Origin: a virus
DNA length: 64,000 nt
Direction: 5' to 3' (one strand)
IMG/VR virus record: IMGVR_UViG_3300032093_000012
Location: 103,476 to 167,475 of that record
Part shown: positions 1 to 64,000 of the stretch, one piece after another
How positions within the stretch are numbered: position 1 is the stretch's first letter
Layout: the number at the start of each line of letters is the position of its first letter
Translations under genes and position numbers: made by a program
Notes under the pieces: generated by a model
Database searches by the model: none
The model's input: the letters and a program-made list of their open reading frames with translations, nothing else
Told to the model about the DNA's origin: nothing

Positions 1-15
1 ATGATCTCATCTCCC

Positions 16-198
16 CTAGAACAAGAGACCAGCAGACTCACGTTCCTCAGCATCAAACCGCTTAACAACCGCCTCCTTGATCTCAGTCATACGAGCATGC
101 ATGCCCGGTACCTCAATAACCTCAGCGATACAGATCATCTCCTCAATAAAATCATGGATAGTCCAAGTGCTAGTCTTATTCTCAGAATAGGCAGACAT
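16..198 (-). CDS. early hypothetical protein
   Basis: 60-aa ORF with GGAG RBS; downstream of minus-strand early promoters at 525-552 and 679-706. Confidence 0.6.
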   Translation of the reverse strand: MSAYSENKTSTWTIHDFIEEMICIAEVIEVPGMHARMTEIKEAVVKRFDAEERESAGLLF

Positions 199-524
199 GT
201 GTTACTCCATAGGATATATTATGCTCGATACTGCTCATTATACAGTAGCAGTATATACCATGTACATGCCCTGAAAGGGTCTATTATAGTATTACAAACC
301 AGAGAAATTGATAATTCTGACGTCCGCGCTAGGGTGTGTTTCTGTGGATGGAACACGATACCGCCTGCAGGAACACAACTACGCAGAGCTCTGTTCCGCA
401 TACAGGAACACGCGATGTGACACGAGCATGACTTGGCAATCCCAGTGTTTCGCATGGAGGAACACCGTGATCAGCAGCACGCATGACTGGCCTCCGGAGG
501 GTCCGGATCACCATTTATAGATCC

Positions 525-552
525 ATTCTATCACATCAGTTTTTTTTGTACA
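525..552 (-). promoter_or_regulatory. early promoter (leftward)
   Basis: TGTACA-N16-TAGAAT on the minus strand. Confidence 0.55.
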
Positions 553-568
553 TAGCGCTTTAGTATAA

Positions 569-597
569 TGTACACGTGCTGTGGGATGTGGTATAAT
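569..597 (+). promoter_or_regulatory. early promoter
   Basis: TGTACA-N17-TATAAT with extended TGTGG. Confidence 0.6.
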
Positions 598-678
598 GAA
601 ATGAGGACATGTTTCGCATGGAGGAACACGGGATCTACCAACACTCCCAGCTCCCCGCTCTCCCCGGACTTCTATTAT

Positions 679-706
679 ATCCTATCAAGTTTCCTGCCTA
701 TGTACA
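679..706 (-). promoter_or_regulatory. early promoter (leftward)
   Basis: TGTACA-N16-TAGGAT on the minus strand with A-rich upstream tract. Confidence 0.55.
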
Positions 707-730
707 CCGTTTTTTTTCGATTTTTTTTTC

Positions 731-768
731 GAAATAAGCATGTACAATCCCGGTGAGCTTGATATAAT
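731..768 (+). promoter_or_regulatory. early promoter
   Basis: GAAATAAGCATGTACA-N16-TATAAT; motif repeated before several early genes. Confidence 0.8.
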
Positions 769-793
769 GATCTTATCGAATGGAGGAATGGTT

Positions 794-1099
794 ATGCAGT
801 TCACTCAGTCCCTCGCTTATACCCGCCTGCTGGCTAAGGGTGTGAAGATCATCGATTCCCGCTTCCGTCCTCTGGCTAAGCTGGATGATGATCGTCAGTT
901 TGAGGCCATAATGGAGATCGCGATGGAAACGATCGACGAATCCACTTTCGATCTCACGTACTTCCTCCGTAGTGAAGCTGAAGATGAGCTCGACGAGATG
1001 GAATACGAACTTCACATGACCCTCCAGGCTGATCTCACCTCATATCTCGTCAATGAGATTCGCGAGATCACCCGCCTCAAAAAAGAGATCGTCTTCTAA
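794..1099 (+). CDS. early hypothetical protein (acidic)
   Basis: GGAGG RBS directly after the promoter. Confidence 0.75.
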   Translation: MQFTQSLAYTRLLAKGVKIIDSRFRPLAKLDDDRQFEAIMEIAMETIDESTFDLTYFLRSEAEDELDEMEYELHMTLQADLTSYLVNEIREITRLKKEIVF

Positions 1100-1100
1100 A

Positions 1101-1135
1101 AAAAGCATGTACATGTCACCTGGATGTGGTACATT
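1101..1135 (+). promoter_or_regulatory. early promoter
   Basis: AAAAGCATGTACA-N16-TACATT. Confidence 0.7.
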
Positions 1136-1161
1136 TAGATAGTCAACTTGGAGAGAATCAC

Positions 1162-1500
1162 ATGAGCAAGTATCGTTCCTCGGCCTACGTGGCCACTGTG
1201 TATGACATCAATGATCCGCTCATTGCCGAGCAGAAGCGAATCGCACGTATCATCAATGCCAAGAAGCGAGTGTTCGAGTTGCAGGGTATTGGCAAGCAGG
1301 TGACGTATGGTGATCGCACCTACGTAGAACGCACGCGTGTCGTCGTTCGTCCTCGCCTTGGCAAGAACAATGTCCACGCACCACTCTATCGTCGTGGTGG
1401 AGCACTTAAGCGTATGAGTGCACAGACGATTCGTCCTGAACATGGCACACGCTTCGACGTGTACATGTCACCTGCCTTGGTCCAACGTAAAAAAGTTTGA
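1162..1500 (+). CDS. early hypothetical protein (basic)
   Basis: GGAG RBS; ORF between two promoter repeats. Confidence 0.75.
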   Translation: MSKYRSSAYVATVYDINDPLIAEQKRIARIINAKKRVFELQGIGKQVTYGDRTYVERTRVVVRPRLGKNNVHAPLYRRGGALKRMSAQTIRPEHGTRFDVYMSPALVQRKKV

Positions 1501-1537
1501 AATAAGCATGTACATATCACGGTGACTGTGGTAGGAT
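1501..1537 (+). promoter_or_regulatory. early promoter
   Basis: AATAAGCATGTACA-N17-TAGGAT. Confidence 0.75.
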
Positions 1538-1560
1538 ATATCATGGTCAAGGAGAGAGAC

Positions 1561-1809
1561 ATGATACTGATCGAACTGACACTGCCCACCTTCTGGGCGT
1601 CTTCGCTGGTCAACGGTGACGACACCGGTCTAGATGACGAAGATCAAGCCCAGCTGGATGCCTTCATCGATGACATGGTCAACCAGTATGGCAAGTGCTG
1701 GTGCCTCGGCATCAAGGACGGCGATGAGCCTGTCTTCACCTCGTACCACGACGCCAATGCATTCGGTGTCCTGGCCTGTGACTGCGCAATCTTCGTATTT
1801 GAGGGCTGA
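1561..1809 (+). CDS. early hypothetical protein
   Basis: AGGAG RBS; acidic ORF. Confidence 0.75.
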   Translation: MILIELTLPTFWASSLVNGDDTGLDDEDQAQLDAFIDDMVNQYGKCWCLGIKDGDEPVFTSYHDANAFGVLACDCAIFVFEG

Positions 1810-1812
1810 ACC

Positions 1813-2049
1813 ATGCAAGCTGAACAACTCCACCTCGAGAACCTCCCATTGGCCGATGCACAGGCAAAGGCCATTGCCATCCTGAAGGACACCAAGACGA
1901 AACAGGCAAAAGTTAACAACCTGGTCCGAGACGTCCAGCGTGCCCGGTCCTCCCGCGAGGTCCAGCGCATCATGTGGAACACCCTGCTGGCAGGCACCGG
2001 CTTTGGCACGGTGGACAGCCCCTGGCAACAATTTCACAAAATGACGTAA
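1813..2049 (+). CDS. early hypothetical protein
   Basis: ORF coupled to the upstream gene, GAGG RBS. Confidence 0.7.
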   Translation: MQAEQLHLENLPLADAQAKAIAILKDTKTKQAKVNNLVRDVQRARSSREVQRIMWNTLLAGTGFGTVDSPWQQFHKMT

Positions 2050-2056
2050 AAAACGC

Positions 2057-2094
2057 GAAATAAGCATGTACAAGCATGCAGGACTTGATAAGAT
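2057..2094 (+). promoter_or_regulatory. early promoter
   Basis: GAAATAAGCATGTACA-N16-TAAGAT. Confidence 0.75.
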
Positions 2095-2122
2095 CAGATA
2101 GTAAGCAAATGGAGTACACACG

Positions 2123-2230
2123 ATGAGCACCTCAGATATCATGATTGTCCTGGCCCCGTTCGCGATCCTGTGGTCGGTCATGGCCATCGGGTTCCTCATC
2201 GTCCACATCTTTGAAGTGAAAGGAAACTAA
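2123..2230 (+). CDS. 35-aa single-pass membrane peptide (not in the ORF track)
   Basis: GGAG RBS; MSTSDIMIVLAPFAILWSVMAIGFLIVHIFEVKGN. Confidence 0.65.
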   Translation: MSTSDIMIVLAPFAILWSVMAIGFLIVHIFEVKGN

Positions 2231-2233
2231 GTC

Positions 2234-2545
2234 ATGACTACTGCGACTGTTGAAGCCATCAAGGCCAAGAACCTCGACACCATGCGTGCTGTCACCCAGA
2301 TGCTCAAGGACGAGCAGCGCGCCCCTAAGCGTTCCACCAAGGAAGTCCCTGCTGCCAAGCTCCTGAAGGAAGTTGGTGTCAAGGTGCCCAAGCAGGCAGG
2401 TAAGGAAACGAAGCTGGCCTGTTCCCTGCGCTTGATCGAGACCTACAAGGTCCGTGATGAGTTTGTCAAGATGCTGCAGGGCCACTTCCCGGATCTGTCC
2501 GAGTTCAATGCCCGCTGCTACTTCAATAAGGTTCGTCAGGGGTGA
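2234..2545 (+). CDS. early hypothetical protein (basic)
   Basis: AAGGA RBS; followed by a terminator. Confidence 0.75.
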   Translation: MTTATVEAIKAKNLDTMRAVTQMLKDEQRAPKRSTKEVPAAKLLKEVGVKVPKQAGKETKLACSLRLIETYKVRDEFVKMLQGHFPDLSEFNARCYFNKVRQG

Positions 2546-2576
2546 TCCCTCTCCTCCGTATACCCTGACGCTTGTT

Positions 2577-2613
2577 GGGGCCGGTTGCCTTAGCGCGCTG
2601 GCCCCACTTTTTT
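2577..2613 (+). terminator. rho-independent terminator
   Basis: GGGGCC...GGCCCC hairpin followed by a T-run. Confidence 0.6.
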
Positions 2614-2614
2614 C

Positions 2615-2653
2615 GAAAATAAGCATGTACAACCCCTCTGGATATGGTATTCT
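2615..2653 (+). promoter_or_regulatory. early promoter
   Basis: GAAAATAAGCATGTACA-N16-TATTCT. Confidence 0.7.
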
Positions 2654-2677
2654 AGATTATACCAAGGAGAGAGCACC

Positions 2678-2878
2678 ATGTACACCGTTGACCAGATCCG
2701 CACCATCCTGGACGAGCTTGAGTCCAACTACTCGATGGCTATGGACTTCCAAGCCTATCCCCTGGCTAATCACCTCCTGAAGCAGATCGATGCCCTCCGG
2801 GATGAGTTGGTTGGCCTGATCATGGCCGAGGATCCTTATACGTCTGAGGCTGATGTCCGCTACTTCGAGGGGTTCTGA
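2678..2878 (+). CDS. early hypothetical protein
   Basis: AGGAG RBS. Confidence 0.7.
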   Translation: MYTVDQIRTILDELESNYSMAMDFQAYPLANHLLKQIDALRDELVGLIMAEDPYTSEADVRYFEGF

Positions 2879-2879
2879 G

Positions 2880-3146
2880 ATGCAGGTAATAGCCAACTGC
2901 CAGGCCGGTGGCCACAAGACCGGCGAGCTCAATGACATCACGGTCGAGGAGATCAGCGCCACCCTGGGCTTCGAGCCTAACGTGGATGATGATCCCTGTA
3001 AAGTGGTCAATTCCTGGGGCTTCACCGTCGATGGCCATGACTGTGGCATCTGGGACTATAAGGGCTCTCACAAGATCGGCATGTTCTCCACCTTCGGTCC
3101 GGACTACGTCTTCCGCGCACTGTTCTCACCATACTACAGCCGCTGA
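2880..3146 (+). CDS. early hypothetical protein
   Basis: ORF MQVIANCQ... directly after the upstream stop. Confidence 0.7.
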   Translation: MQVIANCQAGGHKTGELNDITVEEISATLGFEPNVDDDPCKVVNSWGFTVDGHDCGIWDYKGSHKIGMFSTFGPDYVFRALFSPYYSR

Positions 3147-3172
3147 TTCCTGTACATTATACTAAAGCACTA

Positions 3173-3200
3173 TGTACAAGGCACGTGACTGTGGTAGGAT
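3173..3200 (+). promoter_or_regulatory. early promoter
   Basis: TGTACA-N16-TAGGAT; shares GTGACTGTGGTAGGAT with the 1501 promoter. Confidence 0.7.
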
Positions 3201-3224
3201 TAGATATCAAAAGGAGAGACTAAC

Positions 3225-3488
3225 ATGCAAGCACAGACCTACAGCATCATCGAAGCAGTCCAGGACTTTGGTCCGATCGTCCACGTGGACGAGGATCTTG
3301 GCTTCATCTTCTGCTGGAACCGCAACCACACCTTCAATGTCCTGACCAAGTTCAATGATCGTTATCAGGTGGTTGACGCTTTCCAGAACTACGACGTCGA
3401 ACGCACAGATTCGCTGACCAAAGTGATTAGCAAGTGCGAGTGCTATTGCATCAATCTCCATGACGAGCTCAACGAGGAGTATGCTTAA
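3225..3488 (+). CDS. early hypothetical protein
   Basis: AAGGAG RBS. Confidence 0.7.
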   Translation: MQAQTYSIIEAVQDFGPIVHVDEDLGFIFCWNRNHTFNVLTKFNDRYQVVDAFQNYDVERTDSLTKVISKCECYCINLHDELNEEYA

Positions 3489-3673
3489 TGTCCAAGCTGT
3501 CTCAATTCATCGTCAAGCACAACGTCGAGGATGGCTACTCTGTGGCCTTTGCTGTGGAACGCATTGCCATCTTCCTTCGTTGTTCAGAGGACGAGATCCT
3601 CTCTGGTGCTCTTAATGACACCAAGGCTGCACAGTATCTTCTTAACCTTTCTCGGAGACTCGCTAATGTCTAA
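3488..3673 (+). CDS. early hypothetical protein
   Basis: TAATG coupling, GAGG RBS. Confidence 0.65.
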   Translation: MSKLSQFIVKHNVEDGYSVAFAVERIAIFLRCSEDEILSGALNDTKAAQYLLNLSRRLANV

Positions 3674-3941
3674 GAACCTCGAACTGGCGAAAGCCATCCG
3701 CCACGGCCTCTTCGCAGACCGCGCCACTGTCAAGGAAGCATTTGATTATGCCTTTGACGTCATCTCCCGCCTCCCTTCTTCTGAGCAGATCGCTGCCACG
3801 ACAGCCATGTACGTCGTCCTCAACACGATCTCCAAAGAGATTGAGAAGAACGAAGCGGCTGCAGAGGAATACCCTGCAGGCGGCGGCATCGAGAAGGCCT
3901 TTGCCACAGGCGACCACTCTCCCAAGAACGTCTGGCCATAA
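3666..3941 (+). CDS. early hypothetical protein
   Basis: GGAG RBS, MSKNLEL... Confidence 0.65.
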   Translation: MSKNLELAKAIRHGLFADRATVKEAFDYAFDVISRLPSSEQIAATTAMYVVLNTISKEIEKNEAAAEEYPAGGGIEKAFATGDHSPKNVWP

Positions 3942-3951
3942 GGATAACACC

Positions 3952-4131
3952 ATGTCTGAGACACTGACTCCTACATCATGGACCATCATCGTCCGCAAGG
4001 GCTCCATTGGTGGCAACCTCATCATCCTCAAAGAGGAATACACCGACTATGACGCTGTCATGACCCGCCTTGACGAGGTCGAGCGCAACTACGGTAGCCG
4101 CTACTGGATCGACCTACGCACCCACTACTAG
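3952..4131 (+). CDS. early hypothetical protein
   Basis: AAGGA RBS, MSETLTPT... Confidence 0.65.
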   Translation: MSETLTPTSWTIIVRKGSIGGNLIILKEEYTDYDAVMTRLDEVERNYGSRYWIDLRTHY

Positions 4132-4288
4132 GACTAGCCTAGAGCAGGACCAGTGACTATGGTAAGCTCTAGGTACCCTTTTACTATACTGGATCTAGTA
4201 CGTCGGTCTCCTATTAATAGACTTTGCGTTCCCTCACTTTGAAAATTTTTTCTGGAAATTTTTTTAGCTCTCCACGGTCATATAGCTG

Positions 4289-4317
4289 TTTACATCTGTC
4301 CTCATCTGGGGTATAAT
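4289..4317 (+). promoter_or_regulatory. sigma70-type early/middle promoter
   Basis: TTTACA-N17-TATAAT, start codon 6 nt downstream (leaderless-like). Confidence 0.7.
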
Positions 4318-4323
4318 GATTTC

Positions 4324-4518
4324 ATGATCAAACATATTACTGATAAAGACAACTACTGGGTACGAGTTACCTGGCGTAAGACTGTGGTACCTTACGGTCC
4401 CCGTAAGGTACAGACTATTACCAACCTGAGTAGGGATAGAGCTTCTCAGTTGTACCGTAGGTATGACTATGAGATGGAAATCCTTGACATCTACAAGGTG
4501 GAGATGGGTCGAGGATGA
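4324..4518 (+). CDS. hypothetical protein
   Basis: first ORF of an overlapping operon. Confidence 0.6.
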   Translation: MIKHITDKDNYWVRVTWRKTVVPYGPRKVQTITNLSRDRASQLYRRYDYEMEILDIYKVEMGRG

Positions 4519-4802
4519 GTAAGTATCGTTTAGAGGTATCTCATTGGACCCGTAGCCGTGATGGGGATGATTGGGTTGACTCAGAGTATTGGGTTAACTT
4601 TCAGTCTCTATCAGAGGGCATGGAGCGTATTGAGAGGATCTCCGATCCCTTGAACAGGAGTCTTATAGAGGTACGTCTCTACAACATGACTGATAGTAAG
4701 GACCTCGTTTACAGGAAAGACTTTATCTCAGGGAAGGTGGAGGATTATACTACTATCCCTGATTTCGATTATCACAACAAGGAGTATGACAATGGTAAGT
4801 AA
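4515..4802 (+). CDS. hypothetical protein
   Basis: ATGA overlap. Confidence 0.65.
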   Translation: MSKYRLEVSHWTRSRDGDDWVDSEYWVNFQSLSEGMERIERISDPLNRSLIEVRLYNMTDSKDLVYRKDFISGKVEDYTTIPDFDYHNKEYDNGK

Positions 4803-5049
4803 AGCAGCAGAATACACTAAGACTACAGATACTAAAGAGAAGAAGCCGGGCCGGTACGTGTTCTACGTGAACGTAGATCAGTACTGCAAGCAGGGTTGGT
4901 TGAACCAGATCTTCATGTCCGAGTCGCGCAGCGAGAAGCTGCTGCGTATCAAGGCTGAGATCGCTCGCTCAGGTTTCTTCAAGCCAGATGAGGAAGTCCT
5001 CATCGTCCCCTCTAACGGCACCCATCTCGAGAAGCTCTGGGAAGAGTAA
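4792..5049 (+). CDS. hypothetical protein
   Basis: AGGAG RBS. Confidence 0.6.
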   Translation: MVSKAAEYTKTTDTKEKKPGRYVFYVNVDQYCKQGWLNQIFMSESRSEKLLRIKAEIARSGFFKPDEEVLIVPSNGTHLEKLWEE

Positions 5050-5095
5050 GATCTCTCTGGAAATCTAGAAAAATGTGCCGTAATAGGATAGAGAA

Positions 5096-5302
5096 ATGAC
5101 AGACGTACTAGATGAACTGACACAGGCATATAGCTTTACCAGAGATGAACTTCTTGGTAAAGCTATCGACGAGATCGCTCAACAACGTAGACACATCGAG
5201 AACCTCTCTCGAGAACACTCAGACCTACGACATGAGAATCAGATCCTCGTAGAGATCAATCGAGACCTACACTGGAAAATGGAATATGAGAGGAAACACT
5301 AA
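5096..5302 (+). CDS. hypothetical coiled-coil protein
   Basis: AGGA RBS, heptad-like pattern. Confidence 0.6.
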   Translation: MTDVLDELTQAYSFTRDELLGKAIDEIAQQRRHIENLSREHSDLRHENQILVEINRDLHWKMEYERKH

Positions 5303-5760
5303 TGTCCGATGCATTTACACAGGAAGAAGCATGGATCTTCGACATGGATGGTACACTCGCTAACTCTAAATGGCGACAACACCACCTCATGGGCATCAAG
5401 AAAGACTGGAAAAGCTGGAATACCGGCATGATCCACGACCTGCCAAATCATGAGATCATCCAGTTTACTCATATCGCTAAGGAAAAAAACATCGCTGTCA
5501 TAGTCTGTACAGGCCGAGAGGATACATACAGAAAAGACACCGAAGATTGGCTCAAGATGCACTGCGTTTCCTACGATATGCTCTTCATGCGAAAGGCAAA
5601 AGACTATCGCAAGGATCAATTCATCAAGAAAGAAATGCTCGAGACTATCAAGTTTCTTAACTACAACCCTACACTCTCTTTCGACGATCGCGACCGAGTG
5701 GTCAAGATGTGGCGAGAAGAAGGTATCCGATGCTTTCAGGTCGACTACGGCGACTTTTAA
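5302..5760 (+). CDS. HAD-family phosphatase resembling the 3'-phosphatase domain of T4 polynucleotide kinase (PseT), stand-alone
   Basis: motifs FDMDGTLA, CTGR, RKD, FDDR. Confidence 0.8.
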   Translation: MSDAFTQEEAWIFDMDGTLANSKWRQHHLMGIKKDWKSWNTGMIHDLPNHEIIQFTHIAKEKNIAVIVCTGREDTYRKDTEDWLKMHCVSYDMLFMRKAKDYRKDQFIKKEMLETIKFLNYNPTLSFDDRDRVVKMWREEGIRCFQVDYGDF

Positions 5761-5777
5761 CATAGAAAGGTGATAAT

Positions 5778-6050
5778 ATGCATATCAATGCCAACATCAG
5801 CGTAGAACTAGACGAAGATCAGGCTGACGAAGTCCTGCTTAACATCCTCAAGAGGGACTACGTACGTCTCTACGACGAACGTCAAGATCTCATGCAACGC
5901 GTCAATGAGCTTGCAGAGTACGAAAAAGAAGACCTTGAGCACATTAATGGCTACATAGTCGCTATCGAGACCCTCCTGAAGTACTACATGTACGTCGGAG
6001 ACGCTGAAGAGTTCATTCGAGGCGTAAAAGGGGTTTACATCTCTGAATAA
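5778..6050 (+). CDS. hypothetical protein
   Basis: AAGG RBS. Confidence 0.65.
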   Translation: MHINANISVELDEDQADEVLLNILKRDYVRLYDERQDLMQRVNELAEYEKEDLEHINGYIVAIETLLKYYMYVGDAEEFIRGVKGVYISE

Positions 6051-6090
6051 CCGTGGTATAAAGAGTCTGTAAGTCACAAGGAGACACAAG

Positions 6091-6261
6091 ATGAACGTGT
6101 ATATCCAGTATCAAGACGTTACAGGCTCATGGTACCAAGTCATGGTCACAGAAAATGAGGGCCCTCGTATCCTCATGGCCATGAAGACAGTATCCAGCCA
6201 GTATCCTGGCTCACGTGTTCGTGCCGTTGATGAAAACGGGCGAGTAGTTGACATCCTCTAA
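6091..6261 (+). CDS. 56-aa hypothetical protein (not in the ORF track)
   Basis: promoter TTTACA-N17-TATAAA at 6034-6062, AGGAG RBS; MNVYIQYQD...RVRAVDENGRVVDIL. Confidence 0.7.
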   Translation: MNVYIQYQDVTGSWYQVMVTENEGPRILMAMKTVSSQYPGSRVRAVDENGRVVDIL

Positions 6262-6342
6262 AAAAAGTTGTTGACAAATTTTCATCGTTGTAGTACTATC
6301 TAAACAGTGGCAGTGAGCCACACAACTAGGAGAATATACATT

Positions 6343-6612
6343 ATGCGTAATACTCAGTCTACCAAGCTCGTCACCGCTCTCGAGAAGGGTGAAGAGCTCA
6401 CTGCCAAGCAGATCTCTGCTCGGTTCAACATCGCTAACCCTACCGCAGTCATCGCTAACCTTCGTTCCGAGGGTCATGTGATCTACACCAATACCCGCAA
6501 GAATCACCGCGGCGAAACGGTCTCTAAGTACCGTATCGGCAAGCCCACTAAGCGTCTCGTCGCCGCTGGTCTCGCTCTTCTCGGTGTCCAGGGTGCAGGA
6601 CTCGTCAACTAA
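6343..6612 (+). CDS. winged helix-turn-helix DNA-binding protein
   Basis: LTAKQISARFNIANPTAVIANLRSEG HTH pattern; promoter TTGACA-N17-TACTAT at 6271-6299; AGGAG RBS. Confidence 0.7.
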   Translation: MRNTQSTKLVTALEKGEELTAKQISARFNIANPTAVIANLRSEGHVIYTNTRKNHRGETVSKYRIGKPTKRLVAAGLALLGVQGAGLVN

Positions 6613-6629
6613 AAAATAATGTCTAATAG

Positions 6630-6702
6630 TTGACAGTTTTACAACTCTGGTGTATAAATAAAGTGATTCCAGAGTTGTAATACTCTCGCTGTTTGACATT
6701 GT
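6630..6702 (+). promoter_or_regulatory. tRNA-operon promoter (sigma70 plus T4-late TATAAATA) followed by a boxA-like element
   Basis: TTGACA(6630)-N17-TATAAATA(6653); GCTGTTTGACATTGT at 6688-6702. Confidence 0.65.
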
Positions 6703-6730
6703 TGGTAAGAATGTTGAGACAATCGAAAGG

Positions 6731-6869
6731 TTGTCTCTTCACGGATGCATCAGAACCCGAAGTGTGTGCACAATATTAACATAGAGGTAGGCTACTCAGC
6801 CCGTCTAAGTCGGCCGTAATTGACGGTGGTATTAGTAGTTAGATAGCTGGTGCATCTTTGTAGAGACAA
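6731..6869 (+). ncRNA. unknown rod-shaped structured RNA
   Basis: nested helices TTGTCTCT/AGAGACAA, GATGCATCAG/CTGGTGCATC, GGCTACT/AGTAGTT, CCGTC/GACGG. Confidence 0.6.
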
Positions 6870-6870
6870 T

Positions 6871-6947
6871 GGACCCTTAGCTCATTTGGTTAGAGTAGCG
6901 GTCTTTTAAACCGTTGGTACTGGGTTCGAATCCCAGAGGGTCTACCA
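6871..6947 (+). tRNA. tRNA-Lys(UUU)
   Basis: cloverleaf, loop CTTTTAA, encoded CCA. Confidence 0.95.
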
Positions 6948-6964
6948 TAATATGGAGAAGTGTA

Positions 6965-7198
6965 ATGAAGAAGATCTTTTTAGCAAGCGCATGTGGATTA
7001 TTTTTGGCCGGTTGCAATGCAACTGTCTATGATAGTCGTCCATCAGTGTATGTTCCTCGGCCGGCAGTAGTCGTACCACCGGTGTATGCACCGTTGCCAC
7101 CGCCGCGTCCTTACTATGTTCGTCAACCTCGTAGAGAGTGTTTTACGACATGGGACCGTACTCCTTATGGGCTGCGCGAGCGAGTTGTCTGTCGTTAA
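6965..7198 (+). CDS. proline-rich lipoprotein
   Basis: signal peptide with lipobox LAGC; GGAG RBS. Confidence 0.75.
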   Translation: MKKIFLASACGLFLAGCNATVYDSRPSVYVPRPAVVVPPVYAPLPPPRPYYVRQPRRECFTTWDRTPYGLRERVVCR

Positions 7199-7204
7199 AA
7201 GTTT

Positions 7205-7294
7205 GGAAGGGTGGCCGAGTGGTTTAAGGCTCCAGTCTTGAAAACTGGCGTAGGCGCAAGTCTACCGTGAGTTCGAATCTCACCTCTTCCGCCA
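7205..7294 (+). tRNA. tRNA-Ser(UGA)
   Basis: long variable arm, loop CTTGAAA, CCA. Confidence 0.95.
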
Positions 7295-7299
7295 AATAA

Positions 7300-7377
7300 C
7301 CCGTGTTAGTGTAGCGATCAAACATACCCGCCTTTCAAGCGTGGAGATCATGGGTTTGAATCCCATACGCGGGACCA
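7300..7377 (+). tRNA. tRNA-Glu(UUC)
   Basis: loop CTTTCAA, bulged anticodon stem, CCA. Confidence 0.85.
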
Positions 7378-7381
7378 ATAC

Positions 7382-7457
7382 GGACCGTTAGCTGAGTTGG
7401 TTTTAGCAGGAGACTCTTAATCTCTTGACGGGGGTTCGAATCCCTCACGGTCTACCA
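7382..7457 (+). tRNA. tRNA-Lys(CUU)
   Basis: loop CTCTTAA, CCA. Confidence 0.9.
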
Positions 7458-7467
7458 AAAAGTTTAT

Positions 7468-7544
7468 TCGCTTGAACCCGAATGGGTATCGGGACCTGAC
7501 TGTTAATCAGGCCACTGTAGGTTCGAATCCTACCAAGCGAGCCA
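7468..7544 (+). tRNA. tRNA-Asn(GUU)
   Basis: loop CTGTTAA, CCA; atypical position 8 and D-arm. Confidence 0.9.
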
Positions 7545-7547
7545 AAT

Positions 7548-7622
7548 TTGAAGTGTCGGCTTATAGCACTATAAATAAACCGATATATCATCACCGAGTG
7601 TTAGTGATGACGCTTCAAGCCA
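7548..7622 (+). ncRNA. CCA-ended tRNA-sized RNA without an anticodon arm
   Basis: TTGAAGTGTC/GACGCTTCAA stem followed by GCCA; two internal hairpins. Confidence 0.5.
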
Positions 7623-7627
7623 ATTAT

Positions 7628-7702
<75 letters not shown>

Positions 7703-7715
7703 TTTTATAGGATAT

Positions 7716-7883
7716 ATGATGAATGAGTTTGTGATTGAAGTTGGTGATAAGCGTTTGCAAGTTCATGCAAACAATATGATTGAAGCTATTTACATAGCTA
7801 GATCATACAACCAAAAGCGACAAACTTATAGAGTAACAGATACAAAGACTGGAAAAACCGTAACAGGTATTCCACTTGATTAG
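7716..7883 (+). CDS. 55-aa hypothetical protein between tRNAs
   Basis: AGGA RBS; MMNEFVIEVGDKRLQV...GIPLD. Confidence 0.55.
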   Translation: MMNEFVIEVGDKRLQVHANNMIEAIYIARSYNQKRQTYRVTDTKTGKTVTGIPLD

Positions 7884-7886
7884 TTC

Positions 7887-7962
7887 GGGGCCATAGCTCA
7901 GCTGGGAGAGCGCTTGATTTGCATTCAAGAGGTCTGCGGTTCGATCCCGCATGGCTCCACCA
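7887..7962 (+). tRNA. tRNA-Ala(UGC)
   Basis: loop TTTGCAT, G3-U70, CCA. Confidence 0.95.
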
Positions 7963-8022
7963 ATAACGGTTAGTCGCGATAAATAGACTCGCGTGGGCCC
8001 ACGGTTAGCCCATAACAGTTTC

Positions 8023-8098
<76 letters not shown>

Positions 8099-8104
8099 TA
8101 TTGA

Positions 8105-8179
8105 CGCAGAGTGGAGCAGTAGTAGCTCGTTTGGTTCATACCCAAAAGGCCGGTGGTGCAATTCCATCCTCTGCAACCA
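8105..8179 (+). tRNA. tRNA-Met(CAU), initiator-like
   Basis: C1:A72 mismatch, loop TTCATAC, CCA. Confidence 0.85.
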
Positions 8180-8182
8180 ATT

Positions 8183-8333
8183 CACAGGGATGGGTTCCTG
8201 TGCGTCACCAACATCACCGATCGCACGGTCTGATGTTGGGTATAGTGACCAGCCACTGAGGTCTGGAGTGTGCGATCGTCTAACCCATAAAATCTGACAC
8301 GCGAAAAGGTGTCGCTGGATGGCAGTAACCAGC
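8183..8333 (+). ncRNA. unknown structured RNA with two potential pseudoknots
   Basis: five hairpins; two loops have perfect downstream complements (7 and 9 bp). Confidence 0.7.
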
Positions 8334-8342
8334 TATGTTATA

Positions 8343-8377
8343 AAACGGCTAATAGTAGCAAATATTAGTAGCCGTTT
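8343..8377. other. hairpin (processing or termination element)
   Basis: AAACGGCTA...TAGCCGTTT inverted repeat. Confidence 0.45.
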
Positions 8378-8388
8378 CATAACATATT

Positions 8389-8465
8389 GGCCTCGTAGCT
8401 CAGTTGGTTAGAGTGCCAGCCTGTCACGCTGGAAGTCGCCGGTTCGAGCCCGGTCGAGGTCGCCA
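8389..8465 (+). tRNA. tRNA-Asp(GUC)
   Basis: loop CTGTCAC, CCA. Confidence 0.95.
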
Positions 8466-8466
8466 T

Positions 8467-8542
8467 TCCGGAATAGTTCAGCTGGTAGAACATCAGACTC
8501 TGAATCTGAGTGTCGGTGGTTCGAATCCATCTTCCGGATCCA
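8467..8542 (+). tRNA. tRNA-Gln(CUG)
   Basis: loop CTCTGAA, U1-A72, CCA. Confidence 0.9.
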
Positions 8543-8547
8543 AGCTT

Positions 8548-8624
8548 GGGGAAGTGCGCTGGAGAGGCAACAGCAGGGTCTGCAAAACCTTCGAATGTCG
8601 GTTCGAATCCGATCTTCCCTTCCA
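8548..8624 (+). tRNA. tRNA-Cys(GCA)
   Basis: loop CTGCAAA, U73, CCA. Confidence 0.9.
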
Positions 8625-8625
8625 T

Positions 8626-8702
8626 GTCTCGTTAGCTCAACTGAATAGAGCGTCGGTCTACGGAACCGAAGGTTGAGGGTTTGATTCCTTCACGGGACTC
8701 CA
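8626..8702 (+). tRNA. tRNA-Arg(ACG)
   Basis: loop CTACGGA, CCA. Confidence 0.9.
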
Positions 8703-8705
8703 TTT

Positions 8706-8780
8706 GCGGGTGTAGCTCAGTGGTAGAGCGTCACGTTGCCAACGTGAATGTCGTGGGTTCGACCCCCATTGCCCGCTCCA
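8706..8780 (+). tRNA. tRNA-Gly(GCC)
   Basis: loop TTGCCAA, U73, CCA. Confidence 0.95.
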
Positions 8781-8785
8781 ATAAT

Positions 8786-8862
8786 GCGCGTGTGACGGAA
8801 TTGGTATACGTATTAGTCTTAGAAACTAAGTTTTGCAGGTTCAAGTCCTGCCATGCGCACCA
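8786..8862 (+). tRNA. tRNA-Leu(UAG), short variable arm
   Basis: loop CTTAGAA, CCA. Confidence 0.9.
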
Positions 8863-8868
8863 TAAATT

Positions 8869-8981
8869 AGGTTCACTACAGCATATAGACATGATAATAG
8901 GAAAGTTCCGGTGTACAATTCCGGAGGACCTAAGGGTCTTAGTGTAATAGGCTAGCACGTCCTAACCTAAGTGTGAACCTG
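8869..8981 (+). ncRNA. array unit 1: Y-RNA-like, permuted tRNA-like core
   Basis: AGGTTCAC/GTGAACCT closing stem plus TACAGCA; inside: T-arm-like, closed acceptor-like, D-arm-like hairpins. Confidence 0.7.
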
Positions 8982-8990
8982 CATAGTTTT

Positions 8991-9109
8991 AGGCTATCTA
9001 CAGCATATCTTTCGCCTTGTAAGCCGTAGGTCGTTGGTTCGAATCCAACTAGGAGCTCTTTGCTTCTATAGCTCAGCGGATAGAGCAACGTAAATGCATA
9101 GCCTGTTGA
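8991..9109 (+). ncRNA. array unit 2: Y-RNA-like, circularly permuted tRNA-Thr(UGU) core
   Basis: AGGCTAT/ATAGCCT stem plus TACAGCA; anticodon loop, T-arm, closed acceptor stem, D-arm in permuted order. Confidence 0.8.
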
Positions 9110-9118
9110 AAATAAATG

Positions 9119-9146
9119 TTTACTTAATAAATCTTTATGGTATTAT
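9119..9146 (+). promoter_or_regulatory. internal promoter for units 3-5 and the DUF2828 gene
   Basis: TTTACT-N16-TATTAT with extended TG. Confidence 0.55.
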
Positions 9147-9162
9147 CAAGTTATAGAGTTTA

Positions 9163-9226
9163 AGGATCCGTACAGCATACTCGCCGTAAGGCACTTTTAT
9201 TGGAAAAAGCAAAGGGATCCTGTTGA
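9163..9226 (+). ncRNA. array unit 3
   Basis: AGGATCC/GGATCCT stem plus TACAGCA, GCC-GTAA-GGC hairpin, 3' GTTGA. Confidence 0.7.
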
Positions 9227-9231
9227 GTTTA

Positions 9232-9365
9232 AGATTGACCATACCGCAAAACATTTGACTCTTAGAGTCTTACAGCACTGATACAACTTTGCGAAGTTGT
9301 TATCCACGTGGATAGTTTCGAGGGTACACCACGTTAAAAAAGGAAAGTAGAAGTCAATCTGTTGA
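9232..9365 (+). ncRNA. array unit 4
   Basis: AGATTGAC/GTCAATCT stem plus TACCGCA; three internal hairpins; 3' GTTGA. Confidence 0.7.
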
Positions 9366-9369
9366 GTTT

Positions 9370-9426
9370 AGATTCAGTTCCGCATACATTACAGTCTCGA
9401 AAAACTGACAAAGTTGAATCTGTTGA
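9370..9426 (+). ncRNA. array unit 5
   Basis: AGATTCAG/TTGAATCT stem plus TTCCGCA; CAGT-CTCGAAAA-ACTG hairpin; 3' GTTGA runs into the RBS. Confidence 0.7.
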
Positions 9427-9441
9427 AAAGGAGAAAGTGAA

Positions 9442-10875
9442 ATGACTACTTTTGTAAATGCTGTTGTTAATCAGTCTGCTCGTACTGAGAACGGGATGAA
9501 GGCTCGTCAGAATACTGCTAACGCACTTACTGACTTGTTTTTCAAGATCGGTGCTATGCGTGGCCAAAACGTAATCCCTGCTTGGACTGCAGCTCGCGTG
9601 CAAGATCCTGACTTAGCAGCTCGTGTTGCTCTGTGGGCACGTGACGTTCGTGGTGGGGCTGGCGAACGTAAGATCTTCCGCGATATTCTTGTTGATCTCG
9701 CTAACACTGACGCTTCTCAAGCAGCTGCTTTGGCACATAAGGTTCCTGAGCTTGGTCGCTGGGATGACCTACTTGTTCTCGTTGGTACTCCAATTGAAGA
9801 AGTAGCATTCTTTCGGATCAAGTGTGCCCTTGAAGATGAAAACGGTCTCTGCGCAAAGTGGATGCCTCGTCAGGGTGAAGTAGCTGCAAAGCTGCGTAAC
9901 TATCTTGGCTGGACTCCAAAGTTCTACCGTAAGCGTCTGGTTGAGCTGACTAAGGTTGTCGAGACTCAGATGTGTGCTAAGGACTGGGATAACATCAACT
10001 TCAGTCATGTTCCTTCTGTTGCATCTGCACGTTACAAGAAGGCTTTCGCTCGTCATACTGAAAAGTATAAGGAGTGGGCAGCTGCGCTTGTTTCTAAGGA
10101 TCCAGAAGTGCGCGAATCTGTAAAGGTTAACGCTGGTGCAGTGTATCCTTATGATGTATTGAAGGGTTTGTATAACGGTTATCATACTAACTATGATAAG
10201 GCAAACTACGATCACATCGTAGCGCAGTGGGAAGCACTTCCTAACTATATTGGCGATGCAAGCATCTTGCCATTGGTTGACGTTTCTGGATCTATGACTT
10301 CATCTGCGGGTGGTTATAGCTCTAAGTCAACTACTACATGTCTTGACGTAGCTGTGTCTCTTGGACTGTATCTTGCAGACAAGAACAAGGGTAAGTTCAA
10401 GGATACGTTCTTGACTTTCTCTAGCAAGCCTCAGCTGATGCACCTCAAGGGTAATATCCTTGATAAGCACCATCAGATGTGCACTTCTAAGTGGGAGATG
10501 AATACAAATCTCCACGTTGCTATCCAGAAGATCCTCGATGTAGCAATCGAGGGTTCTGTGCCTCAGGAAGAGATGCCTTCAATGCTTCTTATCCTGTCTG
10601 ATATGCAGTTTGATATGTGTACTAATTATGACGATTCTGCTATGCAGATGATCGCTCGTAAGTATGCTGATGCTGGTTATGTCGTGCCTAATATCGTGTT
10701 CTGGAACTTGAATGCACATGACAATGTGCCTGCTCGTTTCAACGATAAGGGTGTTGCGCTCGTGTCTGGTTTCTCACCAGCGATCGTCAAGGGTATCCTT
10801 GCCGCTGATCTTGATGACTTCACACCAGAAGCCATCATGCTAAAGACGATCATGAGTGATCGCTATGACTACTAA
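9442..10875 (+). CDS. DUF2828-family protein with C-terminal vWA domain (TROVE/Ro60-like architecture)
   Basis: recalled family motifs RDVRGGAGER, GRWDDL, AKWMPR, YRK, VPS; MIDAS DVSGS and SDMQFD; AAGGAG RBS. Confidence 0.85.
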   Translation: MTTFVNAVVNQSARTENGMKARQNTANALTDLFFKIGAMRGQNVIPAWTAARVQDPDLAARVALWARDVRGGAGERKIFRDILVDLANTDASQAAALAHKVPELGRWDDLLVLVGTPIEEVAFFRIKCALEDENGLCAKWMPRQGEVAAKLRNYLGWTPKFYRKRLVELTKVVETQMCAKDWDNINFSHVPSVASARYKKAFARHTEKYKEWAAALVSKDPEVRESVKVNAGAVYPYDVLKGLYNGYHTNYDKANYDHIVAQWEALPNYIGDASILPLVDVSGSMTSSAGGYSSKSTTTCLDVAVSLGLYLADKNKGKFKDTFLTFSSKPQLMHLKGNILDKHHQMCTSKWEMNTNLHVAIQKILDVAIEGSVPQEEMPSMLLILSDMQFDMCTNYDDSAMQMIARKYADAGYVVPNIVFWNLNAHDNVPARFNDKGVALVSGFSPAIVKGILAADLDDFTPEAIMLKTIMSDRYDY

Positions 10876-10999
10876 ATGATGAGAGTTACGGCTCTTATTG
10901 TATGATCTAAGTACTAATTCTACGATCGGGTCGCGCGTAAGTTTCGTAGTACAGTCGCAATCTTAGACAACATTCGAGGTGACACGTGAGCCTCAGCAT

Positions 11000-11090
11000 G
11001 GGTGGGCTGCAGAGACGGTGGTTCTGCGACGGACTGTAAATCCGTTCCCTAAGGGTAACACTGGAGGTTCGAATCCTTCCCCACCTACCA
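11000..11090 (+). tRNA. tRNA-Tyr(GUA)
   Basis: loop CTGTAAA, long variable arm, CCA. Confidence 0.9.
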
Positions 11091-11091
11091 T

Positions 11092-11168
11092 GCCGTTGGG
11101 TCGGTAGTGGCTATCGAGACGGTTTCATACACCGTTTAAAGTTGTTTCGAGTACAACCCTCGGCACCA
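11092..11168 (+). tRNA. tRNA-CAU (elongator Met or Ile2), mismatched acceptor stem
   Basis: loop TTCATAC, T-arm GTTGT-TTCGAGT-ACAAC, CCA. Confidence 0.7.
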
Positions 11169-11174
11169 GTTTCT

Positions 11175-11332
11175 TGACGCATAGCTCAGAGGTAGAGCAA
11201 TAAAAGCAAAAAGAGCACTGCGACCCAGCTAGTGAAGGGGCTGTCCTGATAAGACAGTAGCAGCGAGGGGCGGAACCTCGGCGGTGCACCATAAGACAGG
11301 GGTGGAAGGATCGTTACCTTCTGCGCCAACCA
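11175..11332 (+). pseudogene. interrupted tRNA (Ile-like) whose two halves flank an intact tRNA-Ile
   Basis: 5' half TGACGCA-TAGCTCAGAGGTAGAGCA; 3' half ATAAGACAG...GAAGGATCGTTACCTTC-TGCGCCA-A-CCA. Confidence 0.7.
11215..11291 (+). tRNA. tRNA-Ile(GAU), atypical T-loop
   Basis: GCACTGC/GCGGTGC acceptor, loop CTGATAA, T-loop GGCGGAA, CCA. Confidence 0.75.
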
Positions 11333-11368
11333 TTTACATAAATATTTTTTTATGTAGGAGTATTTTAG

Positions 11369-11989
11369 ATGGAAGATTTTTTAAACGCTGTTGAGAGCAG
11401 TCAACACTGTCAAAGAAATTGGGACTTAAGTAGAGAGATTGATCCAGAACATATCAAGATATTTGAAGAAGTAGTAAAGAATGTACCTAGTAAACAAAAC
11501 ATAGCTTATTATAAAGTACATTTTATTACTAACAGAAATATTATTGAAGAAATATATCAATGGACAATGACTGAGAGCTCTGAAGACACAGACTTTTATA
11601 ATCCTCAAGTATTAGCAAATTTGCTTGTAGCATTTGAAGCACATTGGGATACAAGCAAAGATGGAAGAGGTGAACGTATAATCGAAAGAACTATAAAAAC
11701 TATAGATTATAATGGATACACTATCAACGTTGATAGACATCAATCAATAGGAATAGCTTCAGGTGTTCTAGCTTTGATAGCAAACTATCTTGGTTATAAG
11801 ACTGGTTTTTGCAGATGTTTTAAACAAGATCCAGTTAATAACATAATTAAATCTGAAAATAATATTGATATGCTATTAGGAATAGGATATCCTAAAAATG
11901 ATAAACCACATACTGTACATCATATGTTAAGTATGGTAAATGTAGAACCAATTCCTAAAACTGAGATACCTATAATTAAGCTACCTTAG
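11369..11989 (+). CDS. nitroreductase-family protein
   Basis: CQRNW, PSKQN, LGYKTGFC and IGYP motifs. Confidence 0.75.
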   Translation: MEDFLNAVESSQHCQRNWDLSREIDPEHIKIFEEVVKNVPSKQNIAYYKVHFITNRNIIEEIYQWTMTESSEDTDFYNPQVLANLLVAFEAHWDTSKDGRGERIIERTIKTIDYNGYTINVDRHQSIGIASGVLALIANYLGYKTGFCRCFKQDPVNNIIKSENNIDMLLGIGYPKNDKPHTVHHMLSMVNVEPIPKTEIPIIKLP

Positions 11990-12055
11990 TGTAATTGGAA
12001 AGCACCCGGTGTTGTGGACGCCGGAGTTCAAGTTCGAATCTTGGAGGTAGTACCA
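11980..12055 (+). tRNA. tRNA-His(GUG) lacking G-1, with A73
   Basis: loop TTGTGGA, ACCA end; overlaps the upstream stop codon. Confidence 0.85.
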
Positions 12056-12071
12056 TATAAATAAAATATAA

Positions 12072-12148
<77 letters not shown>

Positions 12149-12152
12149 ATAT

Positions 12153-12228
12153 GCCGACTTGGTGAAGGTGGTCCTCACGCTAGTCTGAAGAACTAGAGAA
12201 CCTCGATCGAAACGAGGAGTCGGCACCA
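12153..12228 (+). tRNA. tRNA-Phe(GAA)
   Basis: loop CTGAAGA, T-loop ATCGAAA, CCA. Confidence 0.85.
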
Positions 12229-12232
12229 TAAT

Positions 12233-12318
12233 GGAGCGTGGGCAGGATGGTAATGCAGCGGTTTGCTAAACCGTGCAACCGCAAGGTTGAATTGGTTCGA
12301 TTCCAATACGCTCCGCCA
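12233..12318 (+). tRNA. tRNA-Ser(GCU)
   Basis: loop TTGCTAA, long variable arm, CCA. Confidence 0.9.
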
Positions 12319-12330
12319 TAAATAAGAAAT

Positions 12331-12404
12331 ATCGGTGAAGTGTTACGGTAGCACATCAGTCTCCAAAACTGAGGGCGAAGGTTCGACTCCTTCCACCGGT
12401 GCCA
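12331..12404 (+). tRNA. tRNA-Trp(CCA)
   Basis: loop CTCCAAA, CCA. Confidence 0.9.
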
Positions 12405-12421
12405 TTTAAAAGGGGCATCAC

Positions 12422-12844
12422 ATGTTAGAATGCATGATTCTAGGTGATAGCATTGCTGTTGGTATAGCACAGCACAAAAAAGAGTGTGTGAGTATTACGC
12501 GTGTCGGTATAACAAGCCATAAATGGTATAGCGAGTTTATTGAAAACCCTACTTATAATAAAAAATATAGAGTCGTAGTCATTAGTCTAAGTACTAATGA
12601 TTTTAAGAACATGTCTCCACATTCTACTGAAGAATTTTTATATAATATTAGGAAGAGAGCTAACGCTCAACTGGTTATCTGGATTCTTCCTAATCCAATT
12701 TTGAAACCAAACCAACATAAAGTTATTAAAGAACTAGCTAAAGAATTTGGTGATAAAACACTTGAAACTCTTAATCATGTTGGGTATGATTCTATCCATC
12801 CTACTGTTGAAGGCTATAAAGAATTAGCAAAGAATATAAAATGA
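12422..12844 (+). CDS. SGNH/GDSL hydrolase
   Basis: ILGDSI, STND, DSIHPT motifs. Confidence 0.75.
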   Translation: MLECMILGDSIAVGIAQHKKECVSITRVGITSHKWYSEFIENPTYNKKYRVVVISLSTNDFKNMSPHSTEEFLYNIRKRANAQLVIWILPNPILKPNQHKVIKELAKEFGDKTLETLNHVGYDSIHPTVEGYKELAKNIK

Positions 12845-13068
12845 ATCATGTTTTCTATATTAAGTGGTGTAGTGCTATAATTATATTATGTGCTATGGTT
12901 TTACACGTATTAGGTATAACTCCATATAATTCAATCCTACAACTTTTTGGAGCTGCAGGATGGACATATGTAGGTTATCGATGGAATGAAAAAGCAATCA
13001 TAGTAAATTTCTTACCACAATTTTTTATTATTATTCCCGGTCTGATATACCTTTTGTTTTATCGTTAA
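12841..13068 (+). CDS. small membrane protein (about 3 TM helices)
   Basis: hydrophobic segments, ATGA overlap. Confidence 0.7.
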   Translation: MNHVFYIKWCSAIIILCAMVLHVLGITPYNSILQLFGAAGWTYVGYRWNEKAIIVNFLPQFFIIIPGLIYLLFYR

Positions 13069-13252
13069 GAAGCATTAAAAGAGCCTGTCTAAGTTGATTC
13101 TTAGCAGGCTCGTATTCTATCTCGCACAGATTATTTGCATAACGATAATTAGCATATTTCTTTTCTTCAAAGATCTTATCACTTGATAAAAGCATCTTAT
13201 CAAGAGCTGTTATGACTTCTTCTACTAAAACTTGATTATAATTGCTTTTCAT
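13031..13252 (-). CDS. hypothetical protein
   Basis: last ORF of the minus-strand operon. Confidence 0.55.
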   Translation of the reverse strand: MKSNYNQVLVEEVITALDKMLLSSDKIFEEKKYANYRYANNLCEIEYEPAKNQLRQALLMLLNDKTKGISDRE

Positions 13253-13961
13253 ATATTTTCAATGCCTCCAAACGGTTTTGACTATATTCAAAAAACATTC
13301 TTCTTACTGTGTTTTCATCTTCTACTTCGTATAATGATTTAAACTGTTTTATAAAAGAATCATAGTCTTGATTTAAAATATACTTTGTTATTGGAAATTT
13401 TATTACTTGATTTTTATATTCTAATAAAATTTCATTAACTTTATTTATCTCTTCTGAAAGATATTTTTTAATTCCACGAATTTTTTTAATATTATATCCA
13501 TATTTTTGATAAAAAAATAAATAATAATGGCAAAAAAATGTTAATTTGAATGATTCTGCAGAATCATCATGTAAGATTAGTAATCTACTATGATGATTCT
13601 TAACAATATAATCAATTATTTTTTCAAAATTTTTAATGGAATTATTTTCAATTCCTGGAGGATGGATATTCATCCTAATAAATAATTCATTTTTAAAATT
13701 TAATTTATAAATTTCTATTTCTTCAAATATTTTATTTTCTTGCAATATCTTATATTGATTATGTGATATATTATTTTGTAAACCGTATAAACCATAAGAA
13801 TACGTTTTTATATCACATAATAACCAATCAAAAGTATTTCTTTTACTTAATTCAGCACCTAAAAAAGCTTTATGATTTTTACAAGTTTTACCTATTAGAT
13901 ATGATAACCAATCACCGGAACCACCACTTGAATATATGATGCAATCAAATTGTTGCATCAT
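13236..13961 (-). CDS. hypothetical protein (very AT-rich)
   Basis: long ORF, N-terminal SSGGSG. Confidence 0.65.
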   Translation of the reverse strand: MMQQFDCIIYSSGGSGDWLSYLIGKTCKNHKAFLGAELSKRNTFDWLLCDIKTYSYGLYGLQNNISHNQYKILQENKIFEEIEIYKLNFKNELFIRMNIHPPGIENNSIKNFEKIIDYIVKNHHSRLLILHDDSAESFKLTFFCHYYLFFYQKYGYNIKKIRGIKKYLSEEINKVNEILLEYKNQVIKFPITKYILNQDYDSFIKQFKSLYEVEDENTVRRMFFEYSQNRLEALKIYEKQL

Positions 13962-14830
13962 ACTACCGAACACATTTTTTTCATTCGATCAGATGGTGGA
14001 ATATATTCTAGTGAATTTTCTTTATATTTTGTAAAAGCCCATTTTCTTTCTCTACACCACCAGCATGTTTTACATGTTTCTTTAAAAAAATTTGTGGATT
14101 TTATAAGACCTTCACATGATCTCGTATAAGGTAATAGTGAATCTAATAAATCATATTTTTTATACAAATTAGCAACAAATTCTTTTGTCAAAAACATAAG
14201 AGGATTTGCTACTAACTTTTCTTCAACATAGTTTATTGATTCAGTTCCTTTAAAGTGATTATCAGGTTCATCTCTGATAGTTTCTCTTTCATTTATAAGT
14301 TCTTCTGGAAGTGGATCAGGATTTTTTGTTAATCCACTATAAACTATAGTTATTAAACCGTTTCTTTTTAAACTGTCAATATGATTAAACATTTTTTTAC
14401 TGAATTCATCAACCAATTCATGATTGCCAAGATAACAATAATTATGACTTAAAAATATTTTACCTTTTTCAATTTCTAATATTTTTTCTATTTGTTCTAT
14501 AACATTTGTAGCTACAGCTAAGTTCCAAGGCTTATTATCTCTTTTAAAAGTCATTGGCATAATTTTAATATCTAGATTATAATCTTTTATAGTCTTAGCT
14601 AATAAAAATGCTAAAAGACTACTATCAGCTCCACCGCTGACCCATATACCAACTGGTCCTTTTAAAGGAATATAAAGATCAACATACTCTGTTTCTTCTA
14701 GATTATAATATCTAGCGCAAAACAAGTCATCACCATAATACGGTGTATGTCTATTATTATTTTTTACAGTTATTCTTTCGGCTTTTTTACTTTTTAATAT
14801 ATTACCGAATATTTTATTTAATGATAGCAT
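13958..14830 (-). CDS. QueC-like adenine-nucleotide alpha-hydrolase
   Basis: PP-loop SGGADS; C-terminal TRSC...CKTCWWCRER. Confidence 0.7.
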   Translation of the reverse strand: MLSLNKIFGNILKSKKAERITVKNNNRHTPYYGDDLFCARYYNLEETEYVDLYIPLKGPVGIWVSGGADSSLLAFLLAKTIKDYNLDIKIMPMTFKRDNKPWNLAVATNVIEQIEKILEIEKGKIFLSHNYCYLGNHELVDEFSKKMFNHIDSLKRNGLITIVYSGLTKNPDPLPEELINERETIRDEPDNHFKGTESINYVEEKLVANPLMFLTKEFVANLYKKYDLLDSLLPYTRSCEGLIKSTNFFKETCKTCWWCRERKWAFTKYKENSLEYIPPSDRMKKMCSVV

Positions 14831-14848
14831 AACAAAAAAACTCCTATT

Positions 14849-15256
14849 TCAATTCTTTTTTCTTCCAATATTATATTTAGCAACAAGTTCCCAATCATTC
14901 TTTTCTTTATGATTAATGATTTTGATATGATTCATTTGTGCTTGATCATCTTTTATAGGATCTGGTTCTACTATCTTAAGTAGTCCCCATTCTTGGAGTA
15001 AGAATGCTATCTTATTTCTTCTAAGCTTATCTTCATCAGAGAAGTTAGTATCTTTACCATCAAGAGCAAATAACTCTTTAAAGTGAACTATATAATACTT
15101 ACCTTGTTTATGTAAGATATGGCATGATTGGTAAAGCTTCTTGTCTTTTCTAGAAGCCACTCCTATTCTAGTCAGTGTTTCTTTGATTTTTAGGAAGTCT
15201 TCTTCTTCAGCGATTTTCACTTCCACTAGCGAATTGATTAAACTCATAATTCCCAC
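14849..15256 (-). CDS. regA: translational repressor RegA
   Basis: FLKIKETLTRIGVASR, QSCHILHKQGKYYIVHFKELF. Confidence 0.95.
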   Translation of the reverse strand: MGIMSLINSLVEVKIAEEEDFLKIKETLTRIGVASRKDKKLYQSCHILHKQGKYYIVHFKELFALDGKDTNFSDEDKLRRNKIAFLLQEWGLLKIVEPDPIKDDQAQMNHIKIINHKEKNDWELVAKYNIGRKKN

Positions 15257-15295
15257 CTTTTTTAATTATTATTATCAGGTAGGAATATTTATGAA

Positions 15296-16372
15296 TTATT
15301 CAAACTCATCTTCTACATCATTCTTTTTATTACTAGTGCCCCAAATACCGCATAGTATAGGGTACTTGTCTTCTTTTAGAGACTTTTGATCATAAAGATT
15401 AGCTGCTTCCATGACTCTCAGTTCATCAAAAGCATATCTAGGAATGGTCATAGTTGTTTCGTCTCTCAACTTTACTACTGCTTCTGCGTCAGAAAGCATC
15501 TCAGGATTTTCTAATGTTTTTGGGCGATGTATAGTACTAAAGAGCTTGGCTAGTGATGCAGCCTTATCACCGAATTCTTGAGACAATTCTGCAAAATCAT
15601 CTTCTCTTAAGACACACTTGGTAAAAGCATTTGTGCCAAAAATTGAATGCAGGCCTGCAGCCAAACATAATTCTGTGTCGTAATTTCTTTCTTTTAATAA
15701 AGAAAAATTTCTCATAAGATGATCGTGTAAAGAACCTCTAGAATGTTTATGTTTATTAGCTCCCTTACTCACTAAGAATTCACTAAGTCTTTCAAAATCA
15801 TCACATCTTCTTGCTCTGAACTTAAACATTAGTGTTCTTCTGAGACTAAAACACGTGCGCGAGACCGCGCGCGCAGCATGAATATTATTACCAGGAAATA
15901 TTAGAGCTCTGTTTCTTTTTGGTATAACAGATTTAACTATTTCTCCGTCATCTACAACAATTGTTTCACCTGCCCAATCTATATTCCAATTATCTATAAG
16001 GTAAATTACTATAGTCCATTCATCATCTCTATGAGAATCTTTATGTGTATAACCATCAACACCATAAGTGTGTGCGTTGATATAGCATCTCAGCAATTTC
16101 GTATCTTGAAGAGAATATTTTTCTTGTATTGAATTCCAAGCAACTTTTAAATTATCCGGTAATGAGTATGTTATATCAGCTAAATTGGCACCACCTGCAA
16201 AAGCTTTTGCAAAATTGATATTCCAATGACCGTGAGGATCTGTCTTTTTTGATGATTTCCATCCAGGCGTGTATGATCCTCTATCGGCTATTTTAGATAA
16301 AGTATTATAAATCTCTTCATCTAGAAAATTTTCTATAACATGATATTTTTCGTTTTTTAAATCAATACTCAT
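15296..16372 (-). CDS. 2OG-Fe(II) oxygenase fused to an HD-like (DUF6817-type) domain
   Basis: HKD...WAGET...H...R motifs; C-terminal HSRGSLHDHL, AGLHSIFGT. Confidence 0.7.
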   Translation of the reverse strand: MSIDLKNEKYHVIENFLDEEIYNTLSKIADRGSYTPGWKSSKKTDPHGHWNINFAKAFAGGANLADITYSLPDNLKVAWNSIQEKYSLQDTKLLRCYINAHTYGVDGYTHKDSHRDDEWTIVIYLIDNWNIDWAGETIVVDDGEIVKSVIPKRNRALIFPGNNIHAARAVSRTCFSLRRTLMFKFRARRCDDFERLSEFLVSKGANKHKHSRGSLHDHLMRNFSLLKERNYDTELCLAAGLHSIFGTNAFTKCVLREDDFAELSQEFGDKAASLAKLFSTIHRPKTLENPEMLSDAEAVVKLRDETTMTIPRYAFDELRVMEAANLYDQKSLKEDKYPILCGIWGTSNKKNDVEDEFE

Positions 16373-16728
16373 TTGTTTCTAAATCTCTCAAGTTCTTTCT
16401 TATCTATTAGTGTCAAAGCAACTTTTGCTTTCGTTCTATTATAGTTAAACAGCTTACAAATAAGATCTATATCTTCATTTTCTGATGATTTTGCCCACTT
16501 AGAATATCTCTTTCCAGGCTTAATTGCATTAAGATAATAATCATACTGCATCCTATTTGAAAGATGTGAGTTCATATTAATTTCATTAGCATACAAGACG
16601 CTATCTTTAAAATAAGATAACGCCTTGTTAACTAGCCAAGGATTATAAGCTTTCTCTGCAAACTCATCTACCATAAGGTTCTCTTTCTTAGATGAGTTTA
16701 TTGAGTTTACGTAATCAAATGGGTTCAT
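16369..16728 (-). CDS. g62: clamp loader small subunit gp62
   Basis: NPFDYVNSIN, YANEIN, QYDYY; synteny with g44. Confidence 0.9.
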   Translation of the reverse strand: MNPFDYVNSINSSKKENLMVDEFAEKAYNPWLVNKALSYFKDSVLYANEINMNSHLSNRMQYDYYLNAIKPGKRYSKWAKSSENEDIDLICKLFNYNRTKAKVALTLIDKKELERFRNK

Positions 16729-17669
16729 TTAAACTCGCAATTAATTAGGACTTCGGTGAAACACGCTATGATATTTATTTCAGGATCAGCCACGAAAGCA
16801 GCTTGATATTGATATTTTGATAGGATCAACACAAGTTGAGGTACACTGTTAACAGTCATATATTGATCTGCAGACTCATAGAGACGTCTAAAAATTTCAG
16901 TCTGTTCAATATCAACGTTCTCAGCTACCCACTTACGAAGAGATGTAAAGTCTTTCTCTTTAAGAAGTTTATAGATAGAGTTAACTTCAAGATCCTTGAT
17001 ATTGCCAAGGATTCCACTATCAATCTTACCAGTTGATGCATAACGCTGCAGTTCATTAAGAACACGTCGCCAATCTGGAAAGAACTTAGTAATAATCTCA
17101 GCAACTACTGCTCTATCATATTCCACATTTTGATTAGTTAAGATCTTCTCAACTCTCTTAAAGAATTGAGCAGCAAGTTTCGCCGTATCTTTCTTGCTTA
17201 TCCTAAAGTCCACAACGGAACAACGCGAATGAAGTGGTTCAATGATTCGAGTTTTAAAATTACAGGTGAGGATGAACCCGCAATTCTTGCTGAATTCTTC
17301 CATAAAATTTCGTAGAGCTGGTTGTGTTGAGTTTGCGTTAAGGTAATCTGCTTCATCGAGGATAACGTACTTACGACCTCCAGAGAGACTGACGGAAGAT
17401 GCGAAGTTGAGAATCTCATTACGCAAGGTATCGATATTGCCATTCATAGATCCGTTAATTACAATGTAATCGCATTCAAGTTCTTCTAACATGGCTCGCG
17501 CCACTGTTGTTTTACCAACACCGGCGCTGCCACTTAGAATAAGGTTAGGAATGTTCTTCTGATCTACAAACTGTTGAAACGTAGATTTAAGTTCTTCAGG
17601 CAAGATAGTATCAGCGATAGTCTTGGGGCGGTATTTCTCCACCCACAAGAACTGTTCTTTAACATCCAT
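16725..17669 (-). CDS. g44: clamp loader large subunit gp44
   Basis: WVEKYRP, GVGKTT, DEAD, SRC. Confidence 0.97.
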   Translation of the reverse strand: MDVKEQFLWVEKYRPKTIADTILPEELKSTFQQFVDQKNIPNLILSGSAGVGKTTVARAMLEELECDYIVINGSMNGNIDTLRNEILNFASSVSLSGGRKYVILDEADYLNANSTQPALRNFMEEFSKNCGFILTCNFKTRIIEPLHSRCSVVDFRISKKDTAKLAAQFFKRVEKILTNQNVEYDRAVVAEIITKFFPDWRRVLNELQRYASTGKIDSGILGNIKDLEVNSIYKLLKEKDFTSLRKWVAENVDIEQTEIFRRLYESADQYMTVNSVPQLVLILSKYQYQAAFVADPEINIIACFTEVLINCEFK

Positions 17670-17678
17670 TTGTTAACC

Positions 17679-18332
17679 TCAGAAAGTTGAATTGGACTCT
17701 ACAGCGATGAGATACATGATATCGCTACCAGTAAAGCGGGCGATACCCTTAGACGTGATATCAACATCATAGTCACCTGTCAAGAGCTTGATATTTTCAG
17801 CGCGAAGGATTGCTCTGAACTTCTTATCAGATTTACCAACAATGATTGAATAAACATCACCACTTGGGTTCTTAGAGTCGATAGCCTGAAGCATGATGTC
17901 TGTACCATCACCAGTAACTGCAATTTCAGGAAGACGAAGAACACCCATGCCTTTCATGACACTAGTAAGAGAGTCATTAGTAAGCTTGAAACTAACTTCA
18001 GGTTCAGGAATATCCTTTACAGTTTCAGGTGCAGAGATAATAGTAGCTGCTTCAGCGAGCGTGTAGTTAACTACATTATTCTTACCACGAATGGTAATAG
18101 TCTTCTCATTGATAGTCAATTCAGGGTCTTCGAAGAGAGAAAGCGTGCTAAGGAATTTAGATAGATCGTAGATAGCAAATGTACTATCAAACTCCATATC
18201 AACCTTAGCACGAGACATGATGCTCTTTACAGGTGATACTGTAGAGAGATAATTGCCCTTCCGAATAAGGATAGAAGGGTTAATCGTAGAGAAGTTCTTA
18301 AGAACTTGGATTGTTCGCGTATCGAGTTTCAT
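17679..18332 (-). CDS. g45: sliding clamp gp45
   Basis: LKNFSTINPS, FAIYDL; synteny. Confidence 0.95.
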   Translation of the reverse strand: MKLDTRTIQVLKNFSTINPSILIRKGNYLSTVSPVKSIMSRAKVDMEFDSTFAIYDLSKFLSTLSLFEDPELTINEKTITIRGKNNVVNYTLAEAATIISAPETVKDIPEPEVSFKLTNDSLTSVMKGMGVLRLPEIAVTGDGTDIMLQAIDSKNPSGDVYSIIVGKSDKKFRAILRAENIKLLTGDYDVDITSKGIARFTGSDIMYLIAVESNSTF

Positions 18333-18348
18333 AATATAGACCTTTCAA

Positions 18349-19188
18349 TTACTTCTTAAGTTGATCAGAATCGGCAGTTGCAGAAGCACCAATAGATGCA
18401 AGATCTGCGAGTGAACCACCGAAGATATATGTTCCAACATGCTGGAGCTGCATCCACGGGCAAAGCCATGTACGAAGGTTTGCTTCTTGAAGCTTCTGAC
18501 AGAACCAATAATCTTCAGAGAGATAACGTTCAGACTTAGGATCTACTTCAGCTTGGAAGTACATCATGATCTTACGAGAACCATCGAAATGCTTTGTTCT
18601 AACATGATCCGGCTTATAAAGATACTGCGGGAACTTTTCATTGAAGGCTTCAAACGTCTTACGACGAATCATCATGAAGCCGGTGCCAATTTCTAGAACT
18701 TCTGCAGGTTCACCAATCGGAATAGCACCAGTGCCACTCTTAGGATTAAAGACGTAGTCACCAACAAACTTTTCTAGTACGCTAGGATCCTTGTCAGCAA
18801 CACCCTTATCGACAGCGTGCTTAATCTTTTCCCATGAGATACACTTCTTAGGATATGGACCACCAATGACGTCATAGTCTTCGTTTTGGATCTGCAGAGC
18901 AAGAAGTGCAATAACATCCTGCGGGTTGAATCCAATATCGGAGTCGATAAACAACATGTGAGTTGCATCTGAGCGCATGAACTCATCACAGCAATAATTT
19001 CTTGCTCGTGTAATCAACGATTCATTAAACAAGAAATACATTTGCAAAGGAATACCATGATGTGTGCATAGAGCAGAGAGATCTGCGATGCTACGTGCAA
19101 ACATACCAGCACACTGGCCACCATACATAGGTGTAGCTACAAATAGCTTGCACTTTCTAAGTTCGTCGGTGTTAATCTTAATTTCCAT
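18349..19188 (-). CDS. GT-A-like glycosyltransferase
   Basis: ATPMYGG, ESLITRARN, FIDSD, GTGFMMI, LSEDYWFC. Confidence 0.75.
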   Translation of the reverse strand: MEIKINTDELRKCKLFVATPMYGGQCAGMFARSIADLSALCTHHGIPLQMYFLFNESLITRARNYCCDEFMRSDATHMLFIDSDIGFNPQDVIALLALQIQNEDYDVIGGPYPKKCISWEKIKHAVDKGVADKDPSVLEKFVGDYVFNPKSGTGAIPIGEPAEVLEIGTGFMMIRRKTFEAFNEKFPQYLYKPDHVRTKHFDGSRKIMMYFQAEVDPKSERYLSEDYWFCQKLQEANLRTWLCPWMQLQHVGTYIFGGSLADLASIGASATADSDQLKK

Positions 19189-19471
19189 TATTATTCTCCT
19201 TATCATGAATATAAAGTGCAAGAATACCGTAATGAAGGATCTTCAAAAGATCCTGTCTATTCCTACCGTTTTTCTTACCATATCTGGCTGCATACTTAAT
19301 AATATCACCGATGGTGAACCCAACACCGTGACCTGCAGAAGCAATTAGTTCAAACGCTTGAATATTATCAGGTCCGACATAATGCTTAGTATATGTATCA
19401 GCGATGTACTGATACAATTCATTAATTAGTTCTGGTTCATTAAATTTATAATTTGCTGACATTTTATCCAT
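19178..19471 (-). CDS. DUF3310-like (T7 gp1.7-like nucleotide kinase family) protein
   Basis: HY...GF.IG.IIKY..RYGKK...DL.K pattern. Confidence 0.65.
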   Translation of the reverse strand: MDKMSANYKFNEPELINELYQYIADTYTKHYVGPDNIQAFELIASAGHGVGFTIGDIIKYAARYGKKNGRNRQDLLKILHYGILALYIHDKENNNGN

Positions 19472-20670
19472 TACATAAAATACTCCACCAGTGTACTAGT
19501 TTTTGTGCTAATAATTTCATTGGTACGATCATGATTATATTGATAAACCATAAAATTGTCAACATAATCTCTTTCACCATTCAATACTGCTTTAACTTCT
19601 GTTGCCATATCAGTTGCAGTCTTAACAGGAACGTTCTGACATATGTGATTATAACTTACCGATGGCTTAAGAAGCTCATAGTCTTCTGGCATTCCCATGA
19701 TACTGAGAGCTTCTCTGTAAGTAATGTATCTATCTTCATATGGATGTGTGAGCATCTTAGGATAGTGACCAACGAAAGCACCAATATGATCTTTTGGAAC
19801 GATAGTGCCGCGCCTCATGATGTTACCACCAGAGGCAAGTTTTTCGTGCATACGTTTACATTTTTCAACTTCTTTCTCATAACCTTGTTTCTGCATCCAT
19901 TCACCAACCTGTACGTATGAATGGTTATGATGTTCAATCAATGATTTAGCATCAAAATATCTAACAGCGATATCTCTTAGATCAAGAAGATCAAAGTGTT
20001 CACGATGAGTAACTCCACCATGAATGACTTCTAGCAGATAACGATAGTAAGGATCATTGCTTGGCGTGTTTTTATTAATTGGCTCCATCATAGTATTTGA
20101 TTTTACGCCAGTGATGACATCTTCAATCTTTTCATATTCACGACTATAGAAGTTAAGGAGAGGTGTCTTATTACCACGCCAGAAGAAATAGAATGTGCGT
20201 TCTCTAACCTGAGGAACACCATGAAGCAAACTCTTAGTACGATAAAGAGTCATAGTGTAACCGTTCTCTTTACCAATCTGTTGAAGTTGTTCTCTAATTG
20301 GCTTACCTACTTTACCAGCAAGAGCTGGTGCATTCTCACCCCAAAATACTTTTGGCTTAACTTCACCAAGAACATATTTTGCTGTTTCAATCATCCATTT
20401 ATTATTAGGATTATGTTCACCATATCCTAATGAAAACATAGAAAGACCTGCGCAAGGACATACACTAGAAACAATATCAACTTCATGAGGATGGCGTTGA
20501 CCCTCATCAAGAAGATAGTATGGAACTTCGTGGTTCCAATAATTTAGAAGGTGTGATTCGTTATCTTTGAATGCGCTATATGAAAGGATATAGTCTGGTC
20601 GACTTCCAAACACATTAGTCGAAGCAATTGCTTCTCCGCCAATAAGCGGGATAATCGTCGCATGTCTCAT
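19471..20670 (-). CDS. divergent C5-cytosine DNA methyltransferase-like protein
   Basis: PC (VCPCAGLS), ENAP, PQVRER, QNVP motifs; motif I degenerate (IPLIGG). Confidence 0.7.
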   Translation of the reverse strand: MRHATIIPLIGGEAIASTNVFGSRPDYILSYSAFKDNESHLLNYWNHEVPYYLLDEGQRHPHEVDIVSSVCPCAGLSMFSLGYGEHNPNNKWMIETAKYVLGEVKPKVFWGENAPALAGKVGKPIREQLQQIGKENGYTMTLYRTKSLLHGVPQVRERTFYFFWRGNKTPLLNFYSREYEKIEDVITGVKSNTMMEPINKNTPSNDPYYRYLLEVIHGGVTHREHFDLLDLRDIAVRYFDAKSLIEHHNHSYVQVGEWMQKQGYEKEVEKCKRMHEKLASGGNIMRRGTIVPKDHIGAFVGHYPKMLTHPYEDRYITYREALSIMGMPEDYELLKPSVSYNHICQNVPVKTATDMATEVKAVLNGERDYVDNFMVYQYNHDRTNEIISTKTSTLVEYFM

Positions 20671-21758
20671 ATAAAACTCTCAAGGCTGGCATGATGTACT
20701 TTAACTGGTTTATTTATAGGAGGATTAAGCCCGTTCCACTCCCAACCTTGCCAATGTGGATAAAATTCTCGAGAAAGATGAACTGATTGCGGCTTTTCCA
20801 TGTACTTAAAATCAAGTTCACCATGTTCGTTAATGAGACCGTCAACCCATTCAAATACACGAAGAGAAGAGCATTCATACTTCTTTAGTTCTTCTTTGAA
20901 GAGTCTACGAATATTATCACGTTCAACACGAGATCCATAGAATGGTGTTTTCTCATACCAACCAGTCTTTGGAATATGACGCTTCTCATTTTCGATAGGA
21001 AGAAGTTCATAGAGAGTAACGGTGGAATTATACATCTCTGCAACGCCAAGCGCTTGACGAGTATATTCTCTAACGAGTTCTTTAGTTGCTGCTACAGGAT
21101 CTGGTTGACGTAGAAGATGATGACGAACATCAATATTGCCGAAATAAAATTCTACATTTTCAAAATCATGATCGCATGGTTTAATGAAAGTATGAAGGCC
21201 CATCTTCAACGCGCCATGTAGAGTCTTAAATGGCATTGAATAATTTATCCATTCGGGGCGATACATACAAATAGCATGACTATCCCCAATTGCAATATTT
21301 GGGTATACTTTCAATAAGTTTGGTGTAATAGTCTCAGCTTCATTCTGCATGCGAATGATGTTGTTCCAATCAACTTGATTCCATCGAGGATCAATAGGTT
21401 TATTCTTGCTATTAGCTAGATCAACTTTATGTTTTAGTTGTTCATAATAATCAGGAAAATCAATTATTAACGAATAGACTTTACCCTTGAACTTAGAGAA
21501 GTTTAAGAAGTTATCTACGTGTGGAAATTCTTTCAATCCACCAAACAAGTTAAGATGACCTGACCAATCGTTGCCATGATACACATACATGGTATCAAAC
21601 GTGTTATGATCTTCTACATAACGATCAAGTGACATATTAACGTATAGATCGATACCAGCTTGTTTAAGCTGATCAGCATAAATCACACCCTGCGCAGCAC
21701 GATGTGAAGAAAGATTCTTAGCAATAGGAATGAAAGGAGCTGTTAAAACTGCTGTCAT
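20667..21758 (-). CDS. hypothetical protein of the DNA-modification cluster (SGNH-like C-terminal half)
   Basis: IGDSH, GNIDVRHH, SVHLS. Confidence 0.65.
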   Translation of the reverse strand: MTAVLTAPFIPIAKNLSSHRAAQGVIYADQLKQAGIDLYVNMSLDRYVEDHNTFDTMYVYHGNDWSGHLNLFGGLKEFPHVDNFLNFSKFKGKVYSLIIDFPDYYEQLKHKVDLANSKNKPIDPRWNQVDWNNIIRMQNEAETITPNLLKVYPNIAIGDSHAICMYRPEWINYSMPFKTLHGALKMGLHTFIKPCDHDFENVEFYFGNIDVRHHLLRQPDPVAATKELVREYTRQALGVAEMYNSTVTLYELLPIENEKRHIPKTGWYEKTPFYGSRVERDNIRRLFKEELKKYECSSLRVFEWVDGLINEHGELDFKYMEKPQSVHLSREFYPHWQGWEWNGLNPPINKPVKVHHASLESFI

Positions 21759-22624
21759 AGATTTTTATCCCAATCTTTATAAGATTTTACAGTATCATAG
21801 AGACTCAAATTTGTCAACTGTGGCTCAGTACCAACATTCCACATCAATATATTTCTTCCAGTATTCTTAGGAATATACTTCCACACTTTAGCATCATAAG
21901 ATTTTACCGTAGGAAATGGTGGCAATTCAGTTTCTTCTTGTGCAAATTCTAGAGGTTCTGATATGACTCTTGCTCTGCCAAGTTCACCTTGTTTAAGGTT
22001 ACGAGCTACAGCAACACAGTTAAACTTTGCATTTGGCCATGCGATCTGCAAGGCTCGAGAAAGTACACCAGTAGAGATTGCTACATAGACTTCTTCCGGT
22101 TCAGGAATCTTTGAAGCAGCATGTACAATTCCTGCGGTAGCTAGTTCATGTTTCAATCCAAGTGGTACGAAAAAAGCATTGTTCTTATCGGCCCACTCTT
22201 TAGCTTTCATGTTTAAGATTGGCATAGCCGCAATACGCTCGAACATAGGTACAGCACCTTGTTCAATGCAGCATGCTTGATGTAATGATATGCGCTTAGA
22301 TGCTGGCATAAACAAAACTATCTTCTTATTATGATGCTTTGCAACATCAAGCAAAGAAACTCCAGCCAAACCAACTCGTGGTTGTGAATAAACGATAGTA
22401 TCATTATTTAATTTTGAAGCAAGAAGATCACCTGCCCTAGTTTTTGTGCCAACGATTAGATCGTCACGCACTACTCTGACACCTTCATGATCGATTACTA
22501 CAGGATCCGGGTTATATGGAATCCACCCTTCTGCCAAAGAAAGATAGTATTCTTTAGCAGCTTCGTATCCAAAGACTCCTACGTCTTTATTGATACCATC
22601 AATTACGTGTTTATTATGACTCAT
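21755..22624 (-). CDS. PLP-dependent enzyme (fold type II)
   Basis: VRDDLIVGTKTR (Schiff-base Lys), ISTG, YDAK. Confidence 0.7.
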   Translation of the reverse strand: MSHNKHVIDGINKDVGVFGYEAAKEYYLSLAEGWIPYNPDPVVIDHEGVRVVRDDLIVGTKTRAGDLLASKLNNDTIVYSQPRVGLAGVSLLDVAKHHNKKIVLFMPASKRISLHQACCIEQGAVPMFERIAAMPILNMKAKEWADKNNAFFVPLGLKHELATAGIVHAASKIPEPEEVYVAISTGVLSRALQIAWPNAKFNCVAVARNLKQGELGRARVISEPLEFAQEETELPPFPTVKSYDAKVWKYIPKNTGRNILMWNVGTEPQLTNLSLYDTVKSYKDWDKNL

Positions 22625-23582
22625 ATGTGTTTGTCTTCAATGACCAGTTTTTAGGATACACCCAATCATATGGGATCTGTTTAGTAGTTTGTTTGATAGC
22701 ATTTCTAATAGCTATATGCTTGTAGAAGAAACAAAGTTTATCTTCCAAGTTTAGAAACTTTTGATGTTTAATAGGATTACTAGGATGTTCATAGAGATAT
22801 AGCATCTTATCATAGAAAGATTGACCAGCATTATTTGTTGGCACATATCTTCCATCGTCTGCAATCTCATATTTTGCTTTACTCATATACTGTGGACAAT
22901 CAAACACTTGGCTGAGACCATCAAAAAATCCCGTACCACCATGTAAGAAACTTTCAGGATCAACCCAGCTTGGATGACTCATGGCAACGTGTCGAGCAGC
23001 ATTTTTAGATGGATACATTGCATTTCTAAAACCATATTCATCAACGAATATTTGATTTAGCTTCTTAGCAAACTCCATCATAGTATACTTGCTTTTAACA
23101 TTAAAGATTTTCATCGAATGCTTCTGCGCAAAGTCTTTTGGTACTTCACACAACCACTCTTTAACATTTGTATCTTTTGGATAATATATCTGAAATAGAT
23201 CGCTGCGCGCATGTCTTTCTGTTAAAAATCTTTCTCTCATGGCATCAGATCCGCCTTTACGCCATGCTCTAAATGTTTGCCAGTGTTCATTAGTAAATGA
23301 GAATACCAAGCAAGCTTCTAGAACAGTCGTTGGATCATTTATTAGTTTAACTTCATCAACAAATGGACATTCATCCCAATGTAAGCGGTGTGAGAACTGC
23401 TGATAATTATCTCTAAGAAGTGAGTCTTCTCTCTTATCATAAGCATTGCAAAACTCAAAGAACTTTTCTGTACGTTCTTCTTGAGACCATTTCCACATCC
23501 AACTACGAACTGGTTTACCAGCATCATCTAAATCAACTTCAGCAAGATTCTCGTACTTAATATCATGAGTACGATCTGTCAT
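22614..23582 (-). CDS. aGPT-Pplase/amino acid:DNA transferase-like protein (paralog 2)
   Basis: C-terminal EDKLCFFYK mirrors EDVCCDFIR of the neighbour; cluster context. Confidence 0.5.
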   Translation of the reverse strand: MTDRTHDIKYENLAEVDLDDAGKPVRSWMWKWSQEERTEKFFEFCNAYDKREDSLLRDNYQQFSHRLHWDECPFVDEVKLINDPTTVLEACLVFSFTNEHWQTFRAWRKGGSDAMRERFLTERHARSDLFQIYYPKDTNVKEWLCEVPKDFAQKHSMKIFNVKSKYTMMEFAKKLNQIFVDEYGFRNAMYPSKNAARHVAMSHPSWVDPESFLHGGTGFFDGLSQVFDCPQYMSKAKYEIADDGRYVPTNNAGQSFYDKMLYLYEHPSNPIKHQKFLNLEDKLCFFYKHIAIRNAIKQTTKQIPYDWVYPKNWSLKTNTYES

Positions 23583-23586
23583 GAAT

Positions 23587-24750
23587 TCAGCTAACGAGTT
23601 CATACTCTCTTACCTTCTGTTTATATTCTTTAACACTCATACTATGCATATCTAAAACAAAACTGTCTGCTGGATGGTGATTAATTCTATTAAAAGAATC
23701 AACAAGACCAAGTGTTAACATTGATTTCTGACGACCAAAAGGATGATCTTTTATTCGACACGAAGACCAGATGGCATCACGATCTAGATGATCGTAATCT
23801 GCACCTGGCTTTATATAATTTTCAACCCAACGAATAAAGTCACAACAAACGTCTTCTGCATTGTATGGATAAGCACCGGTGTCTTCATAGATTTTATCCA
23901 TTACTGCATCTAAGAACTGTTCTTGTTTTAGTTTCTTGGTATTCACTGCAAGATAAGAGATACATTCTACAGCATTTGATCCATAATAGAAAGGACTTTC
24001 TTTATTAACATATTGTGGATACCAGTCAGCAATATCTGCAACTACAGCAGCATACTGAAAATGATACTGTTTAAGACCATTTGCTACGTTCCACTTCAAC
24101 ATGAAGTCGCCGATTTCACGCAGATCTTTTCTTGCATTACTCTTTTCTAAGAATTCTGCTAAGTCTCTTGCAAGTCTAGGAGCAAACTCTGTAAGATAGT
24201 AGTCACCTGCTCTTTTATAACCAACTGGAGGTTTAGGAAACTGAGGAAACTGATATCCAACAGAAGTATAAAAAGATGTAGGATAGTTATTCACCATCTT
24301 AGTCATCTCTTCAATAGTCTTACAGTTATATAAGTTAAATAAAATGGTATTGTGATAACCAGAAGGTTTAAAGGAATAATTAATACCAGATCCACACACT
24401 CTATGTAAAATGAATATGTAAAGCCATTCAGCTAATTTAAAGTCTGCGTGTTTTCCAGTCCAATCTTTGGCTACCACTTCACGTTGACGCGTATAGAATC
24501 CTTGTTCCATCTTGTGCCAATATGGATGTTCTGGTGTCCATCCGTAAAAAACGTCGTTGACGATTTGCGAGAATCCTGCAAACTTTCGCTCAACAACATC
24601 GTAGAGCTCGACATTCTCGAGTAAATCATCTCCCATACAGGAATTCTTGTATGATATCGTACCAAGATTGCACTTAGCTTGCTGATCTCTGGCGAGATTA
24701 AAGTACCTAATATACTCATCATAGTACTCCGTTGTTTCAAGTGTTGACAT
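23587..24750 (-). CDS. aGPT-Pplase/amino acid:DNA transferase-like protein (paralog 1)
   Basis: YDVVERK, YYGSNA, AEDVCCDFIRW; adjacent to PLP enzyme and TS-family gene. Confidence 0.55.
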   Translation of the reverse strand: MSTLETTEYYDEYIRYFNLARDQQAKCNLGTISYKNSCMGDDLLENVELYDVVERKFAGFSQIVNDVFYGWTPEHPYWHKMEQGFYTRQREVVAKDWTGKHADFKLAEWLYIFILHRVCGSGINYSFKPSGYHNTILFNLYNCKTIEEMTKMVNNYPTSFYTSVGYQFPQFPKPPVGYKRAGDYYLTEFAPRLARDLAEFLEKSNARKDLREIGDFMLKWNVANGLKQYHFQYAAVVADIADWYPQYVNKESPFYYGSNAVECISYLAVNTKKLKQEQFLDAVMDKIYEDTGAYPYNAEDVCCDFIRWVENYIKPGADYDHLDRDAIWSSCRIKDHPFGRQKSMLTLGLVDSFNRINHHPADSFVLDMHSMSVKEYKQKVREYELVS

Positions 24751-25150
24751 ATATTCTTAGTCTTTCAATCATGGCTTTTTCATAATCTTTATTATTAAGA
24801 TTACGATTTCGCGGAGAAGGATGATCAATCTTAAAATGATCGACGTTGTATTTAGTGCACACACGACTAACAAAGTTACCAAGAGCTATAACTTTTGTCT
24901 TATTTTTCGTGCGTGTGATTAAAAGATCGCTATTAACATCATTAATAGAATAGCTATTAATCTTATCAGGAATAACGTTATGAAAGTCCCATTCATGAAG
25001 ACCAACTTCATCACACCAACTTTTAAGTCTAGCAAAAGTGCCATTCTTAAAAGGTTGTGTTTTACTAGAAGGACACTGTCCTAATATGATAACTTCATCT
25101 GATATGACATGATCTTCAAGAAAGTTCAATACGTTTTTCATCATATGCAT
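24737..25150 (-). CDS. uracil-DNA glycosylase-like fold protein
   Basis: ILGQCPS, IALG, HPSPRN. Confidence 0.65.
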   Translation of the reverse strand: MHMMKNVLNFLEDHVISDEVIILGQCPSSKTQPFKNGTFARLKSWCDEVGLHEWDFHNVIPDKINSYSINDVNSDLLITRTKNKTKVIALGNFVSRVCTKYNVDHFKIDHPSPRNRNLNNKDYEKAMIERLRIYVNT

Positions 25151-25583
25151 GAAATACTACACCTGTTTCAGAAAACATCTTTGATGTATCTTCGAACGAT
25201 GCTTGCCATCTATCAGTAGTATCTGAAGGATAACACATGAATACACGTTTGACACCGACCTGTATGACTCCTTTTGCGCAATCCGAACAGACTGGCAAAC
25301 CATAGACATACAGATCGGAGTCTTTTAAAGATACACCATTTAAACATGCATTGTATATGCAATTCATCTCTGCATGAACAACATATTTTAATTTCGTGGG
25401 ACGATCATTTAATCTATTTTCGTTGTCATCCATATTTCGTGGGAAACCATTATAACCCTGCGAAAGGATTTGACCTTGATTACCAACAGTCACAGCTCCA
25501 ACTTTTGTGCTAGGATCTTTCGACCATTGCGCAATGCTTTTAGCTAACTGAAGATATCGTTTATCCCACTTATGTATAATCAT
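25116..25583 (-). CDS. cd: dCMP deaminase
   Basis: SKDPST, GYNG, HAE, PVCSDC. Confidence 0.93.
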   Translation of the reverse strand: MIIHKWDKRYLQLAKSIAQWSKDPSTKVGAVTVGNQGQILSQGYNGFPRNMDDNENRLNDRPTKLKYVVHAEMNCIYNACLNGVSLKDSDLYVYGLPVCSDCAKGVIQVGVKRVFMCYPSDTTDRWQASFEDTSKMFSETGVVFHAYDEKRIELS

Positions 25584-26236
25584 TTTACTAGATCGAAATG
25601 ACGTTCATAGACATGAAGGCTACCAACATTCCAATGAATATCACCACGTTGTACACCAAGATCAAGACACAGCTTGTCTAATACATGTGATTGCCATGCA
25701 TAATCGTTCTTATATCCAAACACAACATCGTTAGAACGCATCTGTACAACAGCATGAAGAGCATTATATCTGATCATGTATTGCACAGCATTAGTGCACA
25801 TAAAATCAGACCTACCATCAAAATTATAATCTTTCCACATCTCTGGACGTGTATAGATCATAGTAGCTCTGCGCGATTCTGGATTTTTATCCAGTTCACG
25901 CTTAACATGTTCATATTGGTAATTGTTTTCTGGAGACCAGATGCACCAACCATAATTAGAATTGATATATCCTTGACTATCTGCTACCTGCTTCCAGATA
26001 GCAGGAGGACCACCGGGAATATCATTAACGTTAAGAGACATAGACTCATACCATTCGAGTTCACGCTCTACGTAGTCGTAATTGACATTACCAAAAATGG
26101 CTTTCTCGTCGGCAACAAAGTTTGCACCGACGAGCTCAATCATCTTAACACCAGTCTTATCAGTAACAAAAAGCTTCTGACGAAGAAGCTCTTTGAAGTG
26201 TTGTCTGATATCTTCAACGGTGTTTCTCATATGCAT
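25580..26236 (-). CDS. g42: dCMP hydroxymethylase (T4 gp42-like, thymidylate synthase fold)
   Basis: NSNYGW, DFMCTN, MRSNDVVFGYKNDYAWQ, SLHVY closely match recalled T4 gp42 motifs, including the cytosine-specifying Asp. Confidence 0.85.
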   Translation of the reverse strand: MHMRNTVEDIRQHFKELLRQKLFVTDKTGVKMIELVGANFVADEKAIFGNVNYDYVERELEWYESMSLNVNDIPGGPPAIWKQVADSQGYINSNYGWCIWSPENNYQYEHVKRELDKNPESRRATMIYTRPEMWKDYNFDGRSDFMCTNAVQYMIRYNALHAVVQMRSNDVVFGYKNDYAWQSHVLDKLCLDLGVQRGDIHWNVGSLHVYERHFDLVK

Positions 26237-26239
26237 CTA

Positions 26240-26647
26240 TTATTCTCCTACTGGAACAGATACACTCATGATGCCATATTGATTGACATTAGACTGTGTA
26301 GTTTCAGAGACATGAATCTTGCGATTAAGGAAGTCACGATCTGTTCGTTGGCCTTCGATCTTACCACGAAGATAAGAAACAAAGAATGATGCATAATTAA
26401 TCAAGTCTTTAGCAGAATCTTCAAGAGATTCAAAGTTCGGAGAATAATTAGGATCGTTTTGCATAGCTTCCATGACTGACTGCATACGAAGCATTTTACC
26501 ATTCATGATATCATGAATTGTAGCACAACCGTTTGTATAATAGTCTGCCTGTAAGATACGAGAGTTTTTGTTTTGATAATCGTTTGCTTTTGCGTTTTGC
26601 AACGCAATGCATTCACTCAAAACTTGTACTGAATGGCGCTCTGTCAT
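26240..26647 (-). CDS. nucleotide-modification-associated domain (Nmad1/DUF1599-like) protein
   Basis: KANDY...SLEDS..DLINY. Confidence 0.6.
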   Translation of the reverse strand: MTERHSVQVLSECIALQNAKANDYQNKNSRILQADYYTNGCATIHDIMNGKMLRMQSVMEAMQNDPNYSPNFESLEDSAKDLINYASFFVSYLRGKIEGQRTDRDFLNRKIHVSETTQSNVNQYGIMSVSVPVGE

Positions 26648-27089
26648 TTTCACCTCTTATAATAAAGTTAGAATCAGTGTAGTTACGTAGTGTTCTTTCA
26701 ACATCATTATCACGAATTACGCAGAACTTACGCATTCGATCTTTTGGATAGAATCTCTTTATACCACCATTAAATGATTCTGTAAAATGGTATTTTTCAA
26801 TAGCTTCATAAACTATGATAGGATTACCATAGTCCGGAATCTCTACGAAAAAGAGTCTATCTACGTTATCAAGCTTTTTCCACTGACTTGGTTCCATGCA
26901 AAAAGCCTTAAACTTCTTGATAAGTGTGAGTGTTTTTACTTCAACGGTCTCACCCTCCACCATCATATCTTTAATACGATCGTATTGGTTTTCGCTCATC
27001 ATGACCTGAAGCCCAAGAGCTTCAAGACTAGTCTTCACGATGTTTTCACCAAGAGCACCAACGATCTTGATATCAGTATCTCTAGACAT
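26613..27089 (-). CDS. hypothetical protein, possible PD-(D/E)XK fold
   Basis: GALGE...D...VEVK pattern. Confidence 0.5.
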   Translation of the reverse strand: MSRDTDIKIVGALGENIVKTSLEALGLQVMMSENQYDRIKDMMVEGETVEVKTLTLIKKFKAFCMEPSQWKKLDNVDRLFFVEIPDYGNPIIVYEAIEKYHFTESFNGGIKRFYPKDRMRKFCVIRDNDVERTLRNYTDSNFIIRGENDRAPFSTSFE

Positions 27090-27487
27090 TAGAAGATCTC
27101 TTTAAGTTTGCCTTCATTATCGGCATGTGAAGGAGCAACCCAACCAGCTGGCTTAATAAGATCTGGCAAGCCAAGAGGATTAGGACGTGACTCTTTAACA
27201 CCAACTTCTTTATTCATGTTTGCAATCAAGACCGCATCCCATGCTTTATGAGAGTCAACACCAAAACCGTCAAGTGTACCAATGGCTACAACGCATAGAT
27301 CAATAAGTGCATCTACAACATCATCAGCATTGGTAGCAGTTTTAAGTTCGGTAAGTTCTTCTTCCAAGAAACGAACTCTAAACTCAAGAAACTTCTTGAG
27401 AGTATCAGCATCCATCTTTGCAACTACTGGATGAACACCATACTTCTCATGCATCATAGCAATATCAAAAGCCCAATCTCTACTCAT
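27089..27487 (-). CDS. MazG-like all-alpha NTP pyrophosphohydrolase
   Basis: EELTE...DALID, ANMNK, LIKPAGW. Confidence 0.75.
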   Translation of the reverse strand: MSRDWAFDIAMMHEKYGVHPVVAKMDADTLKKFLEFRVRFLEEELTELKTATNADDVVDALIDLCVVAIGTLDGFGVDSHKAWDAVLIANMNKEVGVKESRPNPLGLPDLIKPAGWVAPSHADNEGKLKEIF

Positions 27488-28020
27488 ATAATCCACTCCG
27501 GGGGTTGTCGATTAGTCCACTTGTGCATAGTGGCTTTACCAATCTTATAATAGTTTCTGTAATTTGTTAATGGGTCATTACTAATTTTATATTCATCAGC
27601 CATAGCAGATGGCATAAGTGTCCAGTAATAATCTTTTAACTTATGTGGAGGTGACTGAAGCATATAACTGAGGTCACCAAAGCAAGCGTGTTTTTTAGTA
27701 TAGCGATGTGTGTATTCGTCCATGAGTGCAAAGAAATGTTCGACAAGCCAAGAGTAATTTTCTACTGACTGACGACACCACACTGCAGATGGATGATTAA
27801 TATGTGTAGCCTGATACAATACGTCTTGACGACCATCATGAAGGATCCAGCGTTTAGCTTTACGACCAGTTTTAGATGTACCTTCAATCTGTGTACCATC
27901 AAGCAAGCGGTGCGCAGTAGATAAAAGTTGTGCTGACTCAAGAATCATCTTGACAACATGCTTATCTACCATGCTTTGCGCTGCTTTTACAGGATCAGTA
28001 TCAATGTAGAATATGTTCAC
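27484..28020 (-). CDS. pyrimidine-dimer glycosylase (DenV)-like family protein
   Basis: MNIFY.D.DP...DKHVVKMILESAQLLSTAH, HINHPSAVW. Confidence 0.7.
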   Translation of the reverse strand: MNIFYIDTDPVKAAQSMVDKHVVKMILESAQLLSTAHRLLDGTQIEGTSKTGRKAKRWILHDGRQDVLYQATHINHPSAVWCRQSVENYSWLVEHFFALMDEYTHRYTKKHACFGDLSYMLQSPPHKLKDYYWTLMPSAMADEYKISNDPLTNYRNYYKIGKATMHKWTNRQPPEWII

Positions 28021-28196
28021 TCACCAGCTCCCATCATCAAGTACTATGCTTATTCTGACCATTATAACCTTAATGACAAGAAAGTACATAGCTGGATCCA
28101 TAGTTGTTGGACCGCCATACTCGAGATGGAATCCCCATGAGAATGGGTTCAGATTAATAGCTACCTGTATATTACTGAATTTTAAGTAGTTCCACA

Positions 28197-28670
28197 TTAC
28201 TTGACTTTCTTAAAAGCCTTTTCACGATGAAAGCGGTTTGCACGTGTATAAAATAATACACCGTTTAAATGATCTAATTCATGTTGAAATACACGCGCAG
28301 TCATGCCTGTGAATTGCTGTGTTACTGTTTCACCCGTAGGGCTTTGAAATCTAACACGCACGTGTCTTGGTCTCTTTATTTTAACAATTAATCTTGGAAA
28401 TGACAGGCATGATTCTTCAAGAGTTATAACTTCTTCTGAAGGCATGACTACTCTGGGGTTAAAACACACGAAGTCAGCAGGTTTCCCTCTCATAGCAAAA
28501 ATCTTATATGATACACCAACTTGATTTGCGGCAAGTCCAATACCGTTGTTATCATACATATTTTGTACTAAGTTTTTAGAAAACTCAATAGGATCGAATG
28601 GAGGATTTGCAAAATCAAATTCTTCACATTCTTTTTTCAAGATAGGATCATCACCAATAACTAAATTCAT
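28197..28670 (-). CDS. def: peptide deformylase
   Basis: GIGLAANQVG, EESCLS, QHELDHL. Confidence 0.93.
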   Translation of the reverse strand: MNLVIGDDPILKKECEEFDFANPPFDPIEFSKNLVQNMYDNNGIGLAANQVGVSYKIFAMRGKPADFVCFNPRVVMPSEEVITLEESCLSFPRLIVKIKRPRHVRVRFQSPTGETVTQQFTGMTARVFQHELDHLNGVLFYTRANRFHREKAFKKVK

Positions 28671-28681
28671 TTTTTATTATC

Positions 28682-29323
28682 CTATAATTTAACTAAACAC
28701 ACCATACACTTGTCAAAAAAGGAAGAGAAATTATTCAAGTTTGTTTTATTATTCAATATAGACATATTTTCTTCTGTTAAAGTATGGCCAAAATTTTCTT
28801 TTATCCAACGAGGACTAAAATATTCCCATCTCTGATCATGCTTTTGTGCAAAACGACTATACTTATCATTTAAGATCATGATTTCGCTCATCATCTTAGC
28901 ATTACCTTCGTATGTTTCATAGCTAGGATATTTTGTAATAAAACCACCATGATTATTCCACCAAGCAAAACAATCTGTATCAGGTCTCATAACCATTAGC
29001 AACCAATTGCCTTTACTTTTTTCTTTAAGCTCATCAAGCATATAAGCCCAATCGTGACCTTTAACAAACTTGCCAGGACTATATTGATCATCAAAAGCTG
29101 TATTGATATACGAATCTTGAACACTTATATCAAATTCATATTTTCTAAATGGTAAAGCAAAATAAGAACCATGATGTCCTTGAAAGACATTGTGATCATA
29201 ATGACGATTTGGATTTCTATCTGTTATATTTGCTAGTGGGTGTGTTTCTAAAAGATGTGTAACACTAGTCCATTTAGATCCGGGTGCACCAGTAATAAAA
29301 ATTTTGTCTGGTAATTCTATCAT
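28682..29323 (-). CDS. sulfotransferase-like P-loop protein (GAPGSxW family)
   Basis: ITGAPGSKW, HxGSYF, VKGH; paralog of 53622 and 55129. Confidence 0.6.
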   Translation of the reverse strand: MIELPDKIFITGAPGSKWTSVTHLLETHPLANITDRNPNRHYDHNVFQGHHGSYFALPFRKYEFDISVQDSYINTAFDDQYSPGKFVKGHDWAYMLDELKEKSKGNWLLMVMRPDTDCFAWWNNHGGFITKYPSYETYEGNAKMMSEIMILNDKYSRFAQKHDQRWEYFSPRWIKENFGHTLTEENMSILNNKTNLNNFSSFFDKCMVCLVKL

Positions 29324-29387
29324 GATTTCCTTATAGCATGTTGTCATTTCATTGTCTAAATTTCTAGCATCAAACATCATTACATAT

Positions 29388-29975
29388 TCACCACGATTTA
29401 TGATTTTTTTTAATATAGATATCTGCTTCTTGATATTTTTTTTCTGATATAAGTTCTTTAAGATTATGTCTTTGAAGATTTATAAAAGAAATAACATTTT
29501 TCTTATCTTCTATTCTTAATAGTTCTTTTTCAATAATATCATCGGCAGAATAGTTATTCGAATCCAGTTCGATTAAATTCTTTATAATAGATCCAATAAT
29601 TTTAGTTTCTTTATAAGTTTTAATTTCATCTATAATATATGTGTCATACATTATATCTATAGGTGATTTAGCATAAAATCTAGTGTATCTCAGAATAAAA
29701 TTTTCAAATTTTTCCCAAAGATCTAACTCTATAGCTTCTTCTTGACATTTCTGTAGAATATTAGGTGAATATTGTTGTCTAAATACAATCACCTCTTCAC
29801 CATCTCTAGTATTCCACCCATAGTTATGAATATCATTAAATACTTCTGGCTTTATATGACCATCATAAATGATGTAATCAAATTCTCTAATAGGAATATA
29901 CCAGTGCTTGTATTCACGTATTCCTATGATTCTTTTATCATTGCCACGATATATGTAATATCTATTAGATTCCAT
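29388..29975 (-). CDS. hypothetical protein
   Basis: AT-rich ORF with GAGG RBS. Confidence 0.6.
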   Translation of the reverse strand: MESNRYYIYRGNDKRIIGIREYKHWYIPIREFDYIIYDGHIKPEVFNDIHNYGWNTRDGEEVIVFRQQYSPNILQKCQEEAIELDLWEKFENFILRYTRFYAKSPIDIMYDTYIIDEIKTYKETKIIGSIIKNLIELDSNNYSADDIIEKELLRIEDKKNVISFINLQRHNLKELISEKKYQEADIYIKKNHKSW

Positions 29976-31044
29976 GATTAATACATCCTCTAAGATCATC
30001 AAGACCTATTTCATTGAAGTCTGTATCAATAGCAATATTCTTATCAAAATTGCTCCAGATAAATTGCAAACTTCCTACTTTTGGTTTTTTAAGATAATTT
30101 GTATGATTTGTATGCTTAACTATAAATTCTTTTGCTGTATATTTATAAGTGTTTAAAGTATTTTGTATTTTTTTATCTTGATTATCTAATGACCATCTTT
30201 GAAATTCTGGAGTATCAAAGAAGTGCATTATATGAGAGAACTTATTTTTAGGATCACTAAATCCTTTTTGAGCTAAATGTCTATATTTTACTAATTGCCA
30301 TTTGTTTGTAAAACTAAACCACCAAACAAAATCAAAACATGTTTTTATCTGAAACGGACAATATTCGAGTGTAGTCGAATACATATCAACAAATAAATCT
30401 ACATTTGGTCTAAATGTAGATCCAAAAAATCTTTTATAAAAATGATTAATATTATTTTTCCAAGGAAGATTTATAGCCTGTTCACCATACAAGTCGACTA
30501 ATGGAATAATAACATCGCTGCCGAATACTTGATCACCAAGTTCTCCAGTAATAATATATCCATCATCTAAAAACTTATCAGTATTTGTTAGTGAATTAAT
30601 AATTCTTCCTTTAAAAATCCTATTAATATCTTTCCACATATCAGGAAATTCTTCGATTGATCTATAAGACATTAAAATATGAAGTCTCTCTAGATCTTCT
30701 TTTGGCCATGAATTAATCATAGAAACTAAAGCAGTTGAACTGTCTATTCCACCACTATACATTAGATAAACTTTAGAGTTATTTGTTTTATTTTTTATAT
30801 CAATAGCTCTGCTAAATGCTAAGTCTTCAAAAGAAGAGTTTACATTTTTGATTTTTAAAATATCTTCAATTGTTTCGCTAGCAACTACAGATTTAAATGG
30901 ATTAATTTGATCTGCAATTTCTAAGCTTACTCTATTAACTGCTTGTACCCATGGCAATTTAGATGTAGGTATCCACCTTGGTAGACCTAACTCTTTAGGC
31001 TTTGGATTATTACCACCAAAGTATAATAAAAGTTTCTTTTCCAT
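29965..31044 (-). CDS. asparagine-synthetase-like adenine-nucleotide alpha-hydrolase
   Basis: SGGIDS PP-loop, TGELGDQVFG. Confidence 0.65.
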   Translation of the reverse strand: MEKKLLLYFGGNNPKPKELGLPRWIPTSKLPWVQAVNRVSLEIADQINPFKSVVASETIEDILKIKNVNSSFEDLAFSRAIDIKNKTNNSKVYLMYSGGIDSSTALVSMINSWPKEDLERLHILMSYRSIEEFPDMWKDINRIFKGRIINSLTNTDKFLDDGYIITGELGDQVFGSDVIIPLVDLYGEQAINLPWKNNINHFYKRFFGSTFRPNVDLFVDMYSTTLEYCPFQIKTCFDFVWWFSFTNKWQLVKYRHLAQKGFSDPKNKFSHIMHFFDTPEFQRWSLDNQDKKIQNTLNTYKYTAKEFIVKHTNHTNYLKKPKVGSLQFIWSNFDKNIAIDTDFNEIGLDDLRGCINHGI

Positions 31045-32753
31045 TAAGCTGCTACCTTACTAAAGTTCTTGTGTTTTTCAAACTTAATAACAGATGTAAA
31101 CTTATCGTAGAATTGATCTGTCTTATGACTAATAATAAAAGTATTAGTATCAATAGCAAGTTGTGTTAATACTTTCATGAATTCTTCTGTACCATTAGAG
31201 TCAAGAGACGAATCCATTACTTCATCCATAATAAGAATGTTTGTAGAGATAGAGTTACGCAACTTAGCAACAGCACGCCACGTGAAAAGTATAGCAAGAT
31301 TAATACGCATCTTTTCTCCTTCTGAGAAAGATGCATAGCTAAACTCATCTCTAAATCTAGACTTAATAGTCTCGTTGAATTCTTCATTCAGTTCAAACTG
31401 TACAAAGAAGTCCATAGAAGACAAATACTTATTAATGAGTTTATTGATGATTGGTATATACTGTTTAATGATCTTAGCTTTGATGCCACCATCTTTTAAC
31501 AATACTGAAACTGCTTGATACGTTTGTTTTAAATCATGCAATTCACTCAATACATCTTCTGCTTCTTTAAGTTCATCAACAAGCTTATTTAGTTGATCAG
31601 AATTATCTTCTCTTACATTTTTTTGTATAGTATTAATTTCATTCTCTAGTTGTGTCCTATATTCAATTAAAGAAGAAATCTTTGTAGATATTTTATGTAT
31701 ATCCATTTTTGTGTTATTAATTTCAGTCTGGATATTCATCATCTCATTAATTTTATCATTAGTCTCTACATAGTTCTTAGCAACAACTTCTAAGTTATCT
31801 TCAAGTTCTTTGACGCGTTCTTGATTGCTCTGAACCATGTCACACTTAAATGTTTCATCAATCTCTTGCTTACATGTAGGACAATTATCATGATCAGTAA
31901 AGAACTTTATTTGTTCTTTCTGCGATGATAGATGTGCTTCGAACTTATGTTTAAGAGCTGTAAGTTTTTTCATTGAAGATGCTAGTTCTTTTTCATCAAC
32001 CATCTTCTCTTCAAGATCTTTTCTTTTATTCTCTAGTTTCCAATATTCATCATCTAATTCATTAATTTGTATATTAGTCTGTTCTTTACGTTCATTCTTC
32101 TCACTAATAATTTTTTCATTATTATTTTGTATCTCTATAAGATGCTTCTTAACAAGCTTCATCTTTTCTTCTATAATAGTCTTATTTGCTTCTTGCTTAA
32201 TAAGATCTTCAGCGTTTGTTACAATCTTTTGCTTAAGGATTGCATTCATACTTGTAAAGATCTGCAGATCTAATAGATCCTCAATAATCTCTCTGCGTTG
32301 ACCTGCGGGAAGAGACATAAATGGAACGAAAGAAGCTGAACCAAGCACAACTACTTGACAGAAAGACTTGAAGTTAATCTTCAAGATTTGTTTTTCCAAG
32401 ATATCTTGATAGTCTTTACTGTCGGCAGATTGATTTAATAAAGATCCATTCTGATAAACTTCAAATATATTTGGTTTTATACCCCTAACAATCTTATAGT
32501 TGTTAGATCCAATAGAGAATTCAATCTCTACTACAAGATCTTTTTTAGTAATAGAATTAAGAAGTAAAGGTTTATTAATCTTTCTAAAAGGTTTATTAAA
32601 CAATGCAAATGACAAAGCATCTAGCAAAGTTGATTTGCCAGCGCCATTTTCACCAACGATGAGTGTAGTTGCAGACTTATTAAGTTCTATTTCAGTAAAG
32701 ATATTACCTGTACTTAAGAAGTTTTTCCATCTAATCTTTTTAAAAACAATCAT
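31044..32753 (-). CDS. g46: recombination nuclease ATPase subunit gp46
   Basis: GENGAGKST, CPTC hook, FSEGE, MDE. Confidence 0.97.
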   Translation of the reverse strand: MIVFKKIRWKNFLSTGNIFTEIELNKSATTLIVGENGAGKSTLLDALSFALFNKPFRKINKPLLLNSITKKDLVVEIEFSIGSNNYKIVRGIKPNIFEVYQNGSLLNQSADSKDYQDILEKQILKINFKSFCQVVVLGSASFVPFMSLPAGQRREIIEDLLDLQIFTSMNAILKQKIVTNAEDLIKQEANKTIIEEKMKLVKKHLIEIQNNNEKIISEKNERKEQTNIQINELDDEYWKLENKRKDLEEKMVDEKELASSMKKLTALKHKFEAHLSSQKEQIKFFTDHDNCPTCKQEIDETFKCDMVQSNQERVKELEDNLEVVAKNYVETNDKINEMMNIQTEINNTKMDIHKISTKISSLIEYRTQLENEINTIQKNVREDNSDQLNKLVDELKEAEDVLSELHDLKQTYQAVSVLLKDGGIKAKIIKQYIPIINKLINKYLSSMDFFVQFELNEEFNETIKSRFRDEFSYASFSEGEKMRINLAILFTWRAVAKLRNSISTNILIMDEVMDSSLDSNGTEEFMKVLTQLAIDTNTFIISHKTDQFYDKFTSVIKFEKHKNFSKVAA

Positions 32754-33817
32754 TCAACAGACAATGCCTCATTGTATAGAGAGTGTACAGTATTTTCTAT
32801 TTTCTTTTTGATATCATCACTCGTATTAATTTGACTTATATACGTTTTAAAGATAGATAATGTATCTTCAGCTTCGTTAACAATATCTTCATCTTGTTCT
32901 AGATTTAGATTAAGATGGTCTTCAACTACTTGAAGTTCAAGAATACCGGACTTCTCTAAGTTATCAACAAACATATCAAACCAGTATGGGTTAGTCTTGT
33001 TTTGCACAATTACTTTTATAATTTTGTTTTTATACTTTTCATAATCACGAGAAGCAATATCTTCAATAGTATAATCAGTATCATTATACCATATCTTCTC
33101 AAATATAGTATATGGATTTCTAATAAATTTTAGTTCTCTCGTTTCAGTATCAAAGATATGAAATCCTTTAGGGTCATTATAATCGCTCCAAGTAAACTCA
33201 CCATGATTGCCAAGGTAATGAATATTGCCAGAAGAGGACTTATGATGATAATGACCAGAGCAAACAAGATCAAACTTATTAAAAATGCTAGCATCATCCC
33301 CGTGCGACACCATCGACCCCCGGTACATCTCGAATCCAGCAAGTTCCAGATGTCCAAAACAGACTTGCGCGTTTGTTCCACGAATCTTCTCCAGTGTTAG
33401 TTTTCTATTCTCATCACATATCCAAGGCATCATCAATATGATGAGACCATCGAAGTCTACTTCTCTTGGAAGCTGATCATAGATATGAAACGGGTATTGG
33501 CCCCTAACGAGTTCGTTAAGAGCATTTACAGAATTTGTGTTTTTATAGTATGTATCATGATTACCAGCCACAATATGAACATCGTAATTCTTTCCTGCAA
33601 TTGGGTCCAGAAAATCTTGTCGAAGACGCCTAGCAGTGTTAATATTAATGTACTTACGACGGTCAACAAGATCACCAAGATGGCAGATCGTTGATACTCC
33701 TTCCTGTTCCAGAGTAGGAAGAAAGATGCTGTCAATAAATTGTTTACTATTATCGAGAAAAGCAATCCCGTCATTGCGAACACCCCAATGCGTATCAGTA
33801 ATTAGAGCAATCTTCAA
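32750..33817 (-). CDS. g47: recombination nuclease subunit gp47
   Basis: DTH, GD, GNHD, GHYH. Confidence 0.97.
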   Translation of the reverse strand: MKIALITDTHWGVRNDGIAFLDNSKQFIDSIFLPTLEQEGVSTICHLGDLVDRRKYININTARRLRQDFLDPIAGKNYDVHIVAGNHDTYYKNTNSVNALNELVRGQYPFHIYDQLPREVDFDGLIILMMPWICDENRKLTLEKIRGTNAQVCFGHLELAGFEMYRGSMVSHGDDASIFNKFDLVCSGHYHHKSSSGNIHYLGNHGEFTWSDYNDPKGFHIFDTETRELKFIRNPYTIFEKIWYNDTDYTIEDIASRDYEKYKNKIIKVIVQNKTNPYWFDMFVDNLEKSGILELQVVEDHLNLNLEQDEDIVNEAEDTLSIFKTYISQINTSDDIKKKIENTVHSLYNEALSVE

Positions 33818-34017
33818 CGCATAGCTCTTGTGTTAGACTTATTAACTGGTCTAGCAGTATTATATTTCGTAACTGCTGCGTTACAATAATCACGAATTGC
33901 TTCGATCCTATGAATATAGTTTGTTCTTTCATTTTCATGTTTAGTTTCATTGAATGCACTTTCAACTAGATCCAGTACAACTTGTGGAACTAGATGCATA
34001 TTATGCTTTAAGTTCAT
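33814..34017 (-). CDS. hypothetical protein
   Basis: ORF between g55 and g47, GGAG RBS. Confidence 0.6.
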   Translation of the reverse strand: MNLKHNMHLVPQVVLDLVESAFNETKHENERTNYIHRIEAIRDYCNAAVTKYNTARPVNKSNTRAMR

Positions 34018-34561
34018 CTTCAATCTCCATAGTATTATCAATTATAAGTTCTTCTAACTTATTCTTTTTCTTCTGTTTTGTCAACAATTCTTTCTCTTCG
34101 AAAGAACGAATGATCTCAGAAGAATATTCATTAGTATGACTACCAACTACGGCTTGTCTATCGTGAAATATAGAATCCATTTCTTCGTTAGTAAATTGAT
34201 TCTCAAAATTTTTGTGTTTAATATATGTTTGTTTTTTCTCTTTTGCTATTCTACGTAAGAAGGCATTCCAAGCAATCTGTGTAAAATATGCAAAAGGATT
34301 TGTAGACTTTTCAGGATTAAAGTTATCAACTGAAGCAATACAATTCTCAATGCCATCAGCAATCATATCATCTCTGTATGAATAGTTCATGAAATTTGGT
34401 TTGTATGATAGCTTAGTACAAATCAATAGTACACATTCACCGATATAATTTGGAATCGGTGGCTTAGAAGTATTATCTTCTTTAGATAACATGAGTTTCT
34501 CATGGTACACTTTCATGTGTTCATAAAGAGTTTTGTTATTAACATAATGTTTTGTTGCCAT
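34001..34561 (-). CDS. g55: late-transcription sigma factor gp55
   Basis: HYVNNK, DMIADGIENC, NPFAYFTQI. Confidence 0.95.
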   Translation of the reverse strand: MATKHYVNNKTLYEHMKVYHEKLMLSKEDNTSKPPIPNYIGECVLLICTKLSYKPNFMNYSYRDDMIADGIENCIASVDNFNPEKSTNPFAYFTQIAWNAFLRRIAKEKKQTYIKHKNFENQFTNEEMDSIFHDRQAVVGSHTNEYSSEIIRSFEEKELLTKQKKKNKLEELIIDNTMEIEDELKA

Positions 34562-34989
34562 TAATTTACCGTATTGCTTGCTGCCTGTGACATAAAAAAA
34601 TTTATTACGTCTTCTTTGATATCTGGTTTTTTCTTTGGTTTTCTTGTACTATTAAGATAGTTTTCGAGATATTCTGTAGATCTTAATAGATTTGCTCTAA
34701 AATTTTTATCAAATGTTTTTTGACAATATAACTTAGATAAAAAGTAATATTTAATCATTTCATCATTTAATGGTATAATTGCTATTACATTTTCACTATT
34801 AAAAGTGACATAGTCTGTAGATGAAAAAGGATTATAACTAATAAGCAATGCTCCGCTTTCATCTGACTCTTGATCATGTTTTATTACAAGAATCATTGGA
34901 TCTTTAATTATAATTTTATTATCGTTTTCAGATTCTAAAATGCCAACTATATCATCTCTATTAGATAGCTTTATTAGAACATGACTCAT
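34561..34989 (-). CDS. conserved hypothetical protein between uvsW and g55
   Basis: IKLSNRDDIVG Sm-like pattern; synteny. Confidence 0.7.
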   Translation of the reverse strand: MSHVLIKLSNRDDIVGILESENDNKIIIKDPMILVIKHDQESDESGALLISYNPFSSTDYVTFNSENVIAIIPLNDEMIKYYFLSKLYCQKTFDKNFRANLLRSTEYLENYLNSTRKPKKKPDIKEDVINFFMSQAASNTVN

Positions 34990-36437
34990 GATTTCAAACC
35001 TACCTTATATATCTTATACACAAATTTTTCTTCATTGTAAATGTTTATTCTCTCAACGAAGTGTAGTAGTGTATGATTATTTTTTGATTTCCATGATAAA
35101 TCATCAGCTATATCATATAGAGTACTAGATGTTTTTGTTTCTGATTTTCTAAGACCACGACCAATTGACTGCAAGTTTCTTATCCGTGACTTCGAAGGAG
35201 AAGAAAATATAACGTTATGCAGATTACGAATGTTAACGCCGGTGGAGAAAGTCCCGTAACTAGCGACGATAATTGCATTCTGTTCTGTTTCAACAATCTT
35301 ACGAATTTGCTCACGTTCTTCTCCATCTACTTCACCGGATACAAAGAATATCTTTCTATCGTCGGCATCATTTTTAATCATGTCATAGAGAATCTTGCCA
35401 TGTTTCTCTACATATTGAAAAAGTAATAATGTATTTCCATTATCTAATGATAATGCTAAATTTTTAATAAACTTGTTTCTTGCATCGTTGCGAACTATGA
35501 AATCAATTTCGTCTTGATATGATGCATCTTTAAGCATCTTTTTTATTTCATCTGGATATTTAAGAACTATTGCTTTGATACTAAAATCAGCAAGATACTT
35601 TTGTTCTATTAGTTCAGATGTAGATACAACTTTCTTTACAGCTCCAAATAAACCTTCTAGAACCAACCTATGGGTTTGAGTCCCGTCGAGAGTACCTGTA
35701 AAACCAAACTTATAACGGCAGCGATACAACTTGGAAATGATAGAAGTAAGAGAAGATGCTTTAAATAAGTGCGCTTCATCGCCTATGACCACATCAAATT
35801 GTTCGAAATATTCTTTAGGAAGTTTGTAAATCGATTGCCACGTTGAGATGACAATAGGTTTATCTGTTTGTTTATCTTGTCCTGAAAATATTCTATGTAC
35901 GTACCTATCAGATTCAAAGCCATAATCGGCAAAATCAGAAGCAAGTTGACTAACCAAAGAAGTAGTTGGCACAATAATAAGAGTACGGGCATTATAGTAT
36001 CTCGCTAATAGATAGATAATAAACGATTTACCTGATGCTGTCGGTGATAATAAAAGTGCTCTTCTATTTCTAACAGCATAAACAAAAGCATCTAATTGAT
36101 AATCTCTTGGTTGCATGGTAGGTTTGATTTTAGTTACAAAATCTTTTGCTTCTTTTAAAGAAAACTCTTCGCAAGAAAAATCATCTATATAGTCAATAAG
36201 ATAGTTTCTTTCCTTACAAAAATTTTCAATGTATGGTATAAGGCCAGTATATATTAAACACGTTAATGGATTAAATAAACGTATCTTACCATCCCAATAC
36301 TTATTTTTATAAGCTGGCATAAATTTATAACCGGGCACAAAGAAAGTGAAGTAATCACTTAATTCTTGCGCAACTCCGGGTTCACACTTTACTTTAATGT
36401 AAACTTCATCATGACGACTTATTTCTAATGAATCCAA
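34986..36437 (-). CDS. uvsW: UvsW helicase
   Basis: PTASGKS, DEAH, QSIGRGLR. Confidence 0.97.
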   Translation of the reverse strand: MDSLEISRHDEVYIKVKCEPGVAQELSDYFTFFVPGYKFMPAYKNKYWDGKIRLFNPLTCLIYTGLIPYIENFCKERNYLIDYIDDFSCEEFSLKEAKDFVTKIKPTMQPRDYQLDAFVYAVRNRRALLLSPTASGKSFIIYLLARYYNARTLIIVPTTSLVSQLASDFADYGFESDRYVHRIFSGQDKQTDKPIVISTWQSIYKLPKEYFEQFDVVIGDEAHLFKASSLTSIISKLYRCRYKFGFTGTLDGTQTHRLVLEGLFGAVKKVVSTSELIEQKYLADFSIKAIVLKYPDEIKKMLKDASYQDEIDFIVRNDARNKFIKNLALSLDNGNTLLLFQYVEKHGKILYDMIKNDADDRKIFFVSGEVDGEEREQIRKIVETEQNAIIVASYGTFSTGVNIRNLHNVIFSSPSKSRIRNLQSIGRGLRKSETKTSSTLYDIADDLSWKSKNNHTLLHFVERINIYNEEKFVYKIYKVGLKS

Positions 36438-36872
36438 TTAACCACCCATAACGAATCGATTCCAATCTATTGCATTTTTAATAATAAAGTTTCTATTACT
36501 TATAGACTTAACAATAGTCTCTAATAATTCTACTTTTTCATTTTGGTATGCTATCTTAAGATTCATTTCAATGATATCTTTATCAGCATCCATATACATT
36601 GGAATATCTTGTTTTAAAATAATGCCTTTAGCAGGCAGCTGCCAACCTTTTTCTTGTGATTCTTTTGTAGGACCAAGAGTATAAAACTCGTACTTATCGA
36701 GCTTTAAAGATTTGGATTCCGACTCCATCTTTTTAAGTCTGAGTCTTTCTTCTAAGAATACACGATAATATTTATTATGCAGTGCAGGTATCTTTAAACT
36801 TTCAGAAGCTAGTTCGGTACTATCGATCTTTGTGTCGGTAGCCCACATATCTACAATATCTTCAATTTTCAT
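36438..36872 (-). CDS. uvsY: recombination mediator UvsY
   Basis: KIPALHNKY, IKNAIDW; promoter TTTACA-N17-TATAAA upstream. Confidence 0.9.
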   Translation of the reverse strand: MKIEDIVDMWATDTKIDSTELASESLKIPALHNKYYRVFLEERLRLKKMESESKSLKLDKYEFYTLGPTKESQEKGWQLPAKGIILKQDIPMYMDADKDIIEMNLKIAYQNEKVELLETIVKSISNRNFIIKNAIDWNRFVMGG

Positions 36873-36933
36873 GATATATCTCTTGTCAGTAATATTTTTA
36901 TATATTACCACGTAAGTTTATGTTTGTAAACAG

Positions 36934-37455
36934 TTAAATGTTTATTATTTCGAATAAGAGATACTTGAATGTAGCTGTAGCTTCTATGTATTCTACATCG
37001 CTTTTTGTTGTATCAAATACTAATTCGCTCAAATCTGTAGGATATGCTTCAGTGAATGTAAGCTCATAGTTTGGCACTTTTGCACTTGATAATATTAAAA
37101 GTGATATGTCAGATCTAATACCATCACCCGTATAAGCTGGATTTTGTGAAAGTGTACGATACTCTTTGAAATCTTTTGGTTTACCTAGTGCACGTAACCA
37201 GTTATGAATTTCAAGATAGTTTTGTATATTCTCATCAACCCTAAAAGTTATCTGAAGATCACCATAATCTAAGTGTTCACCGGGTTCAGGTATCTTTACA
37301 AAAGGATTAGGTGACTCATATGTCGGCAAACTTAAAGATGGTATTCCTATCTTTTGTATAAAGAAGTTAATATGCGGCGCGCGCTTAATTGAAAATTTAA
37401 AATTAAGCGGTGAAAGAAAATTTGGATTAGTCGGTGTATTTTCTAAAGCTGACAT
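36934..37455 (-). CDS. g3: tail completion/terminator protein gp3
   Basis: NFLSPLNFKF, VDEN..NY.EIHNW, AYPTDLS. Confidence 0.85.
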   Translation of the reverse strand: MSALENTPTNPNFLSPLNFKFSIKRAPHINFFIQKIGIPSLSLPTYESPNPFVKIPEPGEHLDYGDLQITFRVDENIQNYLEIHNWLRALGKPKDFKEYRTLSQNPAYTGDGIRSDISLLILSSAKVPNYELTFTEAYPTDLSELVFDTTKSDVEYIEATATFKYLLFEIINI

Positions 37456-37474
37456 ATGACTCCTCACTTTTTAC

Positions 37475-37482
37475 TATTTATA
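37475..37482 (-). promoter_or_regulatory. T4-type late promoter
   Basis: TATAAATA upstream of g3. Confidence 0.75.
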
Positions 37483-37483
37483 T

Positions 37484-37510
37484 AAAAAAAGGGCACCCGA
37501 AGGCGCCCTT
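37484..37510 (-). terminator. rho-independent terminator of g23
   Basis: GGGCGCC-TTCG-GGTGCCC followed by T7. Confidence 0.9.
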
Positions 37511-37539
37511 TGTAGGTGATCGGTTGACCCGATTCTTTA

Positions 37540-38880
37540 TTACATAAGGTTGTTAACAATAACTCTACGATAGTAGACGTTAGAATCCTTAGTAAGAGCA
37601 CCAGCACCAGCTGTTTCACCCTGCGCGAATGGGTTTGCAACCATTCCGTAACGTGTCTTGAAGCCGATCTTTGGCTGGAAGCTGTTCTGGTCAACTGCAC
37701 GAACCATCTGAAGAGGAACGTATGGGCAATAGAAGAGACCAGCGTCGAATGCTGAAGCACCCTTATAACCAACGGTGAGATAATTACCACCGATTGCATA
37801 TGGGTCGATATAAACACGTAGGCGACCGTTAAGAACACCAGCGAATGTGTTACCTGTGTCATCTACCTGAAGGTTGTTGCTGTTAAGAGCTGGTGTATAG
37901 TCAAGAACACCGGCCATCTGAAGAGCTGAAGCAACGTCTGAAGAACAGATAACAATGTTACCCTTACCTCTACGTGTCTGCTTAGCAATCTGATTAGCTT
38001 CTCTTTCAAGCTGGAACATAAGACCCTTGAACTTTTCAACTGACCAACGGCCGTTTGAGTCTGTATCGAGGTCGAAGATACCTGCAGTTGTTGTGCCTTC
38101 CTGTGCACCAGAAACAGCTGTTACGTTGATTGTACGAACAACTTCACGGTTGATTTCAGCCATGATTTCTGCAGAAAGAATGTTTGAAAGCTCTGTTTCA
38201 GCATCAAGGCCGTGAATTGCCTTAAGATCCTGAGCGAGTTCCATTGTATATTCTGCCTTGAGAGCACGTGACTTAGCAGTTACAGTCACCTTCTCAATGC
38301 TGAATGCCATTTCAGCGAATGCTGAGTTGGAATCAGTACCAAGAGCTTCAGCCTGAGCTGTTGACATGCCTGAACCGAAGTTATAAGCACCGTTAGCAGC
38401 GTTGTTAGAAACAGCTGGAAGCTGACCAACATGCTTCTGACCAAGTGTGTTAGCACCTGTTGTAACAGAAGAGAATGCTGTGTTAACTTCGTTATAGAAT
38501 GTTTCTGTACCAGCGTTATTTGAATAACGTGAACGCATTGCGAAGATAAGTCCTGTTGGACCTGTCATCGTCTGAACACCAGCAATGTCATAAGCAATGA
38601 GGTTAGGCATTGCACGACGAACGAGTGAGATCAATACTGGATCGAAAGTATCGATTGCACCTGTTGAAGAGTCAGAGCTTGATGCGCCCATGAAGTTTGC
38701 AGGAATTGGTGATGCTTCTGAAAGAAGGAACTGGCTGTGAGCACCTGACTCACGGAGAGCTCTCTCTGTATTTTCTAAAAGCTGTGCAGTTACTGAACGC
38801 TTATGAGCATCCTTAATTGGATTAAGGTCGTTGTGCTCGATAATTGGCGCCCATTTCTTTTGAAGTTCTTCTACTAACAT
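37540..38880 (-). CDS. g23: major capsid protein gp23
   Basis: LVRRAMPNL, GPTGLIFAMR, FYCPYVPL, GFKTRYG. Confidence 0.98.
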   Translation of the reverse strand: MLVEELQKKWAPIIEHNDLNPIKDAHKRSVTAQLLENTERALRESGAHSQFLLSEASPIPANFMGASSSDSSTGAIDTFDPVLISLVRRAMPNLIAYDIAGVQTMTGPTGLIFAMRSRYSNNAGTETFYNEVNTAFSSVTTGANTLGQKHVGQLPAVSNNAANGAYNFGSGMSTAQAEALGTDSNSAFAEMAFSIEKVTVTAKSRALKAEYTMELAQDLKAIHGLDAETELSNILSAEIMAEINREVVRTINVTAVSGAQEGTTTAGIFDLDTDSNGRWSVEKFKGLMFQLEREANQIAKQTRRGKGNIVICSSDVASALQMAGVLDYTPALNSNNLQVDDTGNTFAGVLNGRLRVYIDPYAIGGNYLTVGYKGASAFDAGLFYCPYVPLQMVRAVDQNSFQPKIGFKTRYGMVANPFAQGETAGAGALTKDSNVYYRRVIVNNLM

Positions 38881-38912
38881 TTATCTTTCTCCTTTTAGCG
38901 AAGGTTCTAAAT

Positions 38913-38920
38913 TATTTATA
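38913..38920 (-). promoter_or_regulatory. T4-type late promoter
   Basis: TATAAATA upstream of g23. Confidence 0.8.
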
Positions 38921-38925
38921 TTAAC

Positions 38926-39996
38926 TTATCTTTTAATAGTTCTAGAGATTGCCTGCACGTATGACTTGACACGTGGATCGGTATAGACCACATCAGTTGT
39001 TGCATCGGACTCTTCGAGTTCTTCTGTAACTACAGTCTGTGTGGGCGCCTTTTCAGTTGACTTAAAGTAAGTTTCCTTAATGATGGAAAGTTTCTTCTCG
39101 TACGTGTCAAGGTCACCGTCAAATTCGATGCCTTCTGAAAGAGCACGGAACTTTTCTATCTGTGTAAGAGCAAGATCTGAACAAAATGATTCAAACACTT
39201 CATTCTTTTCGTGATCTACTACAGAAGACTTAAGTTCACTATTCTCATTGATAACTTCATCTAGCTTTTCTTCTAGTTCTTGTACACGAATAGCTAGTGT
39301 TTCAAGTACGTCTGTCTTTTCAGCAGGTACTTCGATATAATGCTCTTCGAATACATTCTTGAGGCTACCAATGAATTCTTCCATAATCTCATTACGAAGT
39401 GTTGATTCAATGGCTACTTCATTGTCTTTTAGCCATGTTTCAACAACGTAATCTAGATATGAGTCTAACTTTGCTGCAAGCTGCTCTTCAATTGAAGTAA
39501 CTTCTACTGCAAGCTTCTCTTCAAATTCTTCTTCAAGACGAGCTGTTTCAACAGTTAAGCGTGCTGATACAGCAGCTTCAAACAATGTTGATGCTTTATC
39601 TTTAAATTCTTCAGAAAGATCTTGGCCAGCAAACATTTCTTCAACATCTTCTTTTACTGAAAGTTTTGGCATTGGATCTTTTGTCTTTGGACCCTTGCCG
39701 CCCTTCATATCAACTGAAGCTTGATTAGATGCTGACTTATCACCAACACCCCAATCTTTGCCAGGACCATAGAGAGATTGTGTCTGATCAAACCACTTAA
39801 CAAGATCACGCTTTGGCATTTCAGCCATTGCGCCAATCATAGTCTTCATGATTTCAACACGAGACTTAGGATCTGCAGCTGGTTGTGAATCTGGCTTAAG
39901 AGTATCTGCTGCCTTAGAAGCTTCATCAATCTCGACTGCTTCGAGATCAACAACTTCCTTAGCTTCGATATCTTTTATTTTTTGTTCTTTACTCAT
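38926..39996 (-). CDS. g22: prohead scaffold gp22
   Basis: LSEEFK.KA..LFEAAV, DSYLDYVVE.W; late promoter at 40027-40034. Confidence 0.92.
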   Translation of the reverse strand: MSKEQKIKDIEAKEVVDLEAVEIDEASKAADTLKPDSQPAADPKSRVEIMKTMIGAMAEMPKRDLVKWFDQTQSLYGPGKDWGVGDKSASNQASVDMKGGKGPKTKDPMPKLSVKEDVEEMFAGQDLSEEFKDKASTLFEAAVSARLTVETARLEEEFEEKLAVEVTSIEEQLAAKLDSYLDYVVETWLKDNEVAIESTLRNEIMEEFIGSLKNVFEEHYIEVPAEKTDVLETLAIRVQELEEKLDEVINENSELKSSVVDHEKNEVFESFCSDLALTQIEKFRALSEGIEFDGDLDTYEKKLSIIKETYFKSTEKAPTQTVVTEELEESDATTDVVYTDPRVKSYVQAISRTIKR

Positions 39997-40034
39997 TTTA
40001 AGGATCTCCTTAGTATTTTTAATAATTATTTATA

Positions 40035-40709
40035 TTATTTATAATTCTTAGTTGCAACCATATTGCTGATGAACTCTTCGAAGACAGAAAACTTGTTTGA
40101 TTCTATTTCATCCATCGTCATTCTTTTCATTCTCTGTTTCATTTTCTCAGCAGTTTCTTGCATCCAAATACCGTTCTTCTCGTCATAGACCCAATCTACA
40201 TTTTCCATGATACCTTCAACGAATGCATTTGGTGCAGAAGGATCTGCAACTATATCGGCAGCAGTAGCTAAATGAAAATCATTCTGAACTTCCATCACAC
40301 CATTCTTTTCAACTAAAGATCCCATACCTCTTGAAGATACGCCAAGATTTGCACCTGACTTTAGAAGACCCTTAACAATATTACCCATCGGTGTTTCGGT
40401 AATTTTTGCTTTTCCAACAACGTCATTACCTGACCACTTAAGTTCAGTGATCATGTGTGAAACTCTATCAAGATTAATTGTTGGTCCTTGTGGATGACCT
40501 AACTCACCATAAGCACGATTATTTGTTACATTTTCTTTGATGTATCTATTAACTTCTTTTTCTAGAACAGGCTTTCTATAAACTCTGCCATTGCGATTTA
40601 CTTGTTCTGATTGAAGAAAAATACCCTTGATGAAGTGTTCTTTCTCTCCGCTTTCTTTAGCTTCAGAAATATATTCTACATCTACGATTTGTTCTGCGAT
40701 AAGTTTCAT
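40035..40709 (-). CDS. g21: prohead protease gp21
   Basis: GELGHP, GVSSRGMGS, DIVADPSAP. Confidence 0.96.
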   Translation of the reverse strand: MKLIAEQIVDVEYISEAKESGEKEHFIKGIFLQSEQVNRNGRVYRKPVLEKEVNRYIKENVTNNRAYGELGHPQGPTINLDRVSHMITELKWSGNDVVGKAKITETPMGNIVKGLLKSGANLGVSSRGMGSLVEKNGVMEVQNDFHLATAADIVADPSAPNAFVEGIMENVDWVYDEKNGIWMQETAEKMKQRMKRMTMDEIESNKFSVFEEFISNMVATKNYK

Positions 40710-40711
40710 TT

Positions 40712-40957
40712 TTAACCCCTGTATGATGCAGCAGTTGCTAACACTGCAACGTTAGCAGCAATCGTATCAGTTGGATTTTTTGCTACAAAGATATACTGAT
40801 TTGCTGGCAGTGTGAACGTTCCAATAGTAACGCTGCTGTTTGCTACTGTTATAATTGCTGCTGCCGTTGCGCTAATATATACAATCGGTGAGTTGTATAC
40901 TGTATTGGCAGTAGTTAATGAAATTTGATTGGCAACAGGTTTAATTACAGTAGTCAT
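40712..40957 (-). CDS. small virion-associated hypothetical protein
   Basis: Ala/Thr-rich ORF in the head operon. Confidence 0.65.
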   Translation of the reverse strand: MTTVIKPVANQISLTTANTVYNSPIVYISATAAAIITVANSSVTIGTFTLPANQYIFVAKNPTDTIAANVAVLATAASYRG

Positions 40958-41796
40958 ACGTTGAATCCTGCGTTATCTACGTTGACGTGTGGAAACTGCA
41001 TTGCAGTATCTGTACCTTCAACTGGTTTTTCTCTATGAATTAGATAATCGTGGATCGCATCGATATCGTGCTTAGCGTTTGTAATCTTTGATTGAACCCA
41101 TGATTCAAGATCTTGATTGTCCTGCATCATGTTAACAAGATCATTTGCTTTTGATGCTAGAGCACGAAGCTGTGTCTTCGCCATCTCGCCTTCTGCATCT
41201 TCAAAGCCTTCTTTCATTGCCTGTTTAGTTGCAGTAGCATACATAACTGATTTTGCTTTATCGCCATAACGTTGTTTGAAACCAGCATAATTCTTTTTCA
41301 TACCCTTTACAATGTCTTCTCTCTTCTTCATCTGAGAGTCAGACATTTCGCCCATTTCTTTATTATGAGCGTAAGTATCTTCGGCCATACATTCTTTTAG
41401 ACCATGCATTGGACACATTGTTCCAGCTTCAGTCATGTTGCATTTTGCTTCAGAAACAGTACTGCCTGTTGATGTATAACCATAATCTGTTGCATTAACG
41501 TTTCTATCGTCTTCTGATCCAACTTTCTTACCAGAAGTTTTCTTTTTTGCTTCTTCTACTGAAGTTTCTTCATAAGCTTTTTCCGCAGCTTTAATGCTAC
41601 GATATCCATGTCTAGAACCTGGATCATTTTTTTGAATTTCTTGTTCTGCTTTTACATTTCCTGCAGTAAAGACATTTTTGTTCTTATGTACGTCTTCATG
41701 ATCTTTTACAGGATGCGAGGCAAGAAAGTCTTCTTCGCCTTTTGGAACGTTTCGACCAGCTCTATCTTTTATAATATCTTTAAGACTCTTCGCCAT
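40954..41796 (-). CDS. prohead core/internal protein (g68 position)
   Basis: charged low-complexity ORF between g67 and g21. Confidence 0.65.
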   Translation of the reverse strand: MAKSLKDIIKDRAGRNVPKGEEDFLASHPVKDHEDVHKNKNVFTAGNVKAEQEIQKNDPGSRHGYRSIKAAEKAYEETSVEEAKKKTSGKKVGSEDDRNVNATDYGYTSTGSTVSEAKCNMTEAGTMCPMHGLKECMAEDTYAHNKEMGEMSDSQMKKREDIVKGMKKNYAGFKQRYGDKAKSVMYATATKQAMKEGFEDAEGEMAKTQLRALASKANDLVNMMQDNQDLESWVQSKITNAKHDIDAIHDYLIHREKPVEGTDTAMQFPHVNVDNAGFNV

Positions 41797-42031
41797 TAGA
41801 TTCTTCCTCTTCGGTATTTTCTTCTGTAGCAACGTCTTCAGATTGTTCTGCATCTTCAACTTCTTCGAAGTCTTCTTCAGAATTTTTAAATATGTTTTGC
41901 GCTACTTCTATTTTCTTATTATTTATAGCATCAGTAATACGATCTAACATAACATCTTTAAATGATGCTTCAAAGTCTAAAGCATTTTCTGTTTTAGAAT
42001 GATTAATCATATTTAATATTGCATCACTCAT
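41780..42031 (-). CDS. g67: prohead core protein gp67-like
   Basis: acidic tail; directly after portal. Confidence 0.7.
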   Translation of the reverse strand: MSDAILNMINHSKTENALDFEASFKDVMLDRITDAINNKKIEVAQNIFKNSEEDFEEVEDAEQSEDVATEENTEEEESNGEES

Positions 42032-43782
42032 AATTTAACTCCACTTTGATATTTTTGTAAGACTTTCTTAGCATTTCCACCACCAGATTTAGCTATAATC
42101 TGTGAAGCAGATTTCAACTTAGACATATCTTGCAATGATTTATTATCTTTATTTATTAAACGCTGATACGTATTTTGTGCATCTATAAGTTTCTTAGAAC
42201 CATCATCTTGACCTGTAGATGCATCACCACCTGTTTGTTGAGGAGCTCCACCACCGCCGGCAGATGGATCCATAGTACCATCATCCATCATTGGTGGATT
42301 AAAGATTTCATCTTCTTGTTCTTCTATGATTTTTGCTCTTTGCTCTTCAATATCTTCATCTGTTTGCTTTAAGATATTTTTCTGTACCCATTCATTCGAA
42401 TAATACTTACCAATTAGTGGCATCATATTATTATAAACATCAATTCTTGAACTTAAGATTTCATTGTCTTTGAGTTCGGTAAAGAATCCGTCATTAGTAA
42501 AGTCAATCTTCATATCTTTACAAATGTCATTCCAATCTTCTATGGTAATAACACCCTTAAGAACGAGTTGTCTTTCTAATAGTTTAAGAAATAATGATGA
42601 AAACTTTCTTCTAAGTCTTGAAACAAACTTACTAAACTTTACTTCTTCTCGTGTAATTTCAGAAGATCTGCCAATATTAAAAGCAGTGTTTTCTTGTTCA
42701 ATACGACTTACTGGAACATTAAGTGATCTATATAATTTCTTTTGGAAATAAAGAACATCATCCATTTCGCCGAGATTTTGACCCGCTGGGAGGGTAGTAA
42801 CTTCCGTACCTCTTCCTCCTTCACGACGTGGAAGCCAATAGTCTTCTAACATCGTCATGAACTTACGATCGTCTCTGATCTCGCCTGAAGCAGCGTCATA
42901 GACAAGACGATTCTTATGTTTAACCATAATTTCTCTTACGTACTGTTCGGCTTTCATCTTTGGAAGATTACCAACATCGATATACCAAAGACGACGTTCT
43001 GGTGCGCGTGAGATACGATAGATTACTGTAGCATCTTCAAGAGTACGAAGCTGATTTAAAGGTTTAATACCTTTATGAAGATGTGATAAGACCATAGTCC
43101 CATATGTATCAGTTAAACCTGATGTAACATGCACTACAGCATCTTTAGCAATCTTTAAACCTGATTGTGTTGTTGGTCCACTCTGTTTGTTACCAACGTT
43201 AAAGCCTCTGTCATTAAAAATGTAGTATTCTGCTTCAGTCTTAGTAACTGTTGCATCGCCATTCTTAACTCTCTTTTTAGAGACTTCTTTGATCTTTCTA
43301 ATCTTACGAGGATCAATATATCTAACTTCTTTAATACCATCTCTAACATTAACATCATCAATAACTACATGATAATAAAGACGGCCATCAATGTACCATC
43401 TTTTGTAAATATCATAGGCATGATTATTAAAATCTATGAGTCTTAAGACTTCTTTAAACTCGGATTGTATTGCTTTCTTAATATTTGGTGCAACTTGTAC
43501 ATCATCTAAAACTAGTTTAAGAATATCTTCTTCATCTACACATATAGAAGCATTAACAATCTCATCAACTGCAGCATCAATTTCTGGCTGCACTGACATT
43601 TCTCTATATTTCGTGACTAATTCTGCCTCAGTTCTTACGGTTCCATCTAAGTCGACGTATGTTCCGTAAGAACCTCCGGCAGATATCGTTACCGCCCCGT
43701 CGTCTGCTTCTTTTGGAACAAACGACGGGAACGATTCTTCTTTTTCTTTTCTTTTGAATTCAAATCCAAAAAGCTCTGCCAT
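42028..43782 (-). CDS. g20: portal protein gp20
   Basis: YRISRAPERR, EDYWLPRREGGRGTE. Confidence 0.97.
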   Translation of the reverse strand: MAELFGFEFKRKEKEESFPSFVPKEADDGAVTISAGGSYGTYVDLDGTVRTEAELVTKYREMSVQPEIDAAVDEIVNASICVDEEDILKLVLDDVQVAPNIKKAIQSEFKEVLRLIDFNNHAYDIYKRWYIDGRLYYHVVIDDVNVRDGIKEVRYIDPRKIRKIKEVSKKRVKNGDATVTKTEAEYYIFNDRGFNVGNKQSGPTTQSGLKIAKDAVVHVTSGLTDTYGTMVLSHLHKGIKPLNQLRTLEDATVIYRISRAPERRLWYIDVGNLPKMKAEQYVREIMVKHKNRLVYDAASGEIRDDRKFMTMLEDYWLPRREGGRGTEVTTLPAGQNLGEMDDVLYFQKKLYRSLNVPVSRIEQENTAFNIGRSSEITREEVKFSKFVSRLRRKFSSLFLKLLERQLVLKGVITIEDWNDICKDMKIDFTNDGFFTELKDNEILSSRIDVYNNMMPLIGKYYSNEWVQKNILKQTDEDIEEQRAKIIEEQEDEIFNPPMMDDGTMDPSAGGGGAPQQTGGDASTGQDDGSKKLIDAQNTYQRLINKDNKSLQDMSKLKSASQIIAKSGGGNAKKVLQKYQSGVKL

Positions 43783-43827
43783 CAAATCCTACTTTGTTTA
43801 AAGTTGTTTCATAATATATATTAATTA

Positions 43828-44427
43828 TTAAATATCGCCTGCCAACTGTACTGGATAACTTGATGGAGATGGACCAGCAACCATAGGTTCCCAATAATCA
43901 TAAGCAAAAGTAACATCAAAAGTTTCGATTGTGTTAGTTGTATCCCAATCTAATGAGATAGCATCTACAGTAGTTGGGAAAGCTCCAACAAGATTATAAG
44001 ATCTAATGACACCAGCATCATCTCCAGGACCAGCTTTACCGAATTGGTAGACTTGAATATCTACTTTATAGCTTTCTGGCGAGCCTGTACCTGAAGCAGA
44101 TCTGTTTGAAACATGTGTGTTAATCCAGTTTAACCATGCTTCGAAGTCATTACGAAGTTTAAAATCTTCGTCGTTCATTACTGTGATAGTCCAATCAGCA
44201 AATGTTCTATCACCTGCAATTTTAATCTTTCTACCAAAGTATGGGACATCGACGGGATCAACCGTCGATGCTGGTAATTGAGCTGCTCTAATTAAGAAAG
44301 AAGCTCTTTCTCCATCACCCTCAATACCGGGTGCTGCAGGAAATTGCATAATTACTTTGAAAAGTGATGGTCTTGCGCCACCATTAATCAAACCATTTGC
44401 TTTAAAGCTGTCTATATTGAAACCCAT
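43828..44427 (-). CDS. g19: tail tube gp19
   Basis: GGARPSLF, AGDRTF..WT.TV.NDEDF. Confidence 0.95.
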   Translation of the reverse strand: MGFNIDSFKANGLINGGARPSLFKVIMQFPAAPGIEGDGERASFLIRAAQLPASTVDPVDVPYFGRKIKIAGDRTFADWTITVMNDEDFKLRNDFEAWLNWINTHVSNRSASGTGSPESYKVDIQVYQFGKAGPGDDAGVIRSYNLVGAFPTTVDAISLDWDTTNTIETFDVTFAYDYWEPMVAGPSPSSYPVQLAGDI

Positions 44428-44456
44428 CTGTTAAACTCCTTTTTTATTTCTATTTA

Positions 44457-47024
44457 TTAGAACTTGCCAACGACTTCAGAGAAGGCAACACCAGTTCTAA
44501 CAGCAACGAAGTTCAACTGAATGAAATTGATTGAGCGAGCTGGCTTAATGTAGATATCACCGACAAACTCGTTACGATCAATTACTTCAGGTGTATTGTT
44601 TGTTTGATCACAAACAACTAAGAAGTCTGTGATACCACGACGGCCTTTAACATCTCTCAAATACGGTACTACTAAGTTCTTAAACTGAGCTCTTGTAAAT
44701 TCATCGTTGAATTCGAAGAGAGTAAACTTAGCAGCTGTAGCAATAGCTTTTTCAAGAACAATGAACAATCTACGAACATTAATTCTATCAAATGCTGATG
44801 GCTTGTTAAGAGCAGTCTTATCGCCGAAGAGTACAATACCCTGACCAGGGAATGCAACTACAGGATTTACACCAGCTTTATAGAGTTGGTCTCTTTCTGC
44901 TTTGTTAGGATTATAAGCTAGCTTAACAATATTCTTGATGTTACCACGGTTGAAACCAGCTGGTGACCACCAAGGATCATTTGTATTGTCTGTACGAACA
45001 CAGAGGCCAGCAATATCACCGTTTAGAGGTACCCAACGATAAACATCATTGTACTTGTCGTACATGTACTTATAACCAGAATCAACAACTGCATAAGAAG
45101 TACTTCTTATATTGTTCTTGAAGTCTAAGATTGCATTCATTTCATCGCCAACATTGTTGACAACATCTGCCTTTAGTGGTGAAACAAATGCTACGCAGTC
45201 TTTTCTTACTTCGCAAATATTATCGATAATATAGTTAGCAAGATCTGCACTCGATTTACCCTTACCCTGAAGGATAAGTGATACATCAACGTCTTCAGCT
45301 GAGGCAAACTTATCATAACCAGAAGCTATGACTGCAAGAGTAGCATTAAGTTCGCCGTAACCGTCTTGACCACCATTGAATTGAAGATTCAATGGATTAT
45401 CATTTGTTGAACTTACGATGTTTATAGCATTATTATGAACAGCACCAATTCTATCGTTTGCAAACCAAATATACTTTGACTGTTCATTAACTATTGTCTT
45501 ATAATATAGAGCTCCACCATCAGCGGTCTTAGCATCGTCTACTCTTGAAACGCCTTTGTATGTTTCCAATATTGTTCCACTAACACCTGTAAATCTTCCA
45601 TTTTCATCAACTATTACAATGTGCATTTCGTCGTTTGCAGAAGTATTACCAAATTCTGTAACATATTCTGACTGTCCAGGAGCTCTATCAAATGTGTTAT
45701 AGAATTCCCAATAACGAGTAATGCTATTAGATGTATATGCAGACTTAAGTCTGTAGTTATCTTCTGTAGTTACTGCAATTGTTAGAGTTGTATTTGAAGC
45801 AGTAACGTTACTTCCTACTGAAGTAACCTTCATAAACTGTTCGCCGATTGATGCGTTACCAACTTTAATCAAATCACCAGCAATAATTGAAGATGAGAGT
45901 GATAGGATAGCAGTCTGAGCAGCGCTCCATGCTACAAAAGTGTGGCTTTCTGAGTTTGCTTTTGCTGTTGGAACGATTAATCTTTCAACTGCAGTTAAGC
46001 TGTGACCACTTTCTGTTGCACCCTTTGTTATATTAACATTGGCGCCGCCATATGTTGCTGCAAGAGTAACTGTTGTTGTGTTGGCAGTTGCAATCCAATA
46101 GTATGAACCATTAGATAGACCGCTGACAGCAGTATTACCAGCTGCAACTAAGTATTGTACTTTATCACCAACAGCATACTTTGTATTTGCAGAAGCAATT
46201 GCAATGGTTTCATCTGCATCAGTAACATCTGAGTTAGCATTGAATGAAACAGCATTTGCGAAATAACTTGTGTTACCAAGCTGAAGACCTGAGCTATTTG
46301 AAGAAATAACTAGATAAAGAGAATTGTTTGTTAAGCCTGTTGGAGCAGTGTTTCCAGCTGCTGTAAGGTACTTAACATAAGTTCCGTTACCAATTGGGTT
46401 TGTAGCAATACTAATGAAACCGTTTGAACCGATATCAGTGTTTGTATTAAATGCTACGCTGTTAGCACCAACAGAAATTGATAATCCTGATGAGTTTGCG
46501 GTAAATGTACCGCTATAATCATTTTCAACATTTGATAGTTGAACTGTTGATTGATAAGCATTAGCTGTATCGCAGACTGAAATTCTTAGTGAGTTACCAA
46601 GATGACCAGGATATCTGGCTACATATAATACATCGGCATCAAAAGAACCATCCATTTCTTCATAGTGTTCTTCGTTCTTAACAACCTGAGCTAAAGCGTT
46701 TGCAACAGTTCCAACATTAGCAAATGCTGTAAGAGTTCCTATGTTTGCTGTATCAGTGGTTGTATTAGCAACACGAACAACATAAAGCTTGTTTCCATAT
46801 GAAAGAAAGCTTGCAGCTGTAAAGAATGTTTCTTCAGCGAAGTTCTTATGTGGCTTACCAAAGCGTGATACTAGAGCATTTTCTGAATCAATCAATACTC
46901 TCTTGTCTAGAGGACCCCATCTGAAGATACCTGCAATAGCACCTTCAGTCGTTGATACTGCAGGCACTACCGTTGTTAGGTCAATTTCAGAAACGTTTAC
47001 ACCTGGACTAACTTGAAATGGCAT
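44457..47024 (-). CDS. g18: tail sheath gp18 with internal insertion
   Basis: SPGV, WWSPAG, FDRINVRRLF; late promoter TATAAATA at 47071-47078. Confidence 0.97.
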   Translation of the reverse strand: MPFQVSPGVNVSEIDLTTVVPAVSTTEGAIAGIFRWGPLDKRVLIDSENALVSRFGKPHKNFAEETFFTAASFLSYGNKLYVVRVANTTTDTANIGTLTAFANVGTVANALAQVVKNEEHYEEMDGSFDADVLYVARYPGHLGNSLRISVCDTANAYQSTVQLSNVENDYSGTFTANSSGLSISVGANSVAFNTNTDIGSNGFISIATNPIGNGTYVKYLTAAGNTAPTGLTNNSLYLVISSNSSGLQLGNTSYFANAVSFNANSDVTDADETIAIASANTKYAVGDKVQYLVAAGNTAVSGLSNGSYYWIATANTTTVTLAATYGGANVNITKGATESGHSLTAVERLIVPTAKANSESHTFVAWSAAQTAILSLSSSIIAGDLIKVGNASIGEQFMKVTSVGSNVTASNTTLTIAVTTEDNYRLKSAYTSNSITRYWEFYNTFDRAPGQSEYVTEFGNTSANDEMHIVIVDENGRFTGVSGTILETYKGVSRVDDAKTADGGALYYKTIVNEQSKYIWFANDRIGAVHNNAINIVSSTNDNPLNLQFNGGQDGYGELNATLAVIASGYDKFASAEDVDVSLILQGKGKSSADLANYIIDNICEVRKDCVAFVSPLKADVVNNVGDEMNAILDFKNNIRSTSYAVVDSGYKYMYDKYNDVYRWVPLNGDIAGLCVRTDNTNDPWWSPAGFNRGNIKNIVKLAYNPNKAERDQLYKAGVNPVVAFPGQGIVLFGDKTALNKPSAFDRINVRRLFIVLEKAIATAAKFTLFEFNDEFTRAQFKNLVVPYLRDVKGRRGITDFLVVCDQTNNTPEVIDRNEFVGDIYIKPARSINFIQLNFVAVRTGVAFSEVVGKF

Positions 47025-47090
47025 TTTTTTCTCCTTCCATGCATGGAAATATTATTATTAACGTTTAATTTATTTATAATAAGAGATATT

Positions 47091-48731
47091 TCATGTTAAT
47101 TTCTCATTAGCCCACATCCAGTTTTCAGATTTAGGTAGATCTAAATCTGGTTCATCATCACCTTCAGAAAAAAATCCAAATGGTGTTAGTTCACTGGCTA
47201 TTTGATCGTCATCTTTATCTCTAATTTTAGTCAAAGTATTAATATCTGTCATCTCTCTGAAGTAATGTTGATCAGAGAGCCAAGCAAAAAGGACCAAGCC
47301 CATAACCAAATCGTCATGATTGCCGGATTCTGCTTCGTATGACTTTCCTTTCCTTGAAAATACAGAAAGTTCATGAATAGTTTCATGATCATTAATAATC
47401 AATTGGTTTTGTTCTATAAGTAGTTTCATTATAGAACAACCTACAGATTTGACTGTCTTAGTTGTTCTAATACCTTTATCGGCGCTCGAGCCGCTAAACC
47501 CAGAAGAGATTCTCTTTCCAGCTCTACCATCATTTTCAGATGATAAAAGAGTATCCATATCATATTCATAATATAACATGTCTGCTACTTGTCCGCCAAT
47601 ATCATTAATTTCGACAAGTACAGAAGCATTATTGTAAGATTTGCTAATCCTATGAATTATAGAGCAATAATCAGTAGGAGTAATCATATTATCTCTAAAA
47701 GTACAAACTTGTTCATATGGCATTTTAGATACGTCTATGACTTGAAATGCCGAATAGTCCAATCCTTTTCCACGTGAAACGTCGACAACCATAACATATG
47801 AATGTCCTTGCTTAGGCTCTGCATATTGTTTGACACCGTTTTTATCAAAAAGTAGTGTCTTAGCTACAAGTTCTTTTAATTTCCAACCAGCAATTAGAGT
47901 ACCAGAACTACCAAGAAACTCTACACAATATTCCTGTTCGAACTTCTCTGTATCGAAGCTCATGGCAGCTATTGTATCTGTCTTCCATGTTTCATCTCTA
48001 CCGGGAACATCATACCACATAACCTTGATAGGTTTATATTGGTTCTTTTCCTGTTCGGCTTCTACCCATATTTTATGAAAATGATTTAATCCATTTGGAG
48101 TAGAAACTAGTACGATCTTAGAATCACTACCAGATGAAATAGTAGGATAAACTGATGTAAAGAACTCATCCCATGTATCGATAAATGCTGCTTCGTCTAT
48201 GAATAGAAGGTTAATAGAGTAACCACGAATGGCATCTGATGATGTAGCAGCTGCTATGACTCTTGAATTGTTTTCAAGGACGAATGAACCCTTATTCCAT
48301 TCAATGATACCCTGTTGTAACCACTTTGGAAGATGCTGATAAGCAAGTTGAATACGTCCAAGAATTTCTCTTGCCGTGTCACCCTTGTTAGCAAGAAGAG
48401 CTACAGTCTTATCTGCATGGAATATAATATACCATAAAATGAAACCACATGTCGTAGTTGACTTACCAGCCTGACGAGCAGTAGCAATGACCGTATATCT
48501 ATTTTCGGCCATTGATTTTACCATTTCTTTCTGGTAATCATAAAGTTTAAAATTAATTAAACCTTCATTGATGCTAATGATCTTCATATACTTTTCAATA
48601 AAATATACAGGATCTTTGGCGCATCTAACATATTCTTGTACAAGTTCCGGAGTCCATTGTATCTCGACAGAACGTCTTTTAAGATTTACGTTACCCTTAT
48701 AACCACCTTCAATTAAGACTTCTTCAGTCAT
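47091..48731 (-). CDS. g17: terminase large subunit gp17
   Basis: RQAGKST, IDEAAF, STPNG, DVSRG, HDDLVM. Confidence 0.97.
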   Translation of the reverse strand: MTEEVLIEGGYKGNVNLKRRSVEIQWTPELVQEYVRCAKDPVYFIEKYMKIISINEGLINFKLYDYQKEMVKSMAENRYTVIATARQAGKSTTTCGFILWYIIFHADKTVALLANKGDTAREILGRIQLAYQHLPKWLQQGIIEWNKGSFVLENNSRVIAAATSSDAIRGYSINLLFIDEAAFIDTWDEFFTSVYPTISSGSDSKIVLVSTPNGLNHFHKIWVEAEQEKNQYKPIKVMWYDVPGRDETWKTDTIAAMSFDTEKFEQEYCVEFLGSSGTLIAGWKLKELVAKTLLFDKNGVKQYAEPKQGHSYVMVVDVSRGKGLDYSAFQVIDVSKMPYEQVCTFRDNMITPTDYCSIIHRISKSYNNASVLVEINDIGGQVADMLYYEYDMDTLLSSENDGRAGKRISSGFSGSSADKGIRTTKTVKSVGCSIMKLLIEQNQLIINDHETIHELSVFSRKGKSYEAESGNHDDLVMGLVLFAWLSDQHYFREMTDINTLTKIRDKDDDQIASELTPFGFFSEGDDEPDLDLPKSENWMWANEKLT

Positions 48732-49131
48732 TCTTTTTCATGTCCTGAATTACTTTTTGAAGTTCTGCAGTTGATCCAACAAACAAATTGTTATTATGCA
48801 CAGTGGTATTATTAGTTGGTTTTTCGATATCTTCAATCTCTCTTATAGTTTTCTGTATACCTAAGAGATCTTTGTTTGCATCGAGTAAGTTCTTCATTAA
48901 GATAGCTACAACTTCATAAGCACGTGCGGACTGTGATTGATCTGCAAGTTGCATGAGTTTATCAAGAGCGTCAGAGCCAGTTTCAATGATATTGTGTATA
49001 TTAGCGCGTGCTACTGTAAAGTCATCTTTCGCTGTATCATCATTGGCTGTTTTTTCAATGTATTTTACCATACTACTTATGGGGCTAACACCTAAAGCAT
49101 TAGCTATTGGATCATTATTAGCTGTTGACAT
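48724..49131 (-). CDS. g16: terminase small subunit gp16
   Basis: ARAYEV, NNLFVGSTAELQK. Confidence 0.92.
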   Translation of the reverse strand: MSTANNDPIANALGVSPISSMVKYIEKTANDDTAKDDFTVARANIHNIIETGSDALDKLMQLADQSQSARAYEVVAILMKNLLDANKDLLGIQKTIREIEDIEKPTNNTTVHNNNLFVGSTAELQKVIQDMKKND

Positions 49132-49138
49132 TTTTTAC

Positions 49139-49978
49139 TCACTCTGTTATAATAGTATCTATGCTGATGCAATAACCAAAATCATCATCTGCTTCAATAA
49201 CTGACAATGCTACAGATTCTGCTACATTTGATGTAGGAGTTCCATTCGCAGTTAAGCCGGGTCTAACTGTTACTCTTTCAGATACATCAGTATTACCTAC
49301 TGCACTTGCCAATTCTCCATCTGCAACCGGTGGAATATAGAAATTAGTATTTGCAAACTTGATTATACCAGACTTCTTAACTGGACCATAGATATACCCT
49401 TTTAATGTAAAGTCAAGTGTCCATATTAGAGCTCTTCTCTGATCAAAATCACCCTCATACGTATCTTCTATATTTACAGATTCTAGTACAACAGGAATAT
49501 CCATGTTGATTCCCATTTCCGGAATCAACTGAACTGTAGTAGTCCAATCTGGTGTGAAGAATGGAAGTATTTGTTCTACAATCTTAGTACCATCTTCTGC
49601 ATTTTTAACGTATATATAAAGTCTAAATGATATATTATATGGAACAGGATTATATTGATATTTTAATCTACTTGTAGAATCTGCATCTTTTACAACTCTT
49701 CTTCCAGTAGTTCCTAATTTTCTACTAGAATCATATCTCATATCGGTCATTTCAAATGACATACGAGGCAATACTATTGCAGTTTGTCTATCTATATTCG
49801 GATCAGCATCTACTCTGGCTAAAACTTTTTCTTTTGGTGCATATGCTAATGGAACTTTCAATAAAGCTACAGTCGTGTTACTAGCATCAGTTCTAGTAAT
49901 ATGGATATCATTAAACAATGTTCCAAATAAAGTTACGTATTTTCGTATTGTGCTAAAATAAAATGTATGTCCAAACAT
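49139..49978 (-). CDS. g15: tail sheath stabilizer gp15
   Basis: FGTLFND, LPRMSFE, EQILPFF. Confidence 0.94.
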   Translation of the reverse strand: MFGHTFYFSTIRKYVTLFGTLFNDIHITRTDASNTTVALLKVPLAYAPKEKVLARVDADPNIDRQTAIVLPRMSFEMTDMRYDSSRKLGTTGRRVVKDADSTSRLKYQYNPVPYNISFRLYIYVKNAEDGTKIVEQILPFFTPDWTTTVQLIPEMGINMDIPVVLESVNIEDTYEGDFDQRRALIWTLDFTLKGYIYGPVKKSGIIKFANTNFYIPPVADGELASAVGNTDVSERVTVRPGLTANGTPTSNVAESVALSVIEADDDFGYCISIDTIITE

Positions 49979-50703
49979 TAATATGTTCCGTTCTCAGAGA
50001 ATGGATCTTTTTCAGTGAAATCTAAGAAATCATCTGTTTCATCTTGGATGAATTTATTATCTGATAGATCATCTATCTCTTCTATAGTGAAGTTTTCTAG
50101 AACAATATAATCACTATCTTCTGTCATTATTCTTTCTTCGCTTTCATTCAAGAGCGCCCAGTCGAACGCATTCAATGAAAAGTTCTTTTGTATAGAATCT
50201 ATTTCAGCTATACCAGTATTAAATTTTTCACTAGAATAATCAAAGAGTTCACATGTAAGTTCCCACGTTTGTAAAGCTCCAAGCTGATAAAACATTTCGA
50301 ATTTATTTACAAACATGATTTTAAATAGTTTATTATTTAATGGGAAATATATTAAATCACCTTCGTTTGGTCTAATTAGTGCACTATCCATACCAACTTC
50401 TTCATAAAATACTCTCTGTGCAATAGAGAATACTACTTGATCTCTAATTTCAAGACCAAACTTAGACATAAAGTTGCCATCACCACTGAAGCCATCAATA
50501 GATTTTATGTATAGTTCTACAGGATATGCTCTATTATATTCAGAAATATCATCTGCACCGTAGATTTCATCTTTATTTTTAATAACTCTCGGCACATAAT
50601 ACATATCTTGACCATAAATTTTTATGGTCTCAATGATTAAATTTTCAATGAGAAGTTGTTCTTGACTGTTATGAAAATTATTAAAATAAAAATTTGTAGC
50701 CAT
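49978..50703 (-). CDS. g14: neck protein gp14
   Basis: SKFGL, RPNEGDLIY, NPF-like C-terminus. Confidence 0.94.
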   Translation of the reverse strand: MATNFYFNNFHNSQEQLLIENLIIETIKIYGQDMYYVPRVIKNKDEIYGADDISEYNRAYPVELYIKSIDGFSGDGNFMSKFGLEIRDQVVFSIAQRVFYEEVGMDSALIRPNEGDLIYFPLNNKLFKIMFVNKFEMFYQLGALQTWELTCELFDYSSEKFNTGIAEIDSIQKNFSLNAFDWALLNESEERIMTEDSDYIVLENFTIEEIDDLSDNKFIQDETDDFLDFTEKDPFSENGTY

Positions 50704-51443
50704 TAGCCTATCATATCTGTTACTGGCAGACTATAGCTGCTGATCATTTCTTTTTCTAATTCTTTTATTTCTTCATCGGCTTCATCATAGATCTTTTGAC
50801 CATTGAACTTAATACCTCCAGGCAAAGTCATGCCTTCAAACTTCTTCATATTTGTTCCCCACTGCTTCTTAATAAGAGCAGTCGTATATTGCGCAAGCCA
50901 ACGATCACCCCATGCATCGGTATATGTATCCGGATCAATTACTTCATATGCTTCTACTATAAGATAATGATTATCTTCAAGTTTATTCCAATCCATATCG
51001 ATATGTAATTTATCAGTATGTCTATTATATCTGATAGGCTGTTTACCCACTAATAAATATTCTAACATCTGGATGTGTTGAAGAGCCATATAGTATGGTA
51101 CCATTGAAACTGATGTTAGTGTGTAGAGATCATTAAGAGCTATCTGATATCTAATATTAAACATATTATTGGTATTTAAAGCATCACCAATATCAAATAT
51201 ATTAATTGCACCAATAATATTTTCAGGTAAAGTTATATACTTATTTACTTTATCTTGAGCCGTTACTTGGTGTTTATAATAGATCTTTTCAGAGCCGTCA
51301 AAGTGATAGTCCCAGTAATATCTTAAAGCTTGGTCTATACGGTCTTCAACTTGGTCATCATCAACATTGATTTCCAATACAGGCTTGCCAAGTGTACGGA
51401 GACAATATTCTTTGAATTGTGATCTTGATGCTGGTACTGCCAT
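50703..51443 (-). CDS. g13: neck protein gp13
   Basis: LG.PV.EINV, LIK.QWG.N..KF.G..LPGG. Confidence 0.94.
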   Translation of the reverse strand: MAVPASRSQFKEYCLRTLGKPVLEINVDDDQVEDRIDQALRYYWDYHFDGSEKIYYKHQVTAQDKVNKYITLPENIIGAINIFDIGDALNTNNMFNIRYQIALNDLYTLTSVSMVPYYMALQHIQMLEYLLVGKQPIRYNRHTDKLHIDMDWNKLEDNHYLIVEAYEVIDPDTYTDAWGDRWLAQYTTALIKKQWGTNMKKFEGMTLPGGIKFNGQKIYDEADEEIKELEKEMISSYSLPVTDMIG

Positions 51444-51468
51444 TTTTAACTCCGGTATGCCTTTTAAG

Positions 51469-51480
51469 TATTTATAAATA
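51469..51480. promoter_or_regulatory. bidirectional T4-type late promoter
   Basis: palindrome TATTTATAAATA gives TATAAATA on both strands between divergent genes. Confidence 0.8.
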
Positions 51481-51512
51481 AGACAGAGTAATAATTATAT
51501 TATGGAGAAAAC

Positions 51513-52214
51513 ATGAAAATACTCAATTATATCAAGAATGAATTCCCCAAGATCAATAATAAGAACTTTAATAAGTTTCTTACCCCAGAATGGGTAGATG
51601 AAAACTTTATGTTTGATCTAAAAGCTGAAGATTACCAAACATTACAAGAATTTTGTGATGCTATGCATGTGAAGTATATTTCTAGATACTTTTCTGGAGT
51701 CTGGAAATCTAAGCATGGATACCCAGAGTCAGGTAGGTATCTCATAAAGTTTGCTAATATGCAGAAACCAAAGTCTGTTTTGGATGTTGGTTGTGGTGAT
51801 AACTATTACAAAGATAAAGTTCAAAATCTAGTAGGTTTGGACCCATATCATCCTAAAGCAGATATTAAGAAGACTCTTGAAGAGTTTGAACCAAAGAAGC
51901 AATATGATCAAGTATTGGCACTTGGTAGCTTAAACTTTGGAACTGATAAAAAACACATCGATACTATGTTTGCTAAAGTTGTAAACATGACTAAGATTGA
52001 TGGTTATCTTTATTTTAGATTTAATCCCGGTATTGATCATAAACCTTTTACTAAAGATAAGACTAGCTTTAAGTTTATTGATTGGTTCCCATGGACTCAA
52101 GAACACATTTTCATGTTAATGAAAGAACATAATCTTAAGATGATTAGATTTGCTATTGAAACAAATCAACAGGGTGATGAAAGATACTTCTATATAATGA
52201 AGAGGTTAGGATGA
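51513..52214 (+). CDS. class I SAM-dependent methyltransferase
   Basis: VLDVGCG, GSLNFG. Confidence 0.8.
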   Translation: MKILNYIKNEFPKINNKNFNKFLTPEWVDENFMFDLKAEDYQTLQEFCDAMHVKYISRYFSGVWKSKHGYPESGRYLIKFANMQKPKSVLDVGCGDNYYKDKVQNLVGLDPYHPKADIKKTLEEFEPKKQYDQVLALGSLNFGTDKKHIDTMFAKVVNMTKIDGYLYFRFNPGIDHKPFTKDKTSFKFIDWFPWTQEHIFMLMKEHNLKMIRFAIETNQQGDERYFYIMKRLG

Positions 52215-53020
52215 TAAGTTATACAAATTCACCATATGATCAGTGGACATCTTTAAAAACTAAAGAACCAGTAACATATCATGGTTTCAATGGTCTATAT
52301 GAATTCTGTAAAGCAACAAGTCTATATAATTTTAATAAAAAAGTTGGAGATGATGTAGGTAATATACCAAATTATATTCCAATATGTAAGTTTGAAGGTG
52401 ACTGGCAAGAAGACGTAAAGAAAATGATGTCTCAATCTGAACCAGCTACATTTGACTATAGATCAAACCCACGTTTCGATAACAATAATAACTTAGAATA
52501 TAATGATTTCAAAAAGTGGGGTTATAAAGTAGATGGTGATGATGATTCATATGCTGTCTTAAATAGAATAAGACATGCAGATTTGCCAGACAGCATGACA
52601 AAGATAGCAGAATTGTTTCAATTTGATCATCCTGCTGGAAAAAAGAGTAAAAAACCAAATATAAAGTTTGATGTGCAGATGCCTGGACAAATGTTTTATT
52701 GGCACTTAGATAATTTTGGTGGAATATTAAAAGAACAGAGAGAAGACTATAATACTTTTGCTTCGTGTGATCATGATCAAAGGCTAATCATGAGAGTTAT
52801 AGTATTTTTAGATGATCAAAAAGAAGGTCAAGTTTGGAAACAAGGCAATGAATATATTCACTGGTCAAAAGGTGATTGCATTACTTGGCCTTGGAGAGAT
52901 GTGCCACATGGTACTTGTAACTTTGGTCATGAACCAAGACCTACTTTGAATATTACTGGCGCAGTGACAGAGAAAACATATGAATTTATGAAGTCATGTC
53001 CAAGAGTAATTAGTATATGA
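52211..53020 (+). CDS. cupin/2OG-Fe(II)-like oxygenase
   Basis: WHLD...PHGTCN.G..PR. Confidence 0.65.
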   Translation: MISYTNSPYDQWTSLKTKEPVTYHGFNGLYEFCKATSLYNFNKKVGDDVGNIPNYIPICKFEGDWQEDVKKMMSQSEPATFDYRSNPRFDNNNNLEYNDFKKWGYKVDGDDDSYAVLNRIRHADLPDSMTKIAELFQFDHPAGKKSKKPNIKFDVQMPGQMFYWHLDNFGGILKEQREDYNTFASCDHDQRLIMRVIVFLDDQKEGQVWKQGNEYIHWSKGDCITWPWRDVPHGTCNFGHEPRPTLNITGAVTEKTYEFMKSCPRVISI

Positions 53021-53625
53021 ATGAATTAAACGAATCAATAAAAAAAGTGTTTGATCGTTCCGATCCTAAATTTAGAAAGTTTCATTACAATAAATTCGAA
53101 AAATGTGGTGATGAAACAATACAACTTATTAATCGTATGATTCCAGATTTAGTTTTAGATTTAGGTTGTGGTGACAATCAATATAAAGAACATATAATAA
53201 ATTTAATTGGTATTGATATAACAAATGACCGAGCAGATATTATAACTGATATATCTTCTCTGCCATATGAAGATAATTCAGTCGATGCTTGTTTATGTTA
53301 TGGAAGTATAAATTTTGGTGATGATAATTTAATACATACACAACTTACAGAAATGAATAGAGTATTAAAGAATGGTGGAATATCAGTTTTTAGAGGTAAT
53401 ATTCATAAGAGTGACATGATACCATATTATATTTGGACTGAAGAAAAGATAAAATATTGGACTAATTATTTTAATTTTACATTACAAGTAGAACCTACTA
53501 TAATTCGTAGATTAAAAAGAGATGGCAAAGGTATTAATGATAAATGGAGAGATAGAGCATCAGAACAGGCTGGTGTTTCTCCAAGACCTATTGAAAGATT
53601 ATATTGGATATGGAGAAAACAATGA
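53017..53625 (+). CDS. class I SAM-dependent methyltransferase
   Basis: VLDLGCG, GSINFG, RVLK.GG; paralog of 51513. Confidence 0.8.
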   Translation: MNELNESIKKVFDRSDPKFRKFHYNKFEKCGDETIQLINRMIPDLVLDLGCGDNQYKEHIINLIGIDITNDRADIITDISSLPYEDNSVDACLCYGSINFGDDNLIHTQLTEMNRVLKNGGISVFRGNIHKSDMIPYYIWTEEKIKYWTNYFNFTLQVEPTIIRRLKRDGKGINDKWRDRASEQAGVSPRPIERLYWIWRKQ

Positions 53626-54479
53626 CTGATGGCCATGATCTTATATTTGCTGCTGGAGCTCCTGGTAGCAAATGGAGTAGAGTATTAAGTATACTTGCTC
53701 ATCACAAAGATATTAATTCCTCAGATAAAGAAAAGTTTCCAACCTATCAAACAAAAGTAAGTTTTCATGGTCATGAAAAAAATGTTGGAATGCATTCATC
53801 AGCATACTTTGGACCTGAACATGGTATAGGTGAATTTTTTGATGATTTGACTAATCATACAAAAGAAGAGTTTTTAGAAGAAATTAAGAAAGCTTTTAAT
53901 GATTTTGATCATGGTTATAAAATAATAAAATCACACTGGTTTTCATATAATTTAGATTGGTTAAAAGAAAACTTTCCTAAAGCTAAAATTATAATGGTTT
54001 ATAATGGAGACAATGAAGCTTTTAAATGGTGGCATCTTGTAGGTGGTTGGAATATTAAATTTCCATATTATGGCTGGTATGGCACTGATGAAAAATTGTA
54101 TGAACATATAAAGATAGAGAACAGATTAATATTTGAATTTATGAGAAAGAATAAGCTAAGCTTTAGCATGAAAGACTTTAAACAATTAGTTGATTCACTT
54201 GGCTTAGAAGATGACTTACAATTTTATGATACCATGTTTGAAGAAGATGCTGAATATTTTATAGGCAGAAAAGGATTTAAAAAATATGGCATAGGAACTA
54301 CTATAGCTGTATATAATCCAGATGTGCAAACTAATAGTAATTTAGATGATTTATTACCAAGCATAAATACTAAGATTGCAGATAAACACAATGAATGGCG
54401 TATAGACGAAGTCTTGATAGATCTCTATGGTAAAGATTGGTTAGACAGAATACACGCTATTATAGAAGGAGAGAAATAA
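53622..54479 (+). CDS. sulfotransferase-like P-loop protein (GAPGSxW family)
   Basis: GAPGSKW, HxxAYFG, IKSH, WW..GG..I. Confidence 0.6.
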   Translation: MTDGHDLIFAAGAPGSKWSRVLSILAHHKDINSSDKEKFPTYQTKVSFHGHEKNVGMHSSAYFGPEHGIGEFFDDLTNHTKEEFLEEIKKAFNDFDHGYKIIKSHWFSYNLDWLKENFPKAKIIMVYNGDNEAFKWWHLVGGWNIKFPYYGWYGTDEKLYEHIKIENRLIFEFMRKNKLSFSMKDFKQLVDSLGLEDDLQFYDTMFEEDAEYFIGRKGFKKYGIGTTIAVYNPDVQTNSNLDDLLPSINTKIADKHNEWRIDEVLIDLYGKDWLDRIHAIIEGEK

Positions 54480-55103
54480 ATGAGAATTAATGCTTTTGTG
54501 TCATTTGATCCCTTGTTTTCAGAGATCAACACAATATTAGAACATCCTTCTACGGCTGATATTGTAGAAGATAAGAATGGTGAACTTTTTGAATTCCCGT
54601 ATCAGAATATAAATGTTATTTCCGGAAGAACATATAGGTCCAGTATAGAGACCGGTGCTCTACCAACTATGGTAGAAAATATGTTTGATACTACTGGAAA
54701 AAATGAAGCAAATTTTGGTATTAGAATAATGAATGGTCTTGCACCAACATCAAGACTAATTTCGGCTTTTAAAGATAATCTTCCATCTGGTTCTAGACTC
54801 TTTTTTATTAAGAAACAAGATCTAAGTGGTGTTGTTGAATATTATCAGAATCTTTATGATACACTAACAGCATCTACTGCTCGCCCAGATCAAATGAGAA
54901 GAAAAGTATTATTTTGTTTGCCGGCTGAAAGTGTAACACATCAACAAATTTCTGATGCAATTTATGAAACTGTCAATTATGTTGATGCTTATTTTTCAAC
55001 ATTAAATGCATCTTCTTTTGCACCATTTACACAATCGCAGTTTGTTTCTGGAGGTTCAGAAATAGATACTGGTTTACTTTATAGAGCAAATGTGATAGTT
55101 TAA
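54480..55103 (+). CDS. hypothetical protein
   Basis: ORF with AGGAG RBS. Confidence 0.65.
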   Translation: MRINAFVSFDPLFSEINTILEHPSTADIVEDKNGELFEFPYQNINVISGRTYRSSIETGALPTMVENMFDTTGKNEANFGIRIMNGLAPTSRLISAFKDNLPSGSRLFFIKKQDLSGVVEYYQNLYDTLTASTARPDQMRRKVLFCLPAESVTHQQISDAIYETVNYVDAYFSTLNASSFAPFTQSQFVSGGSEIDTGLLYRANVIV

Positions 55104-55128
55104 CAAATTAAACTGTGAATTATATATT

Positions 55129-55833
55129 ATGAGAGATGATCAACTTATATTTTTTATTGGAGCTCCTGGAAGTTCTTGGTCTAGAATAGCATCAATATTA
55201 GAATATTCACCAAAACTTTTATTGAATCTTTCAGATCACACTTCTGAGAGAGAATATTATATTAAGAATAGTAAGTCTTGGTCTCATCTTGTCAATCACC
55301 AAGGTTCTTATTTTGGAACTGGCATGGAATTTGGTTATAGATTCGAATCACCACAAGACTTCTATAATAAAATCTCTTTTAAAAAAGAAATAGCTAAAGC
55401 TTTTTCTGAGCATGATGATTTTCGTAATTATCTAATTAAGAGTCATTCACTAGCCTATAATTTAGATTGGTTAGTAGAAACGTTTCCAACAAGTAAAATT
55501 ATTTTTGTTATAAAACAACCTATAGAAGAATGTGTTGAGTGGTGGCAAAGCGCTGGTGGTTTTGATATATCATATCCAAAATATGATTGGTATAAAAATA
55601 AAGATCTATTGAAAGAATTTAATAGACAACAATATAATATTAAAAAGTTTATAAATGATTGTGAATATCCTGTATATGCTCCGACTAATTCATTTTTCAA
55701 GAATAAACTTAATATAGATATTGATAATAAGCCAGTTAGTGAATATATAAAAGCTATACAATTACTGCCACCAAATGGTGATGGAGATCCTGATCTAAGA
55801 ACTCAGATGTGTTTTTACAATATGGAGATATAA
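55129..55833 (+). CDS. sulfotransferase-like P-loop protein (GAPGSxW family)
   Basis: GAPGSSW, HQGSYFG, IKSH, WW..AGGF.I. Confidence 0.6.
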   Translation: MRDDQLIFFIGAPGSSWSRIASILEYSPKLLLNLSDHTSEREYYIKNSKSWSHLVNHQGSYFGTGMEFGYRFESPQDFYNKISFKKEIAKAFSEHDDFRNYLIKSHSLAYNLDWLVETFPTSKIIFVIKQPIEECVEWWQSAGGFDISYPKYDWYKNKDLLKEFNRQQYNIKKFINDCEYPVYAPTNSFFKNKLNIDIDNKPVSEYIKAIQLLPPNGDGDPDLRTQMCFYNMEI

Positions 55834-55834
55834 T

Positions 55835-56164
55835 ATGGAATATGATGAAGAAGAACAAAGAAAGATAATTCCTAAGTGCAGAAATAACACTGAACACTTT
55901 GTTGCAGCAAACGGTAGATGGCTTCCATGTTGTGTTTTTCCAACTCATGGACAACAATATGAATCGTCTATATTTAACGATGATAGATATAATATAGACA
56001 ATAACGATGTTCACACCTTTCATTTAGATCTAAAATATTTAGATTGGCTTAACTTTATTTCCAAATCTTATTATGACGCGCCAAAATGTTGTCAGAAGAA
56101 ATGTGGAGTGAACGCTTCTAAGACTACTAGTCATAATCATGAGATACTTCGCTATGAAAAATAG
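55835..56164 (+). CDS. stand-alone SPASM/twitch-like Cys-rich protein
   Basis: PKC, G..LPCC, CC.KKCG; directly upstream of a radical SAM gene. Confidence 0.6.
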   Translation: MEYDEEEQRKIIPKCRNNTEHFVAANGRWLPCCVFPTHGQQYESSIFNDDRYNIDNNDVHTFHLDLKYLDWLNFISKSYYDAPKCCQKKCGVNASKTTSHNHEILRYEK

Positions 56165-56771
56165 TATTCATATTGAACTTACAAATAGATGTAGAATTTC
56201 TTGTCCAAAATGTATTAGAACAATATTGGTCAAGAAAGGTGAACTTAAAAGACAAGACTTATCAATAGAAGCTTGCAAGAAATATGCTGATAGTTTCTAT
56301 GAAAGTTTTATGTTCTGCGGAACATATGGTGATCCTATCTATCATCCACAATTTTTAGAGATAATAAAGCTATTTAAAGACAAAAACAAAGTTGTTAAGA
56401 TTCATACAAATGGGTCAGGAAAAACAATTGAGTGGTGGGAAAATTTCTTCTCTGTGCTCAAAGAACGAGATGAAGTTATTTTTTCTGTAGATGGTCTTCG
56501 AGATACTGCTGGTCTTTATAGAGTCAATATGAGTTCTGAAGATCATGATCAAATTATTGAAGTAATGAAGATGACTACAAAATATAAGTTTAGAGCGAGA
56601 TGGGTATTCATACCATTTAAGACGAATGAACACCAGATTGATGAAGCTATAAAGATGGCTGAGAATATCGGTATAACATTTGAACTTAAGAAGTCTTCAA
56701 GATGGGATGGTTCAAATGACCCATATCTACCAACAGATAAATCACTGATATCATCGTATAGTACAATATGA
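56154..56771 (+). CDS. radical SAM protein
   Basis: CRISCPKC (CX3CX2C), GDP, TNG, SVDG. Confidence 0.85.
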   Translation: MKNSIHIELTNRCRISCPKCIRTILVKKGELKRQDLSIEACKKYADSFYESFMFCGTYGDPIYHPQFLEIIKLFKDKNKVVKIHTNGSGKTIEWWENFFSVLKERDEVIFSVDGLRDTAGLYRVNMSSEDHDQIIEVMKMTTKYKFRARWVFIPFKTNEHQIDEAIKMAENIGITFELKKSSRWDGSNDPYLPTDKSLISSYSTI

Positions 56772-57490
56772 CTATTAAAGTCTACTGCTTTAAATGGGGT
56801 ACAAAATACGGTCCTGAATATGTAAACAGATTATTATACTCTGTACTTAAAAACTATAGAGGTGATGTCATGTTTACATGCATCACTGATGACAAGTCTG
56901 GATTAGATCCTAGCATCAATATTATTGATTATGATAGTAGTAAAATACTTGGTCTTGGTAATGTTTTTACTATAGAAAAACTAAAATTATTTGACCCACA
57001 TTTTATTGGCGCAGGTCAAAATATATTATTTGATATCGACATACTTTGTCTAAAAGACTTCACTGATTATATAAAAAAATATAACTTCGAAGAACCTAGA
57101 TTTATTAAGAATTATTGGGCTGATCCTAATCAATGCGATGCATATTTTCATAAGGGTGCATGCGACATTAATAGTTCATTTATTACATGGAAAGATGATC
57201 AGTTAGAACCACTATATAAGTTCTATATTGATAATATGAAGAAGATTAATTTTCTCTTCACTAGTTTTGATAAATCTTTATTTGGTATATTTAGAGATAA
57301 ATTGAAGTATCATCCAAAAAATATTGTGTACGCATATAATTTTGGAGCAGATCACAAAGATGATATGAAACCAGAAGTGTTACGTAATGATTATTATTTT
57401 TGTTTATTTAATACATCTCATGGAGTTGGTAAAGAACTTCATGAAGTAGATGGGTGGGCGAAAACAATGTGGGAATCAAAAAGTGTTTAG
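56768..57490 (+). CDS. glycosyltransferase (GT-A)
   Basis: CFKWGTKY..EYVN, CITDD, FDID, NSS. Confidence 0.75.
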   Translation: MTIKVYCFKWGTKYGPEYVNRLLYSVLKNYRGDVMFTCITDDKSGLDPSINIIDYDSSKILGLGNVFTIEKLKLFDPHFIGAGQNILFDIDILCLKDFTDYIKKYNFEEPRFIKNYWADPNQCDAYFHKGACDINSSFITWKDDQLEPLYKFYIDNMKKINFLFTSFDKSLFGIFRDKLKYHPKNIVYAYNFGADHKDDMKPEVLRNDYYFCLFNTSHGVGKELHEVDGWAKTMWESKSV

Positions 57491-58190
57491 TGTTTTTACT
57501 TTAAAAAAGCAAATAGAAAAATACAATAAAAATTATATTCCCAGATTGAAGATATTTCTTTCTGATTACGAAAAAACAAGAGCTAATATCTTTAGAAGTA
57601 TATTAAATGAATATGATTTTGTTAAGTCAGAGACTGTAACATTTATTGCTAGTGGCTTACCATATTATATATTTGATATATTAAACACGAGATATGAAAC
57701 AGATATTAGTTTTCTAAACAATAGTAAAAAAATAATTAATAAACAAGATGAATTATTTGAAATAACATTAATAAACAATTTAGATTTAGAAACAAAAAAA
57801 CAAAGTAGTATAACTACACAAGTTAAATTGATAGATTATAGCCCTCTAATAAGATCTACATATAATATTGTTAAAGAACATTTTAGTAATTTGTCGTTCG
57901 AATACTTTAATAAAAATGTAAATTTTGAAGATATACGAGATATAACAAAGGACAGTCTCATCATAATACCATACAGCGAATATCTTTATACATTAAAAGA
58001 ACTTAAAATATTCAATAAAGGTCAATATGTACTAGTTTTTAATCAAAAAGAAGATGAAGAAAGAAGAAAAGTAAACACAGCATTTTGTGTAGAAGATCTA
58101 GTTGAACAATGTGGATTTAGTGAAAATATATTTGCACAAAAATATGATGTATGTGGTGTAAGAATGTATGTAGCATTGGGGAAAATATGA
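57450..58190 (+). CDS. hypothetical protein (start uncertain)
   Basis: long AT-rich ORF in the operon. Confidence 0.6.
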   Translation: MGGRKQCGNQKVFSVFTLKKQIEKYNKNYIPRLKIFLSDYEKTRANIFRSILNEYDFVKSETVTFIASGLPYYIFDILNTRYETDISFLNNSKKIINKQDELFEITLINNLDLETKKQSSITTQVKLIDYSPLIRSTYNIVKEHFSNLSFEYFNKNVNFEDIRDITKDSLIIIPYSEYLYTLKELKIFNKGQYVLVFNQKEDEERRKVNTAFCVEDLVEQCGFSENIFAQKYDVCGVRMYVALGKI

Positions 58191-58855
58191 AAAATATAGT
58201 ATGCATAAAGTGGGGGCATCTGTACTCTGCAGAAGATGTAAACATGTTAGAATACATGCTGAAACAAACAGTCACATATCCTTTTCAACTCTACTGTTTA
58301 ACAGATGATTGTTTTGATATCAACAGAAGCATAGAGATAATATCACTACCAAAAGATAATGATCTTGAAGGTCATTGGAATAAGATGTATCTTTTTAATA
58401 AAGATATCATGAAGCTTAATAATTTTACGTACTTTGACTTAGATGTTATTATTCAAAATAATATAGATGATATATTAGATTATGAAAAGAGATTAACTCT
58501 AATTAAAGCTTGGTGGAAAAAATCAGAGGTATGGAAAAACACTTTTAATTCAAGTGTGATGTCCATAGATACGACGAGAGATGCTTATATATGGGGAAGA
58601 TTTATAGAGAATACAGATTATCATATGTGTAAAAACATAGGAGATGATGATTTTCTATTTAATAACTTTGAGTTTGATCACTATCAGCAAAGCTGGTTTT
58701 ATTCAAGAGTATATGGTGAAGAAAAAACTAAAACTAGATACTATAAACCAGAAAAGAAGATATGTCTTTTGAATAGTATGAAGAAGTTTTATTCTAAAGA
58801 ATACTACAAGTTGTTTGTAGAGTTGTATCCGGAATACCAATATCAGCAATCATAG
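58187..58855 (+). CDS. glycosyltransferase (GT-A)
   Basis: CIKWG..Y, CLTDD, FDLD, NSSVM; paralog of 56768. Confidence 0.75.
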   Translation: MKNIVCIKWGHLYSAEDVNMLEYMLKQTVTYPFQLYCLTDDCFDINRSIEIISLPKDNDLEGHWNKMYLFNKDIMKLNNFTYFDLDVIIQNNIDDILDYEKRLTLIKAWWKKSEVWKNTFNSSVMSIDTTRDAYIWGRFIENTDYHMCKNIGDDDFLFNNFEFDHYQQSWFYSRVYGEEKTKTRYYKPEKKICLLNSMKKFYSKEYYKLFVELYPEYQYQQS

Positions 58856-59468
58856 ACTGCCATATATCTGCATGCGGGACGATATAACTCAAAGTTAATC
58901 TTGGTGATCTAGTTCTTGCGCAATGCCAATACATTTTTTCTGGTTCTTCAAATGAACCAAAGTAACCTACTTTAACAAACCATCCTTTTTTATCAGGATA
59001 TCTTGTTATTAGATTTGTATTTTTATCATAGTGTTCGAACTCTCCGTCGCCATCTGGATTACATGTTATGACTATATTATAACCAGGAGCGTTTGCATTA
59101 TGATGCCAACCAATATAACCACTTGGTGGATAGTATGCTCTTAACGCATTATTTCTTGCACCAAAGTAGTTGATGAGTTTTTTATCAACACTATCACAAG
59201 CTTCTCTGTAAGTTTTAGATTGCAATTGTTTTGATTTTAAATTATTTTCCATCACAGCGCCTAGCATGTGCTTAGGATAACCATATGCTTTTGGATCTTT
59301 TAATGCTTCCTTTAAATAATTACCAGATGTAGCATATTCACCTTTTTCATTGTCATCGAGTTTTTCATGTGGTATTAACTCTGTCTGATAATCAGAATTA
59401 AAAAACCAACTACTAAACTCTTCTAGAATGACTTTGAGTTCAGGATTTATGTTTGATATGACCTGCAT
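58794..59468 (-). CDS. 2OG-Fe(II)/cupin-like protein
   Basis: YYPP.GYIGWHHN...YWHCA...R. Confidence 0.6.
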   Translation of the reverse strand: MQVISNINPELKVILEEFSSWFFNSDYQTELIPHEKLDDNEKGEYATSGNYLKEALKDPKAYGYPKHMLGAVMENNLKSKQLQSKTYREACDSVDKKLINYFGARNNALRAYYPPSGYIGWHHNANAPGYNIVITCNPDGDGEFEHYDKNTNLITRYPDKKGWFVKVGYFGSFEEPEKMYWHCARTRSPRLTLSYIVPHADIWQSMIADIGIPDTTLQTTCSIL

Positions 59469-60156
59469 GAACAATCCTATCTGGTATAGTATGATGATAT
59501 ATTATTGGTGACTTATCACCATCTGCGCCCTTTATGTCATAGAGCCAAATATAATTCCATCTATAATCATCTGGCATGATTCCAATCTTATATTTGTATT
59601 CACTTTCTTTCAGAAGTCTCCAGAGAGTAAATTGATCCCAACGTTTCATCGATGGAAAATACTCAGGATAGTTCCACTCAGATTTATCTTGTATTAAAAA
59701 CTCTTCGTACCAATCTTTTAAAAGCTTCATGGTATTTTCATTCTTTTTATAGAGCATGAACCCACCATGATACTGCATCTTCTGAGTCTTATTCTTATCT
59801 ATGAATACTTCTTTGCTTACATGTTCTCTTATATTAGTTAACATGATTTCGTTATCTTCGAAGTAATCAAATATAGTATTGAACTCTGATGACATGACTT
59901 CCATATCAGCATCAATGTAGGCTGTAATGTCATATGGTGACATGTACATACCCTTCATCTTGGCTCTTCTATGATATGGAATATCATAACTGATATGATC
60001 AAAATACTTCATATCACGCTCTTTCATAAACTCTTGATGAGTAAAGAGCGTGATACTAGTTTTTGGAGAGTAGTCTTTTATTGATACAGCGCATCTTACT
60101 GCAGAATTATAATATGCAGTAGACATTGAAGCTATAAGAACAACACCACTTTTCAT
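59440..60156 (-). CDS. glycosyltransferase (GT8-like)
   Basis: SPYD.T.YIDAD, HGG, WDQ..LW. Confidence 0.7.
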   Translation of the reverse strand: MKSGVVLIASMSTAYYNSAVRCAVSIKDYSPKTSITLFTHQEFMKERDMKYFDHISYDIPYHRRAKMKGMYMSPYDITAYIDADMEVMSSEFNTIFDYFEDNEIMLTNIREHVSKEVFIDKNKTQKMQYHGGFMLYKKNENTMKLLKDWYEEFLIQDKSEWNYPEYFPSMKRWDQFTLWRLLKESEYKYKIGIMPDDYRWNYIWLYDIKGADGDKSPIIYHHTIPDRIVHAGHIKHKS

Positions 60157-60171
60157 CACAAAATAATTATA

Positions 60172-60591
60172 TCAAGAGTTCTTAATAGTCTCTAGTGCTA
60201 CTATTGCTCCAGCATATGCATGGATTTCTGTAAGAGTAGATGCTTTTCTAAGACTAGACTTTAGATCGGTATAAGTTGAATCTCTAATAATAGACATATC
60301 AAAAGCTTCAGACTTAGCTAAGAACAAGATGTTCTGCTTTGCAATCTCATCTTCTTGCTTTTGTTGTTCTTCTCTCTGAGCTTTTCTTTCATTATGAAGT
60401 GCAAGATCATTAGCAGTGTTTTGATCTATAAGTTCAAGTGGAAAAGTTTCTAAGATTTCTTTCCAATCTGGATTACCTTCTTCGGTATCGGTAACACTAG
60501 CTGTTAAGATCCTACCATCTTCATATTCAAATTGACATATGATATGTGTCTTTTCTGTATTTGCCCATCTTGGTGATCTAATAATTCTCAT
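60172..60591 (-). CDS. hypothetical protein, possible tail-fibre chaperone
   Basis: follows fibre-like genes; PRWAN N-terminus. Confidence 0.55.
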   Translation of the reverse strand: MRIIRSPRWANTEKTHIICQFEYEDGRILTASVTDTEEGNPDWKEILETFPLELIDQNTANDLALHNERKAQREEQQKQEDEIAKQNILFLAKSEAFDMSIIRDSTYTDLKSSLRKASTLTEIHAYAGAIVALETIKNS

Positions 60592-60592
60592 G

Positions 60593-61537
60593 TTAAGCTG
60601 TCCTCACCCATAATGAAACCGTAGAAACGGTTTCTGTACCTGCATTTAATGTTAAACCTGAATATGAACCAGAATAAGATCCAGTATAAAATCCTGTATA
60701 AGTTCCTGAGAAGAAACCGCCAATACTTCCAGCGAAGAATCTTGTATAAGCACCAGTATAGTTACCCGTGTATGCTCCAGAATAGGAACCAGTGTAACTT
60801 ACAGTTGAAGTAGTTTCTCTTGTATCAGAGAATGCCGATCCTCTTGATACCCAAGTACCACCAGAGACAGGAGCAGTTGACTGGACTGCATACTGACCAA
60901 TACCAGTAGCTACTATTCTATTTCTTAATCTCTCAGTAAGAGTCTGTATCTCTGCATCACTCATTTCTTTTACAGAAATCGGTGATGTAGTATTTACTTT
61001 TAAAGTTCTAGATGTACTTGGCGCAGTAGCTGCAGTCTTTCTCCAAAGATATGTAACATTGTTTGCAGCCGCTGTAGTATTCTGGATAGTTCTTTCAGCA
61101 ACCCATGTACCGCCGACAGGAGTAGTAGGAGACAATGAATAACTGCCAACACCAGAATTTACTAGATTGGCCAATGCATTTGAAATTATTGTCGTATTAA
61201 GAGTTGTATCATCTTGTTCAAAAGTATTAGCGCCGGCGCTATAATGAACTGGTCTAACTAAATTTTCAGTAGCAGCTCCCAGATCCTGATAGAAGTTATA
61301 CGTTACTGTCGTGATATCAGTACCAACTGGGTGTTGGCCAACAGTGTATGGTCTATATGTATCACTAAATGTACCTATTAATGTAAAAGAACTATTAGGA
61401 GATACAGTACCAACACCCGTGTTAGAAGCAGCAAATTGTGTTAGAACGATATGCGTTGCATAATCGTAATCAGCATCGCTCATCTCTTTAAAAGAGACTG
61501 GTGAAGTAGAAGTATCTATTTTAAGCGGTCTTCCCAT
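60593..61537 (-). CDS. virion structural protein with (Y/F)(S/T)G repeats
   Basis: internal duplication (KEMSD...GVG/GIG) and C-terminal YTG/YSG repeats. Confidence 0.7.
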   Translation of the reverse strand: MGRPLKIDTSTSPVSFKEMSDADYDYATHIVLTQFAASNTGVGTVSPNSSFTLIGTFSDTYRPYTVGQHPVGTDITTVTYNFYQDLGAATENLVRPVHYSAGANTFEQDDTTLNTTIISNALANLVNSGVGSYSLSPTTPVGGTWVAERTIQNTTAAANNVTYLWRKTAATAPSTSRTLKVNTTSPISVKEMSDAEIQTLTERLRNRIVATGIGQYAVQSTAPVSGGTWVSRGSAFSDTRETTSTVSYTGSYSGAYTGNYTGAYTRFFAGSIGGFFSGTYTGFYTGSYSGSYSGLTLNAGTETVSTVSLWVRTA

Positions 61538-61556
61538 CAATACACCTTAAACATTA

Positions 61557-61823
61557 TTAAGTTGGAAAAGCTATCGTATTATTTGCATAATACACTTTTA
61601 GTGTAGTAGCGTATGTCATGACATTAGATGTTGACACAGTTACCATACTAGTATTTATATTAACACTACCAACCTGAATATTTGCTGTTGCAGAGATGTT
61701 GCCATTTACTGCAAGAGTAGCTCCTGGTGTAGTAGTCATGATACCAACATTCGATCCAGAAGTATAGATCAAGTTTGTATTAACTATTAGACCGTTTTTT
61801 ACTATAAAAGCTTTGTCTGCCAT
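61557..61823 (-). CDS. small virion/fibre-like protein
   Basis: FIVKNGL, NVGI.TTTP..TL.VNG; late promoter TATAAATA at 61857-61864. Confidence 0.7.
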   Translation of the reverse strand: MADKAFIVKNGLIVNTNLIYTSGSNVGIMTTTPGATLAVNGNISATANIQVGSVNINTSMVTVSTSNVMTYATTLKVYYANNTIAFPT

Positions 61824-61880
61824 TAATAGGTTCCCTTTCCCCTATTTTATTATTACTATTTATATGTTGTATATTTAATA

Positions 61881-64000
61881 CTATGGAAAAAAGAATGCTA
61901 AAAATGCTGAAGTTGCTGCGACAACAAAATTTGTAAATAACCAACCCGTATTATTACCGCCATTTGTTGAAGTAGTTCCAGCATACCACGCAGCACCGCC
62001 GGTTGCAATAGAGTCACTGATACTACAGAACGAAACGTCTACTGTTCCTGAAGATTTAGATAGTGTGAAATTAGAAGCAGGAGTATCACTGCCTATTGTA
62101 ATTAAGTTTCCGCTAGTACCATTCAAATCAAAATCATTTGTAAAAGTATTAGTCGTACCAGCTGTAAACAATATAGTAGCTGGTTGAACGCTATTTGTGA
62201 TATTTCGAAAAGTGTTTGTCCCGCTAATAGTAAGTGTTCCTGCACCGCCCTGATTGAGAGTGTTATATGAGTTATCACCACCGACGAATGTTTTTGCAGT
62301 AGCAGAGGTCATATTTATTTTACCAGTACCTGTTGAAGTAAGCGTCCCTGCTGAAATAAGATTTTGTTGAACCAATATTGAAGTTCCAGAAACTGCGGTC
62401 ACTGGTGATGTAGATGGTGTGAAGTTAGCTGTATAAACTGCTGTTCCTTTTACAATTCTAAAGTTTGTAATTTGCCCCGGAAAGTAGCCAGTAGTATCAG
62501 AACCTACACCAATTTTTAAAGGTTTGGCGGAGCCATCATAATAATACATTGTCATACCAGTGGCATTAAATGTAGTAGCATCTGCAACTCCATTTACATA
62601 TAATGTTATAGTATTGCCATTCCTAACTACTGCTACATGATTCCAAGAATTTGCTGTTACTTGTCGAGTTGTTCCGGTAAAACTAACGGTTGAAATACCC
62701 GAAGCGGCGTTAGTGAATGCAAAGTTTAAATATCTGCCAGATGTAACGTTCCAATTCCATGCACCACCTAGTTGCCAAGTGTTAGCGATACCCCTGAGTG
62801 CTCCTAAAGAAGTCGGACGTATCCATGCTTCAATAGTAAAGTTACCAGCATCGAATAAAAATGCATTATTAGCAGGGACATTCAAGAATTGACTTGTGCC
62901 ATTGAACAATATACTACCACTAGCCCCACTGACAAACGGAGTAGCATGATCGTATAAGGCTGTTCCGCTATTTGTTATAGTAACTGGAGCAGCACTTCCA
63001 TCAGTGACGCCAAGATCGTTGCCGTTGAACGCAGCTGCTCCTGCTAGGCTTATTACTAAATCTCCAGTTCCATGAGCCAATACTTTACTGCCTGATCCAG
63101 TAGCAGTAAATCCGCCAGCAGCAGTACATGTATAATTATTTAAATTGAAAGTCCCATTGGTTAGAGTTATAACTCTAGAAGAATTCATTGTAAGAGCATC
63201 TTGAAGTGCCCAAGTACCACCAACACCATTAAACGTAAGTGGAAAAACTAATGTTGCACCATTTGTTGTGATTGTTTTAGTACCACTAGTAGCAGCAAAT
63301 GTCCAAATGTTGGTGCCAGCGGTTAATGTGACTGTTGTTCCTCCAATAAGCAAATTTCCATATATTGTAAGCGCAATATTGCTAACAGTAAAAGAGTTGT
63401 TGTCGATTGTGAGATTTTTAATTGTGTTAGAGGTTGTAAAAGTTGTTGTTGAAGCAGTGTTAGATAATTGAAAACTAATTGAATTTGCTTCTGATAATGC
63501 ACCAGCAGAAATTGTTTTAACTTGATTTGTACCACCACCAGTTAATTGAACAAGAATATTACCGTCAGTAGTCATATTAGTTACAGTAGGAGTACTCCAT
63601 ACAGTCGCAGCAGTATTTAAACTCAATACTATTTTACCACCGGAACCAGTTGTTTGTATTCTTCTAGTGTTTGAATTTGAAGAACTGAAAATACCAAATA
63701 TAGTCATTGTATATGAATTTAAATCTAAAGTGCCGTTTGTTAATGTTACTGTTCTAGAAGTTGATGTGCCTATTGTTAATGCGTCCTGAAGTGCCCAAGT
63801 ACCACCAACGCCATTAAACGTGATTGGAAAATCTAAAATTTTTCCATTTGTTGTTATTGATTGTGTACCAGTAGTAGCAGCAAATGTCCAAATATTTGTA
63901 CCTGCAGTAAGTGTTGGTGTAGTACCAGCAATTGTTAAATCACCGTAAATTGTAATTGCAACGTTTGATAGTGTAAAGGAATTGTTGTCAATTATAAGAT
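61881..64000 (-). CDS. tail fibre/adhesin with LamG (ConA-like) domain, 5' end beyond the window
   Basis: FTIEAWI, WNHVAVVR..T.TLYVNG, FRIVKGTA.YT..FTP; frame stays open upstream of 63707. Confidence 0.85.
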   Translation of the reverse strand, partial: LIIDNNSFTLSNVAITIYGDLTIAGTTPTLTAGTNIWTFAATTGTQSITTNGKILDFPITFNGVGGTWALQDALTIGTSTSRTVTLTNGTLDLNSYTMTIFGIFSSSNSNTRRIQTTGSGGKIVLSLNTAATVWSTPTVTNMTTDGNILVQLTGGGTNQVKTISAGALSEANSISFQLSNTASTTTFTTSNTIKNLTIDNNSFTVSNIALTIYGNLLIGGTTVTLTAGTNIWTFAATSGTKTITTNGATLVFPLTFNGVGGTWALQDALTMNSSRVITLTNGTFNLNNYTCTAAGGFTATGSGSKVLAHGTGDLVISLAGAAAFNGNDLGVTDGSAAPVTITNSGTALYDHATPFVSGASGSILFNGTSQFLNVPANNAFLFDAGNFTIEAWIRPTSLGALRGIANTWQLGGAWNWNVTSGRYLNFAFTNAASGISTVSFTGTTRQVTANSWNHVAVVRNGNTITLYVNGVADATTFNATGMTMYYYDGSAKPLKIGVGSDTTGYFPGQITNFRIVKGTAVYTANFTPSTSPVTAVSGTSILVQQNLISAGTLTSTGTGKINMTSATAKTFVGGDNSYNTLNQGGAGTLTISGTNTFRNITNSVQPATILFTAGTTNTFTNDFDLNGTSGNLITIGSDTPASNFTLSKSSGTVDVSFCSISDSIATGGAAWYAGTTSTNGGNNTGWLFTNFVVAATSAFLAFFFP

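What the first reader, a model, noticed from the sequence alone, without database searches (positions are those of the whole stretch)
8869..10875. Five-unit ncRNA array with a shared handle and variable cargo, directly upstream of a DUF2828/vWA (Ro60-like) gene: candidate new RNP system
Seen: five consecutive units share one layout. Each has a 7-8 bp closing stem whose sequence differs while pairing is kept: AGGTTCAC/GTGAACCT (8869/8973), AGGCTAT/ATAGCCT (8991/9098), AGGATCC/GGATCCT (9163/9215), AGATTGAC/GTCAATCT (9232/9353), AGATTCAG/TTGAATCT (9370/9414). Every stem opens with AG and closes with CT+G. An unpaired TWCMGCAWA motif follows the 5' strand (TACAGCATA x3, TACCGCAAA, TTCCGCATA). Units 2-5 end in CTGTTGA and units 3-5 are preceded by GAGTTTA. 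The interiors (about 35-115 nt) are unrelated hairpin sets. Unit 5 runs directly into the AAGGAG RBS of a 477-aa helical-plus-vWA protein with an intact MIDAS (DVSGS). Established: Ro60/Rsr (TROVE+vWA) binds the closing stem of Y RNAs encoded next to its gene, and bacterial YrlA RNAs carry a tRNA-like second module. Inference: the DUF2828 protein is a divergent Ro-like ring that binds the stem+UACAGCA handle and loads interchangeable RNA modules (adaptors, decoys, or RNA repair/decay tethers). The handle lacks the canonical Y-RNA bulged-C helix, so this would be a distinct RNA family. An alternative is an autoregulatory 5' leader with several binding sites. I cannot confirm that it is undescribed.
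Basis: partly seen in the sequence, partly recalled or inferred. Interest (0 to 1): 0.95.

Follow-up and report, generated by a model that had tools for sequence, protein, structure and literature searches.

The report
Phage Ro60-like protein with partner-RNA array
An uncultured T4-type phage carries five small folded RNA genes that share one conserved "handle", just ahead of a gene for a protein predicted to fold like the RNA-surveillance ring Ro60; the same pairing recurs in very different phages and microbes, and neither Rfam nor the papers I searched describe this RNA family.

Summary
Five same-strand units at 8866-9426 each have a 7-8 bp terminal stem (AG.../...CU+G). An unpaired UWCMGCAWA motif follows the 5' arm and a GUUGA tail follows the 3' arm.

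The units sit inside a 21-tRNA array and end 7 nt before the ribosome-binding site of a 477-aa gene (9442-10875).

- **Unit 2:** a YrlA-type permuted tRNA mimic (Rfam YrlA 37 bits, below the cut-off of 69). Unit 1 is a degenerate one.
- **Conservation:** 94 non-identical units with 48 different, always complementary stems lie upstream of relatives. A covariance model gave 112 hits, all on the gene's strand.
- **Breadth:** the same handle lies beside homologues in a mycobacteriophage, Felix O1-type coliphages, a cyanophage, and 64 of 80 prokaryote-genome loci.

My reading is a divergent Ro60/Y-RNA-type particle whose RNAs display tRNA parts. Binding and expression are inferred, not shown.

The Bas63 homologue gp130 counters the Ppl defence (preprint). 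The handle also resembles Dictyostelium Class I RNAs.

This scan has flagged the same system many times on other DNA.

The parts
6871..8862 (+). Upstream part of the phage tRNA array (15 tRNA genes). tRNA-Leu ends 6 nt before unit 1.
   Evidence: ARAGORN; Rfam tRNA
8866..8985 (+). Unit 1: closing stem 8869-8876/8973-8980, handle UACAGCAUA at 8877-8885. The interior has a hairpin in the T-arm position and a D-arm-like hairpin (a degenerate permuted tRNA mimic).
   Evidence: model R1 30.4 bits, E 6e-4; orthologue in L002
8988..9109 (+). Unit 2: closing stem 8991-8997/9098-9104, handle UACAGCAUA at 8999-9007. The interior runs anticodon-loop-like CUUGUAA, variable region, T arm, acceptor-like hairpin, D arm, which is a YrlA-type permuted tRNA mimic.
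   Evidence: Rfam YrlA RF02553 37.2 bits, local E 1.8e-6, below gathering 69. Alignment A3: 14 of 22 pairs with compensatory changes. R1 122.8 bits.
9118..9146 (+). Promoter-like site (GTTTAC, 17 nt, TATTAT with TG before the second hexamer) in the AT-rich gap between units 2 and 3. It could drive units 3-5 plus the gene.
   Evidence: consensus scan (pattern match only); likeness to T4 early promoters is from my own knowledge
9160..9226 (+). Unit 3: closing stem 9163-9169/9215-9221, handle UACAGCAUA at 9171-9179, two small hairpins inside (59 nt).
   Evidence: R1 23.4 bits; same class in L006 and L025
9229..9365 (+). Unit 4: closing stem 9232-9239/9353-9360, handle UACCGCAAA at 9242-9250, 129-nt class with variable hairpins, a conserved GUGG...CCAC hairpin and an A-rich 3' segment.
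   Evidence: nine orthologues aligned. R1 scores it only 10 bits because of the long interior.
9367..9426 (+). Unit 5: closing stem 9370-9377/9414-9421, handle UUCCGCAUA at 9378-9386, one small hairpin (52 nt). Its tail runs into the ribosome-binding site, so it is a possible operator for autoregulation.
   Evidence: R1 29.8 bits. In many relatives the last unit ends 12-26 nt before the ATG, and in L012/L013 the unit encloses the RBS and start codon.
9428..9433 (+). AAGGAG ribosome-binding site
   Evidence: read from the sequence
9442..10875 (+). Gene for a 477-aa Ro60-fold protein: N-terminal helical-repeat ring part plus C-terminal vWA domain with MIDAS residues D280, S282, S284, T355, D387.
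11000..12404 (+). Downstream part of the tRNA array (6 tRNA genes)

Best explanation
The locus encodes a phage ribonucleoprotein of the Ro60/Y-RNA type, built from a divergent protein family and a divergent RNA family.

Shown by computation:
- The 477-aa protein has the Ro60 architecture, a helical ring plus a vWA domain with an intact MIDAS.
- Five upstream units share a conserved handle: 5' UUU-AG(R), a 7-8 bp stem of free sequence, an unpaired UWCMGCAWA, a variable interior, the complementary arm, then CU-GUUGA.
- The interiors carry tRNA or tRNA-like parts. Unit 2 is a YrlA-like permuted tRNA and unit 1 a degenerate one; related short units display anticodon-type loops.
- This handle travels with this gene across distant phages and prokaryote contigs.

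Inferred:
- The units are cut out of the tRNA-operon transcript (units 1-2) and out of a transcript started at the promoter-like site at 9118-9146 (units 3-5 plus the mRNA).
- The protein binds the stem plus the single-stranded motif, as Ro60 binds the 5' strand of the Y-RNA stem. Each particle therefore presents a different tRNA-like module.
- The last unit, which abuts the RBS, also lets the protein throttle its own translation.

Most likely role (inferred, lower confidence): the particles engage enzymes that act on tRNA or structured RNA. These could be host nucleases of anti-phage defence, or PNPase or other exonucleases, with the particles acting as decoys or adaptors that protect the phage's translation capacity. 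This fits the position inside a tRNA array, the known Rsr-YrlA-PNPase and phiLo Ro60-Yrl-PNPase complexes, and the anti-Ppl phenotype of the Bas63 homologue.
For: Protein:
- AF2 model pLDDT 92, pTM 0.90.
- The Foldseek top 13 PDB hits are all Ro60/TROVE, full length.
- MIDAS residues and many Arg/Lys in the helical half (R40, R67, R70, R76, R106, K139, R143, R163, K164) are invariant or nearly so across 90 sequences.

RNA family in relatives:
- In 80 related viral loci the joint pattern occurs 169 times on the gene's strand, 23 on the other strand and 19 in shuffles. It peaks within 750 nt upstream of the gene.
- There are 94 non-identical units with 48 distinct, always complementary 5' arms. 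Features I did not impose are conserved: the G after the stem in 99%, UU after it in 84-93%, UUU before it in 72-90%.
- The YrlA-like class shows compensatory changes in 14 of 22 pairs.
- Model R1 gave 112 hits at E<=0.01, all on the + strand. In the whole 167-kb genome it hits only this region.

Breadth:
- The same handle lies next to homologues in Mycobacterium phage DrSeegs (three units downstream, the middle one tRNA-like), Felix O1-type phages skuden (four units) and Bas63 (two ACAGCAA units in the script; three of four RF01414 hits), and Synechococcus phage BUCT-ZZ01.
- It is also present in 64 of 80 loci from the prokaryote genome collection, including a Woesearchaeota MAG and large Chloroflexi and Lachnospiraceae contigs.
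- 711 of 50,697 phage records encode the protein.

Function context:
- Bas63 gp130 is a homologue (40% identity, E 8e-87) and counters the Ppl defence (bioRxiv 10.1101/2024.10.10.617714).
- phiLo Ro60 binds two upstream Y-like RNAs and host PNPase (PMC12135203).
- YrlA biology is described in PMC4201824.
Against:
- No binding data. Adjacency and co-conservation do not prove that this protein, rather than another factor, reads the handle.
- In the preprint, Bas63 gp130 alone, from a plasmid or inserted in T7, restored plaquing on Ppl. That phenotype therefore does not need the phage's own handle RNAs.
- No RNA ligase or RtcB was found in this genome, only a PNKP phosphatase-domain ORF at 5302-5760. 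An RNA-repair role has little local support.
- Single-sequence folding z-scores are weak.
- About a quarter of the related loci gave no unit with either method. Some are cut short upstream.
- R1 also hits tRNA-tRNA junctions, so part of its strand bias comes from tRNAs.
Confidence: 0.75

Rival explanations
1. The units are only a cis-acting 5' leader of the gene's mRNA. They would be several operator sites through which the protein, or another factor, controls its own synthesis, and not stand-alone RNAs.
For: Units 3-5 lie between a promoter-like site (9118-9146) and the RBS. Unit 5 ends 7 nt before AAGGAG. In many relatives the last unit ends 12-26 nt before the ATG, and in L012/L013 one unit encloses the RBS and start codon. 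KVP40 has a lone UUACAGCAA about 10 nt before its RBS.
Against: Units 1-2 lie upstream of that promoter-like site and follow tRNA-Leu directly. In DrSeegs the units lie downstream of the gene. In skuden and Bas63 they are scattered between tRNA genes downstream of it. Unit 2 belongs to the YrlA type, which is known as a stable trans-acting RNA (PMC4201824). Copy number varies from 1 to 8 with exchangeable tRNA-like interiors, which a leader does not need.
Confidence: 0.1
2. The handle is read by some other factor, such as a host or phage RNA-processing enzyme (RNase P, RNase E or a CCA-adding or modification enzyme) or another RNA-binding protein. The Ro60-like gene would merely share the tRNA operon and bind other RNAs, for example misfolded host RNAs.
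For: The units are embedded in tRNA operons whose transcripts must be processed. The conserved UUGAGUUU linker between units looks like a single-stranded processing site. gp130 works without its RNAs in T7 (preprint 10.1101/2024.10.10.617714). Dictyostelium Class I RNAs, which have a near-identical handle, are known to bind an RRM protein, Rnp1A (PMC7919456).
Against: The handle follows the gene, not the tRNAs. In DrSeegs and BUCT-ZZ01 the units border the gene. Among 80 prokaryote-genome loci, 64 have a unit within 1.5 kb. In the complete own genome no unit lies away from the gene. The layout of terminal stem plus single-stranded motif on the 5' side is the same as the Ro60-binding site of Y RNAs (PMC4201824, PMC12135203).
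Confidence: 0.1
3. The units are decaying or rearranged tRNA genes and spacer hairpins of the tRNA array, with no function of their own.
For: Two units carry tRNA arms. The CM built on them also hits junctions between neighbouring tRNAs. Phage tRNA arrays do hold pseudo-tRNAs.
Against: The non-tRNA handle is the conserved part. 48 different stems stay complementary, and flanking bases that I did not select for are 84-99% conserved. Compensatory changes occur in the stem, T arm and acceptor-like hairpin. Orthologous unit classes persist at 62-91% protein identity and the handle persists down to about 33%.
Confidence: 0.03

Closest known systems
Bacterial and phage Ro60 (Rsr) with YrlA/YrlB Y RNAs (Chen et al. 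2014, PMC4201824; Rfam RF02553), including Thermus phage phiLo Ro60 with Yrl1/Yrl2 (PMC12135203; PDB 9KOP, 9L5Y)
   Same: - A ring-plus-vWA protein, with several small RNAs encoded within about 1 kb on the same strand.
- Each RNA is closed by a 5'-3' stem with a short conserved single-stranded motif on the 5' side.
- At least one RNA carries a permuted tRNA-like module (T arm, acceptor-like hairpin, D arm).
   Different: - The protein is not recognised by Pfam TROVE and has only 10-18% identity to solved Ro60s.
- The RNA motif is UWCMGCAWA (ACAGCAA in distant members) instead of GNCGAAN0-1G / CGAA.
- Unit 2 is below the YrlA gathering score.
- The units form arrays of up to eight with a fixed AG...CUGUUGA frame and a wide choice of cargo, and are commonly embedded in tRNA arrays.
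Bas63 (Escherichia phage JohannRWettstein) gp130, a Ro60-like counter of the Ppl defence (bioRxiv 10.1101/2024.10.10.617714)
   Same: Same protein family (40% identity over residues 12-475, E 8e-87). The gene borders a tRNA array. Handle units lie between its tRNAs.
   Different: In Bas63 the RNAs lie downstream, among the tRNAs. The preprint only guessed that some annotated tRNAs might be Y RNAs and did not identify the handle RNAs. Its phenotype was obtained with the protein alone.
Dictyostelium Class I RNAs (Rfam RF01414; Aspegren 2004; Kjellin 2021, PMC7919456; search pattern in PMC5054030)
   Same: - A short terminal stem joins the 5' and 3' ends.
- A conserved motif lies directly after the 5' arm (CCUUACAGCAA in D. 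discoideum, UACAGCAWA here).
- The start is (A)AG and the end is CUGU, with the C pairing the 5' G.
- The rest of the RNA is variable, and the genes occur in clusters.
- In Bas63, DrSeegs and BUCT-ZZ01 the best genome-wide RF01414 hits fall on handle units next to the gene.
   Different: - All scores are far below the family cut-off (18.9-23.6 against 41.5 bits).
- None of this window's five units is reported at all.
- Class I RNAs are eukaryotic, 42-65 nt, have their own DUSE promoter, and their known direct binder is an RRM protein.
- I could not test whether dictyostelids have a DUF2828 protein that binds them. Homology and convergence cannot be told apart here.
Stable non-tRNA RNAs of phage tRNA clusters (T4 rnaC/rnaD, species 1 and 2 RNAs)
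   Same: Small structured RNAs co-transcribed and processed with phage tRNAs (my own knowledge).
   Different: No shared handle and no linked Ro60-like gene. No sequence or structure relation was tested here.

Membership tests
Ro60 / TROVE protein family | Helical-repeat ring followed by a C-terminal vWA domain | tested here: met
Ro60 / TROVE protein family | MIDAS motif in the vWA domain (DxSxS ... T ... D) | tested here: met
   D280, S282, S284, T355 and D387 are invariant in 90 sequences. DVSGS is read.
Ro60 / TROVE protein family | Match to the Pfam TROVE profile (PF05731) | tested here: not met
   hmmscan at E<=1 lists only DUF7788 and DUF2828. A profile search of PDB gives TROVE/Ro60 chains only at E 0.24-0.7, over the MIDAS stretch.
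Ro60 / TROVE protein family | Binds Y RNA on the outer ring surface and misfolded RNA ends in the hole | not testable with these tools
   Needs EMSA, RIP or a structure.
YrlA (Rfam RF02553) | Score at or above the gathering threshold (69 bits) | tested here: not met
   Unit 2 scores 37.2 bits, local E 1.8e-6. No other unit matches.
YrlA (Rfam RF02553) | tRNA-like module in the order T arm, acceptor-like stem-loop, D arm | tested here: met
   Unit 2 alignment to the model. Consensus fold with compensatory changes.
YrlA (Rfam RF02553) | GNCGAAN0-1G motif near the 5' end (PMC4201824) | tested here: not met
   Read: the position after the 5' arm holds UACAGCAUA. No GNCGAA is present in any unit's 5' part.
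YrlA (Rfam RF02553) | Encoded within 4 kb of the Ro60 gene, on the same strand | tested here: met
   All five units are on the + strand, 16-576 nt upstream of the ATG.
Dictyostelium Class I RNA (Rfam RF01414) | Score at or above the gathering threshold (41.5 bits) | tested here: not met
   The own-genome search reports no unit at E<=10. Units of three other phages reach 18.9-23.6 bits.
Dictyostelium Class I RNA (Rfam RF01414) | Terminal stem, conserved motif next to its 5' arm, (A)AG start and CUGU end | tested here: met
   All five units have AG...stem, UWCMGCAWA, then ...CU-GU. The Class I pattern is GTTGRCCTTACAGCAA...GTCAACTG (PMC5054030) with AAG/CUGU ends (PMC7919456). RNA ends are read at the DNA level only.
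Dictyostelium Class I RNA (Rfam RF01414) | Length 42-65 nt with its own upstream DUSE promoter element | tested here: not met
   Units are 52, 59, 112, 114 and 129 nt and lie head to tail in an operon. DUSE is a eukaryotic element and does not apply.

The most novel reading that the evidence does not exclude
The stem-plus-ACAGCAA handle RNAs and the Class I RNAs of dictyostelid amoebae are one ancient RNA family. This family would be the natural partner of DUF2828-type Ro60-like proteins in viruses, bacteria, archaea and eukaryotes. In phages, the arrays would present tRNA parts as decoys or adaptors in the conflict over tRNAs. Class I RNAs, thought unique to Dictyostelia and of unknown mechanism for twenty years, would then be Y-RNA analogues.
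Probability: 0.15. Interest if true: 0.9.

Novelty: new variant of a known kind. Interest (0 to 1): 0.7.

Why it matters
Ro60 and its Y RNAs are a conserved RNA-surveillance particle. Its bacterial and viral roles, and the purpose of the tRNA-like domain of bacterial Y RNAs, are still unclear.

This locus belongs to a second, much larger viral branch. The protein occurs in 711 of 50,697 phage records, and about 6,000 clusters at 50% identity reach E<=0.001. The partner RNAs of this branch are not in Rfam 15 or in the papers I searched.

The RNAs are modular. One fixed handle carries whole or partial tRNA mimics, which suggests a general way of presenting tRNA look-alikes to enzymes.

One family member already has a measured anti-defence phenotype in E. 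coli, and several carriers are easy laboratory phages. Binding, processing and function are therefore directly testable.

The likeness to Dictyostelium Class I RNAs gives a concrete hypothesis for an old orphan RNA class.

Tried and rejected
- **Megablast of the locus against phage records:** no match.
- **Rfam:** at gathering score it found only tRNAs. Permissive Rfam scans of 8780-9500 and 9150-9435 gave only YrlA (unit 2) plus chance-level hits.
- **phmmer against PDB:** nothing.
- **First structure model:** built from a shallow alignment of close relatives, it was poor (pLDDT 63) and I discarded it for the 90-sequence model.
- **RNA-repair partners:** no T4 Rnl1, RNA_ligase or RtcB in the genome. 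The Rnl1 search had no positive control, so that one is uninformative.
- **Loose stem+CNGCAW search in prokaryote loci:** background was too high (364, 278 and 129), so I replaced it with a stricter one.
- **Internal UUACAGCAC in unit 4:** not conserved in its nine orthologues, so probably chance.
- **Unit 2 as a recent copy of one phage tRNA:** rejected. Its arms are generic, and the best local matches are spread over Lys, Gln and Thr tRNAs.
- **ESM Atlas:** returned only DUF2828 viral clusters, so I could not check a Dictyostelium homologue.
- **Two literature searches** returned nothing useful.
Full report
**Setting.** The window is the last 64 kb of a 167,475-bp viral record judged 99% complete. 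It is a myovirus with tail sheath, portal, major head protein, large terminase and a gp46-like nuclease. The finding lies inside an array of 21 tRNA genes, at 6871-8862 and 11000-12404.

**Observation.**
- Each opens AG, closes CU followed by G, and carries UWCMGCAWA 0-2 nt after the 5' arm.
- Units 2-5 end CUGUUGA.
- AAGGAG is at 9428-9433 and the ATG at 9442.

The degenerate 9-mer is not enriched in the window as a whole (10 found, 5.8 expected). Five copies on one strand within about 560 nt compare with about 0.025 expected by my calculation, and each sits in register with a closing helix. RNAfold recovers the terminal helix in all five, but single-sequence z-scores are weak. The case therefore rests on comparison with relatives.

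**The protein.**
- Pfam sees DUF7788 (8.6e-46) and the C-terminal part of DUF2828, and no TROVE domain. PHROG 850 calls it 'RNA-binding protein'.
- Sequence searches of PDB give nothing, or TROVE/Ro60 chains only at E 0.24-0.7 over the MIDAS stretch.
- A first model from close relatives was poor. With 90 diverse representatives AlphaFold2 gave pLDDT 92 and pTM 0.90.
- The 13 best Foldseek PDB matches are all Ro60/TROVE chains aligned end to end.
- The MIDAS residues and nine Arg/Lys in the helical half are invariant or nearly so.

The protein therefore has the Ro60 fold but lies outside the TROVE sequence family.

**The RNA family in relatives.** I fetched 80 viral loci encoding relatives at 62-91% identity.
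- Upstream of most of the closer ones, the motif recurs one to eight times, each time after a stem arm whose complement lies downstream.
- The joint pattern occurs 169 times on the gene's strand, 23 on the other and 19 in shuffled loci. The peak is within 750 nt upstream of the start codon.
- Among 94 non-identical units there are 48 different 5' arms, all complementary to their 3' arms.
- Features I never required are conserved: U at the first motif position (91%), G after the stem (99%), then UU (84-93%), and UUU before the stem (72-90%).

The units fall into recurring classes:
- a 111-119-nt class with T and D arms;
- a 116-136-nt class with the stem AGAUUGAC (unit 4);
- an 83-97-nt class with a T-loop;
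- 52-66-nt classes (units 3 and 5).

Many of the short units display a 4-5 bp hairpin with a 7-nt loop of anticodon-loop form, such as CUUGUAA, CUUGAAA, CUUCUAA or CUGAAAA.

**Unit 2 and the covariance model.**
- Unit 2 matches Rfam YrlA at 37.2 bits (cut-off 69), with the T arm, acceptor-like hairpin and D arm in YrlA order.
- Thirteen such units align well. Their consensus fold has compensatory changes in 14 of 22 pairs, across the closing stem, the T arm and the acceptor-like hairpin.
- The model built from them finds 112 matches at E<=0.01 in 76 sources, all on the + strand. These include loci my pattern search had missed.
- In the window it scores unit 2 at 122.8 bits, unit 1 at 30.4, unit 5 at 29.8, unit 3 at 23.4 and unit 4 at 10.
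- It also picks up junctions between adjacent tRNAs, an expected false positive of a permuted-tRNA model.
- In the whole genome it hits only this region.

**Breadth.** The protein is encoded in 711 of 50,697 phage records. These include Felix O1-type, KVP40-type, Listeria, Staphylococcus, Campylobacter and Enterococcus phages, and cluster L mycobacteriophages, where it is annotated 'Ro-like RNA binding protein'. About 6,000 clusters at 50% identity reach E<=0.001.

The handle is present beside the gene in far relatives:
- DrSeegs has three units just downstream (stems UGGACGC, UGGACUCC, UGGUCAC, each followed by UAACAGCAA or UACAGCAA). The middle one has T arm, acceptor-like hairpin and D arm (R1 55 bits).
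- Skuden has four units between its tRNAs.
- BUCT-ZZ01 has three units upstream.
- KVP40 has a lone UUACAGCAA just before its RBS.
- Of 80 loci from the prokaryote genome collection (33-78% identity), 64 have a stem+NCAGCAA unit within 1.5 kb. Motif counts are 275 on the + strand against 136 on the - strand.

**How it probably works.** The layout matches the Ro60-binding part of Y RNAs: a terminal stem with a short conserved single-stranded motif on its 5' side. Ro60 contacts mainly the 5' strand, at GGUCCGA in animals, GNCGAAN0-1G in bacteria (PMC4201824) and CGAA in phiLo (PMC12135203). I infer that the ring binds stem plus UWCMGCAWA, so that each particle exposes a different tRNA-like module.

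On transcription and processing:
- Units 1-2 follow tRNA-Leu after 6 nt and are probably cut out of the tRNA precursor.
- A promoter-like site at 9118-9146 lies in the gap before unit 3.
- The last unit ends 12-26 nt before the start codon in many relatives, and in L012/L013 it encloses the RBS and ATG. This suggests autoregulation.

**Function is the weakest step.**
- For a tRNA-related, counter-defence role: the position in a tRNA array, the tRNA-like cargo, the known Rsr-YrlA-PNPase and phiLo complexes, and Bas63 gp130. I confirmed gp130 as a homologue (40% identity); deleting it sensitises the phage to the Ppl defence (bioRxiv 10.1101/2024.10.10.617714).
- Against RNA dependence of that phenotype: gp130 alone rescued T7.
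- Context: a cluster L1 'Ro-like RNA-binding protein', LeBron gp53, is toxic on over-expression (PMC13148394). I did not check its homology to this protein.
- This genome has a PNKP phosphatase-domain ORF (5302-5760) but no detectable RNA ligase or RtcB.

**Comparison with known families.** I searched for DUF2828, Ro60 with phage and Y RNA, Ro-like, and the motif itself. I found the YrlA paper, the phiLo paper and the Bas63 preprint. The preprint only guesses that some annotated tRNAs might be Y RNAs. None describes this handle.

The handle is strikingly like that of Dictyostelium Class I RNAs. Those have a terminal stem, CCUUACAGCAA after the 5' arm, an AAG start and a CUGU end (PMC5054030, PMC7919456).
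- The Rfam Class I model does not report this window's units.
- In Bas63, DrSeegs and BUCT-ZZ01 its best genome-wide hits (18.9-23.6 bits, cut-off 41.5) fall on handle units beside the gene.

I treat this as a resemblance, not membership.

**Verdict.** This is a real, conserved RNA-protein gene pairing. It is a divergent branch of the Ro60/Y-RNA kind, with an RNA family I found described nowhere. Earlier agents of this scan reported the same system on many other genomes. I re-derived the main points independently here.

Noticed in passing
window 11096-11228 (+): Just after tRNA-Tyr, and about 220 nt downstream of the Ro60-like gene, lies a further closed tRNA-like RNA. It has a roughly 15-bp terminal stem (UUGGGUCG.GUAGUG.GC / GC.CACUGC.GACCCAG) enclosing an anticodon-arm-like hairpin (loop UUCAUAC), a T arm (GUUGU-UUCGAGU-ACAAC) and a D arm (AGCUCAGAGGUAGAGC). 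It lacks the UACAGCA handle. R1 matches it partially (20.3 bits). There is no Rfam match at E<=1.
   Followed up: partly
window 5302-5760 (+): A 152-aa ORF matches only the phosphatase (HAD) domain of T4-type polynucleotide kinase-phosphatase (PF25109, 4e-36). The ORFs just upstream show no kinase domain. No RNA ligase or RtcB was found in the genome.
   Followed up: partly
window 9118-9146 (+): A promoter-like site (GTTTAC, 17 nt, TATTAT with TG before the second hexamer) lies in the AT-rich gap between units 2 and 3. It suggests that units 3-5 and the gene form their own transcription unit within the tRNA array.
   Followed up: no
window 8183-8385, 6947-7205 and 7702-7887 (+): Gaps of 185-260 nt between tRNA genes hold no tRNA and no handle unit. 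I did not examine them.
   Followed up: no
window 11369-11989 (+): A 206-aa ORF sits between tRNA-Tyr and tRNA-His inside the array and has no Pfam or PHROG match.
   Followed up: no
L094 2949-3223 (Bas63, MZ501086 82748-83022): Two small minus-strand 'hypothetical protein' CDSs (bas63_0137 and bas63_0138) are annotated in the tRNA-free gap of the array. The first overlaps a + strand tRNA-like handle unit (L094 2982-3107), so it is probably a mis-annotation.
   Followed up: partly
L017 2694-2820, L018 1194-1320, L019 1450-1559: Some relatives carry a second kind of tRNA-like unit. The order is natural (D arm, anticodon arm, variable region, T arm), and the handle's closing stem takes the place of the acceptor stem.
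   Followed up: no
window 13958-14830 (-) and 15296-16372 (-): Weak QueC-like match (PF06508, 3e-5), and a fusion of 2OG-Fe(II) oxygenase with a DUF6817/HD-like domain, just beyond the tRNA array.
   Followed up: no

What the first reader, a model, noticed from the sequence alone, without database searches (positions are those of the whole stretch)
8991..9109. Circularly permuted tRNA-Thr(UGU) carried as cargo in array unit 2
Seen: the order is GC-CTTGTAA-GCCGT (anticodon loop and 3' stem), AGGTC (variable), GTTGG-TTCGAAT-CCAAC (perfect T-arm), TAGGAGC-TCTTT-GCTTCTA (7-bp acceptor stem closed by a loop, no CCA), TA-GCTC-AGCGGATA-GAGC (D-arm), then A-ACG. Joining the last ACG to the first GC rebuilds a normal arm, ACGGC-CTTGTAA-GCCGT. 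The tRNA is therefore opened in the 5' strand of the anticodon stem, where the array handle attaches. Established: YrlA RNAs show T-acceptor-D order. Inference: a non-chargeable tRNA mimic that still presents an anticodon loop, possibly a decoy for anticodon nucleases or modification enzymes. A permuted-tRNA precursor is also possible, but an intact Thr(UGU) already exists at 8023.
Basis: partly seen in the sequence, partly recalled or inferred. Interest (0 to 1): 0.85.

Follow-up and report, generated by a model that had tools for sequence, protein, structure and literature searches.

The report
Scrambled threonine-tRNA mimic on Ro60-like handle
This phage small RNA is a complete threonine tRNA with its ends sealed and its anticodon stem opened into a conserved stem, probably the docking site for the Ro60-like ring protein encoded next door; it is an uncatalogued relative of bacterial Y RNAs that keeps a real anticodon loop.

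Summary
Window 8991-9109 holds, in order: anticodon loop plus 3' stem strand, variable loop, T arm, a 7-bp acceptor stem closed by a loop, D arm, then ACG.

- **tRNA identity.** After in-silico re-permutation ARAGORN calls it tRNA-Thr(UGU). It is 62/72 identical to a genuine cyanophage tRNA-Thr.
- **Family.** In 90 related units from uncultured phages, the handle, T, acceptor and D helices covary strongly. The tertiary 15:48 pair covaries, and so does the anticodon-like hairpin.
- **Anticodon loop.** Across 27 distinct loops, U33 and a purine at 37 are kept while the "anticodon" varies freely.
- **Unpermuted form.** Cronobacter phage S13 and Synechococcus phage BUCT-ZZ01 carry normal tRNAs with encoded CCA. 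In the clearly parsed cases the same handle sits as a closed hairpin after nucleotide 29.
- **Partner protein.** The adjacent gene is Pfam DUF2828/DUF7788, with no TROVE hit, yet it is predicted to fold like Ro60.

Best reading: a Y-RNA-like tRNA mimic that partners a Ro60-like protein. It works like YrlA but fails YrlA membership, having no GNCGAA motif and scoring 37 bits against a cut-off of 69. "Non-chargeable" and "nuclease decoy" remain untested.

This scan has noted the same handle/DUF2828 RNA family before on other phage DNA. I found no paper describing it.

The parts
8991..8997 (+). Handle, 5' strand (AGGCTAT), preceded by conserved UUU (8988-8990)
   Evidence: Pairs with 9098-9104. 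All 7 handle pairs show changes on both sides in 90 units and 99.7% of cells are paired. Consensus UUUAGG in 115 distinct units.
9001..9005 (+). Conserved CAGCA motif just inside the handle; presumed protein-recognition bulge
   Evidence: 98-100% invariant in the 90 tRNA-like units, and C93/A77/G97/C92/A97% in 115 units of any cargo. GCAT 9003-9006 can pair with ATGC 9094-9097.
9014..9027 (+). Anticodon-arm remnant: GC (nt 30-31), loop CTTGTAA (nt 32-38, anticodon UGU), GCCGT (nt 39-43)
   Evidence: Sequence read. The hairpin columns covary in the family: 61.7% paired against 44.4% in shuffles, 0/500. The loop signature U33/R37/A38 is kept.
9028..9032 (+). Variable loop AGGTC (nt 44-48); C48 at 9032
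   Evidence: C48 pairs with G15 (9076). The 15:48 pair covaries as G:C 37, A:U 24, U:A 12 in 90 units.
9033..9049 (+). T arm GTTGG-TTCGAAT-CCAAC
   Evidence: The helix is 100% paired, with 4 of 5 pairs showing double changes.
9050..9068 (+). Acceptor stem (7 bp, one G-U) closed by the loop TCTTT; no CCA
   Evidence: All 7 pairs show double changes in the family. Closing loops are mostly 3-6 nt.
9069..9087 (+). U8-A9, D arm GCTC-AGCGGATA-GAGC, A26
   Evidence: All 4 pairs of the D helix show double changes.
9088..9090 (+). ACG (nt 27-29), pairing in trans with CGT 9025-9027 to complete the anticodon stem
   Evidence: Trans pairing in the family averages 1.83 consecutive pairs against 0.65 +/- 0.10 in shuffles. 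Covarying triplets are seen.
9098..9109 (+). Handle 3' strand ATAGCCT plus conserved tail GTTGA
   Evidence: CCUGUU is 83-94% conserved in 115 units. In the unpermuted forms the same letters make the hairpin tip, CC-UGUUA-AGG.
8865..9425 (+). Five tandem handle units (8869-8986, 8991-9109, 9163-9226, 9232-9365, 9370-9425). The finding is unit 2.
   Evidence: Repeat families D1-D3 and inverted repeats I8, I16, I21, I22. Model R1 also matches unit 1 and unit 3.
9442..10875 (+). Gene for a 477-aa Ro60-like protein (Pfam DUF2828 + DUF7788; PHROG 850 'RNA-binding protein')
   Evidence: The AlphaFold model's best full-length PDB matches are phage phiLo Ro60 (9kop, 9l5y), D. radiodurans Rsr (2nvo) and Xenopus Ro (1yvr).

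Best explanation
Unit 2 is a stable small RNA of about 120 nt, a Y-RNA-like tRNA mimic.

**Build.** Its two ends pair into a conserved 'handle': UUUAGG plus 4 variable pairs, a CAGCA bulge, an A-rich 3' strand and CCUGUU. The interior is a full tRNA-Thr(UGU) body in circularly permuted order. The acceptor end is sealed by a 5-nt loop. The chain is opened between nt 29 and 30 of the anticodon stem.

**Fold.** The body folds into a tRNA L-shape. The anticodon stem is assembled from a 2-bp hairpin stacked on 3 trans pairs, so a normal 7-nt anticodon loop is displayed next to a three-way junction with the handle.

**Function (inferred).** The handle is the docking site for the Ro60-like ring protein encoded 333 nt downstream. 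The tRNA body recruits or occupies tRNA-binding factors, and it stabilises the RNA, as proposed for bacterial YrlA.

**Origin.** It arose from a handle-bearing tRNA-Thr, probably through a tandem duplicate, by sealing the acceptor end and opening the handle tip.

**Shown:** the anatomy, the tRNA identity of the body, covariation of all helices and of the 15:48 tertiary pair, the Ro60-like predicted fold of the neighbour, and co-occurrence of handle and gene.

**Inferred:** expression, processing, protein binding and function.
For: - Anatomy was read.
- ARAGORN calls the re-permuted sequence tRNA-Thr(tgt).
- It is 62/72 identical to a real phage tRNA-Thr, against 51/72 to this phage's own tRNA-Thr.
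- Rfam YrlA matches end to end, E 1.8e-6.
- In 90 homologous units, 98.6% of cells are paired and 22 of 23 pairs change on both sides.
- The Levitt pair 15:48 covaries and was not part of the model.
- The anticodon hairpin covaries on an alignment that was not fitted to it.
- 41 of 44 re-permuted relatives are called tRNAs.
- Natural unpermuted forms score as Rfam tRNAs at 40.9-56.9 bits. In BUCT-ZZ01 the handle is a 41-nt insert after nt 29, and its linker sequences closely resemble those of unit 2.
- The protein model's best full-length matches are Ro60 structures.
- Handle units were found in about 70 of 80 loci chosen by the protein.
- 4 of 5 genomes chosen by the RNA, whose fetched locus lacked the gene, encode the protein elsewhere.
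- Phage Ro60 is known to bind adjacent Y-like RNAs (PMC12135203).
Against:
- The protein has no Pfam TROVE hit and no sequence match in the PDB. The model is of moderate confidence (pLDDT 72.7, TM about 0.56).
- The handle lacks the GNCGAA / CGAA motif through which known Ro60 proteins are thought to read Y RNAs.
- The MFE fold of the single sequence does not form the split anticodon stem, and its z-score is only -1.3.
- The 2-bp hairpin would be unstable unless it stacks on the trans pairs.
Confidence: 0.75

Rival explanations
1. Bait or decoy. The displayed anticodon loop makes the RNA a substrate mimic for host anticodon nucleases or other tRNA-targeting defences. The Ro60-like particle titrates or captures them, protecting the phage's real tRNAs.
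For: - A canonical loop architecture is maintained across the family: U33 in 23/27, purine 37 in 27/27, A38 in 24/27.
- The hairpin covaries.
- The element lies inside a 21-tRNA array.
- Phage tRNAs are known to counter tRNA-cleaving defences (PMC10264068, PMC11555353; titles and abstracts seen).
Against: - The 'anticodon' triplet is not conserved: about 24 triplets in 27 distinct loops.
- Many relatives replace the arm by a bulge or a plain stem. 15 of 93 have a trans stem only.
- No nuclease or defence partner has been identified, and no experiment exists.
Confidence: 0.12
2. Two-piece, CCA-tailed and possibly charged tRNA mimic. RNase P cuts 5' of G1 (9062) in the acceptor loop, the 3' piece is trimmed and receives CCA, and the result is a nicked tRNA-Thr held together by the acceptor stem and the handle.
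For: - It has a 7-bp acceptor stem, the feature that makes M. smegmatis YrlA an RNase P and CCA-adding substrate in vivo (PMC4201824).
- 8 of 93 permuted relatives keep NCCA at the start of the acceptor loop, where about 1.5 would be expected by chance.
- The unpermuted relatives encode CCA.
- G1:C72, C2:G71, G35 and U36 are present. These are ThrRS identity elements as recalled from memory for E. coli.
Against: - The loop of unit 2 is only 5 nt, with no CCA and no leader.
- Most relatives have 3-6-nt closing loops.
- S. Typhimurium YrlA is not cleaved (PMC4201824).
Confidence: 0.1
3. Permuted tRNA gene. The handle is removed and the ends are ligated, as in the circularly permuted tRNA genes of Cyanidioschyzon, to give a working tRNA-Thr(UGU).
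For: The re-permuted sequence is a good tRNA-Thr. The 3' part precedes the 5' part.
Against: - The handle is conserved in sequence and is shared with units whose cargo is not tRNA-like.
- No bulge-helix-bulge is seen at the junction.
- No RtcB or Rnl2-type ligase was detected in the 99%-complete genome. The Rnl1 search had no valid control.
- A normal tRNA-Thr(UGU) exists at 8023-8098.
- Relatives have the handle attached at other points or lack the anticodon arm.
Confidence: 0.04
4. Non-functional debris: a decayed tandem duplication of tRNA-Thr, or a dimeric-tRNA artefact (T arm of one tRNA and D arm of the next).
For: It sits in a tRNA array. Chen et al. warn that tandem tRNAs can mimic YrlA.
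Against: - The two acceptor strands are complementary, 5 nt apart, with no CCA or spacer between them.
- The flanks are the conserved handle, not tRNA halves.
- 90 relatives keep every helix through compensatory changes.
Confidence: 0.03

Closest known systems
YrlA Y RNAs of bacteria and mycobacteriophages (Rfam RF02553; Chen et al. 2014, PMC4201824)
   Same: - A small RNA encoded next to a Ro60-type gene.
- The 5' and 3' ends pair into a protein-binding stem.
- The interior mimics tRNA in T arm, closed acceptor stem, D arm order.
- The 15:48 Levitt pair covaries.
   Different: - No GNCGAAN0-1G motif; CAGCA plus CCUGUU instead.
- Scores 37.2 bits against the gathering score of 69.
- The partner protein is DUF2828/DUF7788 rather than Pfam TROVE.
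- It keeps a true 5-nt variable loop and, upstream of it, an anticodon arm with a canonical 7-nt loop.
- Unpermuted, CCA-ended versions exist.
- Units occur in arrays of five or more.
Thermus phage phiLo Ro60 with Yrl1/Yrl2 (PMC12135203; PDB 9KOP, 9L5Y)
   Same: A phage-encoded Ro60-fold ring with small RNAs encoded just upstream. It is the best structural match to the protein model.
   Different: The phiLo RNAs were identified by a CGAA bulge, and I saw no tRNA-like body reported for them. Sequence identity of the proteins is 16-19% in the structural alignment.
M. smegmatis YrlA (PMC4201824)
   Same: A 7-bp acceptor stem within a permuted tRNA-like domain.
   Different: It is shown to be cut by RNase P and to gain CCA; nothing is known for unit 2. 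I saw no anticodon-loop-bearing arm described for it.
Circularly permuted tRNA genes of Cyanidioschyzon merolae and other algae (recalled from memory: Soma et al. 2007)
   Same: The 3' portion of a tRNA is encoded upstream of the 5' portion.
   Different: Those genes are matured through a circular intermediate by the eukaryal/archaeal splicing machinery at a bulge-helix-bulge and yield working tRNAs. Here the junction is a conserved protein-type handle in a bacterial virus, and no ligase gene was found.
Handle-bearing tRNAs of Cronobacter phage S13 (annotated tRNA-Ser and tRNA-OTHER) and Synechococcus phage BUCT-ZZ01
   Same: The same handle motifs. Where I parsed the junction (both BUCT-ZZ01 RNAs and the second S13 RNA), the insertion lies after nt 29. 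In BUCT-ZZ01 the linker sequences closely resemble those of unit 2 (TAAAAACG against TAAATG on one side, ATCTTTTC against ATCTTTC on the other).
   Different: Normal tRNA order, free acceptor ends with encoded CCA, and the handle closed by a loop. They pass the Rfam tRNA threshold.

Membership tests
YrlA (Rfam RF02553; Chen et al. 2014) | tRNA-like domain in the order T arm, closed acceptor-like stem, D arm | tested here: met
   The helices covary in 90 relatives, and the 15:48 pair covaries.
YrlA (Rfam RF02553; Chen et al. 2014) | Score at or above the Rfam gathering threshold (69 bits) | tested here: not met
   37.2 bits, E 1.8e-6, full model length. No match in the gathering-threshold scan.
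YrlA (Rfam RF02553; Chen et al. 2014) | GNCGAAN0-1G Ro60-binding motif near the 5' end | tested here: not met
   8987-9013 has no CGAA. The family-wide conserved motif is CAGCA.
YrlA (Rfam RF02553; Chen et al. 2014) | Encoded within 4 kb of a Ro60 (TROVE-domain) orthologue | tested here: inconclusive
   The gene starts 333 nt downstream and its product has a predicted Ro60-like fold. However, it hits DUF2828/DUF7788 and not TROVE, even at E 10.
YrlA (Rfam RF02553; Chen et al. 2014) | Bound by Ro60/Rsr; modified by TruB and DusA | not testable with these tools
   Needs immunoprecipitation and modification mapping.
tRNA (Rfam RF00005) | Cloverleaf in native 5'-3' order scoring at least 29 bits, or called by ARAGORN | tested here: not met
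   18 bits for 8993-9057. ARAGORN finds nothing in the native sequence.
tRNA (Rfam RF00005) | Cloverleaf with the invariant positions after re-permutation | tested here: met
   ARAGORN calls tRNA-Thr(tgt). It is 62/72 identical to a real tRNA-Thr. U8, A14, G15, G18G19, A21, U33, C48, G53, T54-T55-C56, A58 and C61 were read. An Infernal score could not be obtained for a built sequence.
Circularly permuted tRNA genes (Cyanidioschyzon type) | 3' part of the tRNA encoded upstream of the 5' part | tested here: met
Circularly permuted tRNA genes (Cyanidioschyzon type) | Bulge-helix-bulge at the junction, cut by the splicing endonuclease, then ligation to a working CCA-ended tRNA | tested here: not met
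   By inspection, the junction is a 7-bp stem with an asymmetric internal loop. No RtcB or Rnl2 ligase was found in the genome. Maturation itself cannot be tested here.
Ro60 / Rsr (TROVE + vWA ring), for the neighbouring protein | HEAT-repeat ring plus C-terminal vWA domain | tested here: met
   Foldseek full-length matches: 9kop (E 6.7e-8, TM 0.56), 9l5y, 2nvo, 1yvr. vWA domains match the C-terminal half. The model pLDDT is 72.7.
Ro60 / Rsr (TROVE + vWA ring), for the neighbouring protein | Sequence-level TROVE domain (Pfam PF05731) | tested here: not met
   Only DUF7788 and DUF2828 are found, even at E up to 10. phmmer against the PDB finds nothing.

The most novel reading that the evidence does not exclude
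Phages with a DUF2828 Ro60-like protein run a previously undescribed class of tRNA/Y-RNA chimeras. These are whole tRNAs of many anticodon identities, in both normal (CCA-ended) and circularly permuted form, tethered through a handle grafted into the anticodon stem. The displayed anticodon loop, and possibly a charged acceptor end, lets the particle intercept host factors that attack or read tRNAs, such as anticodon nucleases. Unit 2 would be the threonine-UGU bait of this phage.
Probability: 0.12. Interest if true: 0.9.

Novelty: new variant of a known kind. Interest (0 to 1): 0.7.

Why it matters
The purpose of the tRNA-like domain of bacterial Y RNAs has been an open question since 2014. 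Three features of this family bear on it.

- The mimic is complete. It has a canonical anticodon loop and a covarying tertiary pair, so its resemblance to tRNA is not partial or accidental.
- The same handle is grafted at the same site into otherwise normal, CCA-ended tRNAs of cultured phages (S13, BUCT-ZZ01). This gives tractable systems in which to ask what a Ro60-type ring does with a tRNA.
- The partner protein family (DUF2828) is present in 711 phage records, among them phages of Escherichia, Salmonella, Vibrio, Listeria and Staphylococcus. It is still labelled as a domain of unknown function.

The work also shows that some oversized 'tRNA' annotations in phage genomes are really these chimeras.

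Tried and rejected
- **Protein by sequence.** phmmer against the PDB gave nothing, and Pfam at E 10 gave no TROVE hit. Only the fold search linked the protein to Ro60.
- **Near-identical phages.** blastn of the array against cultured phages found only a 45-nt match to a tRNA-Thr. No near-identical cultured phage is held.
- **Paper supplements.** The supplementary tables of Chen et al. are not held, so I could not see which phages they listed.
- **CAGCA/UGUUG pairing.** I considered a pairing between CAGCA and the 3' UGUUG. I rejected it because variants CUGCA and CCGCA occur with an unchanged 3' side.
- **Promoters and terminators.** Matches are at chance level, 7 against 6.6 expected. The promoter-like site at 9119-9146 therefore carries no weight.
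- **Closed-handle search.** My first regular expression for closed-handle tRNAs missed the real cases because of greedy matching. It was redone.
- **Recurrent capture.** I tested whether each unit was captured from the tRNA of matching anticodon. Only 9 of 44 re-permuted units have a same-anticodon tRNA as best match. The window's clade is the clear case (60-62/72 to tRNA-Thr); for most others, drift of the loop is as good an explanation.
- **RNA ligases.** Searches of the genome found none. The Rnl1 control did not ring in any genome, so that search is uninformative.

Full report
**1. What is there**

The window is the last 64 kb of a 167-kb, 99%-complete uncultured phage record. It carries T4-type replication genes and 21 tRNA genes on the + strand.

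Five tandem units follow directly after tRNA-Leu(UAG), which ends at 8862. They lie at 8869-8986, 8991-9109, 9163-9226, 9232-9365 and 9370-9425. Each is closed by a 7-8-bp stem whose sequence differs between units while the flanking motifs are shared.

The array ends 16 nt before a 477-aa ORF at 9442-10875. The finding is unit 2.

Exact coordinates are given in the parts list.

**2. Is the interior a permuted tRNA?**

- In native order nothing calls it a tRNA: ARAGORN finds none and the Rfam tRNA model gives 18 bits.
- I joined ACG (9088-9090) to GC (9014-9015) and opened the acceptor loop. This gives a 72-mer that ARAGORN calls tRNA-Thr(tgt), with or without an added CCA.
- The 72-mer is 62/72 identical over its whole length to the genuine tRNA-Thr(UGU) of Synechococcus phage S-H25.
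- The anticodon stem differs from S-H25 by one compensatory pair (G29:C41 against C29:G41). One base of that pair lies at the 3' end of unit 2 and the other near its 5' end.
- The 72-mer is only 51/72 identical to the phage's own tRNA-Thr at 8023. It is therefore not a recent copy of that gene.
- The usual invariant positions (U8, A14, G15, G18G19, A21, U33, C48, G53, T54-T55-C56, A58, C61) can be read.

**3. Relatives**

The protein retrieved 80 related phage loci with 62-91% identity. A pattern made of the handle plus a T loop retrieved 119 more stretches.

A covariance model of unit 2 and 11 relatives, containing only the handle, T, acceptor and D helices, found about 120 tRNA-like units. 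It also found more than 100 units that share only the handle.

On the 90 best units (alignment A4):

| Measure | Observed | Shuffled or slid control |
|---|---|---|
| Cells paired | 98.6% | 67.5% |
| Pairs changed on both sides | 22 of 23 | 16.5 |
| Covariation score | 0.79 | 0.19 shuffled; at most 0.12 slid |

That alignment is fitted to those four helices, so two tests on features outside the model are more telling.

- **Tertiary Levitt pair 15:48** (G 9076: C 9032 in unit 2). It appears as G:C 37, A:U 24 and U:A 12 times. 83% of cells are paired against 52.5% in shuffles, 0/500. This is direct comparative support for a tRNA-type D-loop/variable-loop contact.
- **Five columns on each side of the 7-nt loop.** 61.7% of cells are paired against 44.4% in shuffles. 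Covariation is 0.289 against 0.128, 0/500, even though a third of the rows lack this arm.

**4. The anticodon arm and the break point**

I parsed 93 units with T, acceptor, D order:

| Architecture upstream of the variable loop | Units |
|---|---|
| Self-contained 5-bp hairpin with a 7-nt loop | 22 |
| Split stem as in unit 2 (2-4-bp hairpin completed by trans pairs from just after the D arm) | 21 |
| Trans stem only (the classical YrlA layout) | 15 |
| Fits none of these strict rules | 35 |

- Trans pairing averages 1.83 consecutive pairs against 0.65 +/- 0.10 when the 3' segments are shuffled among units.
- Hairpin pairing averages 2.17 against 0.68 +/- 0.09. The choice of variable-loop length slightly favours the observed values.
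- Within the split class the trans triplets covary: ACG:CGT (5 units), CCG:CGG, CGC:GCG, GAG:CTC, CTG:CGG and CTT:AAG.
- Among 27 distinct loops closed by at least 3 pairs, position 33 is U in 23. Position 37 is a purine in all 27 and position 38 is A in 24. Positions 34-36 are close to random, with about 24 different triplets.
- 41 of 44 re-permuted units are called tRNAs, with at least 18 anticodons. My parse imposes cloverleaf features, so this result is not fully independent.
- CTTGTAA is identical in the window, L004, L020, L034 and L025, although their acceptor stems differ at most positions.

The loop is thus kept as an anticodon-type loop. Its 'anticodon' is not conserved family-wide.

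**5. The unpermuted twin**

Downstream of the homologous gene in Cronobacter phage S13 lie two oversized genes, annotated tRNA-Ser (121 nt) and tRNA-OTHER (113 nt). Synechococcus phage BUCT-ZZ01 has two similar unannotated RNAs.

- They are ordinary tRNAs with free acceptor ends and encoded CCA. The handle is present as a closed hairpin.
- I could place the insertion after nt 29 in both BUCT-ZZ01 RNAs and in the second S13 RNA. I did not resolve the anticodon arm of the first S13 RNA.
- Three of the four pass the Rfam tRNA threshold, at 40.9-56.9 bits.
- In BUCT-ZZ01 the 41-nt insert sits between ACG and GC-CTGTTAA-GC-CGT-AGGTC. Its linkers (TAAAAACG and ATCTTTTC) closely resemble those of unit 2 (TAAATG and ATCTTTC).
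- At least a dozen more such closed-handle tRNAs occur in the metagenomic loci. Their hairpin tip reads CC-UGUUA-AGG, which is the fusion of the open handle's conserved ends.

Unit 2 is therefore the circular permutation of a natural RNA type. The acceptor end is sealed and the handle tip is opened.

Other attachment points also exist:

- the anticodon arm placed 3' of the D arm (for example L046:2546-2673);
- normal order with the handle at the acceptor end (L022:885-1006, L020:1193-1320).

Eight of 93 permuted units still carry NCCA at the start of the acceptor loop. This fits an origin from tandem tRNA copies.

**6. The neighbour**

- The ORF hits Pfam DUF7788 and DUF2828, and PHROG 850 'RNA-binding protein'. 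It does not hit TROVE.
- It has no sequence match in the PDB.
- An AlphaFold model built from 24 homologues has pLDDT 72.7 and pTM 0.68.
- The model's best full-length PDB matches are Thermus phage phiLo Ro60 (9kop, E 6.7e-8, TM 0.56; 9l5y), D. radiodurans Rsr (2nvo) and Xenopus and human Ro60. vWA domains match the C-terminal half.
- tblastn finds the protein in 711 cultured-phage records.
- Handle units were found in about 70 of the 80 loci chosen by the protein.
- 39 of 119 loci chosen by the RNA contain the gene within the fetched stretch.
- Of five larger records where the fetched stretch did not contain it, four encode it elsewhere. The fifth is a 51%-complete fragment.

**7. Mechanism**

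By analogy with Ro60 and Y RNA, the most likely working is as follows. All of these steps are inferred.

- The array is transcribed with the tRNA operon and/or the gene. It lies on the same strand with no convincing terminator between them.
- It is cut between units.
- Each unit's handle docks on the Ro60-like ring.
- In unit 2 the tRNA body gives a nuclease-resistant fold and a surface for tRNA-binding proteins.

The supporting analogies are these:

- Y RNA tethers Rsr to PNPase.
- YrlA is modified by TruB and DusA (PMC4201824).
- phiLo Ro60 binds the upstream Yrl RNAs and host PNPase (PMC12135203).

'Non-chargeable' is not safe, because M. smegmatis YrlA with a 7-bp acceptor stem is cut by RNase P and gains CCA in vivo. 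The decoy idea is attractive in a tRNA-array context but has no direct support.

A cut-and-ligate route to a working tRNA is unlikely for three reasons. The handle is conserved and is shared with cargo that is not tRNA-like. A normal tRNA-Thr(UGU) exists at 8023. No RtcB or Rnl2 ligase is encoded.

**8. Comparison and novelty**

The RNA works like YrlA but fails two defining tests, the Rfam threshold and the GNCGAA motif. Its partner is not a sequence-level TROVE protein. No Rfam 15 family covers the handle.

I found no paper on DUF2828-linked RNAs.

Earlier notes of this scan describe the same handle/DUF2828 family on many other phage genomes. They agree with what I derived independently here.

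What this unit adds:

- the clearest tRNA identity of any unit examined (Thr-UGU, 86% identical to a real tRNA);
- the split anticodon stem at 29/30;
- the demonstration that the same graft site is used in natural unpermuted tRNAs.

Noticed in passing
window 8865-8985: Unit 1 of the array matches the model weakly (30.7 bits). It shares its handle and layout with a second tRNA-like class in relatives (L019:2566-2691, L024:1462-1584, L025:2568-2699). That class has a T-like loop TGCRAAT, a short closed acceptor-like stem, a D-like arm, and in relatives a full anticodon-type hairpin.
   Followed up: partly
L003:1574-1958 (minus strand; own genome G000:C1, about 39.1-39.5 kb, outside the window): The phage encodes a permuted (two-piece type) tmRNA. 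Rfam alpha_tmRNA scores 111 bits and tmRNA_permuted 107.5 bits. ARAGORN gives the tag ANDNAPFAMAVAA. It lies next to tRNA-Arg(TCT) and tRNA-Ile(TAT).
   Followed up: partly
L205:4396-4638 (Cronobacter phage S13, NC_028773.1 132703-132945): The two genes annotated 'tRNA-Ser' (121 nt) and 'tRNA-OTHER' (113 nt) are tRNAs that carry the conserved handle hairpin. The insertion is clearly in the anticodon stem in the second; I did not parse the first. A permuted-type unit follows at 4650-4793.
   Followed up: partly
L046:2546-2673, L062:963-1090, L152:6264-6390, L115:6653-6779; L022:885-1006, L020:1193-1320; L007:2820-2919: Other ways of joining the handle to a tRNA body. In some the anticodon arm follows the D arm, so the break is in the variable region. 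Some are in normal D, anticodon, T order with the handle at the acceptor end. Some are minimal units with only an anticodon arm and a T arm.
   Followed up: partly
L114:5230-5363, L116:1536-1662, L109:4729-4860 and five others: 8 of 93 permuted units keep NCCA at the start of the acceptor closing loop. This looks like the junction of two tandem tRNA copies, and it hints at RNase P and 3' processing into two-piece RNAs.
   Followed up: no
window 9110-9162: A 53-nt AT-rich spacer separates units 2 and 3; the other units are 4-6 nt apart. It contains a promoter-like match at 9119-9146, but such matches are at chance level in this region.
   Followed up: partly
window 8786-8862: The tRNA-Leu(UAG) just before the array is only about 74-77 nt long and has a short variable loop, which is unusual for a bacterial-type leucine tRNA.
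   Followed up: no
window 11369-11989: A 206-aa ORF lies between tRNA-Tyr and tRNA-His, just after the Ro60-like gene. It has no Pfam or PHROG match.
   Followed up: no

Follow-up and report, generated by a model that had tools for sequence, protein, structure and literature searches.

A tRNA-Ile(GAU) gene interrupted by a complete, non-canonical tRNA-Ile(GAU) gene in a phage tRNA array, the probable remnant of a homing-endonuclease cassette

The DNA analysed here, a 64-kb window (64,000 nucleotides, always meant at its full length), constitutes the final part of a 167-kb virus record of IMG/VR. The record carries a large tRNA array, in which ARAGORN recognised 21 genes within the window and 27 genome-wide. 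The segment 11175-11332 received no call from ARAGORN or from the Rfam tRNA model and is composed of the following elements:

11175-11199, plus strand: outer 5' part, TGACGCA-TA-GCTC-AGAGGTA-GAGC-A, equivalent to tRNA positions 1-26 (acceptor 5' strand, D-arm and position 26)
11200-11214, plus strand: A-rich spacer of 15 nt, ATAAAAGCAAAAAGA, the 5' leader of the inner tRNA
11215-11291, plus strand: inner tRNA-Ile(GAU), complete, non-canonical, 77 nt, with A73 and an encoded CCA
11292-11332, plus strand: outer 3' part, consisting of TAAGACAG, the variable loop GGGTG, the T-arm GAAGG-ATCGTTA-CCTTC and TGCGCCA-A-CCA (acceptor 3' strand, A73 and CCA)

A first-pass annotation of the window had described one tRNA gene nested in another at this place, and both the sequence and the coordinates it gave (11175-11199, 11215-11291 and 11291/11292-11332) proved exact to the base. 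The outer 3' part starts at position 36 of the anticodon loop, or at position 35 when A11291 is counted; this A is common to the CCA end of the inner tRNA and to the outer 3' part ((A)TAAGACAG). The insert of 91-92 bp, comprising the 15-nt A-rich leader and the 77-nt tRNA, splits the resident gene in its anticodon arm. It had also been noticed that the outer remnant repeats the 3' side of the inner anticodon arm, and a 9-nt repeat, ATAAGACAG, is indeed present in the inner anticodon arm and in the outer 3' part. The repeat is there because the inner and outer tRNA families have the same 17-nt anticodon stem-loop, which is identical everywhere, free-standing copies included. No repeat was found at either junction (11199/11200 or 11291/11292); short A-rich or CA microhomologies adjoin both of them.

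The inner tRNA adopts a cloverleaf in its MFE structure, with a 7-bp acceptor stem, a 3-bp D stem, the anticodon arm CTGTC-CTGATAA-GACAG and a 5-bp T stem. It has G8-A9, and its loops are a D-loop of 10 nt, a variable loop of 6 nt and the T-loop GGCGGAA. The D-loop of its family, GCTAGTGA, contains no clear G18G19 and has G14 under one D-loop numbering, and there is no T-psi-C motif. The T-loop of the family is either GGCGGAA or AGCGTAA, positions 54 and 58 changing together (G/G or A/T), and, as read from the alignment, the 15-48 pair is possibly swapped (C15, G48). The inner element thus has neither the canonical core (U8, A14, G18G19 and T54-psi55-C56) nor a score reaching the family threshold: a 96-nt search gave no match to RF00005 even at E<=10, and ARAGORN remained silent.

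Exact-pattern scans provided 20 free-standing copies of the inner family, 11 from IMG/VR and 9 from JGI metagenome stretches, which represent 11 distinct sequences. Each copy was placed within a phage tRNA array, with up to 17 genes, that was otherwise devoid of a GAU tRNA-Ile. All 11 distinct members have the same loop CTGATAA (with U33 and a purine at 37), A73 and CCA, and positions 8-49, covering the D-arm, the anticodon loop, the greater part of its stem and the variable loop, are mostly invariant; the variation within them concerns two inner anticodon-stem pairs (in L170 only, both compensated) and two middle positions of the variable loop. Pairing was retained in 100 % of the 220 cells of the alignment of the 11 distinct sequences and dropped to 30-54 % in the control in which the 3' partners were slid by 1-3 columns. 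Compensatory double changes were seen in 7/7 acceptor, 2/5 T-stem and 2/5 anticodon-stem pairs, i.e. in 11 of the 20 pairs overall. The covariance model of the inner family (R1) gave 108 bits for the window copy and no more than 51 bits for ordinary tRNAs, the outer allele included. The nearest family copy, in L091, is identical at 75 of 77 positions, in flanks that are only 72-83 % identical to those in the window. The family was absent from 50,697 GenBank phage records, and its core was absent from the cellular genomes of 185,579 species (one genome per species).

Judged from these alignments and searches, the inner family is a phage-only, conserved, non-canonical tRNA-like gene. The view that a complete, atypical tRNA-Ile(GAU) lies inside the outer gene is upheld by the MFE cloverleaf and by a covarying family that Rfam and ARAGORN both miss. 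No other GAU tRNA was found in the 167-kb genome, which leaves the inner tRNA as the only candidate for tRNA-Ile(GAU). Because of its conservation, covariation and context, and of A73 and CCA, the inner element is most likely the working tRNA-Ile(GAU) of the phage.

The outer halves correspond to a tRNA of related viruses. In comparison with the intact tRNA-Ile(gat) gene of L157, 24 of 25 nucleotides are identical in the 5' part (L157 2716-2740) and 42 of 42 in the 3' part, the latter being 42/42 identical also to L103 and L139. The L157 allele is called tRNA-Ile(gat) by ARAGORN, obtains 57.2 bits in Rfam and lies intact at the same locus as in the window, preceded, as there, by a tRNA-like gene with a CAU anticodon and the 6-nt spacer GTTTCT; L157 is about 88 % identical to the window across the upstream 1.8 kb. 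It has every feature demanded of a canonical elongator tRNA, whereas the outer gene of the window has no complete anticodon arm. An exact-pattern scan for the outer T-arm gave 68 viral contigs, 39 of them with the uninterrupted gene, TGGCGCATAGCTCAGAGGTAGAGCA-CTGTCCTGATAAGACAG-GGGTG-GAAGGATCGTTACCTTC-TG(C/T)GCCA-ACCA or close variants. The 39 intact copies amount to 12 distinct sequences, in every one of which the acceptor stem has 7/7 pairs. No close copy was present in the 50,697 GenBank phage records, and the allele was absent from the cellular genomes of the 185,579 species (one per species). The search for an uninterrupted allele in relatives, which the annotation had proposed as a check, was thus successful at the very same locus, and with 39 intact copies overall the replacement in place of one tRNA-Ile(GAU) by a divergent one is well founded.

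Relative to L157, nt 27-34/35 are missing from the outer gene of the window (CTGTCCTG, with or without the next A) and 91-92 bases are extra. Since these nucleotides are lost and no anticodon arm can form, the outer gene is, to judge from what is left of it, dead, a pseudogene in two pieces. The only difference between the remnants and L157 over 67 nt is a G3-to-A change in the outer 5' part, giving an A3·C70 mismatch that occurs in none of the 39 intact copies. The flanks are about 12 % diverged, and the probability of at most one difference in 67 nt under neutrality is P = 0.002, so either the break occurred long after the divergence from L157 or conversion or selection has maintained the remnants. 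A third, more canonical tRNA-Ile(gat) allele was found at the same place in L002, which indicates rapid turnover at the locus.

In two other contigs, L170 and L162, the inner-family tRNA abuts or overlaps the 3' end of an ORF of 166-168 aa, of which about 150 aa are encoded before the ORF runs into the tRNA. The order in both contigs is an orphan tRNA 5' half, a TATAAATA-like motif with a RBS, the ORF and the inner-family tRNA. In the orphan half the acceptor strand is followed by the D-arm GCTCAAAGGTAGAGCA, the 5' anticodon-stem strand and TT, and the half ends at nt 31-33, in the anticodon loop. The ORF, with the motif ELEH...NN...NL..LCPNCH, was identified as the HNH endonuclease phrog_10822 of PHROGs, with E 1.9e-27 for L170 and values down to 4.6e-38 among six aligned relatives, all of which matched. 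The Pfam HNH model gave values below the threshold for L170 and L162 and E 2e-5 in relatives, and a search of solved structures with the nuclease profile returned only non-significant matches to HNH domains (IscB, McrA; E 0.17-0.25). The nearest homologues in cultured phages are HNH genes of T5-like phages, of about 40 % identity.

A scan for relatives of the nuclease gave 16 viral loci beside L162 and L170. The order orphan 5' half, nuclease, complete tRNA was observed in 12 of the 14 distinct loci with tRNA context, and the old and new isoacceptors agree wherever enough of the anticodon loop or D-arm of the remnant survives. The cassettes (5' half, nuclease, tRNA) and the fully nested forms are the following:

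Ile-GAU cassettes: L162, L170, L171, L172, L178, L179, L181/182
Leu-UAG cassettes: L173/174, L175/176
Met-CAU cassette: L177
Full nested form, with the old 3' half just after the new tRNA: L173/L174 and L175/L176 (Leu-UAG), L179 (Ile-GAU)

Two of the nested forms (L173/L174; L175/L176) were each assembled independently from two samples. In L162, L170, L171, L172 and L181 the 3' half is absent altogether. The old gene in the Ile cassettes breaks at nt 33-36 of the anticodon loop, and the right junction in the window is at 35/36. Nucleases with the N-terminal motif GIDFDPN...WNKG adjoin tRNA-Ile(GAU) in 8/8 loci, four of them having the HNH C-terminus and four a different C-terminal domain, and nucleases whose N-terminus differs were found at Leu, Met, Thr or Lys-like genes. 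This distribution fits the N-terminal domain being a DNA-binding module specific for the Ile gene.

The insert in the window is therefore best compared with these cassettes, and we consider it probable that it represents the remains of one of them, i.e. of a nuclease gene with a replacement tRNA from which the nuclease has been lost. During mixed infection the nuclease would cleave the DNA of the intact tRNA-Ile gene within the anticodon loop or close to it, and repair would copy the cassette from the donor genome, so that it enters the resident gene at about loop position 35/36. The cassette tRNA would maintain decoding of AUU and AUC after the death of the old gene, and its own gene would be uncuttable through its very different D-arm and T-loop. 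A later deletion would then have taken out nt 27-35 of the old gene along with the nuclease ORF, leaving 15 A-rich bases and, on both sides of the new tRNA, the dead halves. Presumably a single precursor is transcribed from the array, from which RNase P and 3' trimming would release the inner tRNA, with the outer pieces as by-products. The locus would be a case of homing-endonuclease-driven gene replacement, which is itself a known phenomenon.

Several observations bear on this proposal. The site is polymorphic for the presence of the insert, L157 having the intact target at the same locus with the same neighbours, and the cargo is linked to a nuclease, the inner-family tRNA overlapping the phrog_10822 HNH ORF in L170 and L162. 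The 91-nt insert itself contains no ORF, and tblastn of the 167-kb genome with 11 homologues of the nuclease detected only the trivial tRNA overlap and one weak match of about 79 aa outside the window. As no nuclease is found in the insert or the genome, the window can at most hold a nuclease-less derivative. The position equivalent to the spacer is occupied in L162 and L170 by the A/G-rich 3' end of the HNH ORF. The 15-nt spacer, which is absent from the relatives L157 and L002, has 9/15 identities with those ORF ends, a value no better than composition predicts as both stretches are about 73 % A; it may represent the last codons of the lost nuclease ORF. We only infer the deletion step, because the short length and the A-richness of the spacer prevent it from being matched with the K/R-rich ORF ends, and neither a homologue nor an intermediate contig was found. 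No contig of IMG/VR or JGI contained a nuclease inside this outer allele (outer 5' half followed by a TAAATAG promoter, 0 matches), and the nested junction was not encountered a second time with CCATAAGACAGGGGYGGAAGG, ACCATAAGACAGGGGYGGAAGGATCG and ACCA-N0-8-GACAGGGGYGGAAGGATCG as patterns (0 matches in IMG/VR and JGI metagenome contigs). The contigs covered by these searches may have excluded records nearly identical to the window. Because the anticodon stem-loop is common to the inner and the target genes, immunity of the inner gene requires that the nuclease reads the D-arm side as well; one-sided recognition by the HNH enzyme, giving D-arm-based immunity, is plausible.

The nuclease gene might also never have been a part of the insert. 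A break in the resident gene, made by the nuclease of a co-infecting phage acting in trans or by any other source, could have been patched by microhomology-mediated copying of a leader plus tRNA. This course of events would account for an insert of exactly one array unit (an inter-tRNA spacer and a tRNA ending at CCA) and for the short microhomologies beside both junctions, and it agrees with the lack of a recognisable nuclease remnant in the genome and with most family members being free-standing without a nuclease. However, it needs two illegitimate joins and leaves unexplained why the right junction matches the anticodon-loop position used by the nuclease cassettes, whereas the two-step route of insertion followed by nuclease loss matches stages seen in other contigs. 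Patching without a nuclease gene in the insert is therefore considered rather unlikely.

The replacement could alternatively have been selected by a host defence, if a tRNA-targeting nuclease cleaved the canonical tRNA-Ile of phage or host and the inner body escaped. To our knowledge no defence nuclease specific for tRNA-Ile has been described. The inner tRNA deviates in features that are near-universal among tRNAs (it has G8, no clear G18G19 and the GGCGGAA T-loop), other tRNAs of these arrays are likewise atypical, and phage tRNAs are documented to counter tRNA-cleaving defences such as Septu, which cleaves tRNA-Tyr (PMC13096335), and PARIS (PMC11464382). Pressure from an anticodon nuclease, suggested in the first-pass annotation as the driver, is difficult to reconcile with the identity of the old and new 17-nt anticodon stem-loops, since an enzyme reading the anticodon arm could not distinguish the inner from the outer tRNA. 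The linkage of an HNH homing endonuclease to the tRNA family and to nested genes elsewhere points instead to a driver acting at the DNA level. A host defence also provides no reason for insertion within the old gene, and its role as the selecting force is regarded as improbable. Escape from an RNA nuclease that reads the tRNA body may have been an additional gain, which would not conflict with an origin from a nuclease cassette.

It is very doubtful that the nested layout is functional in itself, with the outer halves pairing as an acceptor/T-arm scaffold or, as the annotation had suggested, as an anticodon-less mimic, and serving as a processing aid or a decoy. The almost unmutated state of the outer remnants (1 difference in 67 nt) and the stable T-arm hairpin of the 3' piece (-15.1 kcal/mol) would be in line with such a role. 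The folding results contradict it: the outer acceptor pairs have an ensemble probability below 1 % and forcing them costs +4.1 kcal/mol, the duplex of the two pieces reaches only -4.4 kcal/mol and includes the A·C mismatch, and the 3' piece prefers its own extended hairpin. Moreover, the 3' half is missing from the five cassette contigs named above, and free-standing members need no scaffold.

The least probable explanation is that an assembler joined reads of two phage strains. The record is a metagenome-assembled virus and no second contig with the nested junction was found in IMG/VR or JGI, but the sequence common to both tRNAs has 17 nt only, below the usual assembly k-mers, neither junction lies at a repeat, a false join would give hybrid tRNAs and not nesting with a 9-nt duplication and an 8-nt loss, and the same topology was obtained independently in other samples (L173 and L174; L175 and L176; L179). 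Misassembly thus appears unlikely from the topology and from the recurrence of the layout.

Further candidates were rejected. A tRNA intron, either of group I or excised and ligated, does not apply, as the joined halves lack the 5' strand of the anticodon stem and no intron family of Rfam was matched. Integration by an integrase at an att site was discarded in view of the lack of an integrase and the wrong place of the repeat, and a homologous crossover via the common 17-nt anticodon arm would yield hybrid tRNAs, not nesting.

Homing-endonuclease elements that enter a gene and preserve its function are known from other systems. In Aeromonas phage Aeh1 the insertion of mobE has split nrdA, and the element in the mitochondrial atp6 gene of Allomyces carries a new 3' end. 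The proposed cassette is similar to both in landing in its target, destroying the recognition site and keeping or supplying the gene function, but the target is a tRNA gene, a whole divergent copy is supplied rather than a fragment, and there is no two-piece product. Group I introns occur in the anticodon loops of bacterial and phage tRNA genes and often carry homing endonuclease ORFs; the insertion site in the window is likewise in the anticodon loop of a tRNA gene, whereas the exons are non-contiguous, the 91-nt insert is devoid of an intron core, and function is restored by a second gene and not by splicing. Integrative elements target tRNA genes and duplicate their 3' part (att sites). A 9-nt direct repeat of the tRNA gene at the border of the insert resembles this, but there is no integrase, the insert measures 91 nt, the repeat lies within the inserted tRNA instead of marking the far end of the insert, and no intact resident gene is restored.

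A close parallel among phage tRNA genes is T4 SegB, a free-standing homing endonuclease of the GIY-YIG type that is encoded in the tRNA gene cluster (PMC2330249; PMC13096335). SegB recognises a 27-bp site that includes the T-psi-C motif and, in mixed infections, drives its own inheritance and that of the tRNA genes around it to nearly 100 %, with loss of the recipient markers (PMC2330249). The likeness consists in a selfish nuclease gene placed among phage tRNA genes and reading tRNA-gene DNA. SegB, however, belongs to another nuclease family, lies between tRNA genes and splits none of them, whereas the window has a split target and a replacement tRNA without a nuclease. The F-TflI/II/IV ORFs of T5 likewise belong to its tRNA cluster (cited in PMC2330249). 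Among the T5-like homologues of the nuclease, orf94 of Salmonella phage S124 (NC_048013.1) is part of the tRNA cluster and runs at its 3' end into the beginning of tRNA-Leu, an overlap of the kind also seen in L162 and L170, but it starts 12 nt after tRNA-Ala and no orphan half is annotated or evident upstream. Nested tRNA genes were not described for T5-like HNH endonucleases in the literature searched, and a keyword search whose coverage excluded most subscription journals revealed neither tRNA-in-tRNA genes nor cassettes of a nuclease with a replacement tRNA beyond SegB/T5. Particular to the window are the nuclease-less state with both dead halves almost unmutated, and the cargo, a tRNA-Ile family confined to phages, near-invariant in its core and missed by standard tools.

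The locus illustrates a route of turnover of phage tRNA genes in which a whole gene is replaced inside the old one, probably through selfish nucleases and not through codon usage. Arrays that seemingly have no Ile(GAU) gene, including the otherwise near-complete set of this phage, are probably complete. If the homing origin is true, the nuclease-free stage is a possible late stage in the life cycle of nuclease cassettes. As a tentative extension, for which we hold less than even confidence, homing endonucleases that read tRNA genes might be a major force shaping the structure of phage tRNAs, the inner D-arm and T-loop having evolved as immunity to these enzymes at the DNA level and not for a reason at the RNA level. 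If so, the window would present the end stage of a 'cut-and-replace' gene drive in which a re-engineered tRNA has been fixed, and many of the 'missing' tRNAs of phage arrays would be hidden non-canonical replacements.

With its G8, atypical D-loop, G55-type T-loop and possible 15-48 swap, the family also offers a test, set up by nature, of what IleRS, EF-Tu, RNase P and the ribosome tolerate. In related arrays, D-arms of a similar build (G8-A9, long loop) were seen in tRNA-Asn genes, and T-loops of the GGCRGNA type in one tRNA-Thr and one tRNA(CAU); these phages thus tolerate such an alternative architecture.

An N-terminal domain with the motif GIDFDPN...WNKG is common to the nucleases encoded in tRNA-array context on the viral contigs L178, L179, L181/L182 and L184 and to the HNH enzymes whose ORFs abut tRNA-Ile(GAU) in contigs L162 and L170-L172. 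The former nucleases differ from the HNH enzymes in their C-terminal domain (GGYRENAGRS...ADFYL...LDPKN), which is possibly PD-(D/E)xK-like, and every one of them adjoins tRNA-Ile(GAU). The common N-terminus combined with differing C-termini, all encoded beside tRNA-Ile(GAU), suggests that nuclease modules have been swapped on one DNA-binding domain.

A GIY-YIG ORF (SegE-like, with a weak Pfam match) was found in two of the compared stretches, L083 (733-1407, oriented sub-coordinates) and L086 (7509-8156), two tRNA genes 3' of the inner-family tRNA, i.e. the non-canonical tRNA-Ile(GAU). Its presence there points to a second, putative homing-nuclease class in arrays holding this tRNA. Outside the window, the genome to which the window belongs encodes a 155-aa ORF (C1:65064-65531, corresponding to L187 1065-1532) that consists of NUMOD3-like repeats (H..E.K..IS.A.KG) and has a C-terminal zinc-finger motif; it is without a nuclease domain and may be a decayed homing-endonuclease remnant.

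The tRNA array of the window contains four further features:

9442-10875, gene whose 477-aa product contains the domains DUF2828 and DUF7788 and matches phrog_850 'RNA-binding protein' (E 1e-134)
10900-10999, non-coding block of roughly 100 nt immediately 5' of tRNA-Tyr (2463-2560 in the related contig L002)
11093-11169, tRNA-like gene whose anticodon is CAT, whose T-arm is canonical (GTTGT-TTCGAGT-ACAAC) and which carries ACCA
11369-11989, 206-aa ORF whose only match, nitroreductase-like, is weak (Pfam E 0.046)

The 206-aa ORF lies between the Ile and His tRNA genes in the window, where it overlaps the start of tRNA-His, whereas in L002 it is found between the His and Pro tRNA genes (3001-3615) and from the corresponding region of L157, the other related contig, it is absent. 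On these arrangements it behaves as a putative array-internal movable gene. The 477-aa protein gene, located mid-array among the tRNA genes of the window, is present in L157 and missing at the equivalent place in L002. In L002 the non-coding block, about 92% conserved there, comes after tRNA-Leu with no such gene interposed. This block may be a small structured RNA belonging to the array.

The tRNA-like gene at 11093-11169 was called by neither ARAGORN nor Rfam. Its acceptor-stem mismatches 5-68 and 6-67 are both kept in L002 and L157, and pair 4-69 shows a compensatory change from G-C to A-T in L002. The gene probably specifies a working tRNA(CAU) of atypical build, perhaps one of Ile2 identity.

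Other unusual tRNA-Ile-type genes were observed in the compared stretches. In L161 (about 7297-7366, after tRNA-Cys) a 5'-truncated copy of the outer-type (resident) tRNA-Ile(GAU) starts inside the D-arm 3' strand and is a different sort of relic of this allele. The 90-nt tRNA-like gene of L093 (9216-9305, minus strand), with the CTGTCCTGATAAGACAG anticodon arm as in Ile(GAU) tRNAs and a long variable arm, would be a type-II-shaped tRNA bearing an Ile anticodon. Outside the window, at C1:38766-39457 (minus strand) of the genome to which the window belongs, ARAGORN calls a 'tRNA-Ile(tat)' of unusual length (94 nt) and a permuted 'tmRNA', probably spurious, overlapping tRNA-Arg(tct); a homologous Ile(tat) call of 92 nt was obtained in L169.
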